From a virus, in the IMG/VR virus record IMGVR_UViG_3300028883_000044, positions 1 to 64,000 of that record: a stretch of DNA of 64,000 nt; one strand, 5' to 3'. Under the pieces are notes generated by a model. It saw only the letters and a list, made by a program, of their open reading frames with translations, ran no database searches and was not told the DNA's origin. Within the stretch, counting starts at the first letter, position 1, and the number at the start of each line of letters is the position of its first letter. A program made the position numbers and the translations under genes. Positions 1 through 64,000 of the stretch are shown one piece after another.

Positions 1-52
1 GTGGCTAGTAGCTGGTGGCTGGTAGCTGGTGGCTGGTAGCTGGTGGCTGGTA
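1..52. repeat. 7-bp tandem repeat GCTGGT(A/G), alternating to give a 14-bp period, followed by (TA)n and a purine tract
   Basis: gtg-gctagta-gctggtg-gctggta-gctggtg-gctggta-gctggtg-gctggta read directly; truncated by the window edge. Confidence 0.9.
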
Positions 53-128
53 TATATATATAAATGTAGAAAGAAAGAAAGAGAGGGGAAAAATATAAAT
101 ATATATAAAAAGTGATACATGAAATCGT

Positions 129-157
129 TTGTATATACTTGCAATTAATGATATACT
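129..157 (+). promoter_or_regulatory. sigma70-type promoter for ORF 212..826
   Basis: TTGTAT-17bp-TATACT with extended -10 TGn. Confidence 0.55.
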
Positions 158-211
158 TAGGTATCTCATTAATCACTTCGAAGAAGTGAATTTAACAGGA
201 AGGTTAAAATA

Positions 212-826
212 ATGCCAACAAAAGAAACACAACAAGTAGTAAAGGTAGTAAATCTAAATAATATGCAAGATAAGTTTAATGCTAGATTTATTCCCGAAAT
301 TGCAAGAGATTTCAATAAAAGTATAAGTAATACTTATACTGAATTAATTCAAACCCCTTTACTTATAAAGGGTGAATTAAATGGTATCAAATTTTCTCTT
401 GTTGAAAAAACAATTCCAGCTAGGAATAGAAACGGGAAGGGGGATAAAAGTCTGTGTAAACCCTATTTTACGGTAAAGGGTAAAGGGTGTTTTGGAAGTA
501 TAGAAGAATTTACTTTTCTACAAGCCTATTTAATTTCAATGCTTTACTATGCAAGCGGTATCAATGCGACTGCTTGCATGAGAAGTCTAGCGTTAAGGTT
601 TTTTAGGTTGAATATTGAAAGTATCAATATTCAATTTACTACTAAACTTAACTGGAATGATAATACCAGCATTACAAGTATAGAAGGTAATAGCATTAAT
701 AAAATTTATCAAAGAATTGAGATGCTAGCGGGATTAAGCAGTAGTATAAAAGTATGGAATGAGACTACCATTAAGGTAGCCTCAAAGAATACAAATAAAA
801 TAAAAGACTATTCTAATCTTGTATAG
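212..826 (+). CDS. hypothetical protein, basic, 204 aa
   Basis: ORF with upstream AGGAAGG RBS, own promoter and downstream hairpins; no motif recognised. Confidence 0.6.
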   Translation: MPTKETQQVVKVVNLNNMQDKFNARFIPEIARDFNKSISNTYTELIQTPLLIKGELNGIKFSLVEKTIPARNRNGKGDKSLCKPYFTVKGKGCFGSIEEFTFLQAYLISMLYYASGINATACMRSLALRFFRLNIESINIQFTTKLNWNDNTSITSIEGNSINKIYQRIEMLAGLSSSIKVWNETTIKVASKNTNKIKDYSNLV

Positions 827-897
827 AATAGTCTAAAAAAAGAAAAACCTTGCAATAACGGATTTTTAAAATCGCTCAAAATTGCAAGGTTTTTTTT
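805..897 (+). terminator. two tandem hairpins; the second is a probable bidirectional intrinsic terminator
   Basis: AGACTATTCTA/TAGAATAGTCT (805-834); AAAAACCTTGCAAT/ATTGCAAGGTTTTT (843-894) with T-run. Confidence 0.6.
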
Positions 898-908
898 ATA
901 TCATCTAA

Positions 909-1012
909 TAGTGAAAAAATTCACAAACTAGTTAACCATACCTAATTCTAAAATTAGATAGCCCTAAAAATAAAATTAGAGACACCCCCCTTACTTGTGA
1001 AAAAATTCACAA
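909..1012. promoter_or_regulatory. two palindromic operator-like boxes matching the Rex (TTGTGAA-N4-TTCACAA) / CRP (TGTGA-N6-TCACA) consensus
   Basis: TAGTGAAAAAATTCACAA at 909-926 (1 mismatch); TTGTGAAAAAATTCACAA at 995-1012 (perfect). Confidence 0.55.
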
Positions 1013-1104
1013 ACCAGCCGAGCGTGGCGAGGTTAGTATACCCCAAGGACACTTAATAAATTTTAAAAGTAAATGTTAAACTATACGCATTAATCAAGAG
1101 GGTG

Positions 1105-1842
1105 TCACAAAGACTCATAAAGCTCATTCGCCAGGGACTTAGCTTCATCTAGCTTAATAAGAAGAGACTGGTACAATTCACCAGTATTCGTGGGGGTAGT
1201 ATTAGGTACAATTTTACTAAGATTAGACTTAAGCATAATATTCATATCTACACTGGTACCACTATTACCAATACCATTAACTCTCCCAGAGGCTGAGTAT
1301 TGCCATATAGTCCAGTTATTCCACCCTATAGGCATATAAGGACTCAAATCTCCCCAAGCCTTATAGTGAGCTACCCATAAAGGACAATCTCTCACCCAAG
1401 AAGGAATTTGAGTACCAAACCTATTCCAGTACCATTTAGCAGTGTACAAAATCGTGGGTTGGTTCCACTTCGCATAGATCGTATCTACGTATTCATAAAT
1501 ATTATTTAAATAATAATCCCTGCTAGAGGAACTCAGTAAAGAATATATACGTACATCCTCTACATCTATTACGGGATACTGCTCTCTTTTTTCAGTATGA
1601 TCCATAAAGTAAAGAGCCTGATCTTTACCTGAGACTTGTCCTCTCCAGAAATGGTACCCCGATCCTGATAAATTTATTTGTTTAGTACCGTTTAGATTGT
1701 TCTCTCCCTGATCGTCAATGAACCAATTACCCTCAGTAACTTTATAAAAAGCAAACTTTAAATCCAACGGGTCATCTTTGACCTGGTCCCAATCGATATT
1801 ACCTTGATAATGTGATACATCAATACCGTTGATAACTTCCAT
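1105..1842 (-). CDS. endolysin, GH25 muramidase
   Basis: GIDVSHYQG, KVTEG, GYHF, catalytic IDVE, LWVAHY, WQYS, VDMN motifs; P/T linker and C-terminal helix. Confidence 0.92.
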   Translation of the reverse strand: MEVINGIDVSHYQGNIDWDQVKDDPLDLKFAFYKVTEGNWFIDDQGENNLNGTKQINLSGSGYHFWRGQVSGKDQALYFMDHTEKREQYPVIDVEDVRIYSLLSSSSRDYYLNNIYEYVDTIYAKWNQPTILYTAKWYWNRFGTQIPSWVRDCPLWVAHYKAWGDLSPYMPIGWNNWTIWQYSASGRVNGIGNSGTSVDMNIMLKSNLSKIVPNTTPTNTGELYQSLLIKLDEAKSLANELYESL

Positions 1843-1843
1843 A

Positions 1844-2101
1844 TTAACTGTCTCCTTTTAATTCTTTTTCTAATTCAGATATTTTATTTTGTAACATAGA
1901 TATAAACTCCAACAGGTCAGCATTAACATTCCTTAATGTCTCTACCTCATGTTTACTTAACTGTAGAGCCTTATCCATTAACTTTTCAGATATTTCTGTC
2001 TCTGACTTTTTAGCTTCAGCTCGCCATTTTCTTAATTGCAGGAGGGCGACACCTAACGTACCAATCAGAGAAATGATAGCAACGATTATTCCAGCATCCA
2101 T
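1844..2101 (-). CDS. putative holin/antiholin: one N-terminal TM plus coiled coil
   Basis: hydrophobic residues 4-22, basic flank, directly upstream of the endolysin. Confidence 0.6.
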   Translation of the reverse strand: MDAGIIVAIISLIGTLGVALLQLRKWRAEAKKSETEISEKLMDKALQLSKHEVETLRNVNADLLEFISMLQNKISELEKELKGDS

Positions 2102-2111
2102 GTCTGACTCC

Positions 2112-2744
2112 TTAAACCAAAGTTACAGTACCGGTTATTGTTGGATGTCCATTAGTAGTACAAGTTCCTGCAACTCTTAGTTTAATTACTTCCCCTGATT
2201 TTTTAATAGCGTCTAAGGTATAGCAACATTTTGGAATCTCCCCAGAAAATCTCTGTCTTGACTTCTCTTTGAATACTTCCCTATAATCTGGATGTACTAT
2301 ATCTAAAAGATTCTTACCTATTATTTCTCCTATACTACCATACCCTAAAACCTCAGCCAATTTAAAATTAGCATACTCTAATATATAATCTGAATTGAAA
2401 ACATAAAACCCTATCTGAGAATTATCCATAATAGCATAGTGTTTATGTTGTAACTCTTCGATTATATTTGAAACTACATTAGAATCAATTTTACTTTCAT
2501 ACTTTTCTGTTATTAATTTTACTCCATAAATTATAATATCACTCACTAAGATAACAATAAAAAGCAAATAATCTATTTTATATTTATAAAATATATAGGG
2601 GGAAATAACCATACTCAATAATACTATTCCTAATAATAACCTTGGAATAGCTTCCCCTATTACAGCTATATAATTTTTTCGTATAGCTTTTATTATTAAA
2701 AGTATTGCTGAAATGATTGCCAGTATTCCTAAAATGGTATCCAT
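2112..2744 (-). CDS. membrane protein with about 3 TM helices and a C-terminal PAS domain
   Basis: AAGGAG RBS favours ATG at 2744; PAS signature IMDNSQIGFYVFN..LEYAN..LAEVLGY..EIIGKNLLDIVHPDYRE..KKSGEVI. Confidence 0.85.
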   Translation of the reverse strand: MDTILGILAIISAILLIIKAIRKNYIAVIGEAIPRLLLGIVLLSMVISPYIFYKYKIDYLLFIVILVSDIIIYGVKLITEKYESKIDSNVVSNIIEELQHKHYAIMDNSQIGFYVFNSDYILEYANFKLAEVLGYGSIGEIIGKNLLDIVHPDYREVFKEKSRQRFSGEIPKCCYTLDAIKKSGEVIKLRVAGTCTTNGHPTITGTVTLV

Positions 2745-2755
2745 ATATTTTCTCC

Positions 2756-3433
2756 TTACGTTACCATACAATTAGATATTAGTGGATTATTTTTATAAAC
2801 TGTTTGTATTGGTGCTTCCTTTAAAACAGACGCCCATATCAAATAGCTAGTAGCCGCAGTTAGTGTAGCACTGGCTTCATCATCACTGGTTTCATCTGAT
2901 CCCCATACACCTCTATTGCCCGGAGTCGTTGCTAATTCAAATCTCTCATTTTGATTAGTCCCAGGTGTAACACTTATAGTAGCGTCATCGAAGCCTAAGA
3001 AACTTAATACAAACCCATCGCCACCTGCAAGAGACGATACAGAAGGAGTAGTATCCCTAGTAGCATAAGACCTATTAAAAGTTGATGGGGTATTATACGG
3101 GTTTGTCTGATGTACTCCAGAATAAGATACAGCACCAGCCATAATATAACAATTAGTATTTAAACTTACAGCTACTGTATTACTCCCAGAAGCTGGGTTT
3201 ACTAAATAAAATATAGTAAATCTACCATAATCTGTATTCTCTTCATGTAACTTCGTCATAGAAACACTATTATAAGTAACTGTTGCTACATAGTTTAAAC
3301 CGCTACCGTTAGTATAACCGTGCATAACAACAAATAAAATTCTATTGTCTCCTACCCCTACTTCGTGTGAGAAAGAGGGGGAGGAAGCATTATTAATATG
3401 GTATGTTGTCGCATTATCGTAAGCTATAGTCAT
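2756..3433 (-). CDS. putative virion accessory / tail-associated beta-rich protein
   Basis: S/T/N/V-rich beta-strand pattern; lies in the fibre module. Confidence 0.5.
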   Translation of the reverse strand: MTIAYDNATTYHINNASSPSFSHEVGVGDNRILFVVMHGYTNGSGLNYVATVTYNSVSMTKLHEENTDYGRFTIFYLVNPASGSNTVAVSLNTNCYIMAGAVSYSGVHQTNPYNTPSTFNRSYATRDTTPSVSSLAGGDGFVLSFLGFDDATISVTPGTNQNERFELATTPGNRGVWGSDETSDDEASATLTAATSYLIWASVLKEAPIQTVYKNNPLISNCMVT

Positions 3434-3435
3434 AA

Positions 3436-4047
3436 TTAACTTCTACTAAATGATATTAAAGTGTCCAGTAAAATAGCCTGTACAGGTAAATCATCGTCTC
3501 CCGAACCCTGTCTAGATACTTTTAGGGTTACTCTTTCACCTGCGGCTGGAGTACCTGCCAAAGTAACAGCATTTGTTGAAGAAGTTATATGTAAATCTTC
3601 ATTAGCTATCCAATCATCTGTTACTGATTGACTGCTACCTACATTAGTATGTAAATCTTCATCGTTTCCAAAAGACCTTCCAGAAAGCATCCAAACTACA
3701 GAAGTTCCTGAATTACTTTCACCGGATAAAACTGTCCAAAAAAACTTTGCTGTAATTGTACCGCCATCCCAGTCTGTTGGCATAATAAAACTTATTTCCG
3801 CATCACCAGCTTGTCCAGGTTCAAAAGGTAAACCTATTATTTTAGTATCTGTACCGGAGGATTCATCTGTTATTAAATCCTCACAGGGATGGGATAATCC
3901 AGGTTCCATTGACCTTGCTGATATAGATACTGTACCATCAGGTGTACTGCCTTCTGAACCAGTAGGACCTGTGGGACCAGTAGGACCCATTTGACCATAA
4001 CCTACATATTTCCATTCCCCATCATCTCTTATTTTTAATCTTCCCAT
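3436..4047 (-). CDS. tail fibre-associated protein: short GPT collagen plus beta-sandwich
   Basis: [10 protein letters not shown] near the N-terminus; position. Confidence 0.6.
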   Translation of the reverse strand: MGRLKIRDDGEWKYVGYGQMGPTGPTGPTGSEGSTPDGTVSISARSMEPGLSHPCEDLITDESSGTDTKIIGLPFEPGQAGDAEISFIMPTDWDGGTITAKFFWTVLSGESNSGTSVVWMLSGRSFGNDEDLHTNVGSSQSVTDDWIANEDLHITSSTNAVTLAGTPAAGERVTLKVSRQGSGDDDLPVQAILLDTLISFSRS

Positions 4048-4057
4048 AATTACCTCC

Positions 4058-4849
4058 TTATGAAACTTCTTGTATACTACTTAAATCAGAAACATCGATA
4101 TTATTTATAGCTAGTATATTAGATTCTGAAACAGAATTAATATTTTTTAACTGGGAAAAATTAGAAAGCATATTAGAATAACCGACGCCATTTCCATTAT
4201 TATATAACCATTCTAAATTATCTACTGATAATGCTGAATTCCATACAGATACTTCATCTATATAACCATAAAAGGAATAACTACCATCATCCCTCGCACC
4301 TATAGCAAAATTATTGTTAGCTTTACTATAATCAATAATAAGACTGGAAGTCAGACTGTCCTGCTGTACTGCATCTTTATAAAGATAAACATTTTTGCTA
4401 CCTTCATAAGATGCAAATGTTCCAGTCCACATATGCCAATTATTATCAGAAATACTTGCAGATAATCTAACATAATTATCAGCTGAATTTGTTAAAGTCC
4501 ATCTAGCATCCCCAGCATGGAAATCTATACTATAAGATGAATTAGCACCATTATCAAAAATAAAGCCTTTTGCTATACCACCATTAAGTGAACGTGTATA
4601 ATCAATACACTTAGCCCAAAAAACTAGAGTTATATTTGTTACTTCTAACCAACTTTGATCTCCTATATTTATTGTATCACTACTTCCATCAAAATATCTA
4701 CAATAGTTAATCTTACCATTTGAATTTACTACTGCACCTGTTGAAGTATACGAGCCTTCTCTAACAGACTCGTATACATCGTTTCCAGATTCTTCGTCTA
4801 GTGTCCACCAAGCAACTAAATTATTTATAGAAGGTTTAGTAGCTGTCAT
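4058..4849 (-). CDS. LamG / concanavalin A-like lectin domain protein
   Basis: LVAWWTLDE, FDGSSD, WHMWTGT, LYKD, IG..F.GYIDEVSVWNSALS. Confidence 0.85.
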   Translation of the reverse strand: MTATKPSINNLVAWWTLDEESGNDVYESVREGSYTSTGAVVNSNGKINYCRYFDGSSDTINIGDQSWLEVTNITLVFWAKCIDYTRSLNGGIAKGFIFDNGANSSYSIDFHAGDARWTLTNSADNYVRLSASISDNNWHMWTGTFASYEGSKNVYLYKDAVQQDSLTSSLIIDYSKANNNFAIGARDDGSYSFYGYIDEVSVWNSALSVDNLEWLYNNGNGVGYSNMLSNFSQLKNINSVSESNILAINNIDVSDLSSIQEVS

Positions 4850-6945
4850 TATTCCTCCCTTGTTATGTATGTTAGTGATGGTTGGAATATAATAGTATCT
4901 GGACTTATTGCATATCCTATAGGTTGTACAATAACATCCGCACCTTCTGGTACTGAAGAAACAATTTCACCCGATACAATAGAAACATATAATATATCCC
5001 CCTCTGTCCAATTCCAAGAATCATTCCTAGCTTTACCGTAACGCAAAATCGTTTTACTGTTTCCAGTTCCAGATTCAACTGCTAAAGCTGTACATATCAT
5101 TGTATTAATATTATCAGCACATGCTGTAGTATATGCACCTCCAGAGGCTATATAAAGAGGACATCCAAACCCTGTTAAATTTCCACTAATAGAAACTTTT
5201 TCAGAAAAACCTATAAAAGTATTGTTATTATCAGGGTCTCCTGAAGGAAATACTATTGAGTATTGATCTAATTCAATATCAGCAGTAAGTGTTGCACCTG
5301 AAGTATCATCAGTATCCCACCACAACTGCCCTTCAAAAGTTTCCTCTGGTGCGGTAGCGGATATATAAACTTCGGCACCAGTAGCCCCAGTTGGACCAGT
5401 AGGACCTGTGGGACCTGTGGGACCAGTAGGACCTGCTCCAACCCCCGATATTGTTACGATAGTTTTATCACTTCCGGAATCGTCAGTTACAGTGACCCCT
5501 GTCCCTACAAAATCTAAATTAGTCCGTTGATCCAAGGCTACGCCTTCATCCATTATCGTATGACCACCAGAACCACTGCCACCTGATATTGTTACATTAA
5601 CAGAACCGTCTCCGTTATCAGTAACCGTACCATTCGAGAACTTAATGGTATCGACATTAGACACCGAAGGTGTACCATCCTGTTCAGTTACTGTTATCGT
5701 ATTAGAACCGGTAGGACCTGTGAGACCTGTGGGACCTGTTGGACCAGTAGAACCGGCAGGACCGGTAGAACCTGTAGGACCTGTTGAACCTGTAGGACCT
5801 GTTGGACCGGTAGGACCGGTAGGACCTGTATCTCCCCTAGCACCTTCTGTTATAGGGGTATGAACATGGGAAGCATGGTCAGTACCATCATAATAAAAGG
5901 TAAAAACAACATCAGATGTTCTTGTAGTAACTGCGTATATTTTTATAACCAATCTATCTGTAATCTCTAAAGGTATATCAGCAGATTGTGTCATTGACAT
6001 ATCAATTACTTGAACATCTGTATTCTCAATAGAATCAGAAGTATAGTTAAATAATTCTGTTTCATTTCCTTCTGTATCTTTTTTATATAAATAAAATTTT
6101 AATTTAGAATCTCCGGTAGTATTATCTACTTTAGCATACATGTGAGCATGCCATACACCTGCTGGAATAGCTTCAATGCCCGGAGAGCCTTCAGAAGTTA
6201 CCCATTGAAATATAGGTGTTAATTGTGTTTCTCCATCAGTATTTTTACAAATAGCTGTTACTGTTGTTTCAACTCCACTAGGAATTGCCCTACGCCATTT
6301 TTCATAGTTTGCTATAGTGCCATCTGCAGTATCATGCCAATATAAAGCTATACCTACTGCGGCTTCACCTTCAGGACCAGTAGGACCGGTAGGTCCTGTT
6401 GGACCTGTAGGTCCTGTAGGTCCTGTAGGTCCTGGCACTCCACTTATAGTTACAACAGTAGTATCATCACCGGAATCATCTGTAACTGTTACAGCACTTC
6501 CGACAAAATTTAAATTTGACCTTTGAGTAAGTGGACTTCCTTCATCTTCTATAGTATGCCCACCTCCTGCACCTCCTGATATAGATACGCTTACAGAACC
6601 GTCCTCATTATCAGTAACTGTACCATTAGTAAATTTAATATTGCTAACTCCAGATATTGTTGGACTGCCATCCTCTTCTGAAACGGTTATCGTATTAGAA
6701 CCTGTAGGACCTGTAGTACCTGTGGGTCCTGTTGGACCTGCATCACCTGTATCACCTGCAGGACCTGTCGGACCAGTGGGACCGGTAGGACCTGTAGTTC
6801 CTGCGGCACCAGAACCAATTTTAGCTACATTTCCTAAATCGTCCTGTTGATATATACCATCATCTTTAGCGAATATTTGCCATTTACCTGTGGAGGGGGC
6901 AGAAGGATCAACACTTCTCTCATTGAATATAAATACCGAACCCAT
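4849..6945 (-). CDS. collagen-like (GPT)n tail fibre protein with an internal duplication
   Basis: four Gly-Pro-Thr runs; duplicated module of about 90 aa; TAP...GQLWWDT motif. Confidence 0.8.
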
Positions 6946-6953
6946 TATACCTC

Positions 6954-8018
6954 CTATAATTTATCAATAAAGAATTTTAAGTTATTTAAAAGTCTTTGAT
7001 TATTTGGGTCTAAACTCAAAGCCTTTTCTGCATATTCCTTACCTTCACTATATCTACCTAATTGCCATAAACATCTTGCTGTAAAATCGTAATAGTAAGT
7101 TCCATACCAGTAATGATTTACATAAGTTCCTTTTGGTTTTTGTATCTCTCCTATAAGTTTTAATAAACTAATTGCTAATGTGTACTTTCTATTTCTGTAA
7201 TAATATTCTGCTATTTCTCCCCACCACTCTCTTCTTAGAGGTTCATAACTAACAGCTTGATATAAATGATTTAAATATTTAGTAGTATCTTTTAACATTG
7301 CATAAGCTCTCGCTATAAAATAGTGGGCATTTCCTATATCTCTATCCCCTGAAGTTTTAAAATATTTTTTAAAGGTAGTGATAGCCTGCTTTGGTTTTTC
7401 TAGGTATATATACTGTCTACCTAAATAAAATAAAATTCTAGGATTATTTGGATTTTCTTTATTATCTAATTTAAGTCTATCCAAAGTATATTTAAATTTC
7501 CAAGCATCCCTTTCTTTAGGTGGTCTATGTTCAAATAAAACATCAGAATAAATATATTTAATATTCTTTTCTTTTTCTATTTTGAAGGGAACTTCATGGG
7601 CACGATACCTGTATAAATGTGTCCCAGCTTTCCATATCCTTAATTGATGGAAAGAATATGTAGCTATATCATTAGTCATATAAGCCAATGTAACATAGAT
7701 ACCACTTATTCCATTTTTATCTGCATTGATTATTTCTTCCTTCGTGTTTTTTATATCAGATATTTGTTCATCACAATCTAAAGAAATTATCCAATCACCT
7801 GTAGCTGTATTTATAGCTCTATTTCTAGATTCTGCTTTGTGCATCTTATCTCCCCCAGTTAATACTTTAGCACCTAATTCTTCCGCTATTTTTACAGTAT
7901 TATCAGTAGAACCTGTATCAACTACTATTACTTCATCAGCTAAACCTTTAACACTACCTATAGCTTTTTCTATATATCCTTCTTCATCCTTTGCAATCAT
8001 ACATGCACTAATTTTCAT
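6954..8018 (-). CDS. GT2 glycosyltransferase with TPR repeats
   Basis: [28 protein letters not shown] (DxD), HE motif; C-terminal TPRs. Confidence 0.92.
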
Positions 8019-8027
8019 CTTATCCTC

Positions 8028-8699
8028 CTATCCTTCCAATATAAATACACCATCTATTTCCAACTGACCTTCTAATTCAAACTCAGGTCCGTTTATCATT
8101 GTATACCCACTAGGAATTACTACGGTTGTTCCAGAAGGTATATAATGCCTAATCATATAAAAACCTTTATGGTCTATAATTATTCTAGTAGAATCATTAG
8201 GTTCATCATCTTCTACTTGAATATTTTCCCCTATAAAATCTAATTGCGATCTCTGAGGCATAGCATTTCCACTATCTAAAATAGTATGCCCTCCACCACC
8301 GCCTGTCCCACTAACAGTACATTCTACAGTTACAGCATTTCCACTAGTGGTTACATTAAAGCTACTATCAAAATCTATAATAGTAATACCCGAAGCTATT
8401 ACAATACCTTCACTTTCAATAACAACTCCTCTACCACTTTCTAGAGTTGTAATCCTATATCTAATATTATTTAAATTATCTAGTAAACTTTCCCCACTAG
8501 TTGTAAATGTTATATCACTTTCTGTAAAATCATATGCTACTTTTGTTTGTGGAAGATACCCAATAAATCCGCCCGGAGGTCCACCAGCACCACCACCACT
8601 AGCACTTACTCCGCCAAGGTTTAAAGGTCTTGCTACAATACTAGCCTTTACATTTTCTAAAGCCCCAAACAATTCCCTTTCGAAATTATATATACTCAT
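8028..8699 (-). CDS. tail/baseplate-fibre connector protein sharing a module with the collagen fibre
   Basis: GGHTI.D.G....QRS.LDF.G module; position. Confidence 0.55.
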   Translation of the reverse strand: MSIYNFERELFGALENVKASIVARPLNLGGVSASGGGAGGPPGGFIGYLPQTKVAYDFTESDITFTTSGESLLDNLNNIRYRITTLESGRGVVIESEGIVIASGITIIDFDSSFNVTTSGNAVTVECTVSGTGGGGGHTILDSGNAMPQRSQLDFIGENIQVEDDEPNDSTRIIIDHKGFYMIRHYIPSGTTVVIPSGYTMINGPEFELEGQLEIDGVFILEG

Positions 8700-8701
8700 A
8701 A

Positions 8702-11700
8702 TTACATCCTATCATCTGCTCTAATAACAGTTATATTTGAGTTTGGTAAACCTGTAGAACACTCAAAAAATTCTGTTTCTATGTCATCATAATACATTGC
8801 TTCTTTTTGGTAAAATGTAGAAGGGCTTCCCTCCAAGCTTGCAAATATGTAGGGGAAATCTTGATAGTTAGTTGTTTCAACTTGTTGAACATTTCCTGTA
8901 TCAAATGTATGATAATCAGTTAATTGGTATCTATACATTTGAGGTTTATCATCTATAATAGGTGAGAAATAACCATCAAAATCTATCATACTTATTTGAC
9001 CGGGATTTGTTTCGTCATCCTGACAGAATAAAATAAAACGACTGTAATTTCCATCAGCAATAGAACTGAAAGCTCTAGCACTCCTTACAAACTCTCCACC
9101 ACAAACAATATCATCTTCTAAGTAATAAGTATTCAAGTGGTAAAAGTCTACTTCTCCCTCATCATCTGAAAACCATATATAGCCTTTATTGTAATCTTCT
9201 ATTCCCCCATAAACAACTATAGGTCTACCATTAGATATTTCTATATTACTTTTATATGGCAAATCTATTACTTTTGTAAAAGAAGAATCCGTTACAGTGT
9301 TTCCTATGTTTCCCCTGAATAGTTGAAAATTATATTTACTACTAGGTTTACTATCACCATAGGGTAGCATTTCAAAACAAGACAGCCTTGGTCCAAAATT
9401 ATGTATAGGATCATTTCCTCCCATAGTTATTACAAAATTCTGTAATACCATAAAAGCATTATCATCATCTGCATATTTATAAGTCGAATAAGTTCCATTA
9501 GCTAAATTTATATATCTGTTTACAGTATTAGTATTATAGTCTACACCTATAGGATACATACTATACTCACTACCGACATGGGTTAAAATATAAAGGGTAT
9601 TATCATAATCATCCATATAAGGACTCACATCAATATATTTTTCACCTGTACGATAATGTGCATCTATAGTCTTTTCTTTAAAGAAGGTTATCGGATTTCT
9701 TATATATATATGTGTATCTGTACCATAAGGGTTTCTATCCACTTCCATTATTTTTGCACCAAATTTTCTAGAATTTAATCCACGTGTGAAAGCATAATCA
9801 CTTAAAGCACTTGGTGCATTATCTAAAGTATCATAAATTGTAGTACCGGTATCTGTATTAGTTAGTCTTGAATACAATCGTAAGTCTATATTTATATTCT
9901 CTATTTCAAAAGACAGTGTATAAGAATACTGTAAAACATAATTAGTCGAAGTTGGAGTATATTTCCATGAACTTGTTAAATTTTTTGCAAAAAGACCCAC
10001 ATAGGATAAACCATTAAGTAAATCAGTTCCGCCCATAAGCTGGGATACACCACCAGGAACTATAGAATCTGGGGGATATTCCCCTGTCTCTATACCATAG
10101 TCTGAAGTTCTAATACTCTCAATAATTACTTCACTAGTATGACCATTCCAAGTTATAAGGTGTGCTTCACCTCTATCGGAATAGTAACCATCAAATCCTG
10201 CTGAAAGTCCAAAACCAACATTAGATAATGATATTTGCATTGCGGTTCTATCATAAAAGGTTATTTCTGTATTATAATCAATAAAACGATTTCTAACTAT
10301 AAAATATTCTTTTTCTTCATACTCTCCTGTAACCATATTTATTTTTAGTAATATCATATAAGCATCTATATCATACTTATACCCATAGTACCAGTCATCG
10401 ACTATATTAGCTAAAACTTCCTTTTTTATCATATGATAGTAATAACCATCTTTGATTACCCAGTACCTACTTGCATTTGTATATGAATCATATCTAACAA
10501 GTCCTATAGAAGGTGTTCCCCAATTATCTGGAACATATTCTTTTACAGTAGTGTAAGTAGATGTTCCGGTTTCAAAATTTACTACGTACCTATCCCAAAT
10601 ATTATTGTGTTTAAATATTCCATAAAGAATACCATCTTCTTCATAAATAGCCATATCATATTTACCAGTAGGAACGACTTCAACATAAGTTATATCATTA
10701 CTAAGCTCATTATAATATTCATCATAATATTGCCTATAACGGATAGCTTGTGTACTAGAGGTATCATTAGCCCATAAATAAATAGCTTCAGCACCTGTAT
10801 AAGGTCCTGTAATTATTTCCTCTGGATCACTGTCATCTAAATAAATTCCAGTAGAAGTTATATGGCGGAAAATTGGATTAAATGAAGCCAAATATGTGCC
10901 TATTATAGGTCTCAACCCCCTAACAAAATTTGTATTTCGTAACATTTCTACACTATCTGCATCTGAAGGTAGAGAAGTATATTGTGTAAAATCAGCCAAG
11001 GTATCTGTACCATTATCTGATGAACCATAATTATAATGAACCCATTCATCTGTATCTTCATTCTCTGGAATGTTATCCGCTAAAACTGTTACATAGGGAG
11101 AACTGCCATCACTATCTACATCAAATCCGTGAGCATTATAATATAAATTACTATCACCGCCACTTATAGTTATTGGGTATGATAAATAACTAGAATTTAT
11201 AGGATTAAATTTCACTAACCAGCTTCTCAATTTTGTACCAGAAACTACTGGTATAGAATTTATATAATTAATATTCTCATTAAGATTGAATACTCCATAA
11301 ATTCTACTTGTTATTTTATCTACAGCACATCCCGTACAGTGGTAATTATCTGATGAATACTCCTCTTCAGTTTCAGGATCAATTAAACTAGCCGGAGTAA
11401 ATTCTGTCCAGCTTTCGTCATCAACTATTCTATAATATAATTTACTAAAATCTTCCCCACTTACAGTACATATACTTGCAAATACCCCATTACTAATACT
11501 GAGATCACTAACAAAAGAATCTGCAATACCAGTATTAAATGCTGACCATACATGATTATAATTAAGTAACTTTCTATATACACCATTCCCTTCCGTACCA
11601 GCATAGACATAACCACCGTAATCAAAATACCCAAATAATCTAGGACATCTTTCATCAAGTATTATTGTAGTTATAAGCCCTTCATCACTCATTTTAGAAC

Positions 11701-12592
11701 CAACGGTAGTTACTAAACCAATCCCTGTAAAATATTTTGATTTTATTAAAACATGTTCCCCCAAGTTTACATTCATAGTCCCAGCAACTTCTATATGTTT
11801 TTCAAAAGTTATTTGACTAAATTCATTTAGTGCTCTATTAGCAAGAGCATTTGCAGTAGATGATTCTTTTATATAACTATTAGCTACTACTAGTGTTCTT
11901 TTATCATTTGTATCATAAGACCAAGGAGTATCTTTAGAAACATCTGCAAATACCCATCGCTGTAAATCTGAATTACCATTACCCCATACAACTACACGAT
12001 TCCTTAACATCTTATCATCTTGTACGAGTTTCAAATCTAGAATATCTGTATCTGTTAAAGTATGGTCATATGAAGATGTATCATAATCTAAAGTACCTAT
12101 AGTAGCAATATTACTGTCATCAAAATATAAGTACCAACCATTTTGTTGGAGTAGAGGTGTAACAGCATCCAAACAAGTACATGGTCCTATTGAAGTATTA
12201 TTATTAATTATCTGCCCAACAGAATCAGTATTGAATGTATAGTCTATAGTAGCTTCTCCAAGAAATCTTTCTATCCAAGCTCTTGAATATTCTAAACTAT
12301 CTATATTGTTTACTTCTGTTATAAAATAATCTTTATATTTTTTATAACCATTTCCACAGGAAAGTTTTAAAGTCCCATCATAATTATCTGTTATTATATC
12401 TAAATAAAATGTTCCTCGCTTGTTACCACCTTCGTATAGTATAACTGTGCTATAGGGAATATAACTTCGACCTGTATTAGTTACAGTAATTTCCAATTGC
12501 CCTTTACTATCACATATATTATTACTATATGTATATGTAATAACCTCGGTTGTTATATTATTACCTTCCCAAACTAAACTGACATTCATCAT
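8702..12592 (-). CDS. large tail tip / baseplate protein (hub-like N-terminus, beta-propeller-like remainder)
   Basis: LRNRVVVWG hub motif shared with 12589..13548; YAGTEGNGVY repeat type; position after TMP. Confidence 0.65.
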   Translation of the reverse strand: MMNVSLVWEGNNITTEVITYTYSNNICDSKGQLEITVTNTGRSYIPYSTVILYEGGNKRGTFYLDIITDNYDGTLKLSCGNGYKKYKDYFITEVNNIDSLEYSRAWIERFLGEATIDYTFNTDSVGQIINNNTSIGPCTCLDAVTPLLQQNGWYLYFDDSNIATIGTLDYDTSSYDHTLTDTDILDLKLVQDDKMLRNRVVVWGNGNSDLQRWVFADVSKDTPWSYDTNDKRTLVVANSYIKESSTANALANRALNEFSQITFEKHIEVAGTMNVNLGEHVLIKSKYFTGIGLVTTVGSKMSDEGLITTIILDERCPRLFGYFDYGGYVYAGTEGNGVYRKLLNYNHVWSAFNTGIADSFVSDLSISNGVFASICTVSGEDFSKLYYRIVDDESWTEFTPASLIDPETEEEYSSDNYHCTGCAVDKITSRIYGVFNLNENINYINSIPVVSGTKLRSWLVKFNPINSSYLSYPITISGGDSNLYYNAHGFDVDSDGSSPYVTVLADNIPENEDTDEWVHYNYGSSDNGTDTLADFTQYTSLPSDADSVEMLRNTNFVRGLRPIIGTYLASFNPIFRHITSTGIYLDDSDPEEIITGPYTGAEAIYLWANDTSSTQAIRYRQYYDEYYNELSNDITYVEVVPTGKYDMAIYEEDGILYGIFKHNNIWDRYVVNFETGTSTYTTVKEYVPDNWGTPSIGLVRYDSYTNASRYWVIKDGYYYHMIKKEVLANIVDDWYYGYKYDIDAYMILLKINMVTGEYEEKEYFIVRNRFIDYNTEITFYDRTAMQISLSNVGFGLSAGFDGYYSDRGEAHLITWNGHTSEVIIESIRTSDYGIETGEYPPDSIVPGGVSQLMGGTDLLNGLSYVGLFAKNLTSSWKYTPTSTNYVLQYSYTLSFEIENINIDLRLYSRLTNTDTGTTIYDTLDNAPSALSDYAFTRGLNSRKFGAKIMEVDRNPYGTDTHIYIRNPITFFKEKTIDAHYRTGEKYIDVSPYMDDYDNTLYILTHVGSEYSMYPIGVDYNTNTVNRYINLANGTYSTYKYADDDNAFMVLQNFVITMGGNDPIHNFGPRLSCFEMLPYGDSKPSSKYNFQLFRGNIGNTVTDSSFTKVIDLPYKSNIEISNGRPIVVYGGIEDYNKGYIWFSDDEGEVDFYHLNTYYLEDDIVCGGEFVRSARAFSSIADGNYSRFILFCQDDETNPGQISMIDFDGYFSPIIDDKPQMYRYQLTDYHTFDTGNVQQVETTNYQDFPYIFASLEGSPSTFYQKEAMYYDDIETEFFECSTGLPNSNITVIRADDRM

Positions 12593-13548
12593 TTCCTTAA
12601 CTCCAATGTTGTTGTAAACCCCTCACTTTCAAACGATTGTTCTATAGCATAAACATACCAGTCAAGTGTACCTATACTTAATGTAACTGGGGTAACTCTT
12701 ATAATATCTCTAGCTGAAATATCAGTTCTACCAACTATATTAATACTCATACTTTCAGTAAGTCGATTTAATTTATCTAAATTATAATCGGCTATTGTTT
12801 GAGCCATATCATTAGTTTGAACTAAAATACTAGAAGCATATACAACTGATTTATAAAAATCTGTGGGCAGGTATGGTGAAACAGCAGAAGCTTCGGCATA
12901 CACACCATCATTACCATAAACAACAACTCTATTTCTTAAATCTTTTTCTGATACAGAATAATCTTCTTCAAGAATTTCACTAGCTGAAATTTCATGTGTA
13001 TAAGTATCTCCATCCATGATATAAGGCATACGTCTTTTGAAGTGTACTGTTCCAGAATTATCACACCATATATGATAAGCTAAAAGAGTAGCTATTCTAT
13101 TATTGAAATCATAAACAGATTCTAAATTAACTTCAACAGGATTATTTATGCCAAATGTAAAATAACTTGTTTCATATTCATAACTATTTAAATTAGCTAG
13201 AGAAAAAACATCCCCAACTAAATCTTCTGCTGATATATTACTTCTACTAAAAGGGCTATCAGGATCGGACGAAGCTATAAAATAATCTATAGCCCTTGTC
13301 ATCTTATCATTTAAAGTTATATTATAAGTATTCTCAGGAATGTTTTGTTCTATTAGCTTTACATACCCATTAAAGACTACATCAGAATCTCCTACATATC
13401 CTAAATCAATATTTATTTCATCTCCCAAATCGACAGAATGATTTTCACATTCTATAATTGCAGTAGCCGAGGGGGATGAATGGCTTTCACTAATTCTAAT
13501 TGACAGTATACCACTCATCCCTGAGATACTTCCATATAAGCTACTCAT
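12589..13548 (-). CDS. baseplate hub (Tal/gp27-like) protein
   Basis: VFNGYV, LRNRVVVYG, ends FTTTLELR; position. Confidence 0.6.
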   Translation of the reverse strand: MSSLYGSISGMSGILSIRISESHSSPSATAIIECENHSVDLGDEINIDLGYVGDSDVVFNGYVKLIEQNIPENTYNITLNDKMTRAIDYFIASSDPDSPFSRSNISAEDLVGDVFSLANLNSYEYETSYFTFGINNPVEVNLESVYDFNNRIATLLAYHIWCDNSGTVHFKRRMPYIMDGDTYTHEISASEILEEDYSVSEKDLRNRVVVYGNDGVYAEASAVSPYLPTDFYKSVVYASSILVQTNDMAQTIADYNLDKLNRLTESMSINIVGRTDISARDIIRVTPVTLSIGTLDWYVYAIEQSFESEGFTTTLELRK

Positions 13549-13909
13549 CCTTATATAACTCCAAATCTGCTATATATACATTTGCAGTCTCCGGAAGATC
13601 AGTTCTAAGTGACTGACAAATAGAATATATTTGTTTAATAGAAACATTCTTCAAATAAAAATCACCTACTACACCGTCATAATTTACTAGCTCAAAAGAT
13701 ACCCCACTAGCTACTAAACTTTCTATATGATTTTTATCTGTATCACCTACTATATAACAACCTAATTTCGAAATGGGAGTAGTATACCCAAACACTTGTA
13801 AGACAGTATCTCCTGCCAAAGGTTGTAATCTTGCTATAATCTGTTCAGAATCTTCTGCAGACTCTGTTACAAAAATTCTTGTACCACCATAAGTCCATGC
13901 CATAATCAC
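13541..13909 (-). CDS. putative distal tail (Dit-like) protein
   Basis: small gene immediately downstream of TMP. Confidence 0.45.
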   Translation of the reverse strand: MIMAWTYGGTRIFVTESAEDSEQIIARLQPLAGDTVLQVFGYTTPISKLGCYIVGDTDKNHIESLVASGVSFELVNYDGVVGDFYLKNVSIKQIYSICQSLRTDLPETANVYIADLELYKDE

Positions 13910-13913
13910 ACTC

Positions 13914-16900
13914 CTAATTAACTATATTTGTTTTTGTTGTAGTATTACCACTACCAAATCTTAATAAATCTTCAAATAAATATCTCTTTATTGTATTAGC
14001 AACAGTTCTTCCATCTAAAACTAACTGAGAAGTATTTGTCATATTTATCTCTAAACGAACTGGTTTTGTATCTATATTTAGCGAAGGACCTTTATCTAAA
14101 GCATTAGCCCCCATTGCAGAAGCTGTTAAAGCCCCACCAAAAAATGGAATAGAACCTAACATTCCATACATTAAAACTCTTTCTAATAAATTCATATCAG
14201 AAGGTTTAGATGTTGTTGTAGTAGTATCTGGAAGAAGTCCTCGCTGTCTTTGGAAATAATTATCTCTCAACGTAGTATGTAAATCCCTATCCTCTACAAA
14301 TCCGGGCTGAGTTCGACTAGATTTAATGGCAGTTCTTTTAAGAGTATCTTCTTCCAATTCTTTTAGATAATCTATATCTGCACTTTTTTCCAGAGCGGTT
14401 GCCTTAGCTATTTCTGTATAACTTCCCCGTGTAGGGCTTGTAGTTGTAGTTTCTTTACCCCCAGCTAAAGTTTTTGCGGCAAGTTCTGCGGCATCTGCAG
14501 GTACCCACATATAAGCACCTTCTGGTAAATTATATACACCATCTAACTGTTTCTGTAAAAGTTCATTGGTTTCTTCCTGAGCTAATTTGAAAGCTAATTG
14601 ATTAACTTCAATTGTCTTTAATCCATCAGAAAGAATTAATCTCATAGCGTCTTGTGTAAGACCTCTTTCACCACCAACTTCTCCGCCATACCACTCATTA
14701 GCCCATTGCTGTTCGAACTGTCTTGCCCTTGGTAGTATTTGATTCATTAACTGCTCTTGTGAAATATCTGTCATAGCCTGCATATTTATTTTACTAGGGT
14801 CTAACTTTTCCATAGCTTCTTCCATAGCAGGGCTAAAAAATTCACCTAAGTTATCTACAATTTTCCACTTATTCTTACCAAATTCATCTACAGTTAATAC
14901 TGCGAATTCACTTAAATCTTCTCTCCATTTATCTTTTACACTCTCAGGTAAATCAAAAGCACTTATATAGCTTTCACGCATTATTGTAGCTGTTCGAATA
15001 GCTTCATTTACCGCATCTTCATTCATCACATCTTGGCTATAAATTGAAGGTGCTTCAAATGCTTGGAATTGCTGTCCTTCTATTTTTTGCTGTACCATCT
15101 TTGCAGTATATTTTTCAAGGTCAGCAGTTGGTAAATTATTTTCTATATTGTAAGCTATTTGACCAAAAAGGGCTATAAGATATTCTTGTTCATCCCCTGT
15201 AGATTTTACCATAGCTTCAAATAAAGCTTCTATAGCTTCGCTTCCGGTTACACCCATTCTTTCTTTTAGTTCATCACCAATTACTGCATATAATCTAGAT
15301 AGCTGTGTATCCATTGTTTGGAGATATTCCATCTGTTCTTTATATGTAGTAATATTCATATCCCCAAAACTAAGCTCTGTACCAAGTTCTTTTTCTCTCT
15401 CAGCACGTAGGGTAGAGAATAAATTTGAATAGGTTTGTTCTATAGCTGTGGCTCTGTTTGTTGTTTCAGTTTGAATATCAACGCCCATTCCCTGATTTAC
15501 AACATAGAAGTTTTTATAAGCTTCTCTATATTCATTTAAAATATCTTCAGGTGCTGTTGAGCTTGCAACTGCTGTTCTATATTGTTCTTTATCCATACCT
15601 TGTAAATTCTTTTTTCCGAAAAGCTGATAAGTACCATAATTTACGGAAGAGGCTATATTAGCTAACCATAAAGGAAGTTTATCGCCCTTCTGTCCAATAG
15701 CTAATTCAAACTGATTAGCACTATATCCCATAAGATTTTCTTGGGCAGTATCTAACCTCTCACCCGCTTCTCGTATTTTTCTTTCTCTATCTGTTTCTTC
15801 TGAAACATCTTTTTCACTAGCACGCTGTCCTTCAGCCATTGCTTTAGCTATAGTACCACCTATATCATATTCTTCAACTGCTGTAGAATAAAGTGCTTGA
15901 CCAGCAGTTGAACCTAATACTATACCTAATGCAGGTGCACCAAAAGCTGAACCTGCAACACCGCCAAGAGCGGCACCTACTGTCTGAGCCGCCGCACTTC
16001 CAGCATCACCATTAATAAGTGACATGGCGGCACTGGCAAATACCATACCACCTGCGGCAAATGCGGCTGGATTATTTTTTACAGCAGTTGCAAATTTATT
16101 TCCAATTACATCGCCTGCGGCTTCTGCGTTTTTTATTAAGCCTGTATTTGTATTATAAAGTAATCCAGATAATTTTGCAGTATCTTTATGATAATATTGA
16201 CTTGGGGTAGTACTCCCTACGGCACCTCTATTAAAAATTTTTCCAGCACCATATCCAGTACGGTATGCCATATTAGCACCCCAATCTACGATACTAGCAC
16301 GTTTACCTGCCATATTTTCTCTACCTAACCATAAACTACCTGCACCTGCCATAGCTAAATAAGGCGTTAGAGAACCTAATACCTTAGTAGTACTGGCAGA
16401 AAATTTAGTTATACCTGTTAGTACATTAAGTAGTTTCGTAGCTGTATCTAACAAATTGCCTTCATTACCTAAAGACATAGCTAATTCGGTAAAAGAGTTT
16501 GCAAGTCGTTCAGAAGCTACACTTGTAGTATCTAACTTATTAGTTAAAGCTGAGTAAGTATCTCCTGCGGCATTTGCACTAACTGTTGAAATATCTGTAA
16601 TTCTTCCAAGGTTTTCCATAAACGCATTGAATTGAGCACCACGTCTAGCACCACCACCCATAACTTCAGCTAGTTTAGCCATCTCTTGTTCAGATATTAA
16701 ACCTGCATCTGACATAGCTCTAATATCATACATAACATCCATGAAAGCTCTAACATTGCCATCAACATCTTTTACTGCAATACCATATTTTGTAAGTTCT
16801 GCTACAGATGTATCTGTTTGAAAACCAGATATAAAAGCTCTTACCATATTACCAGTTTCAGTAGCACTCTTATTAGATACTTCTGCAGAAGCGGCAATAA

Positions 16901-18371
16901 CAGCATTCAATTCATCTACTTCTAGACCAACATTATTAGCGGCTGTAGCTACAATTGAAAATGACATAGCGAGTGATTCAATATCTACATTAGCTACCTT
17001 TGAAACAGCTACCCATTTATCTAATAGAGATACACCCTCTGTCAATTCCATATCCAATTGTTTCAAAGCGGCTGATAGAACGTCTAAAGCCTGAGCTTCA
17101 TCCATCCCCGATAACTGAGAAAGTGCTAATGAATCTTTAAGTAGAATTGTAGCAGTGGCTGATCTTTCTAATTCATTCTTTAAATTACCTGCGGCAATGT
17201 AAGCCATCCTATAGCTATCAACAGTACCTGCTACACTCTCGCCCATTTCACTAGCTACATCGACTAACCCATCAAAAGTTTTGTACAATTCACTTGATGA
17301 CTGTGCTGTCACAATTTGAACTTCTGCTAATTTAGTTTCTGTAACAATCATTTCATCAATGAGCTCTTCAAATTTTCTAATAGGTGCATAAACAACACCA
17401 ATAGCTAATGTCCATTTAGCTACTTCGCCGATGTCTCGTACAATGGCATCAGAGAAAGTTCTGAATCGTTTTTGTGTATCCTTTAGTACTGTACCATGTT
17501 TATCTAATGACATATTCATGGTATCAAATACATGTGCACCATCCCCACCCATCGTATGCTTTTTTGTAAACTGAACTCTAGCCATACCTGTAGAAGCTTC
17601 ACGATTTATCTTTGTAATTTTATCTACACTATACCCGTACTTTTCAGCAAATTTCTCAACATTTTTTAGACCTTCTTCACCCCACTGTTGTCGGATATAA
17701 TCCTCAGTTGTATCAAAAGATTCTTCCATTCCCCCGCCACCAGCTCGTCTATTTTCATATTCCCAAGGGCTTTCAACATTAGTCCCATGTTGGGCATATG
17801 CAATATTCATTCGCTGTATTGCGGCTAGGTAATCATATATCTGTTTAATTTCTGGAATAGTTTCAGGAGGAAATAATGGTTCTTTTCTACCAGCACCCTG
17901 TAATAGTGCATTCATTCTAGAAAGTTCATCATTAACTTGCTGAACACTGGTTGTCCTACCTATACTTCCTCTAAATGAGGAAAGAATTCTATCTTGGTCC
18001 TCACTAGTTCTTAAAGATGTAGGTAAACCTCCTCGTAAATTAGCATAAGCTTCTGTTCCAGCACCGGGTGAACGAACAGATGTAGCAAACCTATTACTAA
18101 CACTTAATAAGTTTTCTAAGGCTTTAGCAAGCTTTTGAGTACTTTGTGAAGAAGCATCAAAACCTGTGGTTATTTGATTAGCATTTTTTATAACAGTATC
18201 GAAAGCTGTAGCAAAAGTATCCGCAGTAACAGTAAATTTACCAGACCCTATATTAGCTAGAGCATTGTTTAATAACTCTAAAGCTTTAATAGCTTCTGGA
18301 GATTTAACACTGATTACATTAAAGAACTCTTGTAATGCTTTTATACTCTCATGTATTTGGCTATTTGCCAT
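13914..18371 (-). CDS. tail tape measure protein
   Basis: 1485 aa, Ala-rich and helical; TP901-type TMP core; Gly/Ala hydrophobic segment; follows the chaperone. Confidence 0.9.
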   Translation of the reverse strand: MANSQIHESIKALQEFFNVISVKSPEAIKALELLNNALANIGSGKFTVTADTFATAFDTVIKNANQITTGFDASSQSTQKLAKALENLLSVSNRFATSVRSPGAGTEAYANLRGGLPTSLRTSEDQDRILSSFRGSIGRTTSVQQVNDELSRMNALLQGAGRKEPLFPPETIPEIKQIYDYLAAIQRMNIAYAQHGTNVESPWEYENRRAGGGGMEESFDTTEDYIRQQWGEEGLKNVEKFAEKYGYSVDKITKINREASTGMARVQFTKKHTMGGDGAHVFDTMNMSLDKHGTVLKDTQKRFRTFSDAIVRDIGEVAKWTLAIGVVYAPIRKFEELIDEMIVTETKLAEVQIVTAQSSSELYKTFDGLVDVASEMGESVAGTVDSYRMAYIAAGNLKNELERSATATILLKDSLALSQLSGMDEAQALDVLSAALKQLDMELTEGVSLLDKWVAVSKVANVDIESLAMSFSIVATAANNVGLEVDELNAVIAASAEVSNKSATETGNMVRAFISGFQTDTSVAELTKYGIAVKDVDGNVRAFMDVMYDIRAMSDAGLISEQEMAKLAEVMGGGARRGAQFNAFMENLGRITDISTVSANAAGDTYSALTNKLDTTSVASERLANSFTELAMSLGNEGNLLDTATKLLNVLTGITKFSASTTKVLGSLTPYLAMAGAGSLWLGRENMAGKRASIVDWGANMAYRTGYGAGKIFNRGAVGSTTPSQYYHKDTAKLSGLLYNTNTGLIKNAEAAGDVIGNKFATAVKNNPAAFAAGGMVFASAAMSLINGDAGSAAAQTVGAALGGVAGSAFGAPALGIVLGSTAGQALYSTAVEEYDIGGTIAKAMAEGQRASEKDVSEETDRERKIREAGERLDTAQENLMGYSANQFELAIGQKGDKLPLWLANIASSVNYGTYQLFGKKNLQGMDKEQYRTAVASSTAPEDILNEYREAYKNFYVVNQGMGVDIQTETTNRATAIEQTYSNLFSTLRAEREKELGTELSFGDMNITTYKEQMEYLQTMDTQLSRLYAVIGDELKERMGVTGSEAIEALFEAMVKSTGDEQEYLIALFGQIAYNIENNLPTADLEKYTAKMVQQKIEGQQFQAFEAPSIYSQDVMNEDAVNEAIRTATIMRESYISAFDLPESVKDKWREDLSEFAVLTVDEFGKNKWKIVDNLGEFFSPAMEEAMEKLDPSKINMQAMTDISQEQLMNQILPRARQFEQQWANEWYGGEVGGERGLTQDAMRLILSDGLKTIEVNQLAFKLAQEETNELLQKQLDGVYNLPEGAYMWVPADAAELAAKTLAGGKETTTTSPTRGSYTEIAKATALEKSADIDYLKELEEDTLKRTAIKSSRTQPGFVEDRDLHTTLRDNYFQRQRGLLPDTTTTTSKPSDMNLLERVLMYGMLGSIPFFGGALTASAMGANALDKGPSLNIDTKPVRLEINMTNTSQLVLDGRTVANTIKRYLFEDLLRFGSGNTTTKTNIVN

Positions 18372-18374
18372 AAG

Positions 18375-18683
18375 TTATCCTTCGATAGCATTTTCTGAAA
18401 TTAGTATTGAGTTACTTTTGCTATCTTCTTTATTTTTTCCATAAACTCTATCAAGCCAATTATCTAAGTCACTTGAAGTACCATCCCATATTATTTTATC
18501 TGTAGGTCTTTTATCTTTAGGTAATTCACTTAGATTATCAACTTGCATTCGCTTTCGTATAACATAAGATATTGTATAAGGTAAGTAATTTATTTCTGTA
18601 ATTGAACGATCAAAAGGAATTCCTAATCCCTTTGAAACAGTCCATAAAGAAGCTATACCATTACTCCTAGCTATTTTTTTAAA
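18375..18683 (-). CDS. -1 frameshift extension of the tail assembly chaperone (gpGT-like), missing from the ORF track
   Basis: slippery T TTA AAA AAA TAG; -1 frame open for 99 codons (IARSNGIASLW...ENAIEG) to TAA at 18375-18377. Confidence 0.85.
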   Translation of the reverse strand, partial: FKKIARSNGIASLWTVSKGLGIPFDRSITEINYLPYTISYVIRKRMQVDNLSELPKDKRPTDKIIWDGTSSDLDNWLDRVYGKNKEDSKSNSILISENAIEG

Positions 18684-19384
18684 GTTTCGGTGGATATTTC
18701 TAAATCAGAATACGCACTAAAAATCTGTTTCTTTATATCCTGTGGTAAATTATCAAACTGTTCATAGTTACCGAAGTAATGTGTTATATACTTATTGTCA
18801 CGGTATACACTTAGAAATACAGTCATAGACCTAAAAGCATCTAACATAGTAGCTTCACATATTGTATCTATAACAGCCTTCTCATATTTTTTATACAGAA
18901 TTTCTAAATCTATTTCACCTAAAGTTTTCTTTTCTTTTTCTATAAACTTGGTTGTTTTTTCTTTTAGGATTTCTGCTCGTTTTTTACTCCAATCATCTAC
19001 TACTTTCTGATATTTTTCATGGGCTTCTAAATCAGCTTTCTCAGAAGGTTCAGTAGGTAAAGGTAAATCAATCTCCTCTGAGACCTGTTTATAAAAAGTT
19101 TTAATTTGAGTTGCTAAGATAGCTTCTATATAAATTTCCCTGCTCTCTTCATCATAGGGTAATATATAAGCAAACCTTTCTTCTGAAACTTCTTTTCTAA
19201 GATTCTCTCGTAACTCAGCACTCTTTCGTAGAGCAAATACTCTAGCTCTATTTATATCAGCATCCCCAGCTAATCTTATATATAATGTTACTATTGTATC
19301 ACCTTTACTATTTTTTAAGCTTAGTTTCTTTTTCCACTCAAAAAGTTTAGATATATCAACATCATTTTTTTCAATTGACTCCAT
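18671..19384 (-). CDS. tail assembly chaperone (gpG-like)
   Basis: lies between tail tube and TMP; ends in the slippery sequence. Confidence 0.8.
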   Translation of the reverse strand: MESIEKNDVDISKLFEWKKKLSLKNSKGDTIVTLYIRLAGDADINRARVFALRKSAELRENLRKEVSEERFAYILPYDEESREIYIEAILATQIKTFYKQVSEEIDLPLPTEPSEKADLEAHEKYQKVVDDWSKKRAEILKEKTTKFIEKEKKTLGEIDLEILYKKYEKAVIDTICEATMLDAFRSMTVFLSVYRDNKYITHYFGNYEQFDNLPQDIKKQIFSAYSDLEISTETLKK

Positions 19385-19400
19385 TCCATACCTCCTAGTT

Positions 19401-19448
19401 AAAATTAAATGGGGCTATAAATAAACGTAATAGTCTATATATAGCCCC
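19401..19448 (-). terminator. intrinsic terminator after the major tail gene
   Basis: GGGGCTATA...TATAGCCCC stem followed by an AT/T-rich tract on the minus strand. Confidence 0.55.
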
Positions 19449-19484
19449 GTCTTACTACCTTTATGCTATTTTCAAAATTTTATA

Positions 19485-20678
19485 TTATGCTCGTGCACCA
19501 CTGTAAATAATACATTGAGCATCATTACTCTTATAATTAAATGTTTGTGTAATATTACTATTAACATTAGCCACAAAGCTATCGCCTTGGACAGAAATGT
19601 TAGGTATGTAAATTGTTTTCAACACGGTATACGGTGCTTCGACATCACATGGGTCTATCAATTTAATTTCAAGAGAAACGCCTGAAATCGCACAACCTTT
19701 ACCGATTTCAAATTCAGTATCTCCACCATCAATAGAACCTGTTGTTAGTAATTCTATAAGTTCAGTATCTGTATCTAACACAGTGATCTGACCTTCTACT
19801 GTAGGAACTTGAGACTGATAACCAACAATACTTCTATTACCGAGTTCTTTTACAGCTTCTGGTTTTAAGTTACCATTAATTGAAACTGACTGAACTCTCA
19901 AAATATCGTTAGCACCTATCAAAATATCTACGTCCTGTCCACGAACAGCAACTGCCTGAACAGAGTCAGAAATATATGACCAGTTATCTCCAGCAGGATT
20001 AGCATGATATACAGCTACTGCTTGGCTAACTCTACTGTCCCCTGTAGTAAGGGTTGTACCAGAAACACTATATTCACCAGTAGATGGACCTGCTGACACT
20101 TCTGTCAAATAATCACCATCTAAAATAACTGAAAGTAAATAATCACCGTTCTTTAGTTGAATAGGTGTTTCGCTTAATGTAAAACTTGTTGTTCCTGATT
20201 CAAAAGTATCTACAACAATATCATTTTTGAACCACCGTCTTTGAGAACCAATAGCTACATACTCTTCTGTAGACTCACCATCAATACTATAGTTGAAAGT
20301 GAAATCCCTAATCTGTAGTTTTTTTCCATGACCTGACTTTACATAATCAGTAGCAGTAGCACTTTTGATATAAAATATTGCATCTATTTCACCAAGATTT
20401 GCTATATCAACTCCAGCACCTGGATAAGCATCCGGGTCTGTACCAGTCAATGCGGCGAATATCCTAATACCTACATCAAAACCACTGAACGTTACAGTAA
20501 TTTCTGGAATATCATTTACTGTACCTGCGTGTAGATTATTACCAAGTTCATCAACATCTGTAGAACTAACATTTGCGTCTACATTCAATCGCTGAACCCT
20601 AGAAAGGTCTACAGAACCTAGCCGGTTAACAACGGAAAGTTTTACCTCTTTCGATGGAATTGCTAATCTTTTAGCCAT
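19485..20678 (-). CDS. major tail tube protein
   Basis: position, acidic beta-rich composition, two related halves (RVQ...ELGN), downstream terminator. Confidence 0.7.
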   Translation of the reverse strand: MAKRLAIPSKEVKLSVVNRLGSVDLSRVQRLNVDANVSSTDVDELGNNLHAGTVNDIPEITVTFSGFDVGIRIFAALTGTDPDAYPGAGVDIANLGEIDAIFYIKSATATDYVKSGHGKKLQIRDFTFNYSIDGESTEEYVAIGSQRRWFKNDIVVDTFESGTTSFTLSETPIQLKNGDYLLSVILDGDYLTEVSAGPSTGEYSVSGTTLTTGDSRVSQAVAVYHANPAGDNWSYISDSVQAVAVRGQDVDILIGANDILRVQSVSINGNLKPEAVKELGNRSIVGYQSQVPTVEGQITVLDTDTELIELLTTGSIDGGDTEFEIGKGCAISGVSLEIKLIDPCDVEAPYTVLKTIYIPNISVQGDSFVANVNSNITQTFNYKSNDAQCIIYSGARA

Positions 20679-20691
20679 TTATTTAGCCTCC

Positions 20692-21141
20692 TTAACAAGA
20701 TTCATATTCTGTAGTAAAAGTAAGTTGGGCACGCCAGTAGAGCATATCATTTACATCTGGAAATACTTTTACTAAATGTAACTTTATATTATAAGGTAGA
20801 AGAACTCCTATTTTAGTTGGTGAAACTTCGGGAGGAAATCCTTCATCATAATCGTTAACTTCTACCCCTTCTTCAATATTATTTAATAATCTATATCCCA
20901 TACCATCCCGTTGTGATTTATTTTTGGCAAATATATTTATCGACCAAAACCCAGTTTTAGCACCTATGTTGTTACCCAGCTCAATTTGAAAAGTTGTAAT
21001 ATCTTCCCTTTCTATACTTATTGTCGGCAAAGAAAGAGCTTCCATTGGAAATTCATCCTGAACCGTTAATGAAGTAATATCACTAAATAAATTACTTATC
21101 CAATAATACATAGCTAAATCTTGTTTCTTCTCTAAATACAT
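20692..21141 (-). CDS. tail terminator / completion protein
   Basis: size; LPTISI and INIFAKNKSQRD pattern; position. Confidence 0.55.
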   Translation of the reverse strand: MYLEKKQDLAMYYWISNLFSDITSLTVQDEFPMEALSLPTISIEREDITTFQIELGNNIGAKTGFWSINIFAKNKSQRDGMGYRLLNNIEEGVEVNDYDEGFPPEVSPTKIGVLLPYNIKLHLVKVFPDVNDMLYWRAQLTFTTEYESC

Positions 21142-21144
21142 TTA

Positions 21145-22149
21145 TTAATATCTCCTTTTTGTTACAATACCTATACGCTTACCAAACCGTTTACTATCTC
21201 GAACAATAAGTTGCATTCTTTTATTTAAATAATCTACTTCCATGACAACATCGTTCATATTAAATTCTGCTAAACTTTTAAGAATTGTATCTAATTCAAC
21301 CAAGGCATGTTCATATTCTTTACGTAATGTCTCGGTGTATTTATTATCCCCACTAAATTCCTGTGTCCTCGCTAATTCAGTATTGATATATGTATCCATT
21401 AATCGCTGGCATTCTATTTCAGATTTTTCTACAAAATTTGTAGGCAAAGCTACAGGATAAGCTGTGCCCTCATACCCGGGCATATTCACAGAACCCTTAT
21501 CTAAAAAATACCAATATCCTGCCCCACTGTCTAACGCAAGTCTGCTATTAATTATACCAGTATACTTACCAAAATCAATTTTCTTTTTACTAACAAACTT
21601 ACCTTTACTCTTTTTAGTTTTTATAGCGGGGGCTGGTGCACCTTCTCTAGCAATTTGATAAAGTTTTTTCCAATATTCAGAACGTTGCTCTGGAGTAAAT
21701 TTATCACCCTTATTCCCATAGTGTACAGCTTCCATCCATTCTTCTGGATAGCCTGCTGTTTTATATGGTTCAACTGTTACAAATACTTTCTTCATACTAT
21801 ACTCTATAGTAAAATCAAAAGTATCTTCTTTCAATAAACAAGATTCTAATCTTCTCTGTAAAGCGTACCATTCGTATTCTTTATTTACAACAATAGCCTC
21901 TCTTAAATGCTTATCTAATATCAGAAGAAACTGTGGTAACAGTGTATCAATTGTAGAAATAGCTAAAGATTTAAAATCTTTTTCTGTCTCTTCTGTAACA
22001 GCTAAATCATGGTAAGCTAATTCCCACTCCATTTCACTAAGAGTTTCTTGTAAATCAGATACATACCTCTTAGCAGAGGGGGTTAGTCTTTGCCAATTAT
22101 TCAGCTCTGAAATCAGGTCGTTGAACATTTTCTTTTTCAATATCTCCAA
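21145..22149 (-). CDS. neck / tail completion protein (start may be internal at MFNDL)
   Basis: YWYFLDKG...PTNFV resembles neck proteins; position. Confidence 0.45.
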   Translation of the reverse strand: MEILKKKMFNDLISELNNWQRLTPSAKRYVSDLQETLSEMEWELAYHDLAVTEETEKDFKSLAISTIDTLLPQFLLILDKHLREAIVVNKEYEWYALQRRLESCLLKEDTFDFTIEYSMKKVFVTVEPYKTAGYPEEWMEAVHYGNKGDKFTPEQRSEYWKKLYQIAREGAPAPAIKTKKSKGKFVSKKKIDFGKYTGIINSRLALDSGAGYWYFLDKGSVNMPGYEGTAYPVALPTNFVEKSEIECQRLMDTYINTELARTQEFSGDNKYTETLRKEYEHALVELDTILKSLAEFNMNDVVMEVDYLNKRMQLIVRDSKRFGKRIGIVTKRRY

Positions 22150-22363
22150 ATATTAATCGAATTATCGACCTTGTATAATCATTAAAATAATCTAAAATTA
22201 ATTTTCTAACTTTAATAAAATCTTCAGAATCTTTATCTATAACATTCTCAACATCATCCAAAAGAAGGGCTTGAAACCTCTTAGTCTTTTTTCTAATGAA
22301 TGTTATTGTATCTATAGCATCGAGACCATTTATTATAATATTAGTGTCATTGAGCTTAGACAT
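22097..22363 (-). CDS. hypothetical protein
   Basis: ORF coupled to its neighbours. Confidence 0.55.
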   Translation of the reverse strand: MSKLNDTNIIINGLDAIDTITFIRKKTKRFQALLLDDVENVIDKDSEDFIKVRKLILDYFNDYTRSIIRLIFGDIEKENVQRPDFRAE

Positions 22364-22799
22364 CTTTTTTCCTCTCCTCTAAATTAATTATAATCCTATT
22401 TATAGACGGTACCCCTCTATAAATAATATTCTTTTTAGCCATTTCCTTATCATCTACTATAAAAATATCGGATATATCAACGACATTTTTATTTGTATCT
22501 GTATACTCAATTTGAACTTTACAATCACCTTCAGCTAATTGTCCCCCCGATACCCAGCCGAGTTCATCTACTTTACCCCAAGTTACATGAGCATTAACTG
22601 AATAACCGCTAACAGTTTCAATCCAGTAAGCACCTTCACAGGCAATACAAAAAGGGTCTGTAGATAAATTAGTTGTAGGGTCTAATGTACATAAAGAACA
22701 GGCGGATATAGTCGGTACATTTATGGTTATATCTCTACCTATGGCATTCCTTATATCATCAATTACTTGCTTGTAATCCTCCACCCACGTTATGCTCAT
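22356..22799 (-). CDS. head closure / stopper protein with a CxxC...CxxC insertion
   Basis: position; CSLC...CIAC. Confidence 0.5.
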   Translation of the reverse strand: MSITWVEDYKQVIDDIRNAIGRDITINVPTISACSLCTLDPTTNLSTDPFCIACEGAYWIETVSGYSVNAHVTWGKVDELGWVSGGQLAEGDCKVQIEYTDTNKNVVDISDIFIVDDKEMAKKNIIYRGVPSINRIIINLEERKKDV

Positions 22800-24018
22800 T
22801 TTCTTCTACCTCAACTTTTACTTCTTCCGTTACAGTATTTTCAAAAACTCTTGCCCATCTTTTTGCAATAGTTTTCCATGAGTATTTGGAAGATGTAAAT
22901 TTTTTATATGATTTTTCTTCCAGTTCTTTTCTGAGGTCTTTATCTGTATAAAGCATTTCCATCCCCTTTGCTACATCAGCAGGATGTACTAAACCTCCAG
23001 TAGTATTAATATTATCTTGAATAATCGCCTGTCGTGGCTCAATAAGAACCCCACAATCTCCAAATAATTCTAAACAGGAACTATGTGCTGGAACTATTTG
23101 AGCCGCTCTGGTTACTGTATGTTCCATGCTAACTAATCCCCACCCTTCTCCTACAGAAGTATTAATACCTATATCAGTTGCATTATAAATTTTATTTAGT
23201 TTCTCTACAGATTTTCGCTGAACACCGTTGGTCAAATCAGTTAAAATAAGACGATTAACTATACCATAGCGTTTAGCTAATTTTGCTACATTTATAGCGG
23301 CGTCTGTATTACCTCCATGATAATACATTTTAACATTTAAAGGTTTATCGCTGGAGAATATAGCAAAAGCTTGTAAACTTATATCTATCCTTTTACGTGG
23401 TTGATTTCTATTAGCATTTAAAACTATAAAAGAATCCTCAAAATCTTTGGCACCTTTCGGATAAATTTCTCTCTTTACTTCTAATTTATTTTCTAATGGA
23501 TAAAATATTTTCTTATCAATACCATGTGGCATTATTTCCACAACCATTTTAGGATTTGCTTTTAATACAACATCTTTAGCAAATTCTGTATAAACAAATA
23601 TCTTATCAACTATATCAAAATTAGTATACCATTCAGGATCATGATCCATTGCATCTATTGGAAAATACACAATTATTTTTGGTATACTTTTATTTTTAAA
23701 TTCTTTTAATGCAAATGTTTTTTTAATTTCTTTTAGATAAGCATTAATAACCCACGCATCATTTAATAGGAATATAAAGTCATAATCGTCTTGTAACAAT
23801 AATTCTTTTATTCTATTATAACCATATATATTTCCTTTAGAAAAAGCGGGAAATATTTTATGGGAATACTCATGTGGGTCTCCAAAATAATTAACAGCTA
23901 ACTGTGCTATTTCAAATTTTGTTTTCGGTAAATTATCTATAATACCGTGCATTACTCTGGAAAATCCCGTAGGCACTACACCATCACCTATAAAAAAACC
24001 TTTCAATTTCCTTTCCAT
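22759..24018 (-). CDS. GT4 (GT-B) glycosyltransferase embedded in the neck module
   Basis: PTGFSRV, MPHGID, NRNQPRKRID, EGWGLVSME. Confidence 0.92.
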   Translation of the reverse strand: MERKLKGFFIGDGVVPTGFSRVMHGIIDNLPKTKFEIAQLAVNYFGDPHEYSHKIFPAFSKGNIYGYNRIKELLLQDDYDFIFLLNDAWVINAYLKEIKKTFALKEFKNKSIPKIIVYFPIDAMDHDPEWYTNFDIVDKIFVYTEFAKDVVLKANPKMVVEIMPHGIDKKIFYPLENKLEVKREIYPKGAKDFEDSFIVLNANRNQPRKRIDISLQAFAIFSSDKPLNVKMYYHGGNTDAAINVAKLAKRYGIVNRLILTDLTNGVQRKSVEKLNKIYNATDIGINTSVGEGWGLVSMEHTVTRAAQIVPAHSSCLELFGDCGVLIEPRQAIIQDNINTTGGLVHPADVAKGMEMLYTDKDLRKELEEKSYKKFTSSKYSWKTIAKRWARVFENTVTEEVKVEVEENEHNVGGGLQASN

Positions 24019-24029
24019 CTTTCCTCCTT

Positions 24030-24542
24030 CTATATGTTGTCTCCATTTTCATACTTATTTTTTAAGTAACCGGGCAACGATCCTTTATAAGGTTGAGCTA
24101 ATCGTTTAGTTGGTGGTAATAATAAGTTCTCTAATTCATTAGTTAAGTTCTTTAATATTGTACTTTTAGTTCTATACTTTTCAAGATTAGAAAAAGAAAT
24201 CTCACTATCTTTCCAAGATACTGCATCCCAACTGGAATTCTCTAAAGAGCCTTCTAGTAAAATTATACAAGCCATAATCAATAAAGCTTGTTCATCTTTA
24301 TGTTCAATTACTGGTGGAGAATCAAATAAAAACAATTCAACAGAAGCTGAATTTCTAGTTACTACATAAGAATCATCTAAAATATATTTATGATTCCACC
24401 AGTTGTTTAAAGTTTTTAAAGCTGAGATTAAAGAGGCTCTTATCCATTCATCTAAATAAGAATAACTTTCTGAATTAAGGTCACCCACACGTAATCTTAC
24501 ATATGGGATTAGGTAATCTAAGTCAGAGCTTTCAGGGAACAT
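24030..24542 (-). CDS. head-tail adaptor protein
   Basis: VRLRVGD N-terminal motif; helical; position. Confidence 0.55.
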   Translation of the reverse strand: MFPESSDLDYLIPYVRLRVGDLNSESYSYLDEWIRASLISALKTLNNWWNHKYILDDSYVVTRNSASVELFLFDSPPVIEHKDEQALLIMACIILLEGSLENSSWDAVSWKDSEISFSNLEKYRTKSTILKNLTNELENLLLPPTKRLAQPYKGSLPGYLKNKYENGDNI

Positions 24543-24557
24543 TTATACCTACCTATT

Positions 24558-25088
24558 TTAATCTTCGGACTCTGCTTCCTCTTCTTCATCTGACTGAACA
24601 AAAGTAAGTCTAGCCTCTATTAAATTAATTATTTTTTCAGACTTTTCTAAGTCACGTGCTTTACTCAATACTCTAAATAAAATGGCGGTAGATGTCATTT
24701 TCTTTAATGCGTATTTGATGCTAAAGAATTTACTCATAAGTAATTCTTCTATCTCTTCATCTGTCATTATATTAAAATTCTTTTCTTTTTCTTCTTCTTC
24801 CTTTTCAACAGACCTATCGTATTCAATGATATTACCCTTTTCTAAATGGTATCTATTCATTTTTCTAAAGAAAGAATCTTCTGATTCTGACCACACATCA
24901 ACAACAATTTTATCTAGATTAATTTTGTGTGCAAAGGGATTACCTTTTAAAATTAAATCTTCTGGATTTCCTGTATATGTATTCATTACACGTACATAAA
25001 TTCGAGGTACGCATACCTTCTTATAAGATTTAAAAGGTAAGCCTACCTGCATTGCAGATACTTCATTTGCTGTTTTATTTACTACCAT
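24558..25088 (-). CDS. hypothetical protein following the capsid gene
   Basis: ORF with AGGAGG RBS. Confidence 0.6.
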   Translation of the reverse strand: MVVNKTANEVSAMQVGLPFKSYKKVCVPRIYVRVMNTYTGNPEDLILKGNPFAHKINLDKIVVDVWSESEDSFFRKMNRYHLEKGNIIEYDRSVEKEEEEKEKNFNIMTDEEIEELLMSKFFSIKYALKKMTSTAILFRVLSKARDLEKSEKIINLIEARLTFVQSDEEEEAESED

Positions 25089-25107
25089 ATACTCCTCCTT
25101 TCCTAAG

Positions 25108-25137
25108 TATAAATGGGGGATAGTTAATCTATCCCCC
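25108..25137 (-). terminator. intrinsic terminator after the major capsid gene
   Basis: GGGGGATAG-TTAAT-CTATCCCCC hairpin. Confidence 0.65.
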
Positions 25138-25153
25138 TACTTTCCTATAAAAA

Positions 25154-26062
25154 TTATGAAGTAGTAACACTCAAAACATAAACGCCCTGAGCATTATCTA
25201 TAATCATACCAAATTGCTGATAAACTTCTACCATCCACTGTGGGGGTGTAGGATTCATATCAGTCCACTGTTTCCACTTGGCATCACCGTAAGTAATAAA
25301 CTCACCAGCATTTTCACCAATAACAAGAATCTTATCTGCTGGTAAACTAATAGCATTATAATCATCAGGATTGTCATATACCTGATCTAAGAATAACAGA
25401 GGAACACCATAATACTTACCTACCTGACCACGTTCAAGAATTTCCTGAACTTGGGTAGGAATCTCAGTAACATTTGTTCCGTCTGACCAAAAACCTGCAA
25501 ACTTAGTAATAGGTGTCATAGCGGCTCTAGAGCCAACTACAAGTTTGGCACCGGGTGTAACTAAATTAATTTGGTCAATAGCATCTTCTAAAGCTGTAGC
25601 GGTAATTACTCCGCCAACATCTGTATAATTGTCCGGGGCATAAGCTTCGGTCCATACATCTGTAAGTGCTGTAAAAACTTTAGTAAGATAAAAATCTTTC
25701 AACTTAGCAAGCATTTCAGATTTAATTTCCTGAACACTTCCTATATCTCCATTTTCAATATCCCACTCATTATAAGTAACTTTTACATCAGCACCGTCAA
25801 GAATGTAATTCATTCTTTCAGATGTAGTAACCTCACTAGCTAAGTGCACAGAACCTGGTACTAAAGTTCTAACTTTAATACCTTTTCGTGTTTTCTTAAC
25901 AAGTGCGTCACCGGGCTTTAAATTTCTTGTGTTGAGCATCATTCCTATAAAGTCTGTAGTAATATGGTCTGGACCTACATACTCAACTATGAGTTCAGCA
26001 ATAGCATCCCTGTTGCCACTTTCTACAACAGATGCCATAGCTTTTTTCAGTTTTTCATCCAT
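25154..26062 (-). CDS. major capsid protein (HK97-like fold)
   Basis: 302 aa; GQVGKYYGVPL motif; strong RBS; downstream terminator; synteny. Confidence 0.75.
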   Translation of the reverse strand: MDEKLKKAMASVVESGNRDAIAELIVEYVGPDHITTDFIGMMLNTRNLKPGDALVKKTRKGIKVRTLVPGSVHLASEVTTSERMNYILDGADVKVTYNEWDIENGDIGSVQEIKSEMLAKLKDFYLTKVFTALTDVWTEAYAPDNYTDVGGVITATALEDAIDQINLVTPGAKLVVGSRAAMTPITKFAGFWSDGTNVTEIPTQVQEILERGQVGKYYGVPLLFLDQVYDNPDDYNAISLPADKILVIGENAGEFITYGDAKWKQWTDMNPTPPQWMVEVYQQFGMIIDNAQGVYVLSVTTS

Positions 26063-26079
26063 TATAGCTATATCCTCCT

Positions 26080-26643
26080 TTATAATGTTCTGAATGTCAG
26101 GGTAAAGTTTGTAGAATCAAAATATTCCACAGTACCTATAGTACCTGAAGCATCATATTGTAATTTTCCTGAATCGTCCGCACCGTCATCCTCTGTATTA
26201 CACACAGACAAGTTTGCACCTGGAGTAAGGTCTGCACTATAAACAAAGTTACCAGAAGTAACTGTAAATACACCCCTGTCTAAAGCCAAGGCTAGTTCGC
26301 CTGATGGAATAGTCTGAGGAGTACTCATATTGCCCGGATGTGTAACGTAAACATCAGTATTGAAAGGTGTTTGAGCATCTTGATCCCAGCCACCTCTTCG
26401 AAGAGCATAAGTATTTGAAGGATATGTAAGTAGTGGAGTTTGCCTATTATCTAAAGCAAATGCAGAAACAAACTTGGCTTTAGCGGCATCAGTAGAGTTT
26501 GCAGGTAATTTAATACCGGGCAAATCAGTCCTACTGCCAAAGTCATGGGAAGCACCTGCATTAGTAATAACAACCATTCTCCCTTCAACAATAGCTTCTG
26601 TAGCGACTACACCTACTATATCAGTATATTTATTGATTTCCAT
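26080..26643 (-). CDS. capsid decoration / cement protein
   Basis: lies between scaffold and MCP; beta-rich. Confidence 0.6.
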   Translation of the reverse strand: MEINKYTDIVGVVATEAIVEGRMVVITNAGASHDFGSRTDLPGIKLPANSTDAAKAKFVSAFALDNRQTPLLTYPSNTYALRRGGWDQDAQTPFNTDVYVTHPGNMSTPQTIPSGELALALDRGVFTVTSGNFVYSADLTPGANLSVCNTEDDGADDSGKLQYDASGTIGTVEYFDSTNFTLTFRTL

Positions 26644-26656
26644 CTTGGATTACTCC

Positions 26657-27721
26657 TTATTTATTTTTTTCTTCCCTAAGTAATCTTCCGATTTCTTTAG
26701 GGCTTAAAGTATCTTTAGTATTCTTAACAAAGTTTGGAACATTCAGAGAAGCACTGGATTCATTCTTCTTCGCAAACCCAACTAACTCTTGGATGAAAAA
26801 GTCAATGGAAGTATCTTCCATAGCCATAAACATATCACGTTTCTCGTCAAAATATTTATCATCCATTTCCAAACCAGCTTCTGAGAACTTATCTTTAATT
26901 GATTTAAATTTAAGTGCGTCTGCTTCCCTTGCTTCTGCTTCTGTTTTAAAGGTTTCTAATTCTACAGTTTTTTCTTGTAGTTCTTCAAACTCTTTATTCT
27001 TAGCAGTAAGCTCGGCTGTAATTCTTTCAATTTCAGAATCCTTCTCGCCAACTACTTTTTCAAAATCGGCAATAGAAGCTTTGGATTTATTTATATCTTC
27101 TTTCAGTGATTCGTACTCCCTTTCTGAAATTTCAACTGTATCCATTTTTTTATTAACCTCCGATTTATTTTTCTGAGCAAGTGCTAATACTGGAGTTCTC
27201 CCCTCGTAAGCGGGGACTCCCACAAGTGTTGCCGCATTCATTGAAACACCTCTAAGAATTTGTATTCCACTTTCTGACTCAGATTCTGTATAATTTAATT
27301 CCCATGAAATATTTAAATTATCTTTATTATTATAAAGATGTTTAAGTAAGTTAACATCTTCGGGTCTTTCACTAGCCCAAAGAGCAGCTAATCCGATAAT
27401 CTTATTACCTTCTATAGATAAATTAGTTATAACGCCTATAGGAAAAGCTTCGGCGTGCCCTTCGCTTATCTTACCTGCGGCTACTTTCAGGGGCATATTT
27501 ATCCCTGAACGAATAACATTATTGAATTCTTCTTTAGGAATCTGCTGTTTATTACCATTAGGCACATCATCTAACAATACAAACTTCATCCAACTAACAT
27601 TAGGATTAACAGTGATACCAGCTTGCGTATAGTTTTCTCCATTCTCCTTAATTAATTCTAACTGTTCTGACAGAATAATGTTAGTTTTTATAGTATCATT
27701 CACCTTTTTCGTCTTTTTCAT
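26657..27721 (-). CDS. prohead protease fused to a coiled-coil scaffold
   Basis: PNGNKQ, H..A.PIG, ISWEL, PAYEG motifs; acidic coiled-coil C-terminus. Confidence 0.75.
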   Translation of the reverse strand: MKKTKKVNDTIKTNIILSEQLELIKENGENYTQAGITVNPNVSWMKFVLLDDVPNGNKQQIPKEEFNNVIRSGINMPLKVAAGKISEGHAEAFPIGVITNLSIEGNKIIGLAALWASERPEDVNLLKHLYNNKDNLNISWELNYTESESESGIQILRGVSMNAATLVGVPAYEGRTPVLALAQKNKSEVNKKMDTVEISEREYESLKEDINKSKASIADFEKVVGEKDSEIERITAELTAKNKEFEELQEKTVELETFKTEAEAREADALKFKSIKDKFSEAGLEMDDKYFDEKRDMFMAMEDTSIDFFIQELVGFAKKNESSASLNVPNFVKNTKDTLSPKEIGRLLREEKNK

Positions 27722-29201
27722 CTACTTTCTCTCCTTCATTATTATCTGGAACATTGGAATGTGGGACTGGACTAAAAGCTTCCAATCCATTTACTTCTAT
27801 AAAGTTTTGCTCTTCTAATCGTTTATCCGCTTCCTTTGTCCAGTTATATCCAAGAACTTCTACTAAGGAATCTCTAGAGATATTGCCCTGCTCATATAGT
27901 TTTGTAAGCATTTCAAAGAAGTTTGAAAAGTCAGTTAGATTTATAGGTTTAAATCTAAACAAGGGTGCTTTAGAAAATTTATTCATATCTACTATATTAT
28001 CTATAATATCCTGAATAAAGTACTCTAACTTTTCTCTAATATTATCCATTGTTTTTATTGGAGATAACATTGCATATGAAGCATCAGAAGTGCCTGTCTT
28101 TTCTACCTCACCTGTCACAAGTATTCTAGGAAAACCAAATGCGTATAATATATCTTTATTTATACTATCATATTTACTATCACTAAGTAAAGCTTCAACA
28201 TTTGGATATACCCATTCTATATTAAGTGTATGATTACCAAAAAGTTGAAAAACTCTTTCAACATTTTTATTAGAAGAATCTCTCCATAACATTTGAGTTC
28301 GTAAATCCTCTAGTTGCTTTTCATTTTCTTCGACTAATGGAAAATCTTTATCACCTAATTTTACCAATTGAATAGCACTAATAACTCTTGAAGCTATGGA
28401 ATAATCCATCTTTCTAAGATTTCTTTTATGTTTTAAAGATTCTAACGCTGGATATAAATAAGGTATTGGATATGTTTCACTAGACATTCTACGTCTTTCT
28501 ATAACAAGTGGGTTATCTAGTAATATTTTGGTTTCCCCATTATTCACCTTTTTAACAAACTCTGGATACATTATTAATAATTGTTCATATAAATCTTTAT
28601 CAACTTCCCCTGTAGAATACTTACCTTCATTTTTAATAAAGAAAATTATTTCATCTGGTACTTCAACAAAATAACTACTCTTTGAAGATACGAAACTTCT
28701 TTTAATAGTTATTGTTGCAGAATCTCTTACCCACATATCTGTAGGTAAAGTTAAAGCAGATTTCTTTTTTATACCATAATCCCTTAACTGTTTTCCTTTA
28801 ACTGCTGTGTAATGTATCTCCGGAATAACTAAACCAGTTAGTAAGTATTCTAACGCACATTCTTCTATAAATTGTTGAATATCTCTTTTGATAGCTTCGA
28901 ATGCTCTGAATTCATTTTCCTTCATTCCATTAGAAAAGAATTCCAAATCTGTTATACCAATCTCTATTAACTTATTAACAACAGTTGAAGCTAAAGGGTC
29001 TCGTTGATAAAAGAATCTGCATAACTCTAATACTTTTTTATATTTATTTAAATCTTCTACATGGAATTTATCTACATCAGTAGAATCCCAATAGAAACCG
29101 CCCCCAGTAAAATCAGTACTAATATCCATAAAGGCGGCTTTAGCCGTTCCTAACTTTATAACACTATCTTTTTCTTTATCTATATTTTTTTCTTTTTCCA
29201 T
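27696..29201 (-). CDS. portal protein
   Basis: about 500 aa directly after TerL; ILYAFGFPRIL and ISRDSL patterns. Confidence 0.75.
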   Translation of the reverse strand: MEKEKNIDKEKDSVIKLGTAKAAFMDISTDFTGGGFYWDSTDVDKFHVEDLNKYKKVLELCRFFYQRDPLASTVVNKLIEIGITDLEFFSNGMKENEFRAFEAIKRDIQQFIEECALEYLLTGLVIPEIHYTAVKGKQLRDYGIKKKSALTLPTDMWVRDSATITIKRSFVSSKSSYFVEVPDEIIFFIKNEGKYSTGEVDKDLYEQLLIMYPEFVKKVNNGETKILLDNPLVIERRRMSSETYPIPYLYPALESLKHKRNLRKMDYSIASRVISAIQLVKLGDKDFPLVEENEKQLEDLRTQMLWRDSSNKNVERVFQLFGNHTLNIEWVYPNVEALLSDSKYDSINKDILYAFGFPRILVTGEVEKTGTSDASYAMLSPIKTMDNIREKLEYFIQDIIDNIVDMNKFSKAPLFRFKPINLTDFSNFFEMLTKLYEQGNISRDSLVEVLGYNWTKEADKRLEEQNFIEVNGLEAFSPVPHSNVPDNNEGEKVDEKDEKGE

Positions 29202-30742
29202 TATAACCACCTTGGGGCTAAAAGTTTTCTAGACTTTCTTAATAATACTAATTCATTTGCTTGATGGTAAGCAAGTATTCCACAAAGCATTGCGGCTGTA
29301 AAATGATCTTCTCCCTTTTTGCCTCCTTTTGTAGTAAGTGTTTTATATACAACCATTCCTGTTGGACCTTTTGTATAAGTCATTCTTTCAAGTTCTGAAA
29401 TTAATTCTAAATCCGTTGAAGAATAGACTATCCTATGATTATTGGAATACTCCTGTAAGAGAGAAACAGAGTAGGGTTTTACTTTTTCAGATACTTCGTT
29501 ACCTTCCGTATCTAATCCTACAGCTATTGAAGCACTGAAATTCACAGGAACTACACGCTTATCATAATTTTTATTTATGTATTCATTATCCGATTGCATA
29601 TGATGTACTGTAGCTTTTCCTGAACTACCCTCATCAATACCTATTAACATTGGTCTGAATTTACTATCTAAATAATCTATGATTTTTTCTTGAATAGGAT
29701 AAGATACTTTTGATAGTTTTATTCTGCAATGGATTCTGAACTCTCCACTAGTTGTTTGATTGAAAACAACTATAGCGGTAGGTTCTGTATAACCTAAGTC
29801 TATACCTATAAGCGAACCAATACTATCTGAAGGAAGTGATGGAATTAAAGATAACTTACTTGTATACTGAGATAAATCACCTTTTAAAGATACTCCATCT
29901 AAATTTGTTTTGTATACTGGATATGTTTGAATTGAAAACAGACGCCTATCAAAAACAGAAAATGTAGGGTTACCATGCCTACCTAAAACTAAATGGATAT
30001 AATCTTCTCCGTCTTTACCACCATATTGTTTTATATTTCTAACCTCGTCATCCTCAGAATATCTTGGGTTTTCATGTGCACTGATTCTATGTTTAGTAAA
30101 CTTATCATCTACTTCATCTGCAAAATACAATACATTATTTTCCCTCAATCCTGTAGGAACACCTGATACCATAAGTTTAAAACCTTCTACCCATGTATTC
30201 AAAGTAGGTAACAATTCTATCCAAGTACCCCAAGGATAAAATCCGGCTTCATCTAGCATTATCATAGGAGTGTGCATACCAACAACATTTGCACCTGTAC
30301 CACTTTGACCAGCTATACGACAATCCAGCATAGTTCCATTTAATAATCTAATAGTAAAACTTGAAGAATTAATTCCTTTCTTTGGATTAATAAAGTTCTT
30401 TAAAAAAGAATTTCCTCTTAGTTTCTGGGTAAGTAAATTAAATACTGGCTCTAAGTGTACTCTATTAGGTACTGTATATGCAATATACTCTGTTCCATAT
30501 ACTCTATTTATTAGTACCCATAGAATAATTTCTGAAATACTTTGCGTTTTACCGACAGCACGTCCACAACATAGTGCTACATAAGAATTAAAATCACATA
30601 TAAATTCTCTCTGATATAGAGTTAATTCCCAGTCCTGTCTCTCATTATCTATATTATTTTCAAACTCTGCAAACATCAGAGGATGTTGTATAACTTCTAG
30701 TATAGCCATTTCCTCGTAGGAAAGTTTTTCTACAATAGCCAT
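29201..30742 (-). CDS. terL: terminase large subunit
   Basis: Walker A GRAVGKT, Walker B MLDEA, nuclease GIDLG, C-terminal EDH. Confidence 0.88.
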   Translation of the reverse strand: MAIVEKLSYEEMAILEVIQHPLMFAEFENNIDNERQDWELTLYQREFICDFNSYVALCCGRAVGKTQSISEIILWVLINRVYGTEYIAYTVPNRVHLEPVFNLLTQKLRGNSFLKNFINPKKGINSSSFTIRLLNGTMLDCRIAGQSGTGANVVGMHTPMIMLDEAGFYPWGTWIELLPTLNTWVEGFKLMVSGVPTGLRENNVLYFADEVDDKFTKHRISAHENPRYSEDDEVRNIKQYGGKDGEDYIHLVLGRHGNPTFSVFDRRLFSIQTYPVYKTNLDGVSLKGDLSQYTSKLSLIPSLPSDSIGSLIGIDLGYTEPTAIVVFNQTTSGEFRIHCRIKLSKVSYPIQEKIIDYLDSKFRPMLIGIDEGSSGKATVHHMQSDNEYINKNYDKRVVPVNFSASIAVGLDTEGNEVSEKVKPYSVSLLQEYSNNHRIVYSSTDLELISELERMTYTKGPTGMVVYKTLTTKGGKKGEDHFTAAMLCGILAYHQANELVLLRKSRKLLAPRWL

Positions 30743-30743
30743 G

Positions 30744-31397
30744 TTAGAACTCCGGAACCGCTTCTATATTTTTCATCCCATTCTCTACTAATTCGGGATA
30801 AGTTAAAATGACCTTTTCATCACACCTATCACAATAAAACCAAAACTTATTCTTAGAAGATTCTGGATATAGTACCCAAACACTTCCAATAAACATTTTG
30901 CATTTAGGGCAGAAAACTCTAGCGTATCTAGATTCATAAAATTGTTTAGCTCTATCTTTTAAATTATCTATGTAAGCAAGTACTGATTCTTCTCTGTCAC
31001 CTTTTCGTATACGTCTAGTTATTTTTAAATCTTCCTGCATTTTAGAAATATCAGCTCTAAGATTATTCATTATACTTGAAACTTTTCTAATCTGTTCAAT
31101 TTCATTAGATTCGCTGTTACCCATCATATCTCTTTGTAGCCGATAAGTATACTGTTCATAATCTTCTAAGGCAATCATTGAACGAATCAATGAATCTAAA
31201 GTACCCATATCATTTACTTTCAAATCATCTATATCATAATCTTCACTAAAACTTTTTAATCTTTCTTGTACCCTTGTTTCAAACTCTTTACTTTTTAAAC
31301 TTTTATCTTCAATCTTTCTATAAATAATATCAAACTCTTCGTCAGATAGCTCTTGATACTGTCTTAAATTCCTTACACTCTCCTTACTCTTAGCCAT
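30744..31397 (-). CDS. putative terminase small subunit with a C-terminal Zn ribbon
   Basis: directly upstream of terL; coiled coil; CPKC...CDRC. Confidence 0.55.
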   Translation of the reverse strand: MAKSKESVRNLRQYQELSDEEFDIIYRKIEDKSLKSKEFETRVQERLKSFSEDYDIDDLKVNDMGTLDSLIRSMIALEDYEQYTYRLQRDMMGNSESNEIEQIRKVSSIMNNLRADISKMQEDLKITRRIRKGDREESVLAYIDNLKDRAKQFYESRYARVFCPKCKMFIGSVWVLYPESSKNKFWFYCDRCDEKVILTYPELVENGMKNIEAVPEF

Positions 31398-32301
31398 GTC
31401 TGCACCTCCAGTAATTAATTATATGGGGTTCTAACCACCTTGTTTGAATATTTATTTCAGATGGTAAATCTAATCCAGAAGTTAATGGATAAACATTCCC
31501 ATTGTAAGGCAAAGAGTAAGTTTCTTTCCCAGGCAATCCTCCCCACTTACCTATATAATAATTCTTATTCATTTCAAAATACTGTGGATCAGAACCGCCA
31601 GAACCTTCATGTATAGTTCTACTCCAAAAATGGAAATAGTAAGCATTTTTTAATTTACAAGCATACTTACTAAGTCCTTTTAAATATCCCCTAAAAGCAT
31701 AATCGTTATCTTCAAAATAGGCTGGATAGAAATTTGTATCTATATAACCTATTGTTTCAAATACCTTTTTAGAAACCAAACCCATATTATGAACGTCTAT
31801 TATATCAAACTTACCTACTAAGATTTCTTCTGAATAACCTTTAAATAATTCCCAAGGCTTTTTCTCTAAATTTTTTATTATATATTTATTAGTATTGATG
31901 TTTGATTTTATTTGCGGATAATATTCTAATAATTTTTTTATACTCAATTCACTTGCTGTTACCCAATGATAACCTAAATCAGCTTGTTTTATTAATGAGT
32001 CTATACTATAAGGATAAGCTATAATATCATTTCCTATAATAATAAGATATTCATAATTATTATTTATAAAAGCATAATCATACAGATCATTCAAAGATGC
32101 AGGAAATCCTTTGTTCTCAGAATGTCTTATACTTCTGATATTATTCTTATCTACCCACTTTTTAGTTGGTGTGTCTGTAGGCTTGCCATCAACTATTAAA
32201 AAATCAAATGCCGATTTTGTTGTATTTTTTATAGATTCATAAGCCAATTTACTATAAGTTAAATTACCATAAGTAACCATGCCTATTAATGTTTTCGCCA
32301 A
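31390..32301 (-). CDS. GT2 glycosyltransferase
   Basis: IGMVTYG, IVDG, ENKGFPASLN, GND, GYIDTNFYPAYFEDNDYAFR. Confidence 0.9.
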   Translation of the reverse strand: MAKTLIGMVTYGNLTYSKLAYESIKNTTKSAFDFLIVDGKPTDTPTKKWVDKNNIRSIRHSENKGFPASLNDLYDYAFINNNYEYLIIIGNDIIAYPYSIDSLIKQADLGYHWVTASELSIKKLLEYYPQIKSNINTNKYIIKNLEKKPWELFKGYSEEILVGKFDIIDVHNMGLVSKKVFETIGYIDTNFYPAYFEDNDYAFRGYLKGLSKYACKLKNAYYFHFWSRTIHEGSGGSDPQYFEMNKNYYIGKWGGLPGKETYSLPYNGNVYPLTSGLDLPSEINIQTRWLEPHIINYWRCRHG

Positions 32302-33215
32302 ATTTCAATTTCCTCCTCCATCCTGTTAACAATTCTATTTACATCTGTTACATTACTCCAAGTTTTCCTAGCATTTGTTTTAATATTGTATAGTAAATTA
32401 GAACCTTCCAAAGTTCTGCAAAAAGATAAGAAGAAAAAATCTTCCCTATTATAGTTATCTTTTACCTGAGTAAAAACGTAAGGTCCAGAACTTCTACCTA
32501 TAACACCATTACAGTATGTACTTAAATAACTTATCTCATTTAAGTCTTTATTATTTGGTGCTTTTATTATATCTTCTGTATAAACAACATTATCTAACAA
32601 TAGTGTGCTAAACTTTTGAGTAAGTATAAATACAATATCTGGATATTTTTTAGCTATTGAATATATAGGTTTATCAAAATTAAAATTAACTGCTTGATCT
32701 GAACTAGCAAACCCGTTGCTTACCAAAATCTTTTTTCTAGGTTCATTATCTACAAACTTATCTATATTATCCAGTAACTTATTATCCAAAAGTAAATAGT
32801 TTATTGTTGGTGTATAGTGATAAATATCTTTATCAAACCATCTACCATATCCAATATTTTCAAAAATATCATTAAACATATCTTTAAATTTAAAGAGAGC
32901 ACATCCTATCCCTGGCAAAACATATTTTGATTCTAAACCTATCCATGTATTTATATATAGATTATTATTAATAATATCAAAATGTTTTCCAAAAGGACAT
33001 GTCTTACTAACCTTCTCATAATATAAATTAGGGACATCTTGCAAAAGTAATTTTCCGTGCGGATGTTGATATATAACTTTATCAACATTCACAACACGCA
33101 TAGTATCTGAAACAAACTGTTTAGAGTTGAAGATGTCCCCATTACCATAAATATTAAAAAATATTAGATTTTTAAATTTTAACATTTTTAGAAAATTCTT
33201 CCACAACTTCGGCAA
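32286..33215 (-). CDS. putative GT-B fold glycosyltransferase (start probably at MLKFK)
   Basis: GNGDIF N-terminal motif; LNEISYLS...IGRSSGP resembles GT9-like C-termini. Confidence 0.55.
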   Translation of the reverse strand: MPKLWKNFLKMLKFKNLIFFNIYGNGDIFNSKQFVSDTMRVVNVDKVIYQHPHGKLLLQDVPNLYYEKVSKTCPFGKHFDIINNNLYINTWIGLESKYVLPGIGCALFKFKDMFNDIFENIGYGRWFDKDIYHYTPTINYLLLDNKLLDNIDKFVDNEPRKKILVSNGFASSDQAVNFNFDKPIYSIAKKYPDIVFILTQKFSTLLLDNVVYTEDIIKAPNNKDLNEISYLSTYCNGVIGRSSGPYVFTQVKDNYNREDFFFLSFCRTLEGSNLLYNIKTNARKTWSNVTDVNRIVNRMEEEIEIWRKH

Positions 33216-34275
33216 TATATTCTTGCTGACTATATGTTAATTCTGGATAGCTTGGAAGAATTATTACCTCCTTGTTTAGTAGTTTAGCAGAATCTTCTTT
33301 GCCTTTAAACTTTTCTTGCAAATGTTTATGATAAGATACAGGGTAAAATAAAGGTCGAGTTTCTATATTCCTATCTTTAAAAAATCTATACGCATCATCA
33401 TAATTAGAGTTTCCTCTAATTCTAATTCCAAACATCCAGTTAGAATGTTTAGTATTTACAACTTCTATTTGAAATCTAACTTTAGGATTCTTTCTTAATA
33501 ATTTTCTATACCGACTAAATACTATATCCTTCTTATGAGCTATCTCTGGATAATCTTCTATTTGAGCATATAACATAGAAGCACTAACATTATTCAATCT
33601 ATAATTATATCCGAGTTCATCATGTATAAATTTTTTTTCTGTTTGACCTTGACCAAATATCTTTCGAGCATAGTCATAAATTTCTTTATACTTAGTTACA
33701 AAAGCACCGCCTTCTCCACAAGTTATATTTTTATTTCCAAAAAAAGAAAATGTGGAAAATACAGACTCTGTCCCAGCATGGTTAGAATTATAATAACCAC
33801 CAAAAGCTTCGCAAGCATCTTCGAAAATAATTTTATCTGGAAACATTTCTTTTAGCCTATAAACATTTATAACATTACCTAAATTATGTGTTACATAGAT
33901 AGCGTCAAATTCTTTTTGTTTTTCTAATAAATGTCTAGTGCTCATATTCCAAGAACTTAGGCTTGCATCTATAGGAACAAACTCGTAATCAAAATTATCA
34001 TACAATAATGAATTCCATACAGACACATAAACATTATTAGGAACAGCTATACGCTTTACTTGCGGATAAAATTTATGTAAACACTTAATCATTAAATGAT
34101 TAGCTACTGTACCATTACTTGTAAGTAAAACATAATCACTATCTATAAATCGTTTTAGTTTATCCGTAGCAAAATCTACATACATACCATTAGAAGAAAT
34201 CCAACCACTCCTAATTGCACTTTCACCAAACTTAATTAGCCTTTCCGTTATATAGGGTTTATATACGGGTATCAT
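33172..34275 (-). CDS. DegT/DnrJ/EryC1/StrS PLP-dependent sugar aminotransferase (perosamine synthase-like)
   Basis: SGWISS, SNGT, EDACEAFG, FSFFGNKNITCGEGG (PLP Lys), GYNYRL, LPSYP. Confidence 0.93.
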   Translation of the reverse strand: MIPVYKPYITERLIKFGESAIRSGWISSNGMYVDFATDKLKRFIDSDYVLLTSNGTVANHLMIKCLHKFYPQVKRIAVPNNVYVSVWNSLLYDNFDYEFVPIDASLSSWNMSTRHLLEKQKEFDAIYVTHNLGNVINVYRLKEMFPDKIIFEDACEAFGGYYNSNHAGTESVFSTFSFFGNKNITCGEGGAFVTKYKEIYDYARKIFGQGQTEKKFIHDELGYNYRLNNVSASMLYAQIEDYPEIAHKKDIVFSRYRKLLRKNPKVRFQIEVVNTKHSNWMFGIRIRGNSNYDDAYRFFKDRNIETRPLFYPVSYHKHLQEKFKGKEDSAKLLNKEVIILPSYPELTYSQQEYIAEVVEEFSKNVKI

Positions 34276-34817
34276 AATGTAGCTACTACTATATCATCTT
34301 TGGCTAAATTACTATTTTCGTAAATAATAGAATATTCAGGATTGATAACTTTTAACATTCTTATAATTCTATGTTCTGTTACATTTTTCCATTCATTTAT
34401 ACTACCCATTAAACTTCTATTATTGACTAAAATAGTATGTATATTTAATTTATGACTACGAATAATATCTAACTCATTTACTAAAGGCATTGTAGCAATT
34501 CCCTTCTTTTTATTTAAGGCTGGGAAAGTATAACTATCTAACCAAAATGTAACTGGTACATCAATATTATCTATAAGTTTTTCTAATACCTCTAAAGAAT
34601 CTCCGTAGTAAAGTTTTACTTTTGTATTATTAGAGAATTTCTTTTTGGCTTTTGTATAATAAGGTTTATAAACTTCTATTGAATATATTTTTGAAAAACT
34701 TTTACAACCCAAAGCAGTTGCTACACCACCACCTAAGTAAGTTCCCGTTTCTACAAAAATACTATTCGGATATTTATTCAAAACACTAACAGGTAAACTC
34801 ATTGAATTATTCTCCAT
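34272..34817 (-). CDS. SAM-dependent methyltransferase-like protein
   Basis: FVETGTYLG, YSIE, GDS, FWLD motifs. Confidence 0.7.
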   Translation of the reverse strand: MENNSMSLPVSVLNKYPNSIFVETGTYLGGGVATALGCKSFSKIYSIEVYKPYYTKAKKKFSNNTKVKLYYGDSLEVLEKLIDNIDVPVTFWLDSYTFPALNKKKGIATMPLVNELDIIRSHKLNIHTILVNNRSLMGSINEWKNVTEHRIIRMLKVINPEYSIIYENSNLAKDDIVVATL

Positions 34818-34818
34818 T

Positions 34819-35409
34819 CTAATTATCCTTCCTTGTGGCTGTCATATTATAGTGTAAGGGTTGTGGTTTTACAGTTGAGCAGTCATAATAAATTGTATCA
34901 AATTTAATATTGTAAAAATCTTTTTCAAACATGGCTCTCAATCCCATTTCAGAGAATCGCCAAAAATCAGGAAAGGGTTGATGTAGCCTAAAATAAAATG
35001 GAGTGGATAAATATAACCTACCTTCCGGTTTTATTAAGTAAGCTAAAATCTCAGGCACTTCAAACGCACGTTTAACATGCTCTATCACATCTAAAATTAA
35101 AACAGTATCAAATTCTTCTAAGTTAAAGGCTTTATAAGCTTCCTCTATTCCTATATTATAATCTACGTCTGCTTTTTCATAAGGGTCTATAGAAGTATAT
35201 ACGCACCCTTTTTGTTCTATTGTTTCTTGTGTATTTACATAAAAACATTTTATAGGAACAAACTCATAAACCATTGGACCTACTTCTAAAACATTTCCTG
35301 TTACTTCTTCGAAAATAGTTTTCGTAATAAAGTCATAAATGTGTTTTCGTATATCAACGGTAGGTACATCTATTGGTTTCTCTCCTAATTTATTTTCGGC
35401 TATTTCCAT
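34819..35409 (-). CDS. class I SAM methyltransferase (Methyltransf_11-like)
   Basis: VLEVG, FDTVLILDVIEH, LIKPEG, STPF..H..PDFWRF. Confidence 0.85.
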   Translation of the reverse strand: MEIAENKLGEKPIDVPTVDIRKHIYDFITKTIFEEVTGNVLEVGPMVYEFVPIKCFYVNTQETIEQKGCVYTSIDPYEKADVDYNIGIEEAYKAFNLEEFDTVLILDVIEHVKRAFEVPEILAYLIKPEGRLYLSTPFYFRLHQPFPDFWRFSEMGLRAMFEKDFYNIKFDTIYYDCSTVKPQPLHYNMTATRKDN

Positions 35410-35418
35410 CCTCTCCTC

Positions 35419-35721
35419 CTAATATGACTTATGTTTTTGTTGTACAATTTTATTAACTTCTACAACCCTTTCGGCGGCTTGCTTTAGAAACTCTAACATT
35501 TTGAAATCTATCTCATCTATTAAATCATTTCTTTGCAAGTTTAAATCAATTCCTTTTTTAAATTGTTTGTATAATTCTTCCATACCTTCATCATTATAAT
35601 ATCTATTTTTAAATTCTTCAAATGACATATGTCTTATTTTATAAAACATTTCTTGAGCGTTCCACATTTTTAAATTTACTATAGATAATTTATCAACAAG
35701 GCTTCCAAGTGTATCACTCAT
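35419..35721 (-). CDS. small helical protein, DUF4254-like
   Basis: TLGSLVDKLSIVNLKMW...LNLQRNDLIDEID. Confidence 0.6.
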   Translation of the reverse strand: MSDTLGSLVDKLSIVNLKMWNAQEMFYKIRHMSFEEFKNRYYNDEGMEELYKQFKKGIDLNLQRNDLIDEIDFKMLEFLKQAAERVVEVNKIVQQKHKSY

Positions 35722-36032
35722 GCTTTTCTCCTAACTAATTCATCTAATTTTTCTAAATCCTCATAAGGATTACAGCTTCTATCATCTACCCAATAATCAT
35801 AATGTACTTTACCCATCATAAGTATATGGTAATTAACATTGTTATCCTTTAGCCATTTAGCTGTCATTTCATATTCTTGCCAACCTCTAGCTGTATATAT
35901 TATAATTGTATCTCCCCTATTATAAAGTCGATTAATATAACTTATAATAGTATAAACAGGTAAAGCTAAACTTCTTTCAAATGTCGGTTTTTCAGTACAT
36001 ATTGTACCATCTAAATCGAATACAAACTTCAT
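35718..36032 (-). CDS. minimal HAD phosphatase (capsule-biosynthesis type)
   Basis: FDLDGTIC, YTARG, GK...YWVDD. Confidence 0.85.
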   Translation of the reverse strand: MKFVFDLDGTICTEKPTFERSLALPVYTIISYINRLYNRGDTIIIYTARGWQEYEMTAKWLKDNNVNYHILMMGKVHYDYWVDDRSCNPYEDLEKLDELVRRKA

Positions 36033-37000
36033 GCTGTTAACCTAAAAACATGATCCCTACTAGAGCGAACTAATTTAAATCCTTCATGTGCTTCTAAATT
36101 TTTTACTGGTTTATTTTCTATATTCTTTTTAAAATTATTTTCTAAGTATGTTATAAAGTCTAAACCGCATTGAATACTAAATGTACTTCCACCACCAAAT
36201 CTAGAATTTATTTCTATAAGATAAGGCTTATTATCTTTAACAATAAATTGAAAATTGCAAGGACCGGTTACACCAAAAGTTTCTCCTACTATTTTAGTAA
36301 GATAAATAAGTTGTGGATTATGTACTGATTTACTTATAATAACTTCACCATAACCAATTCTATCTCTAGTCCTTACAACACAGTCTATAAACTTTTTAGA
36401 AATACAATCAAAGTAAGCATCTACAGAATATTCTTCTCCGTCTACATACTTTTGAAATACATAACCATTTTTTTTCACAGTTTCATATTCTGAATATGTA
36501 AGCTTTTTTATCCCTAAAGAGGAATGACCATTAATAGGTTTCTTTATAACTTTCTCACCACTCTCAACCGAAGGGTAAATATAATCAAAATTTTCTTTCA
36601 TAGCTTGTTCAAAAACTAATTTGTCATAAGACATTTCAGCCACAGTAAAAGTTTTAATAGGAAATTTACTTAACATATATTCATCATTAAAAAACTCCAA
36701 ACTGTATAACCAACTAGCACTATCCATCAAAGGCACAACTAAATCAATATTATTGTTATCTACTAGAAAGCGTATGGTTGAATTAAACTTTATACTATTT
36801 TTAAATTCAAATTCAATTCCTTGATACATTACAATAGAATTTCTAGGTAGTTTCATTAGTGGGGAAAATCTAGGTTCTAATTCAGTAGCGTAGATTCTCC
36901 AACCATTAACAATAAAATGTAAAGCTAATTCATATCTCCTACCACCACCTAAAAATAAAACTGATTTATTTAAATCTATAAGGTCATCTTTTTTAAACAT
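36029..37000 (-). CDS. ATP-grasp ligase (carbamoyl-phosphate synthase-like family found in polysaccharide loci)
   Basis: GGGRR, DK, KPINGHSS, QKYVDGEEYSVD, IEINSRFGGG. Confidence 0.88.
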   Translation of the reverse strand: MFKKDDLIDLNKSVLFLGGGRRYELALHFIVNGWRIYATELEPRFSPLMKLPRNSIVMYQGIEFEFKNSIKFNSTIRFLVDNNNIDLVVPLMDSASWLYSLEFFNDEYMLSKFPIKTFTVAEMSYDKLVFEQAMKENFDYIYPSVESGEKVIKKPINGHSSLGIKKLTYSEYETVKKNGYVFQKYVDGEEYSVDAYFDCISKKFIDCVVRTRDRIGYGEVIISKSVHNPQLIYLTKIVGETFGVTGPCNFQFIVKDNKPYLIEINSRFGGGSTFSIQCGLDFITYLENNFKKNIENKPVKNLEAHEGFKLVRSSRDHVFRLTA

Positions 37001-37016
37001 TTCCTCTCCTTACCTA

Positions 37017-37238
37017 TTAATAGTAACATATTAAATAGAAGGGTATATAATACACTACAACAACAATTATATAAACAATTCCAAATATAGATGTGTATAT
37101 AAATTTATCAAAAGTTCCCAAATCATCTTTCAGCTTCATAATTTTCCACATCCAACGAAGAAAATTAATAGACATAGTAATAAAAAATAAAAACATAATT
37201 ATTGCTAACAGCAGTCTTATATAGAGCATGTACTCCAC
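37017..37238 (-). CDS. small 2-TM membrane protein
   Basis: two hydrophobic stretches. Confidence 0.55.
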   Translation of the reverse strand: MEYMLYIRLLLAIIMFLFFITMSINFLRWMWKIMKLKDDLGTFDKFIYTSIFGIVYIIVVVVYYIPFYLICYY

Positions 37239-37444
37239 CCACAGCTAAGACAAGTTAAACATCTACCATTTCTTAAAGTTATAGCACCACAAATAGGGCA
37301 GTGGATATAAGCTTTATCATCTGACTCTAAAGTTTTTTGTTCAATACTCTTAGAATTACTTCCAAAAGTTTCTAGTTTTTTTTGATTTTCTATTAGTAAT
37401 TCGTTATTATTTAACATTTTTTCTCCTTTTTCTTTTACTATCAT
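37217..37444 (-). CDS. small protein with an NrdJ C-terminal-like Cys/Zn ribbon
   Basis: CPICG..TLRNGRCLTCLSCGWSTCS. Confidence 0.6.
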   Translation of the reverse strand: MIVKEKGEKMLNNNELLIENQKKLETFGSNSKSIEQKTLESDDKAYIHCPICGAITLRNGRCLTCLSCGWSTCSI

Positions 37445-37631
37445 CTTTAATATTATACCACAAATCTGTAGTATCTTGTAATATTTTATGTAATTCTTCT
37501 TTATTTTGTATCTTTTTAAAACATTCTTTATGGAAAAAGATATTCCGATAAGGAATATCTATACCATACATATAATAATCGTCTGCTAAAAATATTGGTT
37601 TACCACAATAAGGGCATCTATTTTTTCTCAA
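37407..37631 (-). CDS. small Zn-finger protein
   Basis: CPYC...HKEC. Confidence 0.6.
   Translation of the reverse strand: MRKNRCPYCGKPIFLADDYYMYGIDIPYRNIFFHKECFKKIQNKEELHKILQDTTDLWYNIKDDSKRKRRKNVK
37452..37463 (-). promoter_or_regulatory. extended -10 element upstream of the glycosylation/morphogenesis genes
   Basis: TTGTGGTATAAT on the minus strand; weak -35. Confidence 0.4.
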
Positions 37632-37849
37632 TAGCGTTCTCCACTTCTGTTACCTTTAGCATATGAGAATAATCTTTTCATAAAGTTTTCAGATAACAAA
37701 CCTTTACTACCTGTCATAAGAAAATTAAGAAGCCTATTCAAATCACTTCTCGCCATAGGTACATAAATAATATCGTGTTCCTCTACATGCTTATTTCTCT
37801 CAACAATTGTTTTAAATTTTTTACCACAATAGTAACATTTATAATCCAT
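37628..37849 (-). CDS. C2H2 zinc-finger protein
   Basis: YKCYYCGKKF.......KHVEEH fits the C2H2 consensus. Confidence 0.7.
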   Translation of the reverse strand: MDYKCYYCGKKFKTIVERNKHVEEHDIIYVPMARSDLNRLLNFLMTGSKGLLSENFMKRLFSYAKGNRSGERY

Positions 37850-38372
37850 TTCTTACCATCCTTCCCAAAGCTTCGTGTAATGAATAGGGTACATATTTAT
37901 TATTTGTATCTACTCCAACATCTAAACGGTTATGCCTAGATGTTGATTTCCCATGAGTATGCCCATGAAAATGTAAATGTCCTCTAAAAGAACCAGCCCA
38001 ACTTTCTAAGGGAAAATGCGACAACACAATATTAATACCCGTTACTTTTATTTTATATATTGGTTCTAAAAATTCAATTTTATCTTTTAGTAATTTATGT
38101 TTTATAAAATGCTTTGCCCAATAGTCATGTTGTAAAGGTGAATAAATAAAATAAATAAAACCATTTAATTCATTAATAATATTATAAACCATCTTCCAAT
38201 TACCAAATGAAAAATCCCCTAATTGATATACTATATCTTTTTCACTCACAACACTATTCCAAGAATTGATTAATGCAGTATTCATTTCTTGTTTAGAACT
38301 AAAATCACGATTACAATAATTTATAATTTTAGTGTGATTAAAGTGTTGGTCTGCTGTAAAAAAATATTCCAT
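37839..38372 (-). CDS. calcineurin-like metallophosphoesterase
   Basis: FTADQHFNH, LGDF, LSHFP, HGHTHG, DVGVD; ATG overlaps the upstream TAA. Confidence 0.88.
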   Translation of the reverse strand: MEYFFTADQHFNHTKIINYCNRDFSSKQEMNTALINSWNSVVSEKDIVYQLGDFSFGNWKMVYNIINELNGFIYFIYSPLQHDYWAKHFIKHKLLKDKIEFLEPIYKIKVTGINIVLSHFPLESWAGSFRGHLHFHGHTHGKSTSRHNRLDVGVDTNNKYVPYSLHEALGRMVRNGL

Positions 38373-39181
38373 TATATGTCTACCTCCAAACCTATGGTTT
38401 CTTTTATTTTTTCGCAATAATCCTTGTTCAATTCATAGCCAATAAAATCTCTATTGGTTTCTTTACAAACTACACCAACAGTACCTGAACCTGCAAAGGG
38501 GTCTAACACTAAGTCTCCTTCATCAGTATAAGTCATAATAAAAAATTCAACTAACTTCTTAGGGAAAGTAGCTGGGTGCCACTTATTTGGACTATAAGCA
38601 TTTATAATATTATCCACATGAATTACATTTGATGGGTAAGCTTTTGTTTTCCCTTTAAAGTTTTCAAATCTAGGTTGTATCATACCACTATTATTATTTG
38701 ATGCACCTGAATATTTATTTTTAATTCTTCTATAAGTAGCTTCTTTCAAAGGTACCATAACCCTTTCGGGGTGCATTTTAATTCTATGATACTTTGCAAA
38801 ATGATAAATAGGTTCCCAGCCATTTTTAAACCTAGTATAAGGTTTGCCCGGAAAACCATTCTTAGTCCAAACCAAAGTATCTACCTCATTCAAATCAGTT
38901 TCAGTACATAATCTATAAACTAATTCTTTTACATAAGTGCTTTTGTATTTTGTCTTTTTAACTGTATGCTCTTTTATATTCAAAAAGAAAGAACCTGTAG
39001 GTTTTAAAACTCTACTTATCTCTCTAGCAATAGGTAGAAACCAAGATACATATTCAGTAGAATCTATACCACCATAAGTATCCTTTCTCTGTTGAGCATA
39101 AGGTGGTGATGTAAATACCATATCAATAGTATTATCCTCTAAACTTTCCAAGCCTTTTAAACAATCGATATTATAAATCAT
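38372..39181 (-). CDS. amino-DNA methyltransferase, beta class, probably m4C
   Basis: FTSPPY motif IV precedes HPATFP and LDPFAGSGT motif I. Confidence 0.9.
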   Translation of the reverse strand: MIYNIDCLKGLESLEDNTIDMVFTSPPYAQQRKDTYGGIDSTEYVSWFLPIAREISRVLKPTGSFFLNIKEHTVKKTKYKSTYVKELVYRLCTETDLNEVDTLVWTKNGFPGKPYTRFKNGWEPIYHFAKYHRIKMHPERVMVPLKEATYRRIKNKYSGASNNNSGMIQPRFENFKGKTKAYPSNVIHVDNIINAYSPNKWHPATFPKKLVEFFIMTYTDEGDLVLDPFAGSGTVGVVCKETNRDFIGYELNKDYCEKIKETIGLEVDI

Positions 39182-39459
39182 CTGTCTCCTTCCCAAAAAA
39201 ATCCTTCTATATGGTCACTACTAAAAACATCATCTATATCGCATTCTTCTGCAACAATGTCTATAAGAGTCTGTAACTCATATAAATCTAAAGGATTAAT
39301 TGTATTTTTAAATTCCATGTTATCATTTATAAGTTGAGTTAATAAATCTAAATTATTAATAATAGCACTAGCTAAAAATATTCTTTCGTCATCTTGACTT
39401 TCTTCTAACTGGTTTACAATTTCTAAAAGCGTCGCTCTTAGCATATCATATGTGTTCAT
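39178..39459 (-). CDS. hypothetical acidic protein
   Basis: ORF with AAGGAG RBS; first gene of the leftward arm. Confidence 0.6.
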   Translation of the reverse strand: MNTYDMLRATLLEIVNQLEESQDDERIFLASAIINNLDLLTQLINDNMEFKNTINPLDLYELQTLIDIVAEECDIDDVFSSDHIEGFFWEGDR

Positions 39460-39597
39460 TTTTGCCTACTCCTTTTATTTTTTATTAAAGATAATCCATA
39501 ATAATTTGTCATAACTTTTTAGTTGCATCAGCATAAGCTTCAAATTTAAAATACACTTCTGCTTTCGTTATATAAATGTGCATCGTAATTTTATAAT

Positions 39598-39626
39598 ATT
39601 ATACCACTGCTTTTTATTATTGTCAA
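39598..39626 (-). promoter_or_regulatory. consensus sigma70 promoter, leftward
   Basis: TTGACA-17-TATAAT with TGn extension. Confidence 0.85.
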
Positions 39627-39646
39627 ATACCAATTTTTAAATTAAT

Positions 39647-39675
39647 CTTACATTTTTCTTAAAATGTGGTATAAT
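39647..39675 (+). promoter_or_regulatory. secondary rightward promoter
   Basis: CTTACA-17-TATAAT with TGn. Confidence 0.5.
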
Positions 39676-39710
39676 TAATTATAGATAGAATAAATAAAAA
39701 AAATAAATAC

Positions 39711-39739
39711 TTGACATTTAAAAATAAATATGGTATAAT
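39711..39739 (+). promoter_or_regulatory. consensus sigma70 promoter, rightward
   Basis: TTGACA-17-TATAAT with TGn; A-rich UP-like region. Confidence 0.88.
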
Positions 39740-39919
39740 TGTGTCGCCAAATACTGCGAAATAAAAACAATCTAATTAAAAAACGAATTAAAAAAAAATT
39801 AGATAAAAAAAATTAAATAAAAAAAACAATTAAATATTAAAATAAAAATAAATAAAAACAAAGTATTTAACCTTGTATTTATATTATAGCACACTAATAA
39901 AAAAATTGAAAGGAGTTTT

Positions 39920-41803
39920 ATGAATTTATTTAAAATCGAAACACTTAGTGATATTGCTAATTTTCAAAAAGATTTATCTACTACGGAATATATTATTTTA
40001 GATATTGAAACTAACGGATTAGATTGCTTTTCTAATGATTTGCTTTTAATACAATTAAAATTAAATGATAATTATTATTATGTTGAATATCAATTTGCTG
40101 ATAAAAAATTGGTTTATTATCTATTAGATTTAATTGATGCTTCTGGTAAAAAGGTTATCGGATTTAATATTAAATTTGATATGAAATTTATATTAAGTAA
40201 ATTAAATATTCTGCTAAGGAATGTTATTTGTATTATGTATACAGAAGTTATTTTAGAAAATGGTATAGGTAAAAGATTTTATTCACTACCTGAAATTGTT
40301 TCTAAGTATCTTGACATAGAAATGTCAAAGGATGTTAGAAATGATTTTATAGATTTTCCTAAAGAATCTCATATAAGTCAGCAAATGATTGAATATGGTT
40401 TAACAGATGTTTCTTATTTAGATGAAATATTTAAAAAGCAATCTGAATTTATCCATAAAGATAGATTAGAAGAAGTATTAGATTTAGAAATGAAACTACT
40501 ACCTGTAGTTTGTAGTATGGAAAATGAAGGTATTTCTTTAAATAAAGATTTATGGTCAGAGTTAGCTAATAATGCTAAAAAAGAATATGCTTCTTTAGAG
40601 AAAAAAATAAAGGAAAATATTTTATTATCTTATATAGATACATTGGATAAGGATTTATCTATAACAGAAATTTGTGATAATCTTAAAATAAGAATAACTA
40701 CTAAACGAGAAAAAACAGCTTTAGATTTAGTAAAAGATTATGATAATAAAAAAGAAATTGTATTAGAAAAATTTAATTTAAATTCTAATGCTCAATTAAA
40801 AAATTTATTAAATCTTGTAGGAGTACCTGTAAAGGATGTATCTGAAAAAACATTAAAGAAACTTATAAATCAATTTAGTTTTCTTGAAGATATTATTTCT
40901 TACAAGGATAAAGCAAAAGCTATATCATCTTTTGGTGAAGGTTTCTTTGATTATATTCACCCAAAGACTGGAAAGATTCATGCTACAGCTAATCAACTAA
41001 TGGCTCAAACAGGAAGATTTTCTTATAGTAATCCTAACCTTCAACAGATAAAACATGATAGTAAATATCGTGAAGCTTTTTATGTAGAAGATGGTTATAA
41101 GATAATCGCCGCAGATTATTCTCAACAAGAATTGAGATTGTTTGCCTCACTAACTAGAGAGCCAAAACTTATTGAAGCTTTTGTTAAAGGTATTGATCCA
41201 CATTCTATGACAGCTTCTATTGTCTTTGAAAAGGATATTGCTGAAATAACTCCAGATGAACGTTCTATAGGAAAGGCAGTTAATTTTGCTATTATCTATG
41301 GTACAACATCTATGGGAATGGCATATAATTTTTCTATCCCTTTGAAAGATGCTGAGAAATTTTTAAATAAATTTTGGTTAGGTTATAACATAGCAGGATA
41401 TTTTGTTACAGAAGTTAAGAATAAAATTATTCAAAATTATTATACTAGAACTCCAATAGGAAGAATAAGAAGATTTGAACAACAAGTTATATTTAAAGAT
41501 AGAGGAGATTATTATAGACATACAGAAGCAGTTAAACGAAAAGGTTTTAATACAATAGTCCAAGGATGTGGTGCAGATATTGTAAAGTATGCTCTAGTAA
41601 ATATGTTTAATAACAATCCTTTTGGAGACAAGTTTAAAATTATACTTACAGTACATGATGAAATTTTGGTAAAAGTTTCTGATGATATTGTAGAACCCGC
41701 TAAAGATTTTGTGATTAAAATTATGGAAGATGTGGAACAAATATTTTTAGGAGAAATTCCAGCAAAGGTAGATGGTAAAGTTTCTACATACTGGAAACAT
41801 TAA
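39920..41803 (+). CDS. polA: DNA polymerase family A with 3'-5' exonuclease, no 5'-3' exonuclease
   Basis: LDIETNG, FNIKFD, TGRFS..PNLQQI, ADYSQQELR, KAVNFAIIYG, TVHDE. Confidence 0.95.
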   Translation: MNLFKIETLSDIANFQKDLSTTEYIILDIETNGLDCFSNDLLLIQLKLNDNYYYVEYQFADKKLVYYLLDLIDASGKKVIGFNIKFDMKFILSKLNILLRNVICIMYTEVILENGIGKRFYSLPEIVSKYLDIEMSKDVRNDFIDFPKESHISQQMIEYGLTDVSYLDEIFKKQSEFIHKDRLEEVLDLEMKLLPVVCSMENEGISLNKDLWSELANNAKKEYASLEKKIKENILLSYIDTLDKDLSITEICDNLKIRITTKREKTALDLVKDYDNKKEIVLEKFNLNSNAQLKNLLNLVGVPVKDVSEKTLKKLINQFSFLEDIISYKDKAKAISSFGEGFFDYIHPKTGKIHATANQLMAQTGRFSYSNPNLQQIKHDSKYREAFYVEDGYKIIAADYSQQELRLFASLTREPKLIEAFVKGIDPHSMTASIVFEKDIAEITPDERSIGKAVNFAIIYGTTSMGMAYNFSIPLKDAEKFLNKFWLGYNIAGYFVTEVKNKIIQNYYTRTPIGRIRRFEQQVIFKDRGDYYRHTEAVKRKGFNTIVQGCGADIVKYALVNMFNNNPFGDKFKIILTVHDEILVKVSDDIVEPAKDFVIKIMEDVEQIFLGEIPAKVDGKVSTYWKH

Positions 41804-41813
41804 AGGAGGAAAA

Positions 41814-42155
41814 ATGGAAGATGGAATACTTGAACTATTGGCTATATTAAAAAGCATTGTTGAGAATGAATTTCCTAAGTTGTGGGAGATTTGCCAAATG
41901 CAAATACAATCAGAAATAAATGTCTGTCTCGGGTGGATAGGTTTTCTTGTTTTAGTTATTTTATTGTTAAGTGTGGTATTTGACCTCGATAATAAACTGT
42001 GGGAGACAGGCGTGGTAGCCTTTTTATGTGCATTAATTATATTTATTTCATTAATAGTTTTACCATTTTTATTTGAAAAGTATATACTTTTATCTAGTAA
42101 CCCTGAATACTATGCTTTATTAAGATTATCTGGTATATTAGGTTTGGGGCAATAA
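41814..42155 (+). CDS. 2-TM membrane protein
   Basis: AGGAGG RBS; two hydrophobic segments. Confidence 0.6.
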   Translation: MEDGILELLAILKSIVENEFPKLWEICQMQIQSEINVCLGWIGFLVLVILLLSVVFDLDNKLWETGVVAFLCALIIFISLIVLPFLFEKYILLSSNPEYYALLRLSGILGLGQ

Positions 42156-42158
42156 CTT

Positions 42159-43145
42159 ATGGAACAATTTAAAAAATTTATGCAATCAGATTTTGATGAA
42201 TTAATTACAGATAAAGTAGAGGATGTAGAAGTAATCCCAACAGGTTCGTATAGTTTAGACATATCTATAGGACCGGGAGGTATTCCTAAAGGTAAATTTT
42301 CTCTTGTATATGGACCCGAATCTAGTGCAAAAACAACACTATCATTAGGGATATGTAGAGAAGCTCTGAAGCAAGGTGATAGTGTTCTGTTTATAGATGT
42401 TGAGAATCAGCTTGATTTAAAATATTCTAAAGATATTATAGGGGCAAGTTTTGATGAGAATAAATTTATTTTAGTACAACCAGAATTAGCTGAGGACGCT
42501 TTTAAAATAGCTGAACGTGGTATTGAATCGGGAGAATTTGGTTTGGTAGTAATGGATTCTATCGCCGCCCTAGCACCTGAGAAGGAAAAGAAAGATGATT
42601 TTGAGGACGCAAATGTTGGACTTATTTCGAGAATGCTTGGGAAATTTTTTAGGCGACAGGCTTATCCAGTCAGAAAGAACAATGTCGCTGTGCTATTTAC
42701 AAATCAAGTAAGAGATACTATTGGAAGTTATGTTTCAACATACAGTGTGCCCGGAGGACATGCACTTAAACATTATTGTTCTTTGATTGTAATGTTATCT
42801 AAAGGAGTTAAGATTGAAGTAAAGAAAAATATTATAGGATTGAATGTAAAATTTAGTGTAAAGAAAAATAAGATAGGTGGTATACCTTTTGCAGGTTTTA
42901 CAATTCCAGTAATGTTTGGAATGGGAGTAGATAGTTATCTCGACCTCTTGACATTTGCTTCACAATTAGATATAATATCTCGTAGAGGTTCATTCTATTA
43001 TTATGGTGATGCTAAGTTAGGTCAGGGAAGTTTTGATGCCAGTAAAACACTTATGGAAAATAAAGAAATACTTGACGAAATACTAAAAGAGTGTTATAAT
43101 ATGGTAAATCCTGAGTTAGCTATGAGGAAAGAAAACGAAGAATAA
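42159..43145 (+). CDS. recA: RecA/UvsX-like recombinase
   Basis: IPTGSYSLD, GPESSAKTT, VMDSIAAL, FTNQVR, PGGHALKHY, KNK. Confidence 0.95.
   Translation: MEQFKKFMQSDFDELITDKVEDVEVIPTGSYSLDISIGPGGIPKGKFSLVYGPESSAKTTLSLGICREALKQGDSVLFIDVENQLDLKYSKDIIGASFDENKFILVQPELAEDAFKIAERGIESGEFGLVVMDSIAALAPEKEKKDDFEDANVGLISRMLGKFFRRQAYPVRKNNVAVLFTNQVRDTIGSYVSTYSVPGGHALKHYCSLIVMLSKGVKIEVKKNIIGLNVKFSVKKNKIGGIPFAGFTIPVMFGMGVDSYLDLLTFASQLDIISRRGSFYYYGDAKLGQGSFDASKTLMENKEILDEILKECYNMVNPELAMRKENEE
43072..43100 (+). promoter_or_regulatory. internal sigma70 promoter in the recA 3' end
   Basis: TTGACG-17-TATAAT with TGn. Confidence 0.65.
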
Positions 43146-43166
43146 TTTTAAGAAAGGAGAAATTTT

Positions 43167-43496
43167 ATGGATAGAAGTTTAGGTATGGAAAGGTTATACT
43201 CATTAGGTAATTATAAAAATATTAAATTTTCTAGCTACATTAATGACTTACCAGAAGATATAATGTTAGAACCCTCTGTTGTAGGAAAGCTAAGATTTAT
43301 GCAGATGTTAGAAATCGAACTCTCATATAGAAAATATATACAGCTTTCAAAAGAAGTTTTTAATAAACTAGAGGAAGGTGAAATAATTGAAAAGCTAGAA
43401 GAAGTTATGGATAGTAAATTATCTGAATTAAAAAGTTTATTAGCTAAAGTAGAACCACCAGTAGAGTTAAAAGCAGATGTAACTTTGGAGGAATAA
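43167..43496 (+). CDS. hypothetical protein
   Basis: AAGGAG RBS. Confidence 0.65.
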   Translation: MDRSLGMERLYSLGNYKNIKFSSYINDLPEDIMLEPSVVGKLRFMQMLEIELSYRKYIQLSKEVFNKLEEGEIIEKLEEVMDSKLSELKSLLAKVEPPVELKADVTLEE

Positions 43497-43619
43497 ATGA
43501 TAGACTCTAGCAGTCTGGTGGTACCATTCGAAGTTTTTATAGCAGTTATTTTAGGTAGTATTATTAATTTTTTATTTATTGTATTACTACGATACTTAGT
43601 CAAAAATAATAAAATATAA
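43497..43619 (+). CDS. 40-aa single-TM protein, not in the ORF track
   Basis: GGAGG RBS; MIDSSSLVVPFEVFIAVILGSIINFLFIVLLRYLVKNNKI; fills the gap. Confidence 0.55.
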   Translation: MIDSSSLVVPFEVFIAVILGSIINFLFIVLLRYLVKNNKI

Positions 43620-43633
43620 GGAGATAAAAAAAT

Positions 43634-44446
43634 ATGTTTGCCGATACTGGATTAAAAGATGGTGATAAAGCTCGACCGAAAATTCATTATTTACATACGA
43701 CACCCGGACATCATATTATCCGAATTCTTTCCGAAAAAGCACATAGAGTTGATATGCACTGGGTAAATGGAACTTCTGTACAATGCTTGGGAGAGGAGTG
43801 TCCACTGTGTGAAAATAATAAAATTATTAGAACAGAAAATCCTGATACCTTTAGAGAAATTTCTGGATATATTCCTTACAGAAAAACTTTTTATATAAAC
43901 ATCTATGATAGAACACCTGTGAAAATTTGCCCTAATTGTGGGTATGAAAATACTAAAGTTGAGGGTGGGGCTTTTCCAGCGGTATGTGATAAATGTCAAA
44001 CACTTATTGCTAGTATAGAAGCACATCAATCAAATAGTATAAAGGTTTTAGTTAAAGGTGTTTCTGTGTTTGACCAGTTTAATGCTTTATATGCTTCTGT
44101 ATTAGATGAATCTGGAGAACCCGTTTCTCTAAATAAATACGATATTGATTTATATGTACAAGGTGTAGGAAGGAATACTAAAATTACTGCAATACCTAGA
44201 ACGGATAAAATGGATGTAATTGAATATAAAGAAGAAGATTTATATGATTTAGAAAACATACCATTGAAACTTTCTGCGGATGAAATTTTACAGTTACAGA
44301 GAAAAGTTTCTTTGCAAGATATTTTCGCCGCTCGTAGGGCTAAAGAAACTTCGGATGCAGTAATTACAGATGTAGGAGAACAATTAGAGCTTATACCGAA
44401 AGATGTTAAAGAAGAACTTAATGATAGAATAAATAAATTCTTTTAA
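43634..44446 (+). CDS. single-stranded DNA-binding protein (T4 gp32-like) with an extra Zn-ribbon insertion
   Basis: IRIL, HW..CLGEECPLC, YINIYDR, CPNC..CDKC, acidic C-terminus. Confidence 0.65.
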   Translation: MFADTGLKDGDKARPKIHYLHTTPGHHIIRILSEKAHRVDMHWVNGTSVQCLGEECPLCENNKIIRTENPDTFREISGYIPYRKTFYINIYDRTPVKICPNCGYENTKVEGGAFPAVCDKCQTLIASIEAHQSNSIKVLVKGVSVFDQFNALYASVLDESGEPVSLNKYDIDLYVQGVGRNTKITAIPRTDKMDVIEYKEEDLYDLENIPLKLSADEILQLQRKVSLQDIFAARRAKETSDAVITDVGEQLELIPKDVKEELNDRINKFF

Positions 44447-44453
44447 AGTTAAA

Positions 44454-44521
44454 TGGGTAGTAGAGTTAAGTAAACCGATTTCCTACGGGTTTTTATTGTG
44501 GGTTCAAATCCCACCTACCCA
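44454..44521 (+). ncRNA. tRNA-like element with intact acceptor stem and T-arm but no canonical D or anticodon arm
   Basis: TGGGTAG/CTACCCA stem; GTGGG-TTCAAAT-CCCAC T-arm. Confidence 0.5.
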
Positions 44522-44548
44522 TTTTATAAAATAAATAAAAGGAGGAAA

Positions 44549-45229
44549 ATGAATACAAAATATATACTACATTTATCCGGAGGAAAAGATTCTACAGCTT
44601 TACTAATCTACATATTAGAAAATAATTTGCCTTTGGATGAGATCATATTTTGCGATACAACCAAAGAATTTCCTGATATGTATAACCATTTGGATCAAAT
44701 TGAAAAATCTTTGAATGTTTCAATAACAAGACTCAAAGAAAAATCATTTGATTATTGGTTTTATCAGCATAAAAAAACTAAGGGGAAGAATAAAGGAGAG
44801 TACGGATATGGATGGCCGTTCATGGGATTGCGGTGGTGTACAAAACAGTTAAAACAATGGGTTGCAAATAAATATATAAAATCTTTAGATGTTCCAAATA
44901 TTCAATATCTTGGGATAGCTTATAATGAAAAACAAAGAGCTGAAAAATTTATTAAATTAAACTATTCTTTTCCCCTAATAACTGGGAAAATATCCGAAGA
45001 TGAATGTCTTAGAAAGGCATATTCATATGGGTTTACTTGGAATGGGTTATATGAAAAAATTCCAAGAGTTGGTTGTTATTTATGTCCATTAAGAAAATTA
45101 TCAGGACTAGAAATAATCTACAATGAATTTCCTGAATTGTGGGAAGATATAAGGTTTCTGGATAGCAAGACATCCAGACCATTTAAATTAGGGTATACTT
45201 TGCAGGAAATTGAAAAGAAATTTTCTTAA
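44549..45229 (+). CDS. PAPS reductase-family (PP-loop) protein
   Basis: SGGKDS, FCDT..EFP, RWCT..LK, RVGCYLCP; AGGAGG RBS. Confidence 0.88.
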   Translation: MNTKYILHLSGGKDSTALLIYILENNLPLDEIIFCDTTKEFPDMYNHLDQIEKSLNVSITRLKEKSFDYWFYQHKKTKGKNKGEYGYGWPFMGLRWCTKQLKQWVANKYIKSLDVPNIQYLGIAYNEKQRAEKFIKLNYSFPLITGKISEDECLRKAYSYGFTWNGLYEKIPRVGCYLCPLRKLSGLEIIYNEFPELWEDIRFLDSKTSRPFKLGYTLQEIEKKFS

Positions 45230-45291
45230 ATACTCTTGTATATTTGTAAATAGTATGGTATATTTTATAAAATAAATGAAAGGAGGAAAAA

Positions 45292-45564
45292 ATGGACAAA
45301 CCAAAAATAACAGACTTTATTCCAGAGTTGGTTGAAGCCTTAGAGAAAGAACTCACTGAAGCTGAAAAGAGGTGGGGTGATACTTGGCTAAATAGAACTA
45401 GAAAAGGTCAAGAAGGAAGAGACGAAAAAAGATTTCAAGACTACTTTGACCAGTTTAAATATAATGGAATACCAGTACCTTGGTTATCAATTATAGGCAA
45501 TTCTTTTATTTGTTGGATAAGAGATAATCACCCAGAATATTTTCCAGATTATAAAGAGGATTAG
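45292..45564 (+). CDS. hypothetical protein
   Basis: AGGAGG RBS; possible promoter at 45236-45264. Confidence 0.65.
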   Translation: MDKPKITDFIPELVEALEKELTEAEKRWGDTWLNRTRKGQEGRDEKRFQDYFDQFKYNGIPVPWLSIIGNSFICWIRDNHPEYFPDYKED

Positions 45565-45920
45565 TGGATAATTTAAATAAAGGTTTGATAGATGTTTATT
45601 TAGAAAAATTAAATAATTCAGAAGGTAGTTATGGTAAAATATTAGCTCAATTTTATTGGGAATTATTTAATATAAGACCCAATAGAAATGACATTGTTAG
45701 ATTCAATCAGTTAGTTAAATTATATGGTGCTAAACGAGTGATATTTGTTTTACAAAGTTTATATGGTCAGGATAATTTAAATACAGATAATCTATACGGA
45801 CTTATTCGATATAAATGTAGTAGAGATTTATTTGCTAAAGCTAATACAGTTGTATCAGAATCATTGATGTCAGATATACAAAAAGTTAAAGAACAATTAT
45901 ACGGAGGTGCTGATGGATAA
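45564..45920 (+). CDS. hypothetical protein, possible helicase loader / DnaD-like
   Basis: directly upstream of dnaB; helical. Confidence 0.4.
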   Translation: MDNLNKGLIDVYLEKLNNSEGSYGKILAQFYWELFNIRPNRNDIVRFNQLVKLYGAKRVIFVLQSLYGQDNLNTDNLYGLIRYKCSRDLFAKANTVVSESLMSDIQKVKEQLYGGADG

Positions 45921-47196
45921 TCTGTTTTCAACAGATTCAGAAAATTTTGTTTTGGGAATTTTAATTAAGAATCCTGATTTAGTTTATAAAATAAAAAACT
46001 TAGAACCCTTTATGTTTTCTTCACAGCAAAATTCTTTAATATATTCTACTATTAAGGATATGAGAGATAAAGGTTTAGTGCCAGAAGTTGATTTAGTATT
46101 ACAGCATTTAGAAAATAGTGGTAACTTAGAAAATGCAGGTGGCTCAGAATATATAAAATATTTGCATGGGTTAGATGGTATTAGTAGTAATCTACACGAA
46201 TATGAAAGATATGTTGTCCAAAGTTACAAGACACGTGCACTATTAAATATATTAGGTAAATATAATACAGATATTATAGTAAAATCTAATATAGAAAAAA
46301 CTTTAAATAATTTAAAGAATAATATAGAAAAAATTTCTACTACAGCGTTTGGTGATGATACTGTTTACTTAGGAGATTTTTTACCAGAATCTTGGAAAGA
46401 GATTGTAGAAAGGGCAGAGAATCCGGGCATTCGTGGAAAGACATTTGGGTTCTCTAACTTAGATATTATAACAGGTGGTATCAGCCCGGGAGACGTTAAT
46501 CTTATAGCGGGTAGACCGTCTATGGGTAAGTCAGCTTTTATATGCAATACAATTTTACAGGGTGCTAAACAAGGGAATAGGGCTTTGATATTTTCTTTGG
46601 AAATGAATAAACAAACCCTTGTAGAAAGAATGGTTGCTATAGAGACTGGAATATCTTTATCTAACATTCGTTTAGGAAATATTAAACAAGAGGAGTTAGA
46701 TAAAATATCAGAAGCTATTAATAATCTAAAAGATTTACCTATTTATATAGACGCAAATTATTTTGCTGATTTAGATTATTGGGAGAACACAATTAGAAAG
46801 TATAAAAATATTTATGGTGTAGATGTTGTATATACAGATTATTTACAATTACTTGCCGAAAGGAATTCAGATGCTACGCAGGAACTTGGAAGAATTTCTC
46901 GTAGAGCTAAAATGTTAGCAAACGATTTAGAGTTAGGACAAATTCTATTATCCCAATTAAATCGTGAAGTAGAAAGAAGAGACGATAAACGTCCTATCTT
47001 ATCTGACTTACGACAATCAGGTAATCTTGAAGAAGATGCTGATTTAGTAGCTTTTGTTTATAGGGATGAAGTCTATAATAGTACTACTAAAGATAGAGGA
47101 ATAATGGAGTTTATTATAAGAAAGCATAGAAATGGTAGGACTGGTACAATCTTTTTTAAGTTTGACCAAGAGATAACAAAGATTACAGACATATAG
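45907..47196 (+). CDS. dnaB: replicative DNA helicase DnaB
   Basis: AGRPSMGKS, FSLEM, DYLQL, LSQLNR, DLRQSGNLEEDAD, KHRNG. Confidence 0.96.
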   Translation: MLMDNLFSTDSENFVLGILIKNPDLVYKIKNLEPFMFSSQQNSLIYSTIKDMRDKGLVPEVDLVLQHLENSGNLENAGGSEYIKYLHGLDGISSNLHEYERYVVQSYKTRALLNILGKYNTDIIVKSNIEKTLNNLKNNIEKISTTAFGDDTVYLGDFLPESWKEIVERAENPGIRGKTFGFSNLDIITGGISPGDVNLIAGRPSMGKSAFICNTILQGAKQGNRALIFSLEMNKQTLVERMVAIETGISLSNIRLGNIKQEELDKISEAINNLKDLPIYIDANYFADLDYWENTIRKYKNIYGVDVVYTDYLQLLAERNSDATQELGRISRRAKMLANDLELGQILLSQLNREVERRDDKRPILSDLRQSGNLEEDADLVAFVYRDEVYNSTTKDRGIMEFIIRKHRNGRTGTIFFKFDQEITKITDI

Positions 47197-47205
47197 GGAA
47201 GGAGG

Positions 47206-47640
47206 TTGCTTATGGTAAATGCTAAAAGAAAGGGTAGTGCATGGGAAAGGGAAGCTGTAAAGATTTTAAATAATGCCTTTGGCGAAAGATTTAAAAGAGT
47301 TCCGGGTTCTGGTGCATTGGGTACAATGCTACACGAATCTATTTTAGTTAGTGATGTAAAAGGTAAATTTAATTTCTTACCAAGACCCATTCGTATAGAA
47401 TGTAAAGTGGGCTATGGTGGAAGTAAACAGATGACAATAAAAAAAGAATGGTTAGATAAAGTAAAAGAAGAAGCCGATTCTGCATATTCTTTTTCAATGC
47501 TAATGGGTAAGTTTAGTGGTGCTAGAGAAGGCACTAAACATTTTGTTGTTATTGACTTAAATACTTTTATTGATATAATGAAGATAGCCGAAAAACAGAA
47601 AGCCATTTTAGATGAGGTATACGATGGAAAAGAAAATTGA
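47206..47640 (+). CDS. Holliday junction resolvase (Hjc-like PD-(D/E)XK)
   Basis: KRKGSAWERE, RVPGSGA, SD...IECK. Confidence 0.75.
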   Translation: MLMVNAKRKGSAWEREAVKILNNAFGERFKRVPGSGALGTMLHESILVSDVKGKFNFLPRPIRIECKVGYGGSKQMTIKKEWLDKVKEEADSAYSFSMLMGKFSGAREGTKHFVVIDLNTFIDIMKIAEKQKAILDEVYDGKEN

Positions 47641-48037
47641 TTGGGATTCTCTTTTAACTTTTTATAAAGAAAAGCTAAATGTTCCTGAATACATTGTTTT
47701 TTTATTAAGTGATTATAATATTTTAACAATGTGTTGCACTGGTTTTTCTAATGAACTTATCTCTGAATTCTTAGATGTGGATGAATCTTCTGTAAAAGGT
47801 GTATTAGTTGAACATTTTGATTTCAATGGTTGGAAATTGAACCTTGACAAAAATCCTTTATTGGTGTATAATAATACTATTACAGAGATTGAGGATAATT
47901 TTTCTACTGAATTTATGGATAAATTTTATTCTAATCTAAAAGAAAATAATTTTAGCGGTGATGAATTAGAGATAGCTTATAACATCTGTAACATCTTAGC
48001 TAGAATAGAAAGGAATATCAATGAGTACTACTCTTGA
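47612..48037 (+). CDS. hypothetical protein, possible HTH
   Basis: GFSNELISEFLDVDESSV. Confidence 0.5.
   Translation: MRYTMEKKIDWDSLLTFYKEKLNVPEYIVFLLSDYNILTMCCTGFSNELISEFLDVDESSVKGVLVEHFDFNGWKLNLDKNPLLVYNNTITEIEDNFSTEFMDKFYSNLKENNFSGDELEIAYNICNILARIERNINEYYS
47844..47872 (+). promoter_or_regulatory. internal consensus sigma70 promoter
   Basis: TTGACA-17-TATAAT. Confidence 0.65.
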
Positions 48038-48386
48038 AAAATGGTTACCAGATTTTGATGATATGTCTAAGATTGTAGAAGAATTGAGAAACTTAGACAT
48101 GCGACGTGCTTCCTTAGAGTTTCAAATTAAGAAGGGAGAAATGATTGCCTTTACAGTAGCAACAGAAGATAGTCAGTATTTTGTGGGTAATAAACCACCT
48201 TCTGCTACATATATAAATAGTAAATGGAAATACGGAGGAATCAATAATGAGTTATTACCTCTGAGAAAGGAGTTAGGTGAGTTAGAAGTAGAGATAGATA
48301 ATACTAAACTTAAATTAGAAATATTACGAATGAAGATAGAAGTATGGAGAACAGTTAGTGCAAATGAGAGGTTGTCTAGATTATGA
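48021..48386 (+). CDS. coiled-coil protein, UvsY-like recombination mediator candidate
   Basis: coiled coil ending IEVWRTVSANER; context. Confidence 0.4.
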   Translation: MSTTLEKWLPDFDDMSKIVEELRNLDMRRASLEFQIKKGEMIAFTVATEDSQYFVGNKPPSATYINSKWKYGGINNELLPLRKELGELEVEIDNTKLKLEILRMKIEVWRTVSANERLSRL

Positions 48387-49099
48387 ATTTATATTTATCA
48401 GCTTCCGCTATACAGGATTATGTTACATGTCCTAGAAGGTTTTATTATAGATTATATCATTCAAAGGAAGCAGAAAAATCTTTTGCTATGGAGTTTGGAA
48501 ATTTAGGACACTTTCTAGCAGAAAAATATTTTGAATGGGAAGGTTTAGATGACCATGATAGACTTGTATTTTGTAATGAGTTTATAAAAAATAACGAGTT
48601 ACTATCACGGCTTAGCAGACAAACTGTTAATGATAAGATATTATTATATACAAAAACTTTAGGTAATTATACAGAACTTTTAGACAAAGATGATTTGGTA
48701 GAAAAGTTTTTCAAAATTAAATATAAAGATGATTTATATTTTACAGGTAAACTTGATAGAATAAATCCTAAAACAAGAATGGTTATTGACTGGAAAACTT
48801 CTAAGAGATTACCTCCAATGTTATTTGATAATAATTTACAGTTTATATTTTATAGAAGGATGTATAAAGAATTATATGGATGTTATCCTTCTAGTATGTA
48901 TTTAGTATCGCTGATAAAGCCAGCCATGCGAACGTTTAAGCCGAATGATTATTACGAAAGTGTAGTGTTTAATCAACTTATACCTTCGATTTATAATGAC
49001 TGGAAGAAAAATAGTTTCCCTAAGTTGGGCTATTTTAAAGATAAATGGATTTGCGAATATTGTTCATATAAAAACTTTTGTTCATTGAACGAGGAGTAG
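48383..49099 (+). CDS. PD-(D/E)XK exonuclease, Cas4/AddB-like, with Fe-S staple cysteines
   Basis: LSASAI...CPRRF, G..H, GKLDR, IDWKT, CEYC.....C. Confidence 0.85.
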   Translation: MNLYLSASAIQDYVTCPRRFYYRLYHSKEAEKSFAMEFGNLGHFLAEKYFEWEGLDDHDRLVFCNEFIKNNELLSRLSRQTVNDKILLYTKTLGNYTELLDKDDLVEKFFKIKYKDDLYFTGKLDRINPKTRMVIDWKTSKRLPPMLFDNNLQFIFYRRMYKELYGCYPSSMYLVSLIKPAMRTFKPNDYYESVVFNQLIPSIYNDWKKNSFPKLGYFKDKWICEYCSYKNFCSLNEE

Positions 49100-49102
49100 G
49101 AA

Positions 49103-49504
49103 ATGAGTTGGTTAGTTGAAGATTATATAATGTCTATGAATACTGTAAAGGAAGCAAGTGATTTTGAATCACAGGCATATGATGAAATAATCGCTATTGA
49201 AATGGCAATAGATGTATTATCATCCTTACATATACTAACTGACAAGGAATTGAAAGTAATAAATTTACTGAAAGAAGGTAATTTATATGCTGATGTTGCC
49301 AGAAAATTAGGTTTAGCTAGACAAACAGTTCCTATAGTTTTTAGAAAAGCATGCAATAAAATTGCAATACATTTAGGAAAGGAATTTACAGACGAAGGTT
49401 TTAAAGCTAAGATGATAAATAAGTATAATCTATCATCTTCTGAAATTAAAAAGATGGACAAGTATATGAATAGTAGATTTAAACACAGACTGAAAAGGAG
49501 TTAA
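49103..49504 (+). CDS. sigma70 region-4-like HTH regulator
   Basis: LTDKELKVI...EG..YADVARKLGLARQTV. Confidence 0.7.
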   Translation: MSWLVEDYIMSMNTVKEASDFESQAYDEIIAIEMAIDVLSSLHILTDKELKVINLLKEGNLYADVARKLGLARQTVPIVFRKACNKIAIHLGKEFTDEGFKAKMINKYNLSSSEIKKMDKYMNSRFKHRLKRS

Positions 49505-49505
49505 T

Positions 49506-50195
49506 ATGGCTAGGAAAAAAAATAATAGTGAACCTCGATGTGTACATCGACATACAATTAAAGAACACCCCTCATGTTTTGCAAAGGGCAGAGTAAAACC
49601 AGCGAAGTTGGAATCGGGTTGTGTACCTCAAAAAGAACCTTGGTTCAAGCAAGATGATTATAGAATAGGTTATCTTGATATAGAAACTTCTAATTTATGG
49701 GCTGACTTTGGTATTATGTTATCATGGTGTCTCAAAGAAAAAGAAGGCGAAGTATCATATGATATTATTTCAACAAAGGATATTCATAACTATGGTAACG
49801 ATAAAAGAATAGTTGAATCTCTTATTGAAGAAATGAAACGCTATGCTATTATCTGTACTTATAATGGAACACGATTTGATATACCTTTTGTAAGAACTAG
49901 AGCATTGTATCATCAAATGGACTTTTTAAATTATGGAGATATTTTCCATTGGGATTTATACTACACAGCAAAATCTAAATTAAGAATGACAAGAAAATCT
50001 TTAGATGCTGTTACAGATTTGCTTGGTATTCCAGGCAAAACTCCAGTACCTAGAGAGACTTGGAGAAAAGCACAGTATGGTCATAAGGAATCTTTACAAT
50101 ATGTATTAGACCATAATATTGCAGATGTAGTTATCTTAGAAGAACTTCATAATAAATTATTACCATTTAGAAAGTGGATAAGGTCAAGTATATAA
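49506..50195 (+). CDS. RNase H-like DEDD 3'-5' exonuclease
   Basis: YLDIET, TYNGTRFDIPF, HWDLY, HNIADV. Confidence 0.85.
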   Translation: MARKKNNSEPRCVHRHTIKEHPSCFAKGRVKPAKLESGCVPQKEPWFKQDDYRIGYLDIETSNLWADFGIMLSWCLKEKEGEVSYDIISTKDIHNYGNDKRIVESLIEEMKRYAIICTYNGTRFDIPFVRTRALYHQMDFLNYGDIFHWDLYYTAKSKLRMTRKSLDAVTDLLGIPGKTPVPRETWRKAQYGHKESLQYVLDHNIADVVILEELHNKLLPFRKWIRSSI

Positions 50196-50506
50196 TGAGT
50201 GAAAAAGCTGACCCTAAATTTGTAAATACAATTTTATATCACCAATATGACCCTAAAGATAAAGTATATGTTGCGTATAGTATACTAATTCTTGGAAGGA
50301 AGTCGGAAAAAGATACATGGGAATATGGTACATTTTGTGTAAGAGTTGCTCACGATAGTGTCAATGAAGCTATCGATGGTGTAAATACTGCTACTAGAAG
50401 AAGATTTGTAGATGGTTTTGATGATAGCTTTTTTGAATATGATACCTATCCTGAAATAAGTTTTATTGAGGATTATCCTTTTGTTAATATAAATATGGAG
50501 AAATAG
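50195..50506 (+). CDS. hypothetical protein
   Basis: ATG overlaps the upstream stop. Confidence 0.55.
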   Translation: MSEKADPKFVNTILYHQYDPKDKVYVAYSILILGRKSEKDTWEYGTFCVRVAHDSVNEAIDGVNTATRRRFVDGFDDSFFEYDTYPEISFIEDYPFVNINMEK

Positions 50507-51073
50507 GTGAATAAGAAATATATAATTTTATTAGGAGGTAAGGCAGGTGTTGGAAAGACTACTACCGCAAATATTTTGCAAAAGCTTTTTGAAGATTGTG
50601 GAGTATCTAGTTGTATTTGTAATTTTGCTAATACTCTTAAGAAAGTCGCTAAAGAATCTTTTGGATGGGATGGCGAAAAAGATGATAAAGGTAGAAGATT
50701 ATTACAAGAAATAGGTAAGTGTGGTAGAAATTATTATGAAGATATTTGGGTAGATAGTATTTTGACCTCACATTTTATGGAGGATTATGATATAATTATA
50801 ATAGATGATTGGAGATTTTTAAATGAATCTACGAAGTGTAAAAATTTCCCTTATCGAAAAACTATTTTAGTTTATATTTCCGCAGAGGATAGAGAGATAC
50901 TTAAAGGTACACCTGCTTATGGTGATGTTTCTGAAACATCTTTACCTGATAATACTTCAATGTTATATGATTATGTTATTTATAACTCTCTAGATAATTG
51001 TCCGAATATAGAAACTCTTGGAGAGGTTGTTGAAAAAACTGTATTCAAAAATTTAATAAAAAAAAGGAGATAA
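50507..51073 (+). CDS. deoxynucleoside monophosphate kinase
   Basis: GKAGVGKTT, FANTLK, RRLLQEIG, IDDWRFLNE, SE. Confidence 0.85.
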   Translation: MNKKYIILLGGKAGVGKTTTANILQKLFEDCGVSSCICNFANTLKKVAKESFGWDGEKDDKGRRLLQEIGKCGRNYYEDIWVDSILTSHFMEDYDIIIIDDWRFLNESTKCKNFPYRKTILVYISAEDREILKGTPAYGDVSETSLPDNTSMLYDYVIYNSLDNCPNIETLGEVVEKTVFKNLIKKRR

Positions 51074-51077
51074 TAAA

Positions 51078-51278
51078 ATGGAGTTTAAACTTTTTGATGC
51101 TACAGAAAGAGATTTTCAATACTACGATAGTGTTACAGAACACTTTTTAAATGTATTTGAGTCAGGAGATAAACAAGCTGTTATAGCTATTGGTGAAAAT
51201 CAAGTTGATTTAAACAGTGAACTCGTAGAAGAATTGATTAGAGTTCTTGAAATTGCTAACAACGAGTGGTTGAAATAG
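51078..51278 (+). CDS. hypothetical protein
   Basis: AAGGAG RBS. Confidence 0.55.
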   Translation: MEFKLFDATERDFQYYDSVTEHFLNVFESGDKQAVIAIGENQVDLNSELVEELIRVLEIANNEWLK

Positions 51279-51283
51279 TATAA

Positions 51284-51310
51284 AGGGGAGAGTTAACTCT
51301 CCCCTATTTT
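51284..51310 (+). terminator. intrinsic terminator
   Basis: AGGGGAGAG-TTAA-CTCTCCCCT followed by ATTTT. Confidence 0.7.
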
Positions 51311-51315
51311 AACTT

Positions 51316-51495
51316 ATGTCTAAGTGTAAGTATTGTTTTTCTTGTTTGTTACCTTTGTTTATAGAGAATAGTCGTTATTTATACTGTACTCTTTGTAAAA
51401 AACTTTATACTGTAAAACCGAAAGGTTATCTTAAAGAAGTTTTAGATATTGATTTAATAAATATAGCAAAAGAAAAATTTGGGAATAGGATTTAA
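51316..51495 (+). CDS. 59-aa Zn-ribbon protein, not in the ORF track
   Basis: MSKCKYC...YCTLCKK. Confidence 0.5.
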   Translation: MSKCKYCFSCLLPLFIENSRYLYCTLCKKLYTVKPKGYLKEVLDIDLINIAKEKFGNRI

Positions 51496-51496
51496 A

Positions 51497-51658
51497 ATGA
51501 AATTATCAAAAGCTGTAAATAGAGACAGGAAAAAATATAAAACTGCAAATGCTTCATTGGTAGATTTAAAAAATATTGAAAAGAAAAATAAAGATAAAAT
51601 GCGAGATACTGATATTAAACGGGCTAGGGCGGAAAAGGAAAAGTTAATAGATAGCTAA
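51497..51658 (+). CDS. 53-aa basic protein, not in the ORF track
   Basis: MKLSKAVNRDRKK...; fills the gap. Confidence 0.45.
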   Translation: MKLSKAVNRDRKKYKTANASLVDLKNIEKKNKDKMRDTDIKRARAEKEKLIDS

Positions 51659-51684
51659 ATTTAATATTATAGGAGGTAAGTTTT

Positions 51685-52569
51685 ATGGGCAAGTACGATA
51701 ATTTGCCAAAAGGTTTTTATGTAGATTCGGAAAGTGGTGAAGTAAATTTTGCTAAAGCGAAAGAGTTAGGTTATAAATTTTGTTTAGCAAGAGCGGCGGA
51801 TTGTGACCAGTTAGTTGAAGGTTCTTGGAACAACGCTTCTAATTATGTAGACCAGAAGTTTGCTGAACATGTTCAAAAAGCATATGATAACGGTTTAATT
51901 TTAGGTGCTTTGTACAGATTAGGAACTACTACTGACCACGCAGTTGATTGGAAATCTCCGGGCAACGGTTTACAAGCACAAGCTTTAAAGAAAGCTTTGG
52001 AAAATAAGACATATCATTTTATAGTTATCACAGTGCCAACAGTAAATAATACTGATGGTAATATGAAAGATTATTTATTTAATTTTTTGAATGTATGTAG
52101 TGAAGTATTTCCAAAAGTTCCTTTAGCTGTAGGCACTTCTCCAGATGTATGGGGATATGGTAATAAACAGATAGAAAACTTTATAGGGCAAGAAGATTTT
52201 CCACATACAGTAGTTGTATTAGGTTCTAGGGATAATTTTCTTTCTCCGGGCAACCTACCTTCACAAGGGAACTTAATGTGGAACGAAGGCAACAATGTTC
52301 GTATAGGTGATAGCAATTACTTAATGTTTTTCAGGTACATAGGTTCAGAAGGTTTACTTACAGATAGATTCGGTACACCAGTTAATTGGGATTATATGCC
52401 GAGTACTAGTGATGAGCCTACGGAACCTGGAGACGAACCAACAGAACCTGGAGACGAACCAACAGAACCTGGCGAGTACACCGGAGATATAGCTAATGCT
52501 ATAAATGATTTCAATGTTATATTTGCAGATTTTGTATCTGCATATAAAGAAGTTAATCGATTAATATAG
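51685..52569 (+). CDS. GH25-like barrel protein, probably catalytically inactive, with PTEPGDE repeats
   Basis: GFYVDSESGEVNF..AK..GYKFCLARA...YVDQKF...GL.LGALY; the DxE position reads ITVP. Confidence 0.65.
   Translation: MGKYDNLPKGFYVDSESGEVNFAKAKELGYKFCLARAADCDQLVEGSWNNASNYVDQKFAEHVQKAYDNGLILGALYRLGTTTDHAVDWKSPGNGLQAQALKKALENKTYHFIVITVPTVNNTDGNMKDYLFNFLNVCSEVFPKVPLAVGTSPDVWGYGNKQIENFIGQEDFPHTVVVLGSRDNFLSPGNLPSQGNLMWNEGNNVRIGDSNYLMFFRYIGSEGLLTDRFGTPVNWDYMPSTSDEPTEPGDEPTEPGDEPTEPGEYTGDIANAINDFNVIFADFVSAYKEVNRLI
52411..52476 (+). repeat. 21-bp tandem repeat x3 encoding (DEPTEPG)3
   Basis: gacgaaccaacagaacctgga units. Confidence 0.9.
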
Positions 52570-52579
52570 GAGGTAAACT

Positions 52580-52792
52580 ATGACTGTACAGACTGCATGG
52601 GAAAAATTTAAATCCCTGTGGAGTTCTAGGAAATTTTGGGTTTTGCTAGGCTCACTTGTTACAACATGGGGTGCTTATATCCTTGGCGACTTGGATATTG
52701 TTCCTGCTGTTTACGCATCTGTAGCATCTTTCTGTCTATTCTCTACTGGAGTAGCTTTAGAGGATGCTGGTAGAAACATTGGAATGAGATAA
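52580..52792 (+). CDS. holin-like 2-TM protein
   Basis: WSSRKFW motif, two TMs, G.ALED tail; follows the GH25-like gene. Confidence 0.65.
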   Translation: MTVQTAWEKFKSLWSSRKFWVLLGSLVTTWGAYILGDLDIVPAVYASVASFCLFSTGVALEDAGRNIGMR

Positions 52793-52820
52793 GCTAGGAG
52801 GGATTTTTTTCCCTCCAACT

Positions 52821-52892
52821 GCGGGAATAGTTTAGTAGGAAGAACTAGAGCTTTGTAAACTCTCAGCATGGGTTCGAATCCCATTTCCCGCT
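52821..52892 (+). tRNA. tRNA-Thr(UGU), CCA not encoded
   Basis: GCGGGAA/TTCCCGC acceptor (G1-C72, C2-G71), GTTT/GAAC D-stem, TT-TGT-AA loop, ATGGG-TTCGAAT-CCCAT T-arm; C31-A39 mismatch. Confidence 0.85.
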
Positions 52893-52917
52893 TTTATAAA
52901 AAGGAAAGGAGGAACGT

Positions 52918-53178
52918 ATGAAATATGTTAAAAAGCCTATTACTATAGAGGCTGATGTTTATGAAGAAGGTATGGAAGATGGTTTTATAACTACAGTTTC
53001 TGGTTGTGTTACACAATATACTTCGTATAGATTAGACGAATCTTCTGTACCTTATATAGAAACTTTAGAAGGTAAGATGTTTATTAGAAAAGGTGATTAT
53101 ATTATTACAGGAATAGCTGGAGAAAGATACCCATGTAAGCCAGATATATTTAATAAAACTTACGAAAGGGTAGACTAA
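52918..53178 (+). CDS. conserved phage protein
   Basis: KYVKKPITIEA...IETLEG...GDYII.G..GE.YPCKPDIF..TY. Confidence 0.75.
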   Translation: MKYVKKPITIEADVYEEGMEDGFITTVSGCVTQYTSYRLDESSVPYIETLEGKMFIRKGDYIITGIAGERYPCKPDIFNKTYERVD

Positions 53179-53871
53179 ATGAAATTATATCTTGATGATA
53201 ATATAAAAATATTAAAAGAACTTTCAGGTATAGAAGTGGATTTAGTTTATGCTGATATGATATATGAAGATTCTAATTTTGAATGGGTAGATTATTGTGA
53301 AAATATTTTAAAAGATTCTGGTATATTTATAGTTCAAACAGATTATCATACAGTAGCTGAAATGAAACTATATTTAGATAAGCTTTTCGGTAAAGATAAT
53401 TTTATTAACTGGTTAATTTATAAACAGGAATGGGGAGGAGTATCTAAAAAATACTTTCCTAGAAAGCATGATGACATACTTGTTTATTATAAAGGAAATA
53501 GGTATAATTTTTACCCTGAGAGAATTATGATACCTAAAAAGACAGCAGGCACGGGATTAGATAAAAATAATAAAAGTTTAAAAATTCCCTGTGATGTCTT
53601 TGACGACCTAGGGAATTTTTCTACTATTGCAAAAGAAAGAGTTAAGTGGTATAATGGTAAAAACATTCAATGGCAAAAACCATTAAAGCTTATGGAGAGG
53701 TTGTTATTACCTTTTACAATTGAAAATGATTTAGTATTAGACCCTTTTATGGGAAGTGGTACTACAGGTGTATGGTGTATAAATAACAATAGGAATTTTA
53801 TTGGGATAGAAAATGATCCCGATGTTTATAAGATAGCAGAAGAAAGATTGAATAAAGGAAAGGAGTATTAA
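53179..53871 (+). CDS. amino-DNA methyltransferase, beta class, with an atypical catalytic motif
   Basis: DLVYADMIY in place of DPPY; QKPLKLMER; LDPFMGSGTTG. Confidence 0.85.
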   Translation: MKLYLDDNIKILKELSGIEVDLVYADMIYEDSNFEWVDYCENILKDSGIFIVQTDYHTVAEMKLYLDKLFGKDNFINWLIYKQEWGGVSKKYFPRKHDDILVYYKGNRYNFYPERIMIPKKTAGTGLDKNNKSLKIPCDVFDDLGNFSTIAKERVKWYNGKNIQWQKPLKLMERLLLPFTIENDLVLDPFMGSGTTGVWCINNNRNFIGIENDPDVYKIAEERLNKGKEY

Positions 53872-54294
53872 ATGGGACATAATAGTTTTATACCTTATAA
53901 TATATATTTATCCGGCGGTATGAAATCAAACTGGCAGGATAAAATTATTGAAGCATTATCAGATATTAATGCTAGAATTAAATTTATTGATCCTCGAAAG
54001 AACGGTTTAAAAAATCCTGTTAGTTATACTTATTGGGATATTAATTCTATTAGGAATAGTGATATTATATTTGCATACCTTGAATCTGATAACCCTTCTG
54101 GTTTAGGTTTAGCCACAGAAGTGGGATATGGTGCAGGTTTTGGGTGCTTAACTATATTTATAAATGAGAAATCTAAAGATAAGCATACCCATTTTATAGA
54201 GGAAGTAGCAACACTTTCTTATAGAGATTTAAATGAAGGTATTGCTATGCTTAAAAATATATGTGAGAATGGTTTAGTGAGAGGTATAAGATGA
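53872..54294 (+). CDS. nucleoside 2-deoxyribosyltransferase / dNMP N-glycosidase family protein
   Basis: IYLSGG, DP, WDI..I..SDIIFA, G...EVGY. Confidence 0.75.
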   Translation: MGHNSFIPYNIYLSGGMKSNWQDKIIEALSDINARIKFIDPRKNGLKNPVSYTYWDINSIRNSDIIFAYLESDNPSGLGLATEVGYGAGFGCLTIFINEKSKDKHTHFIEEVATLSYRDLNEGIAMLKNICENGLVRGIR

Positions 54295-54530
54295 TACTAT
54301 ATATTGTTGAATATATTATTGCAATTATTATAGCAGTTATTATTGCAATTATTATAGATAAAGCAAACGATCGTAAATTTATTGAAGAAGAAAAAAACAA
54401 TTTAGATGAAGGAAAAATAGTCTTGACAAAAGAAGAATATCGTAGTATACTAAAAGAAAGACAGAAATATCTGTTGGCTTATTATAAATTATCGGATATG
54501 TTGATTGAGGAAAGGAATAAGAAAAATTAA
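54291..54530 (+). CDS. single-TM protein
   Basis: hydrophobic N-terminus. Confidence 0.55.
   Translation: MILYIVEYIIAIIIAVIIAIIIDKANDRKFIEEEKNNLDEGKIVLTKEEYRSILKERQKYLLAYYKLSDMLIEERNKKN
54423..54451 (+). promoter_or_regulatory. internal sigma70 promoter upstream of the primase
   Basis: TTGACA-17-TATACT. Confidence 0.6.
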
Positions 54531-54531
54531 T

Positions 54532-55431
54532 ATGAATAGTATTTTAGAAAAGGTAATAAGTGAAGATTACGAATTAGTAGGTAATGGTAGATGGTTACGT
54601 ACTGTAGAACATGATTCACTTATTATTGATTCTAAAAAGCAACTTTTCTTTTGGAACTCTAAGGATTTAGCTGGTGATGCTTATACTTGGCTAATAAAAG
54701 TTAAAGGTTACAATAATAAAGAAGCTAAAAAAAGAATATCAGAATTAAAAGATTCTGATATTATAACTGTAAGAAGTTTTACAATCAAGGGAAAAAAAGA
54801 AGATGTTGTTGTATGTGAAGATTTGGTAGATGTTTTTTGGAGTAATGGGAAACATAAAGGTAATAGAGATTACTGGTATAAGAGAGAAATCTTTGATACT
54901 ACTATTGACAGATTTAGATTAGGACATTATAATGGGTGGTATACTATCCCTATATATCAGGATAATGAATTTAAAAACTTTCAAATAAGACGGGATTTAC
55001 CAGAGAAGAAAATAAAATCTTGGTATAGAGGAGTAGGACCACTCTTATTTAATTCTAGTATATTGAATTGGATTTCTACAGTTTATATAACAGAAGGATT
55101 AACAGATTGTCTAATTTTAAATCAAGCAGGGTTACCAGCTATTTCTCACAATACAGGTGCAGGTGGTTGGATGCCACAGTGGTTTAAATATTTTATAAAG
55201 CTAAAAGAAATTTATGTAGTATATGATAATGATGAAGCAGGAATAAAAGGAAGTAAATTTGTTGCAGAAAATTTAGGAGTATACCGTACTAAAATTTTTA
55301 CATTCGAAGGTTTCGGAGAAAAATATGATATAAATAAATACTTTTTAGATGGTGGTAATAAGGAAGATTTTAGGAAATTAGTTTTAGAAAAATCTAAATA
55401 TAGCTTTGCTATGGAAAGGAGAATATTATAA
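54532..55431 (+). CDS. dnaG: DNA primase (TOPRIM)
   Basis: YITEGLTD, YDNDEAG, KYDIN; N-terminal domain lacks Zn cysteines. Confidence 0.85.
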   Translation: MNSILEKVISEDYELVGNGRWLRTVEHDSLIIDSKKQLFFWNSKDLAGDAYTWLIKVKGYNNKEAKKRISELKDSDIITVRSFTIKGKKEDVVVCEDLVDVFWSNGKHKGNRDYWYKREIFDTTIDRFRLGHYNGWYTIPIYQDNEFKNFQIRRDLPEKKIKSWYRGVGPLLFNSSILNWISTVYITEGLTDCLILNQAGLPAISHNTGAGGWMPQWFKYFIKLKEIYVVYDNDEAGIKGSKFVAENLGVYRTKIFTFEGFGEKYDINKYFLDGGNKEDFRKLVLEKSKYSFAMERRIL

Positions 55432-55793
55432 TGAAAGAGGCGAGGAAAAATGTTAATGGTTTTACAGTAAAACTTTGGAGAGGTAAGGAAAAGTATTGTT
55501 TTTTATTTTCTGAGGGAAGTTTTTGGGATGATACTTCAAGAGAATTAAAGGATGCTACTCTCTGTTCATTTAATTATAAAGATTTGCTTGTTAATAAAGG
55601 TCATCTTATTTCAACTATGGCTATCAGAAATCCAAAAGATAAACCTGATACTTATACAGGACAAAAAGTTGCTTTGCGTAGATTATTAAATGCTATACAT
55701 AATCTATATACGGAAGAAGATTTGCAAATTATTTGGAAAAAATTCTTCAGTCTTTGGGGCAGAGATGAAAGGGGAGAAAAAGTTGAGAAATAA
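55431..55793 (+). CDS. hypothetical phage protein
   Basis: NPKD.....GQKVAL.R motif. Confidence 0.6.
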   Translation: MKEARKNVNGFTVKLWRGKEKYCFLFSEGSFWDDTSRELKDATLCSFNYKDLLVNKGHLISTMAIRNPKDKPDTYTGQKVALRRLLNAIHNLYTEEDLQIIWKKFFSLWGRDERGEKVEK

Positions 55794-56604
55794 AATTGTA
55801 AGTATAATAACTCCTGTGTATATTGATAATGACAGTAAGGTAGAAAAGTTATTAGATTTAGAATTGGAATTAGATAAACAGGAGTCTTTTGAATTTGAAT
55901 GGGTAAGAGTTTTTGACGGTTGTGATGTTGTAGAGAGCCATGCCAAAAATTTTAAAGTAAAAGATGTTCAGCTTAAAAATAATTATGGACCCTCTGTAGC
56001 TAGGAACGTAGGATTTTTTGTATCTGCTGGTACTATTATAGCTTTTATTGATTCAGATGATTTACCTTATAGTAATTTTATAACTAATATCTTGAAAAAT
56101 TTTAGTTCAAATATTGGATTAAAATTATTATTTTCGGCTTATGAAATTTTTGATACAAGTGCTGGAATCAAAAGTGGTGAGCATAATTTAAATAAACTAT
56201 TAGATATAACAAAGGTAGATTTTAAACTTCGTGATGAAGTTTTATTACTTGGCTTATCTCAAAATATTAATTTATCTACACCATTAGGTGTAGCTGTTGA
56301 TAGACAGTTACTCTATTTGTGTGGTGGGTTTCAGCCCGGGATTGTTTGTGGAGAAGATGGTATTACATGGAGACGGATTTTACAGACTATGAACGGCACT
56401 AAAATTTTAAATGAGGGTTCAGTTAAAATTTCAGATGATATAGTAGGAACATATTTTGTAAATGAAAATAGCCAATCTAGAACACAGAGGCGTTTTGAAA
56501 TGGGTGGTTTTGCTTTTGATGGTTCTGATATACAAGGAAAGAATGGACAATATTTAGATAATGATTGGTTTACTACTTTATTAACGGAGAAGTATGATGA
56601 CTAA
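55765..56604 (+). CDS. GT2 glycosyltransferase (start ATG 55765 or TTG 55783)
   Basis: VSIITPVY, VFDG, NYGPSVARN, FIDSDD, GGF...GED. Confidence 0.88.
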   Translation: MKGEKKLRNKIVSIITPVYIDNDSKVEKLLDLELELDKQESFEFEWVRVFDGCDVVESHAKNFKVKDVQLKNNYGPSVARNVGFFVSAGTIIAFIDSDDLPYSNFITNILKNFSSNIGLKLLFSAYEIFDTSAGIKSGEHNLNKLLDITKVDFKLRDEVLLLGLSQNINLSTPLGVAVDRQLLYLCGGFQPGIVCGEDGITWRRILQTMNGTKILNEGSVKISDDIVGTYFVNENSQSRTQRRFEMGGFAFDGSDIQGKNGQYLDNDWFTTLLTEKYDD

Positions 56605-57199
56605 TAGGATAGATGTATTAGATAAAGGTTATATAGAATTAATTAATTGTATTGGTGATGATGATACTATAGCAAGGGTAGCAAAATTTACCCGTTATAC
56701 ACCATTTGTTCAGGATAAGAAATCAACTAAGATGCTTATAAAGACTCTTATGAACAAAGGTCATACTTCAACTTTTGAATTTGTAGAGTTTACATTTAAA
56801 GTAAAATGTCCGATATTTGTAGCTAGACAGTGGATGCGACATAGGACATGGAACTATATGGAAGTTAGTCGAAGAATGGTTAGCACTAAACCGGATTATT
56901 TTTTAGATGTAGATTGTATTGCAATAGGTAAGTTAGAAAAGGTATATAATTATATTGATAATGTTTATTTAGAATTGTTACAGCAAGGCGTTAGACCAGA
57001 AATAGCTAGGACAATTTTACCTTTAGGTACTTATACGGAATTCTATGCGAAAGTAGATTTAAATAATCTATTAAAATTTTTAGATAAGAGGCTTGATAAT
57101 TCAGCTCAAAAAGAAATAAGGGAATACGCTGTAGCTATTTTACAGTTTTTAAAAGATATTGTTCCAATGACAACAGATTATTTTTTGGAAAGGAGATAA
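56594..57199 (+). CDS. thyX: FAD-dependent thymidylate synthase
   Basis: GHTSTFE, ARQWMRHR-X7-S, EIARTILP, AQKEIR. Confidence 0.93.
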   Translation: MMTNRIDVLDKGYIELINCIGDDDTIARVAKFTRYTPFVQDKKSTKMLIKTLMNKGHTSTFEFVEFTFKVKCPIFVARQWMRHRTWNYMEVSRRMVSTKPDYFLDVDCIAIGKLEKVYNYIDNVYLELLQQGVRPEIARTILPLGTYTEFYAKVDLNNLLKFLDKRLDNSAQKEIREYAVAILQFLKDIVPMTTDYFLERR

Positions 57200-57200
57200 A

Positions 57201-57752
57201 ATGAAAGGCTTTGGGTTTGATTTAGATGGTGTGTTATATGACTGGCATTCATCTATTTATATGTATGCGAAAAGTATGTATAATTTAAAGGAAGAATCGG
57301 ATATAGAATTTTTTAGGAATATGGTTGATGGGAAATATACTAAGAATTTTATAGATACACTTATGAGTTATCAACCGTGTTATACTAATATTGTACCTAA
57401 TAAAAAATTAGTAAAACTTATTAATACAATATCTAAAAATTTTGAAATATATTATATAACAAGTCGTTGGAAGAATCTAGAGTATGTTACTTCTAAGTGG
57501 TTAGAGGATTATGATTTTCCACAACCATATAATTTATATATGGATGAATATAAACCAGATGTTATAAGAAAAACATTTTGTAAATATTATGTAGATGATA
57601 TGCCTAAATGGGGTAATAAAGTTTTAGGAATTACAAACTTTATATATCTTAAAAAAAGATGGCACTATCAAGATAATAATTTAGAAGAGAAATCTTTTCT
57701 CATAATTAAAAATATTTTAGAATTAGAAAATAAATTAGACATTTTAGTATAG
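57201..57752 (+). CDS. HAD 5'(3')-deoxyribonucleotidase
   Basis: FDLDGVL, YITSR, K, YVDD. Confidence 0.8.
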   Translation: MKGFGFDLDGVLYDWHSSIYMYAKSMYNLKEESDIEFFRNMVDGKYTKNFIDTLMSYQPCYTNIVPNKKLVKLINTISKNFEIYYITSRWKNLEYVTSKWLEDYDFPQPYNLYMDEYKPDVIRKTFCKYYVDDMPKWGNKVLGITNFIYLKKRWHYQDNNLEEKSFLIIKNILELENKLDILV

Positions 57753-57762
57753 GAGGTTTTAT

Positions 57763-58179
57763 ATGGTAAGATTCTGTAAATTACAAAAATCTGCTGTTAC
57801 ACCTAAAAGGAAAAACAGCACTGATGCAGGAATAGATATTTATTCTAATGAGGACAAAACTATTCCGCCTCTTAGTGAAGCTAAAATCCACACAGGTATT
57901 TCAATTGAAATACCTGTTGGTTTTATGGGTTTACTAAAACCTAAAGGAAAATCAAACTGGTTAGTTGGTGCAGGTGTAGTTGATGCACAATATGAACCTG
58001 GAGAATATATAGTAAGAATATTTAATCCTACCATGTTTACATTGAATATTAAACACGGTACACCTGTATGTCAGTTAGTTATTATACCTATAAGCACACC
58101 TGAATTAAAGGAAGTCTCGAAAAAAGATTTGGAAAATTCAAGTGAACGTAGTGGTAAGGGGGGAATACACAATGCTTAG
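57763..58179 (+). CDS. dut: dUTPase (trimeric)
   Basis: DAGIDI, HTG, GVVDAQY, QLVI, RSGKGG. Confidence 0.88.
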   Translation: MVRFCKLQKSAVTPKRKNSTDAGIDIYSNEDKTIPPLSEAKIHTGISIEIPVGFMGLLKPKGKSNWLVGAGVVDAQYEPGEYIVRIFNPTMFTLNIKHGTPVCQLVIIPISTPELKEVSKKDLENSSERSGKGGIHNA

Positions 58180-60046
58180 TGAGAAAGGAGAATTTATATT
58201 TAAAAGAAAGTACGCTTTGAATGAGGATGAAACTTGGGAACAGGCTTGTGTTAGAGTAGCTAGCCATGTTGCAAGTATTTTAGGAGACTCTGATGATTTT
58301 AAAAAATATATGAAAGAGTTTTATCAGATAATTGCTAATCTATATTTTTTGCCCGGTGGTAGAATCTTAAAGAATAGTGGTACAGATATTAAGAATTTGT
58401 TTAATTGTTTTTATATTAATATAGAAGATAGTAGGGATTCTATTTATAAAGTATTAAAAGATTCTGCTGAAATATTTGCATGGGGTGGTGGTTTAGGTAC
58501 ACGCATTTCCGACCTTCGTGAAGAAGGGGCAGAGATAAAAACATCTAATACAGAATCTTCAGGACCTCTTTCGTTTATGAAATTATTTAATTTAACTGGA
58601 GAGATAATTCAGCAAGCTTCTAGAAGAGGTGCTCAAATAGCTTTGATGGATATTTCACATCCAGATATAATTAAATTTTTGGAATTGAAATCAAAACCAA
58701 CAGCAGAAAATTATCAGTTACTTAAAGAAATGTCTGCGAATAGTCGTAAAGAAAATATAGAATTCCCTAACAGGGATGTTGTAAAAAGAACTTTAGTAGA
58801 AAATCAATTTACACATTTTAATATTTCTGTGGAAATTTCTGATAAATTCATGGAAGCTGTTATGGAAGATGCTGACTGGAATTTAATTTCCCCCAGTACT
58901 GGTGAAGTTAAAGATACTATAAAAGCTAGAAATCTTTTAAAAAGAATTGCTAAACAGATATGGTTATCAGGAGACCCTGGACTTTTCTTTACTGATGCTG
59001 TTTGTAGAGACAATATGGTACCATATGTCAGTAATAAGTTAGGCTGTAATCCATGTGCAGAAATAAATTTAATTTCTTATGAACCTTGTAACTTAGGTTC
59101 TATTAATTTACACAGATTATATGATAAAGAAATTGGTGGTATAGACTTAGAGAAGTTAACTCATATTGTAGCTACCGCTACTTTGTTTTTAACATTTGTT
59201 CATGGAGTTTCTTCTAATCGTGTTGAAGAAGTTAATAAAATGGCTCAAGGTTTACGAAGAATAGGCATAGGTGTTATGGGTTTTGCTGATTTACTTTTAG
59301 AAATGGGAGTGCCTTACGATTCAGACGAAGCTGTAGAAATTGCTGAAACTCTATCTGCATATATTTCTTATATATCGTGGATGACTTCTGCATCTATAGC
59401 GGAAAACTTAGGTACTTTTCCTATGTATGATAAAGAAAAAGTAGACTTGCATGTTATAGATAAGTTAGAAAAATCGAGTGCTAATTTAGATATGAGTGCT
59501 CTTAGAAAACTTATTGAGGAGAACGGTTTAGCTAATGTATCAACTACTGCTATAGCCCCTACAGGTTCAATAGCTTTATTAGCTGATGTTAGTTCTAGTA
59601 TAGAACCTGTTTTTGGTTTAGCATATACTAGATATATTACAGACGGTGAATCAAATAAAGTGAAAGAAAAGATCATTGAGGTTAATCCTATATTTATTTC
59701 TAAATTAAAAGAAGCCGAAATAGATGAAGAAACTGTAGAAAAGATTGTTAAGTATGCTGAAAAAAATGGTTCAATACAAAACTGTAAATTAGTTCCAAAT
59801 GAAATTAAAAAAGTTTTTGTTACAGCTTTGGATATAGAACCTTCAAAACATATTCTTATGCAATCTGCATGGCAAAAATATATTTCTAATGCTATATCTA
59901 AAACTATTAATCTACCAGAGAGTGCTACAGAAACTGACATATATAACTCTATTATAGAGTTATGGAAAATGAATGTAAAAAGTTCTACATTATATAGAGA
60001 TGGTTCTAAATATTTTCAGATATTGAACGTAGGAAGTGCAGATTAA
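58172..60046 (+). CDS. nrdJ: ribonucleotide reductase, probably class II (B12-dependent)
   Basis: NCF, GGGLG, RRGA, NPCAEI, CNLGSINL, APTGSI, SKTINLP, YRDGS; no NrdB in the window. Confidence 0.85.
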   Translation: MLSEKGEFIFKRKYALNEDETWEQACVRVASHVASILGDSDDFKKYMKEFYQIIANLYFLPGGRILKNSGTDIKNLFNCFYINIEDSRDSIYKVLKDSAEIFAWGGGLGTRISDLREEGAEIKTSNTESSGPLSFMKLFNLTGEIIQQASRRGAQIALMDISHPDIIKFLELKSKPTAENYQLLKEMSANSRKENIEFPNRDVVKRTLVENQFTHFNISVEISDKFMEAVMEDADWNLISPSTGEVKDTIKARNLLKRIAKQIWLSGDPGLFFTDAVCRDNMVPYVSNKLGCNPCAEINLISYEPCNLGSINLHRLYDKEIGGIDLEKLTHIVATATLFLTFVHGVSSNRVEEVNKMAQGLRRIGIGVMGFADLLLEMGVPYDSDEAVEIAETLSAYISYISWMTSASIAENLGTFPMYDKEKVDLHVIDKLEKSSANLDMSALRKLIEENGLANVSTTAIAPTGSIALLADVSSSIEPVFGLAYTRYITDGESNKVKEKIIEVNPIFISKLKEAEIDEETVEKIVKYAEKNGSIQNCKLVPNEIKKVFVTALDIEPSKHILMQSAWQKYISNAISKTINLPESATETDIYNSIIELWKMNVKSSTLYRDGSKYFQILNVGSAD

Positions 60047-60184
60047 TTATGAAATTCAATAAGGTAACTTTGCCAGTTAAGACAAAAATCAATAGTTCAT
60101 ATTTTCCCGTTAAGGAAATTTTTAATTTGATAAAGTAAGTTAGGAACTGGGTACGCACACTAGAAATATAAAATAAAAAAACTG

Positions 60185-60220
60185 TGGGAAGAAGATTAAA
60201 AACCTTCTTCCCATTTTTTT
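60185..60220 (+). terminator. intrinsic terminator between convergent arms
   Basis: TGGGAAGAAG-N9-CTTCTTCCCA-T7. Confidence 0.85.
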
Positions 60221-60252
60221 ATACTAAGAAATTATTTAGTTTTAATTTTTAA

Positions 60253-60789
60253 TTAACGTAAACCATTTATTTCTAAGTCTCTAAAATCATTTTCTCTTTG
60301 AACTTCTTCCCTATTATGTGGTAAATTTACTTCTACTGCTTCTAGAAAAGGTAGTCCATTATCTTCTGGTAAAATAAAATCCTGAAAATGTTTTTCAGGA
60401 AGTTTAAAAGGTTTTTGTTTAAATCTCATATGATTAGAATTTAGAATAATTATATCTTTAGAAAATTTCAGTTTTACTTTTTGCATACTAATACAATACT
60501 TTTTAAAATTAGCTTCTCCATAATTTTCTCTTATATCTATTTTGTATTCCTGTATTACAGTATTTATAATTAACTTTATTATTTGAAGTATTTGATAATC
60601 TCTTTCTGAGAATATATTCCTATCATCTTGTAATTTATTAATAATTAAGTATAATGATTTAAATCTAGCATAAGAAAGTACGCTAAATAATATTATAAAA
60701 GTATCATCACTTAAATCGTATAGTATACTTTTAGTTCTATAAAGTTTAAATATTATATCTATTAAAAACTCTATATCTTCGGTTTCCAT
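60253..60789 (-). CDS. hypothetical protein
   Basis: ORF coupled to the upstream gene. Confidence 0.55.
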   Translation of the reverse strand: METEDIEFLIDIIFKLYRTKSILYDLSDDTFIILFSVLSYARFKSLYLIINKLQDDRNIFSERDYQILQIIKLIINTVIQEYKIDIRENYGEANFKKYCISMQKVKLKFSKDIIILNSNHMRFKQKPFKLPEKHFQDFILPEDNGLPFLEAVEVNLPHNREEVQRENDFRDLEINGLR

Positions 60790-61586
60790 TATAGTAATAA
60801 TCCATCTATTAATAAACTTTGTTTAAAATGTCCATGTATAAAATAATCATCATTTTTATAAGCATATATAAAAGATTTTAATTTAGATTCTATCAATTCT
60901 GTATCTCCAAAAGATTTAATAATAGATTTCGTTAGATTTTTATTGTATATATTATGCGTAGCATTACTAACATTATTTAAAATAAGACTATCTAAATAAT
61001 AATCAATGGTTTTATTTTCATTAATTAAAATATTAGTTGTGTAAAAAGCTCTATTTAAAACTAGTAGGAAATAGTATTGAACTAGTTTATTAAAAAAACT
61101 TGCTTTTTTAGTAAACATTAATCTTACAAAATTAAATCTATGTGTATACATATGTAATGAAGAAATTGATGAATATTCAGGTAATAAATAATAACATTTT
61201 CTTCCATAAATTGTATTTATTTTTGTTTCACATAAAGTTGTATAAACTATATCAGGGAAAATATAATTACAAAGTTTTTCAAATTCTAATGAATTACCCT
61301 TAGAAAGAAAATATAAATATATATCTTCTACATTTTCTTTTTTATATAGGTTAGTAGCATCTTCTCTAAAACCTCCTAAACAAACTTCACTACAAGGACT
61401 GTCTACATAAAGTTTAAATTCTTCTAATGTTATTCCTGTATTGGGAACATTTTTTATAAACTTACATAAATCCTCTATTTCAGAATTATTATAAATATCT
61501 GAAAGACGATAATTAATATAATCCGTCATAACTATGGTAATAGGTTTAGTAATTTCTTTTTTACTACCTGTTTGTAATAATTTCAT
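60789..61586 (-). CDS. hypothetical protein in the amidoligase module
   Basis: ORF coupled to the peptidase C26 gene. Confidence 0.55.
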   Translation of the reverse strand: MKLLQTGSKKEITKPITIVMTDYINYRLSDIYNNSEIEDLCKFIKNVPNTGITLEEFKLYVDSPCSEVCLGGFREDATNLYKKENVEDIYLYFLSKGNSLEFEKLCNYIFPDIVYTTLCETKINTIYGRKCYYLLPEYSSISSLHMYTHRFNFVRLMFTKKASFFNKLVQYYFLLVLNRAFYTTNILINENKTIDYYLDSLILNNVSNATHNIYNKNLTKSIIKSFGDTELIESKLKSFIYAYKNDDYFIHGHFKQSLLIDGLLL

Positions 61587-62238
61587 TTAGTTTCCCTTGT
61601 ATAAATCTTATAAAGATTTTAGCAAACTTTTTATTACTATCTCTATATTCTAAATTATTTTGCATAAACTCTGGGTGAAATTGTGTAGTAAATATTTTAC
61701 TATTTTTTCCAAAGGACATTTCTGAAAAACCTCCGAAATAAGCTACCGTAAGTAACTCTTTCGCAGAATATTTAACAGCTTGATGATGTAATGAATTAAC
61801 TCTATCTAATTTTAAATTTTCATTTATATTAATATCTTTTGGATAATATAGTAAATGCTTACTAGGATGATTTTCTATATCCACATTTAACTTTCCGCCT
61901 AAAGAAGCATGTATAAGTTGATGACCTCTACAAATTCCAAAGATAAGTTTATTATATTTTAATGCAAGATATAAATTCTTTAAATCTATTGAGTCTCTTA
62001 TAGTATTATAATGACCATTTTTTAGTGTATAATCTCCATGAATTGTTGGTGAAATATCTTCACCACCAGATAATACTAAAAGATCAATATTATCTTTAAA
62101 TTCTTCTTTATCAAAATTAGTATCTAATAAAGTAGAAGTAACAGGTATTCTAAATTCTTGATAAATAATATTTTCAATAAGTTTTTTAATTTCTCCATAA
62201 AAAGAAAGGGTTGAAAAACCTATACAAAGTTTATCCAT
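61564..62238 (-). CDS. peptidase C26 / gamma-glutamyl hydrolase-like glutamine amidotransferase
   Basis: LSGGEDI, RD, GICRGHQ, VNSLHHQ, QFHPE triad. Confidence 0.92.
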   Translation of the reverse strand: MDKLCIGFSTLSFYGEIKKLIENIIYQEFRIPVTSTLLDTNFDKEEFKDNIDLLVLSGGEDISPTIHGDYTLKNGHYNTIRDSIDLKNLYLALKYNKLIFGICRGHQLIHASLGGKLNVDIENHPSKHLLYYPKDININENLKLDRVNSLHHQAVKYSAKELLTVAYFGGFSEMSFGKNSKIFTTQFHPEFMQNNLEYRDSNKKFAKIFIRFIQGKLNEIITNR

Positions 62239-63163
62239 AAGTAACTGTATCATAAACCTTTCGCATAATACTTGCAGAATCATCTACCCTTACTTCTAAA
62301 ATATTTTTAATAGACGATTCTAAATAAGTTTCAATTAAAGGTCCAGAAAATTTTTCTAAATTATCTATTACCTTAAGTAAAAGACTTGTTGCTGTAAACA
62401 TTTTTCCTATTTTTCCTAAATCTTTTATCCATAAGTTTGATGGAGTTCTATATTCAATACCTTTTATATTATCTTTTTTAGAATAAGTTTGAATACGAAG
62501 TTTTCCGGGCAATCCATAAAATTCATGCCTATCTTTTTCTAAATAAACTTCCTCTTCAGTTTCCAAAGAAGATATAAAAGCATTTCCTAAAATAATATCC
62601 ATTAATCTTCCTATTTCAAAATATCTGTCAGTATCTATATTAGATATATGTATATGTCCCCCACCAAATCTTTTATTAATATTACTTGCATCAACTTCTT
62701 TAGAATAAAGTCCGCTATAAATATCTAAATCAGGGTCACACCCAAATCTTACACAATAGTTTGCATAACTATCTAAAACACCATCTATGTAAAGAATTTC
62801 TGGATTAAAAATTACTGCAGGTTTTATGGTAATACTATACCCAAATTTTCTTACAAGATTTTCTAAATGACCTATTGCATTAGATATCATACTATAATAT
62901 TCTAAAGTATCCTTTGTAGGTTTTGTATTAATTTCAAATGCCGCTCCATCTTCAATAATTTTATATGAAGATGTTTCCGCAAAAACTGGGTGTTTTTCTC
63001 TATCAGATTCTATTGAAGATGTAGTTAGATTTTTATTTAAATGTTTTGTAGTAAAAGGCATTCCCAACTTTCTTAATATAACTGGTGGAATACATTCTCC
63101 TAAACTATTTACACAAAAAACTTCTGGATCAGAGCCTATTAAACTTTTTCTATTTACTGACAT
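62231..63163 (-). CDS. phiEco32-like COOH-NH2 ligase type 2
   Basis: IGSDPEVF, EDGAAFEIN, FGCDPD, GGGHIH, YG..G..R, GIEYRTPSN.W. Confidence 0.85.
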   Translation of the reverse strand: MSVNRKSLIGSDPEVFCVNSLGECIPPVILRKLGMPFTTKHLNKNLTTSSIESDREKHPVFAETSSYKIIEDGAAFEINTKPTKDTLEYYSMISNAIGHLENLVRKFGYSITIKPAVIFNPEILYIDGVLDSYANYCVRFGCDPDLDIYSGLYSKEVDASNINKRFGGGHIHISNIDTDRYFEIGRLMDIILGNAFISSLETEEEVYLEKDRHEFYGLPGKLRIQTYSKKDNIKGIEYRTPSNLWIKDLGKIGKMFTATSLLLKVIDNLEKFSGPLIETYLESSIKNILEVRVDDSASIMRKVYDTVTYG

Positions 63164-63178
63164 ATTTTTTCTCCTATT

Positions 63179-63526
63179 TTATTCAACTAGTTTATTAAAT
63201 TTATATGAAGTTACTTTTTTACCTTCAACTTCATATCTTTTTCTACACTTATCGCAAAAGATAGCATTTGAACTACTTATTTGAATATCTTCTAAAGAAA
63301 ATAAATCACCACAACCTTCACATTTTATTAAAGCTTCTTTTTCTGAAAATGTTTTTCCACAATCTGGGCAATAAAAAATTAAATTTTTATTTTCAGAATT
63401 AGATTTAAAAATAATATCAATACATTTTAGACCATTTAATGTTAATTTAGGCGTTCCATAAAAATTAATAGATTCATTTAAATCAATTAGTGCAAAACTC
63501 TTTCTACATTCACTATGGTATATCAT
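63179..63526 (-). CDS. multi-CxxC Zn-binding protein
   Basis: CPDC, CEGC, CDKC. Confidence 0.65.
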   Translation of the reverse strand: MIYHSECRKSFALIDLNESINFYGTPKLTLNGLKCIDIIFKSNSENKNLIFYCPDCGKTFSEKEALIKCEGCGDLFSLEDIQISSSNAIFCDKCRKRYEVEGKKVTSYKFNKLVE

Positions 63527-63539
63527 TTATAATTTTCTC

Positions 63540-63986
63540 CTATACAATTTCTACACTTGATATTTTAATATTATATCTATTTTCTATACCACCAACTATT
63601 TCATCTACTGTCATAATATTATTCGTTAAAGATGTTTGATAAATTTCTAAAATAAGTTGTTTACTTTGTGCATATAAATTCTTTACAAAAAAACCTAAAT
63701 TCATATTATTATAACCTTTTATTTTATGAATATCTTTAACTTTACAGTTAGTATAATTAGTATAACTATTTAAAAAAGTTGTTAATAGTAAGTCTTTTTC
63801 ACTTTTACTTACAGGAGTTATTATAGTAGGTATTGGAGGTTGTTCTTGAACATTTCTTCTATAAACAAATGTTTTAACTTTTTCAAAAGCTTTTTCTAAT
63901 TGTAATTCTTGATAATTTCCAAAATTAGGATAATCAAGATATTTAAATAATCCCCTTATTGGAGATTGTATTACTAAATCTACCAT
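63540..63986 (-). CDS. hypothetical protein
   Basis: ORF in the same operon. Confidence 0.5.
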   Translation of the reverse strand: MVDLVIQSPIRGLFKYLDYPNFGNYQELQLEKAFEKVKTFVYRRNVQEQPPIPTIITPVSKSEKDLLLTTFLNSYTNYTNCKVKDIHKIKGYNNMNLGFFVKNLYAQSKQLILEIYQTSLTNNIMTVDEIVGGIENRYNIKISSVEIV

Positions 63987-64000
63987 ATCTTTTATAAGAA

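Follow-up and report, generated by a model that had tools for sequence, protein, structure and literature searches.

What would a membrane-anchored PAS protein without an output domain do in a phage, two genes ahead of an endolysin? In the usual view, a holin is a simple molecular clock, set off once its concentration becomes critical. To our knowledge, dependence of lysis timing on a signal is well understood in T4 lysis inhibition alone, with superinfection being sensed from the periplasm. The question is raised by IMG/VR record IMGVR_UViG_3300028883_000044, an 80.8-kb phage record with an estimated completeness of approximately 89% and a probable origin in marine sediment. Among sequencing runs, a single DNA source was listed for it, a marine sediment metagenome from which it may derive, and none of RNA. 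We analyzed its first 64,000 nucleotides, hereafter the window. The original prediction for this locus was that the PAS domain controls the oligomeric state of its own transmembrane (TM) domain or of an adjacent holin, which would make the protein a metabolite- or redox-sensing holin or antiholin. Our analysis indicates that the PAS protein and the small protein encoded next to it are probably the holin-type step that decides the time of the burst, and it does not support the redox part of the proposal.

Results

Gene order and the endolysin

Three minus-strand genes follow one another with gaps of 10 bp and then 1 bp. They encode a protein that joins three TM helices to a PAS domain (3TM-PAS), a protein with one TM helix, and a GH25 endolysin. 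This anatomy, order and spacing had been described in the original prediction and are borne out by the open reading frame (ORF) coordinates, profile scores and AF2 models. The PAS gene, at 2112..2744, encodes 210 amino acids; its stop codon occupies 2112-2114, its ATG at 2744 stands behind AAGGAGA (2751-2757), and a gene call of 210 amino acids is present in a protein database. Its position after the tail genes is the holin slot. We found no dual-start motif in this gene, the upstream TTG at 2771 having no ribosome-binding site. The partner gene of 85 codons was assigned to 1844..2101 by ORF, hydropathy and AF2 model, with weak PHROG matches. The three genes are best explained, in our view, as a lysis cassette belonging to a tailed phage that is uncultured and of virulent type.

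The third gene, at 1105..1842, encodes a GH25 muramidase of 245 amino acids, as indicated by matches to PF01183 (112.9 bits against a cut-off of 27, E = 2.8e-32) and to the endolysin family phrog_291 (2.3e-32). Our search of this endolysin for a TM or N-terminal hydrophobic segment, a signal peptide, an SAR (signal-anchor-release) helix or a recognized wall-binding domain returned nothing. Lacking an export signal, the enzyme depends on a lesion of the membrane for its access to the wall. On the same strand, a terminator-like hairpin predicted from a consensus scan (805..834, approximately 270 nt past the endolysin stop) would end the late transcript. Another long palindrome, imperfect and bearing a T-run, is found at approximately 850-895.

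Anatomy and predicted topology of the PAS protein

The AF2 model of the PAS protein (pLDDT 92.9) contains helices at residues 2-23 and 26-47, a short helix at 49-55, an unbroken helix at 57-107 with block means of pLDDT between 83 and 94, and a PAS fold at 112-209. Hydropathy, the AF2 helices and K+R counts place the membrane part at residues 1-80 (2505..2744, minus strand). Residues 81-107 (2424..2504, minus strand) form an amphipathic linker helix in the AF2 model, which prolongs TM3 without a break and leads into the PAS N-cap. The remainder of the protein up to its end, residues 108-210 (2115..2423, minus strand), is the predicted cytoplasmic PAS domain, which scores above curated cut-offs (PF00989, 29.9 bits against 22.6; TIGR00229, 46.1 against 22.9). 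Its modeled sheet is five-stranded and antiparallel (112-117, 121-125, 172-180, 186-197 and 201-209, with helices between), and a Foldseek search of the PDB matched PAS domains with E values between 3e-9 and 3e-7, of the order of 1e-8 to 1e-9. Scans with Pfam and NCBIfam revealed no output domain, whether of a kinase (DHp/HisKA, HATPase_c), of a cyclase or of another kind, in the protein, which ends 10 residues past the last PAS strand.

An N-out/C-in topology with three TM helices is predicted from hydropathy, the AF2 model and counts under the positive-inside rule in 24 family members. The family means for K+R are 0.12 in the N-terminal tail, about 3 in loop 1, 0.42 in loop 2 and 4.0 after TM3. 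Conserved features of the membrane part are a basic loop after TM1 (K-x-I-x-KKD-x-S), an Arg in TM2 and a Ser-Asp in TM3. The distance from the end of TM3 to the PAS motif is likewise conserved, being 42 residues in every locus that could be scored except one, where it is 38.

What the PAS domain might sense

PAS domains that carry a cofactor are recognized by hallmarks such as the proximal His in F-alpha of the heme proteins FixL and DOS, the Cys of the LOV motif NCRFL, and the PYP Cys. Within the present family we found no conserved His in F-alpha (residues 152-167), no LOV-type Cys motif and no other sign of flavin or heme. The residues that are conserved belong to the generic S-box/PAC scaffold, with E123, N126, N198, G199, H200 and T202 invariant. 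In profile comparisons, the domain comes closest to those of BMAL1, ARNT and HIF, which are bHLH-PAS protein-interaction domains. Given these matches and the missing cofactor signature, the domain may be a mere dimerization scaffold.

The redox reading had drawn on three cysteines in the PAS domain (KCCY and GTC) and on adjacent Rex-like boxes. The cysteines are indeed present in the protein encoded in the window, but they are not conserved across the family. The palindromes exist as well: two of 18 bp lie beyond the endolysin stop at 909-926 and 995-1012. Boxes of the form TTGTGAA-N4-TTCACAA, the operator of the NADH-sensing regulator Rex, number one perfect and two with one mismatch; they too are located past the endolysin stop, and also fit the CRP-type pattern TGTGA-N6-TCACA. 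None of the related loci has such boxes, which were seen in this phage only. With neither conserved cysteines nor a cofactor signature, and with the boxes not accompanying the module in related loci, we see no support for a redox or metabolite cue.

Extent and origin of the PAS protein family

Homologs of the PAS protein have the same architecture, 197-231 amino acids and 25-41% identity, and were seen only in uncultured phage contigs. An exhaustive HMMER search yielded approximately 19 full-length representatives (209-231 amino acids, 28-41% identity). Viral and metagenome contigs added more members, found in part with a degenerate DNA pattern for T-x-NGH-x-TITG that catches approximately 60% of members. 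Sequences in the family have diverged to a mean identity of approximately 27%, and the whole PAS fold has been kept. Using a word-indexed protein search, we recovered the PAS protein itself alone at similar length, the longer proteins being weak matches to kinase PAS domains; the profile version of this search recovered five family members. The ESM Atlas gave generic PAS clusters alone. When the PAS protein and three partner proteins were compared by tblastn with 50,697 cultured phage records, no match was found. Fold matches in BFVD, to proteins of Cellulophaga phages phi19:1 and phi18:3, were set aside as candidates: no sequence match was found in NC_021799, and the candidate ORFs lie away from lysis genes.

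The nearest PAS domains of histidine kinases are only 25-32% identical over the PAS part. With this low identity and a conserved phage family, the protein is not a recent fragment of a host histidine kinase, an origin that would have undermined the original prediction.

An 85-residue protein is the constant neighbor of the PAS protein

The AF2 model of the 85-residue protein is a single helix from residue 3 to 84 (pLDDT 93.7). The sequence begins with a short acidic N-terminal tail and one TM segment that ends in a conserved Gln, and includes a basic patch (RKWRAEAKK). A conserved motif, AL-L(N/S)K(Q/H)E-(D/E)TLR--N--L, precedes a coiled-coil-like helix. Among PHROGs, weak matches were to families with one TM helix and a coiled coil (phrog_8369, 4e-7). 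The N-terminal tail has no positive charge and three to five K/R fall within the 15 residues after the TM segment, predicting an N-out/C-in topology. Since the PAS protein has the same predicted orientation, the PAS domain and the long helix of its partner would lie on the same cytoplasmic face of the membrane.

In all 21 distinct loci that have downstream DNA, a homolog of this protein is encoded by the next gene after the PAS gene. Between loci, identity among the PAS proteins is correlated with identity among their partners (Mantel r = 0.43, p about 2e-4). We observed no clear correlation between spacer lengths in the PAS protein and in the partner, or between Cys in the C-terminal tail of PAS and Cys in the partner. 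The conserved gene order is in part inheritance and not independent recurrence, since the carrier phages share tail-gene motifs and make up one related clade. Given that the helix protein is the obligate neighbor of the PAS protein, it is reasonable to suppose, as originally predicted, that PAS controls either the membrane domain of its own chain or the holin beside it.

Linkage of the pair to lysis genes

In approximately 12 loci the pair has an endolysin gene as its neighbor, so that the homologs are indeed linked to lysis genes, as a role in lysis would have it. The endolysins lie upstream or downstream of the pair and are of the GH25, GH25+SH3_3 or M23+SH3_3 type. SH3_3 wall-binding domains are typical of phages of monoderm hosts. 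Counting against a lysis role, the GH25 endolysin of a complete 94-kb relative, G001, is approximately 32 kb from the pair, and in several other loci no endolysin is within view of it. The distant endolysin of G001 has no TM neighbor.

Neither the PAS protein nor its partner matched a described holin family in Pfam, PHROGs or NCBIfam, and among the scanned proteins of the 80.8-kb record no match to a known holin family was found in Pfam or PHROGs. Other small TM ORFs, detected by hydropathy, are at 37017-37238, 41772-42155, 50547-50714 and 54291-54530 in the window and at 74308-74469 in the rest of the record; none of the five is close to the endolysin or has a PHROG match. Some relatives have an extra small ORF with two or three TM segments near the pair that could be the true holin (86 amino acids in L066, 87 in L004 and 61 in L068).

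Discussion

Comparison with known lysis proteins

The closest genetic parallel is found in F1-cluster mycobacteriophages, where LysF1b, a 1TM protein with N-out/C-in topology, is lysis-competent alone and is modulated by its multi-TM partner LysF1a, both being needed for properly timed lysis (PMC13056207). As in the cassette described here, two holin-like membrane genes, one of them multi-spanning, are adjacent, a likeness of architecture. LysF1b and the 85-residue protein share a single N-terminal TM segment, a short external N-terminal tail and a C-terminal domain that faces the cytoplasm, the topology of the latter protein being predicted, and both are encoded in lysis cassettes. LysF1a, in contrast, has 88 amino acids and two TM segments and no folded domain, whereas the PAS protein has three TM segments and a PAS domain. 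In the holin gp11 of mycobacteriophage D29, as summarized in PMC9671378, the C-terminal coiled coil matters for oligomerization and timing; there, two TM segments and the coiled coil are on one chain, whereas in the present pair a second, bitopic protein contributes the long helix.

The PAS protein resembles class I holins such as lambda S105 in its three predicted TM segments, N-out/C-in topology, N-terminal tail without positive charge and location in a late operon beside an endolysin. The holes made by class I holins are lethal, can be triggered by energy poisons and release endolysin. However, class I holins have about 100 amino acids (about 70-150) and a short, highly charged C-terminal tail, whereas the C-terminal 130 residues of the PAS protein are linker helix and folded PAS domain, which is unlike a classical class I holin and counts against a holin-type role; it also has neither homology to them nor a dual start. 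In T4 lysis inhibition, which involves the holin T, the periplasmic antiholin RI and the cytoplasmic antiholin RIII (PMC11413866, PMC8385771), a globular domain that receives information governs holin triggering, which lets the time of lysis respond to a signal; the same may hold here. Antiholins, among them T4 RI and RIII, lambda S107 and P1 LydB, bind their cognate holin and delay its triggering. The T4 proteins are unrelated and have no PAS fold, and their sensing is periplasmic and reports superinfection, whereas both large domains of the present pair are predicted to be cytoplasmic. Membrane sensor histidine kinases in which PAS comes immediately after the last TM helix, such as MASE3-PAS kinases (NF047874), share with the PAS protein a last TM helix that runs into the PAS N-cap. 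NF047874 matches it weakly over residues 15-198, at 33.8 bits, which falls well short of the cut-off of 560 for that family; DHp and ATPase domains are missing from the PAS protein.

Among cultured phages, the gene g078 of Cellulophaga phage phi14:2 (NC_021806.1) is annotated as a "PAS fold protein". Its product consists of one TM segment, a coiled coil and a PAS domain, and the gene extends over the beginning of the endolysin gene g077. Like the PAS protein, it is membrane-anchored and without output domain; it lies directly upstream of an endolysin, and its N-terminal TM segment and coiled coil are similar in form to the 85-residue partner. It differs in being a single chain, in preceding a GH19 endolysin and in belonging to a crAss-like phage of a Bacteroidota host, and is itself uncharacterized. 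Comparison of g078 with the present families by hhalign was not significant (probabilities of 18% and 6%).

Proposed mechanism and alternatives

By analogy with LysF1b and LysF1a, we lean toward a holin-type membrane module in which the bitopic 85-residue protein is the main hole-former and 3TM-PAS is a cytoplasmic timer akin to a co-holin or antiholin. The two co-inherited proteins would supply the lesion for the GH25 endolysin, the bitopic protein forming the hole. Dimerization or a conformational change of PAS would be passed on through the rigid helix of TM3 and linker, and would set the time at which the membrane parts oligomerize and trigger, presumably through physical contact between the two proteins. 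A more tentative extension, which we consider possible but doubtful, is that 3TM-PAS receives a signal on the cytoplasmic side and acts directly on a holin of two components. On reading a cue from metabolites, redox or energy state, PAS would shift the TM3-linker helix and thereby release or block the bitopic hole-former, and burst time would follow the state of the host. The opposite proposal is about equally tentative: the pair would act in lysis with a PAS domain that senses nothing, serving as a constitutive dimerization or docking scaffold, with timing set by protein accumulation alone as in ordinary holins. The generic S-box/PAC conservation, the missing heme, flavin or LOV signature, the variable cysteines and the protein-interaction domains among the best profiles are all consistent with such a scaffold. 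Against it, the whole fold is retained at so low a mean identity, the invariant polar residues exceed the needs of a simple tether, and many PAS ligands are not predictable from sequence.

An exchange of roles, with 3TM-PAS itself the holin, PAS replacing the usual charged tail and the 85-residue protein serving as antiholin or accessory, seems unlikely to us. Its predicted topology is that of S105-type holins, its TM segments carry conserved polar and charged residues (the Arg of TM2 and the Ser-Asp of TM3) and its gene sits in the holin slot; against this, it is twice the usual holin size, class I homology and a dual-start motif are missing, and in the genetically dissected pair of a multi-TM and a 1-TM protein the lysis-competent one is the 1-TM protein (PMC13056207). 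Less likely still is a function outside lysis, such as a late membrane module for superinfection exclusion or for modifying host membrane or signaling, with the real holin elsewhere or in the missing 11% of the genome. The distance from the endolysin in G001, the unlinked loci and the other small TM ORFs of the window and record would fit such a function. Yet endolysins of two unrelated catalytic types abut the pair, on either side, in the approximately 12 linked loci, the distant endolysin of G001 is equally without a TM neighbor, and the other TM ORFs match no PHROG. In Gram-negative hosts, the outer membrane is disrupted by an Rz-type complex, whose subunit in the inner membrane is the i-spanin; it is N-in/C-out, with a periplasmic coiled coil, and is accompanied by an o-spanin lipoprotein gene. 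That the 85-residue protein is an i-spanin, in a cassette from a phage of a diderm host, is very improbable. The protein resembles Rz in its N-terminal TM segment and coiled coil, and one homolog weakly matches TIGR03495 LysB (16 bits, the cut-off being 92.75; E = 0.009). The charge distribution predicts a cytoplasmic helix, no lipoprotein ORF is embedded or adjacent, 85 residues is short for an i-spanin, and the endolysins of the relatives bear SH3_3.

Implications

In the literature on PAS domains with holins, antiholins or endolysins, we found no description of a membrane PAS protein in a phage lysis cassette. If it is true that this conserved holin-type module turns a PAS domain toward the cytoplasm, it would give phages a route to couple burst time to host physiology. 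Burst size, the ecology of phages whose sediment hosts grow slowly, and the engineering of lysis switches would all be affected by such coupling. The PAS family provides concrete constructs to test, and the fused gene of the cultured phage phi14:2, with one TM segment, coiled coil and PAS domain, is a tractable entry point. If the signal-gated reading is correct, the family and g078 of phi14:2 together would represent a class of lysis clocks, gated by signals, that is widespread and has so far gone undescribed.

Late-strand cassette and predicted properties of its products

The IMG/VR record whose bases 1-64000 make up the window is 80.8 kb long and rated 89% complete. Terminase, portal, glycosyltransferase and tail genes occupy its minus strand from ~39.5 kb down to position 1105, and between 39.9 and 60 kb the plus strand encodes DNA polymerase, DnaB and ribonucleotide reductase; the carrier is a virulent-type tailed phage. 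We found no close cultured relative, and the stretch is contained in just one public sequencing run, a marine sediment metagenome from which the DNA may derive. Three closely packed genes, each with a strong Shine-Dalgarno sequence ahead of it, close the late strand: those for the 3TM-PAS protein P0001 (2112..2744, minus strand, 210 aa), its bitopic partner (1844..2101, minus strand, 85 aa) and the endolysin (1105..1842, minus strand, 245 aa). The coordinates, the gaps of 10 and 1 bp and the cysteine motifs of the original prediction were all reproduced in the window sequence.

The 245-aa product belongs to the GH25 muramidases (PF01183, E 2.8e-32) and also matches endolysin PHROGs. A hydropathy scan revealed no hydrophobic N-terminus, indicating that the enzyme is unable to exit the cytoplasm unaided. 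P0001 scores above the curated PAS cut-offs (PF00989, 29.9 versus 22.6 bits; TIGR00229, 46.1 versus 22.9 bits), and no output domain was found in it. The AlphaFold2 model of P0001, built from 24 family members (pLDDT 92.9), has helices at residues 2-23 and 26-47, a short helix at 49-55, and an unbroken helix at 57-107 that comprises TM3 and a linker and leads into a PAS fold of canonical form spanning 112-209. Searches of the PDB by Foldseek and by sequence profile returned generic PAS domains only (15-21% identity), including heme PAS, FixL, DOS, HIF/ARNT/BMAL1, LOV and NifL. The partner was modelled as a single helix (residues 3-84, pLDDT 93.7) with a membrane segment at its N-terminus.

Charge distribution was used to predict topology. 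Across the 24 PAS-protein family members, K+R residues average 0.12 in the N-terminal tail and 0.42 in the loop joining TM2 to TM3, against ~3 around the loop between TM1 and TM2 and 4.0 beyond TM3; the family is therefore predicted to be N-out with a cytoplasmic PAS domain. Likewise, the scorable partner proteins have no K or R ahead of the membrane helix and 3-5 in the next 15 residues, for which reason they are predicted to be N-out/C-in. Together, these predictions would place the PAS domain and the partner helix on a common cytoplasmic face.

Conservation of the PAS protein family

An exhaustive HMMER search for P0001 homologues, covering 1.84 billion representatives, returned PAS domains of long kinases in their thousands, ~25-32% identical over the PAS part only, together with ~19 proteins of 209-231 aa whose alignment to P0001 (28-41% identity) runs end to end and takes in the membrane part. 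Since this end-to-end family exists and the kinase PAS domains are only ~25-32% identical, the possibility raised with the original prediction, that the gene is a recent fragment of a host kinase, fails. Residues 15-198 (window 2115-2700; TM2, TM3 and PAS) weakly match an NCBIfam model of MASE3-PAS sensor histidine kinases (33.8 bits versus a cut-off of 560), which hints that the protein may have arisen long ago from the segment of a host sensor kinase nearest the membrane.

The family alignment shows conservation of the basic loop that follows TM1, of an Arg within TM2, and of both a Ser-Asp within TM3 and a KY where that helix ends. The usual S-box residues are kept, and a T-x-NGH-x-TITG hairpin is invariant at the site of the PAC 'DIT' motif. 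In the A1 and A3 family alignments, roughly half of the PAS-protein homologues terminate in a short acidic stretch containing a single Cys (e.g. ...EQCGE), and an L-x-x-C-E-like motif lies near the C-terminus of most of the partner proteins inspected (from loci L002, L003, L004, L007, L066, L076, L083, L094, L097, L115, L116 and L117). The presence of one showed no clear correlation with that of the other, and the window's pair has neither.

Signal sensing and the Rex/CRP-type palindromes

The redox theme that had been proposed for the PAS domain was not borne out: the window's PAS cysteines vary within the family, which has no conserved Cys, F-alpha His or LOV motif, and neither the alignment nor a profile search yielded pointers to redox, oxygen or light sensing. 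The best profile matches are protein-interaction PAS domains.

The Rex-like boxes cited in support of that theme are real palindromes. A perfect TTGTGAA-N4-TTCACAA (Rex/CRP-FNR type) lies at 995-1012, and copies with one mismatch lie at 909-926 and at 80569-80586 of the whole record. The two in the window are located past the endolysin stop, and none was found in 118 related loci; judged by position and distribution, the palindromes are probably not part of the lysis module. All three cluster near the record ends, in the interval separating the late terminator region from the early genes, and may instead act as operators controlling early or divergent transcription.

Gene context in related phages

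Related loci were collected from three sources: a search of viral contigs (4 loci), and a degenerate DNA pattern applied to genome contigs (1 of 31 matches true) and to metagenome contigs (22 of 80 true). After deduplication, the census held 22 distinct loci, window included. A bitopic protein is encoded by the next same-strand gene after the PAS gene in all 21 loci with downstream DNA, starting within ~40 bp either side of the PAS-gene stop and measuring 85-148 aa where complete. These proteins and the window's 85-aa protein form one family: a conserved Gln closes the TM of its members, which also share the motif AL-LNKQE-DTLR--N--L and a basic patch. The motif starts 29 residues past the Gln-bearing TM end in 9 of 13 scorable loci. 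Pairwise identities of the PAS protein and the partner co-vary (Mantel r 0.43, p ~2e-4, 15 loci).

An endolysin adjoins the pair, upstream or downstream, in ~12 loci (GH25, GH25+SH3_3, M23+SH3_3 and, once, the SH3_3 end of a cut gene), so the concern that homologues might be unlinked to lysis genes does not hold. One relative with a complete 94-kb genome has its GH25 endolysin gene ~32 kb away from the pair, with no membrane-protein neighbour, and several short or tail-flanked loci have no endolysin in view. A tail-protein N-terminal motif, LYLGG(V/I)..GGG.GGPPGGF(I/V)G, occurs at window 8028-8699 and in homologues in L002, L003, L051, L079 and L097; such common N-termini indicate that the phages carrying the PAS module belong to a single broad clade of relatives, and the conserved gene order is therefore partly inheritance.

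In several relatives, the pair is followed by a gene for a short conserved protein (beginning MPYN/MPYG...GGD-KEN/S-D-WME-C...AICK): L002 (6053-6265), L094, L097 and L004, where it is doubled (6025-6528 and 6531-6761) with one copy fused to an HNH/AP2-like part. Locus L007 (LNGC01000144.1, 3984 bp), in a 'Candidatus Methanofastidiosum' MAG, carries genes for a tail fibre, 3TM-PAS protein, partner and GH25 endolysin; it most likely belongs to a bacterial phage and was wrongly binned, rather than being archaeal DNA.

A candidate holin system

No described holin family matched among the proteins scanned from the window's own record, and its five further small TM ORFs all lie far from the endolysin and are without PHROG match. 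Because the signal-less endolysin needs a holin-type lesion and the pair are the cassette's only membrane proteins, we read the pair as a holin system, a proposal that, taken as a whole, we favor slightly. It is drawn wholly from anatomy and gene context, and falls within holin/antiholin-type lysis control. By analogy with the mycobacteriophage systems described below, the partner is the likelier hole-former. The GH25 enzyme would reach the wall via a lesion formed by the partner; the 3TM-PAS protein would act as a co-holin or antiholin-like timer, and the state of its PAS domain, dimeric or ligand-bound, would pass along the rigid TM3-linker helix.

Among the systems compared, the best precedent is that of F1-cluster mycobacteriophages, in which LysF1b, a bitopic, N-out/C-in, lysis-competent protein triggerable by energy poison, is modulated by the multi-TM LysF1a (PMC13056207). 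In the D29 holin, a cytoplasmic coiled coil is described as serving oligomerisation and timing (PMC9671378). A reversal of roles, in which the PAS protein would itself be the holin and resemble class I, seems to us less likely. That the partner is instead an i-spanin is unlikely given its predicted topology, its small size and the absence of a lipoprotein ORF. Some relatives have extra small TM ORFs that could be additional or alternative holins: an 86-aa two-TM ORF between the partner and GH25 genes of L066 (876-1133, minus strand), and 2-3-TM ORFs of 87 and 61 aa near the pair in L004 (3962-4225, plus strand) and L068 (2535-2720, plus strand). None of these has a PHROG match.

Comparison with phage phi14:2

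A literature text search found no relevant paper linking PAS with a holin, antiholin or endolysin. In phi14:2, a cultured crAss-like phage of Cellulophaga, gene g078 is annotated 'PAS fold protein' but is unstudied. Its product combines 1 TM, a coiled coil and PAS_4 (22.8 bits, cut-off 23.1) in a single chain, and the gene overlaps the start of the GH19 endolysin gene g077 by 4 bp (L124 3231-5339; NC_021806.1 69230-71338). The downstream g076 product has a signal-anchor-like helix at its N-terminus. The g078/g077 cassette contains no further holin candidate. The g078 product looks like the two functions of the window's pair joined together, although its homology to the window families is not significant. 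The 3TM-PAS/partner module is of real interest for phage-lysis specialists.
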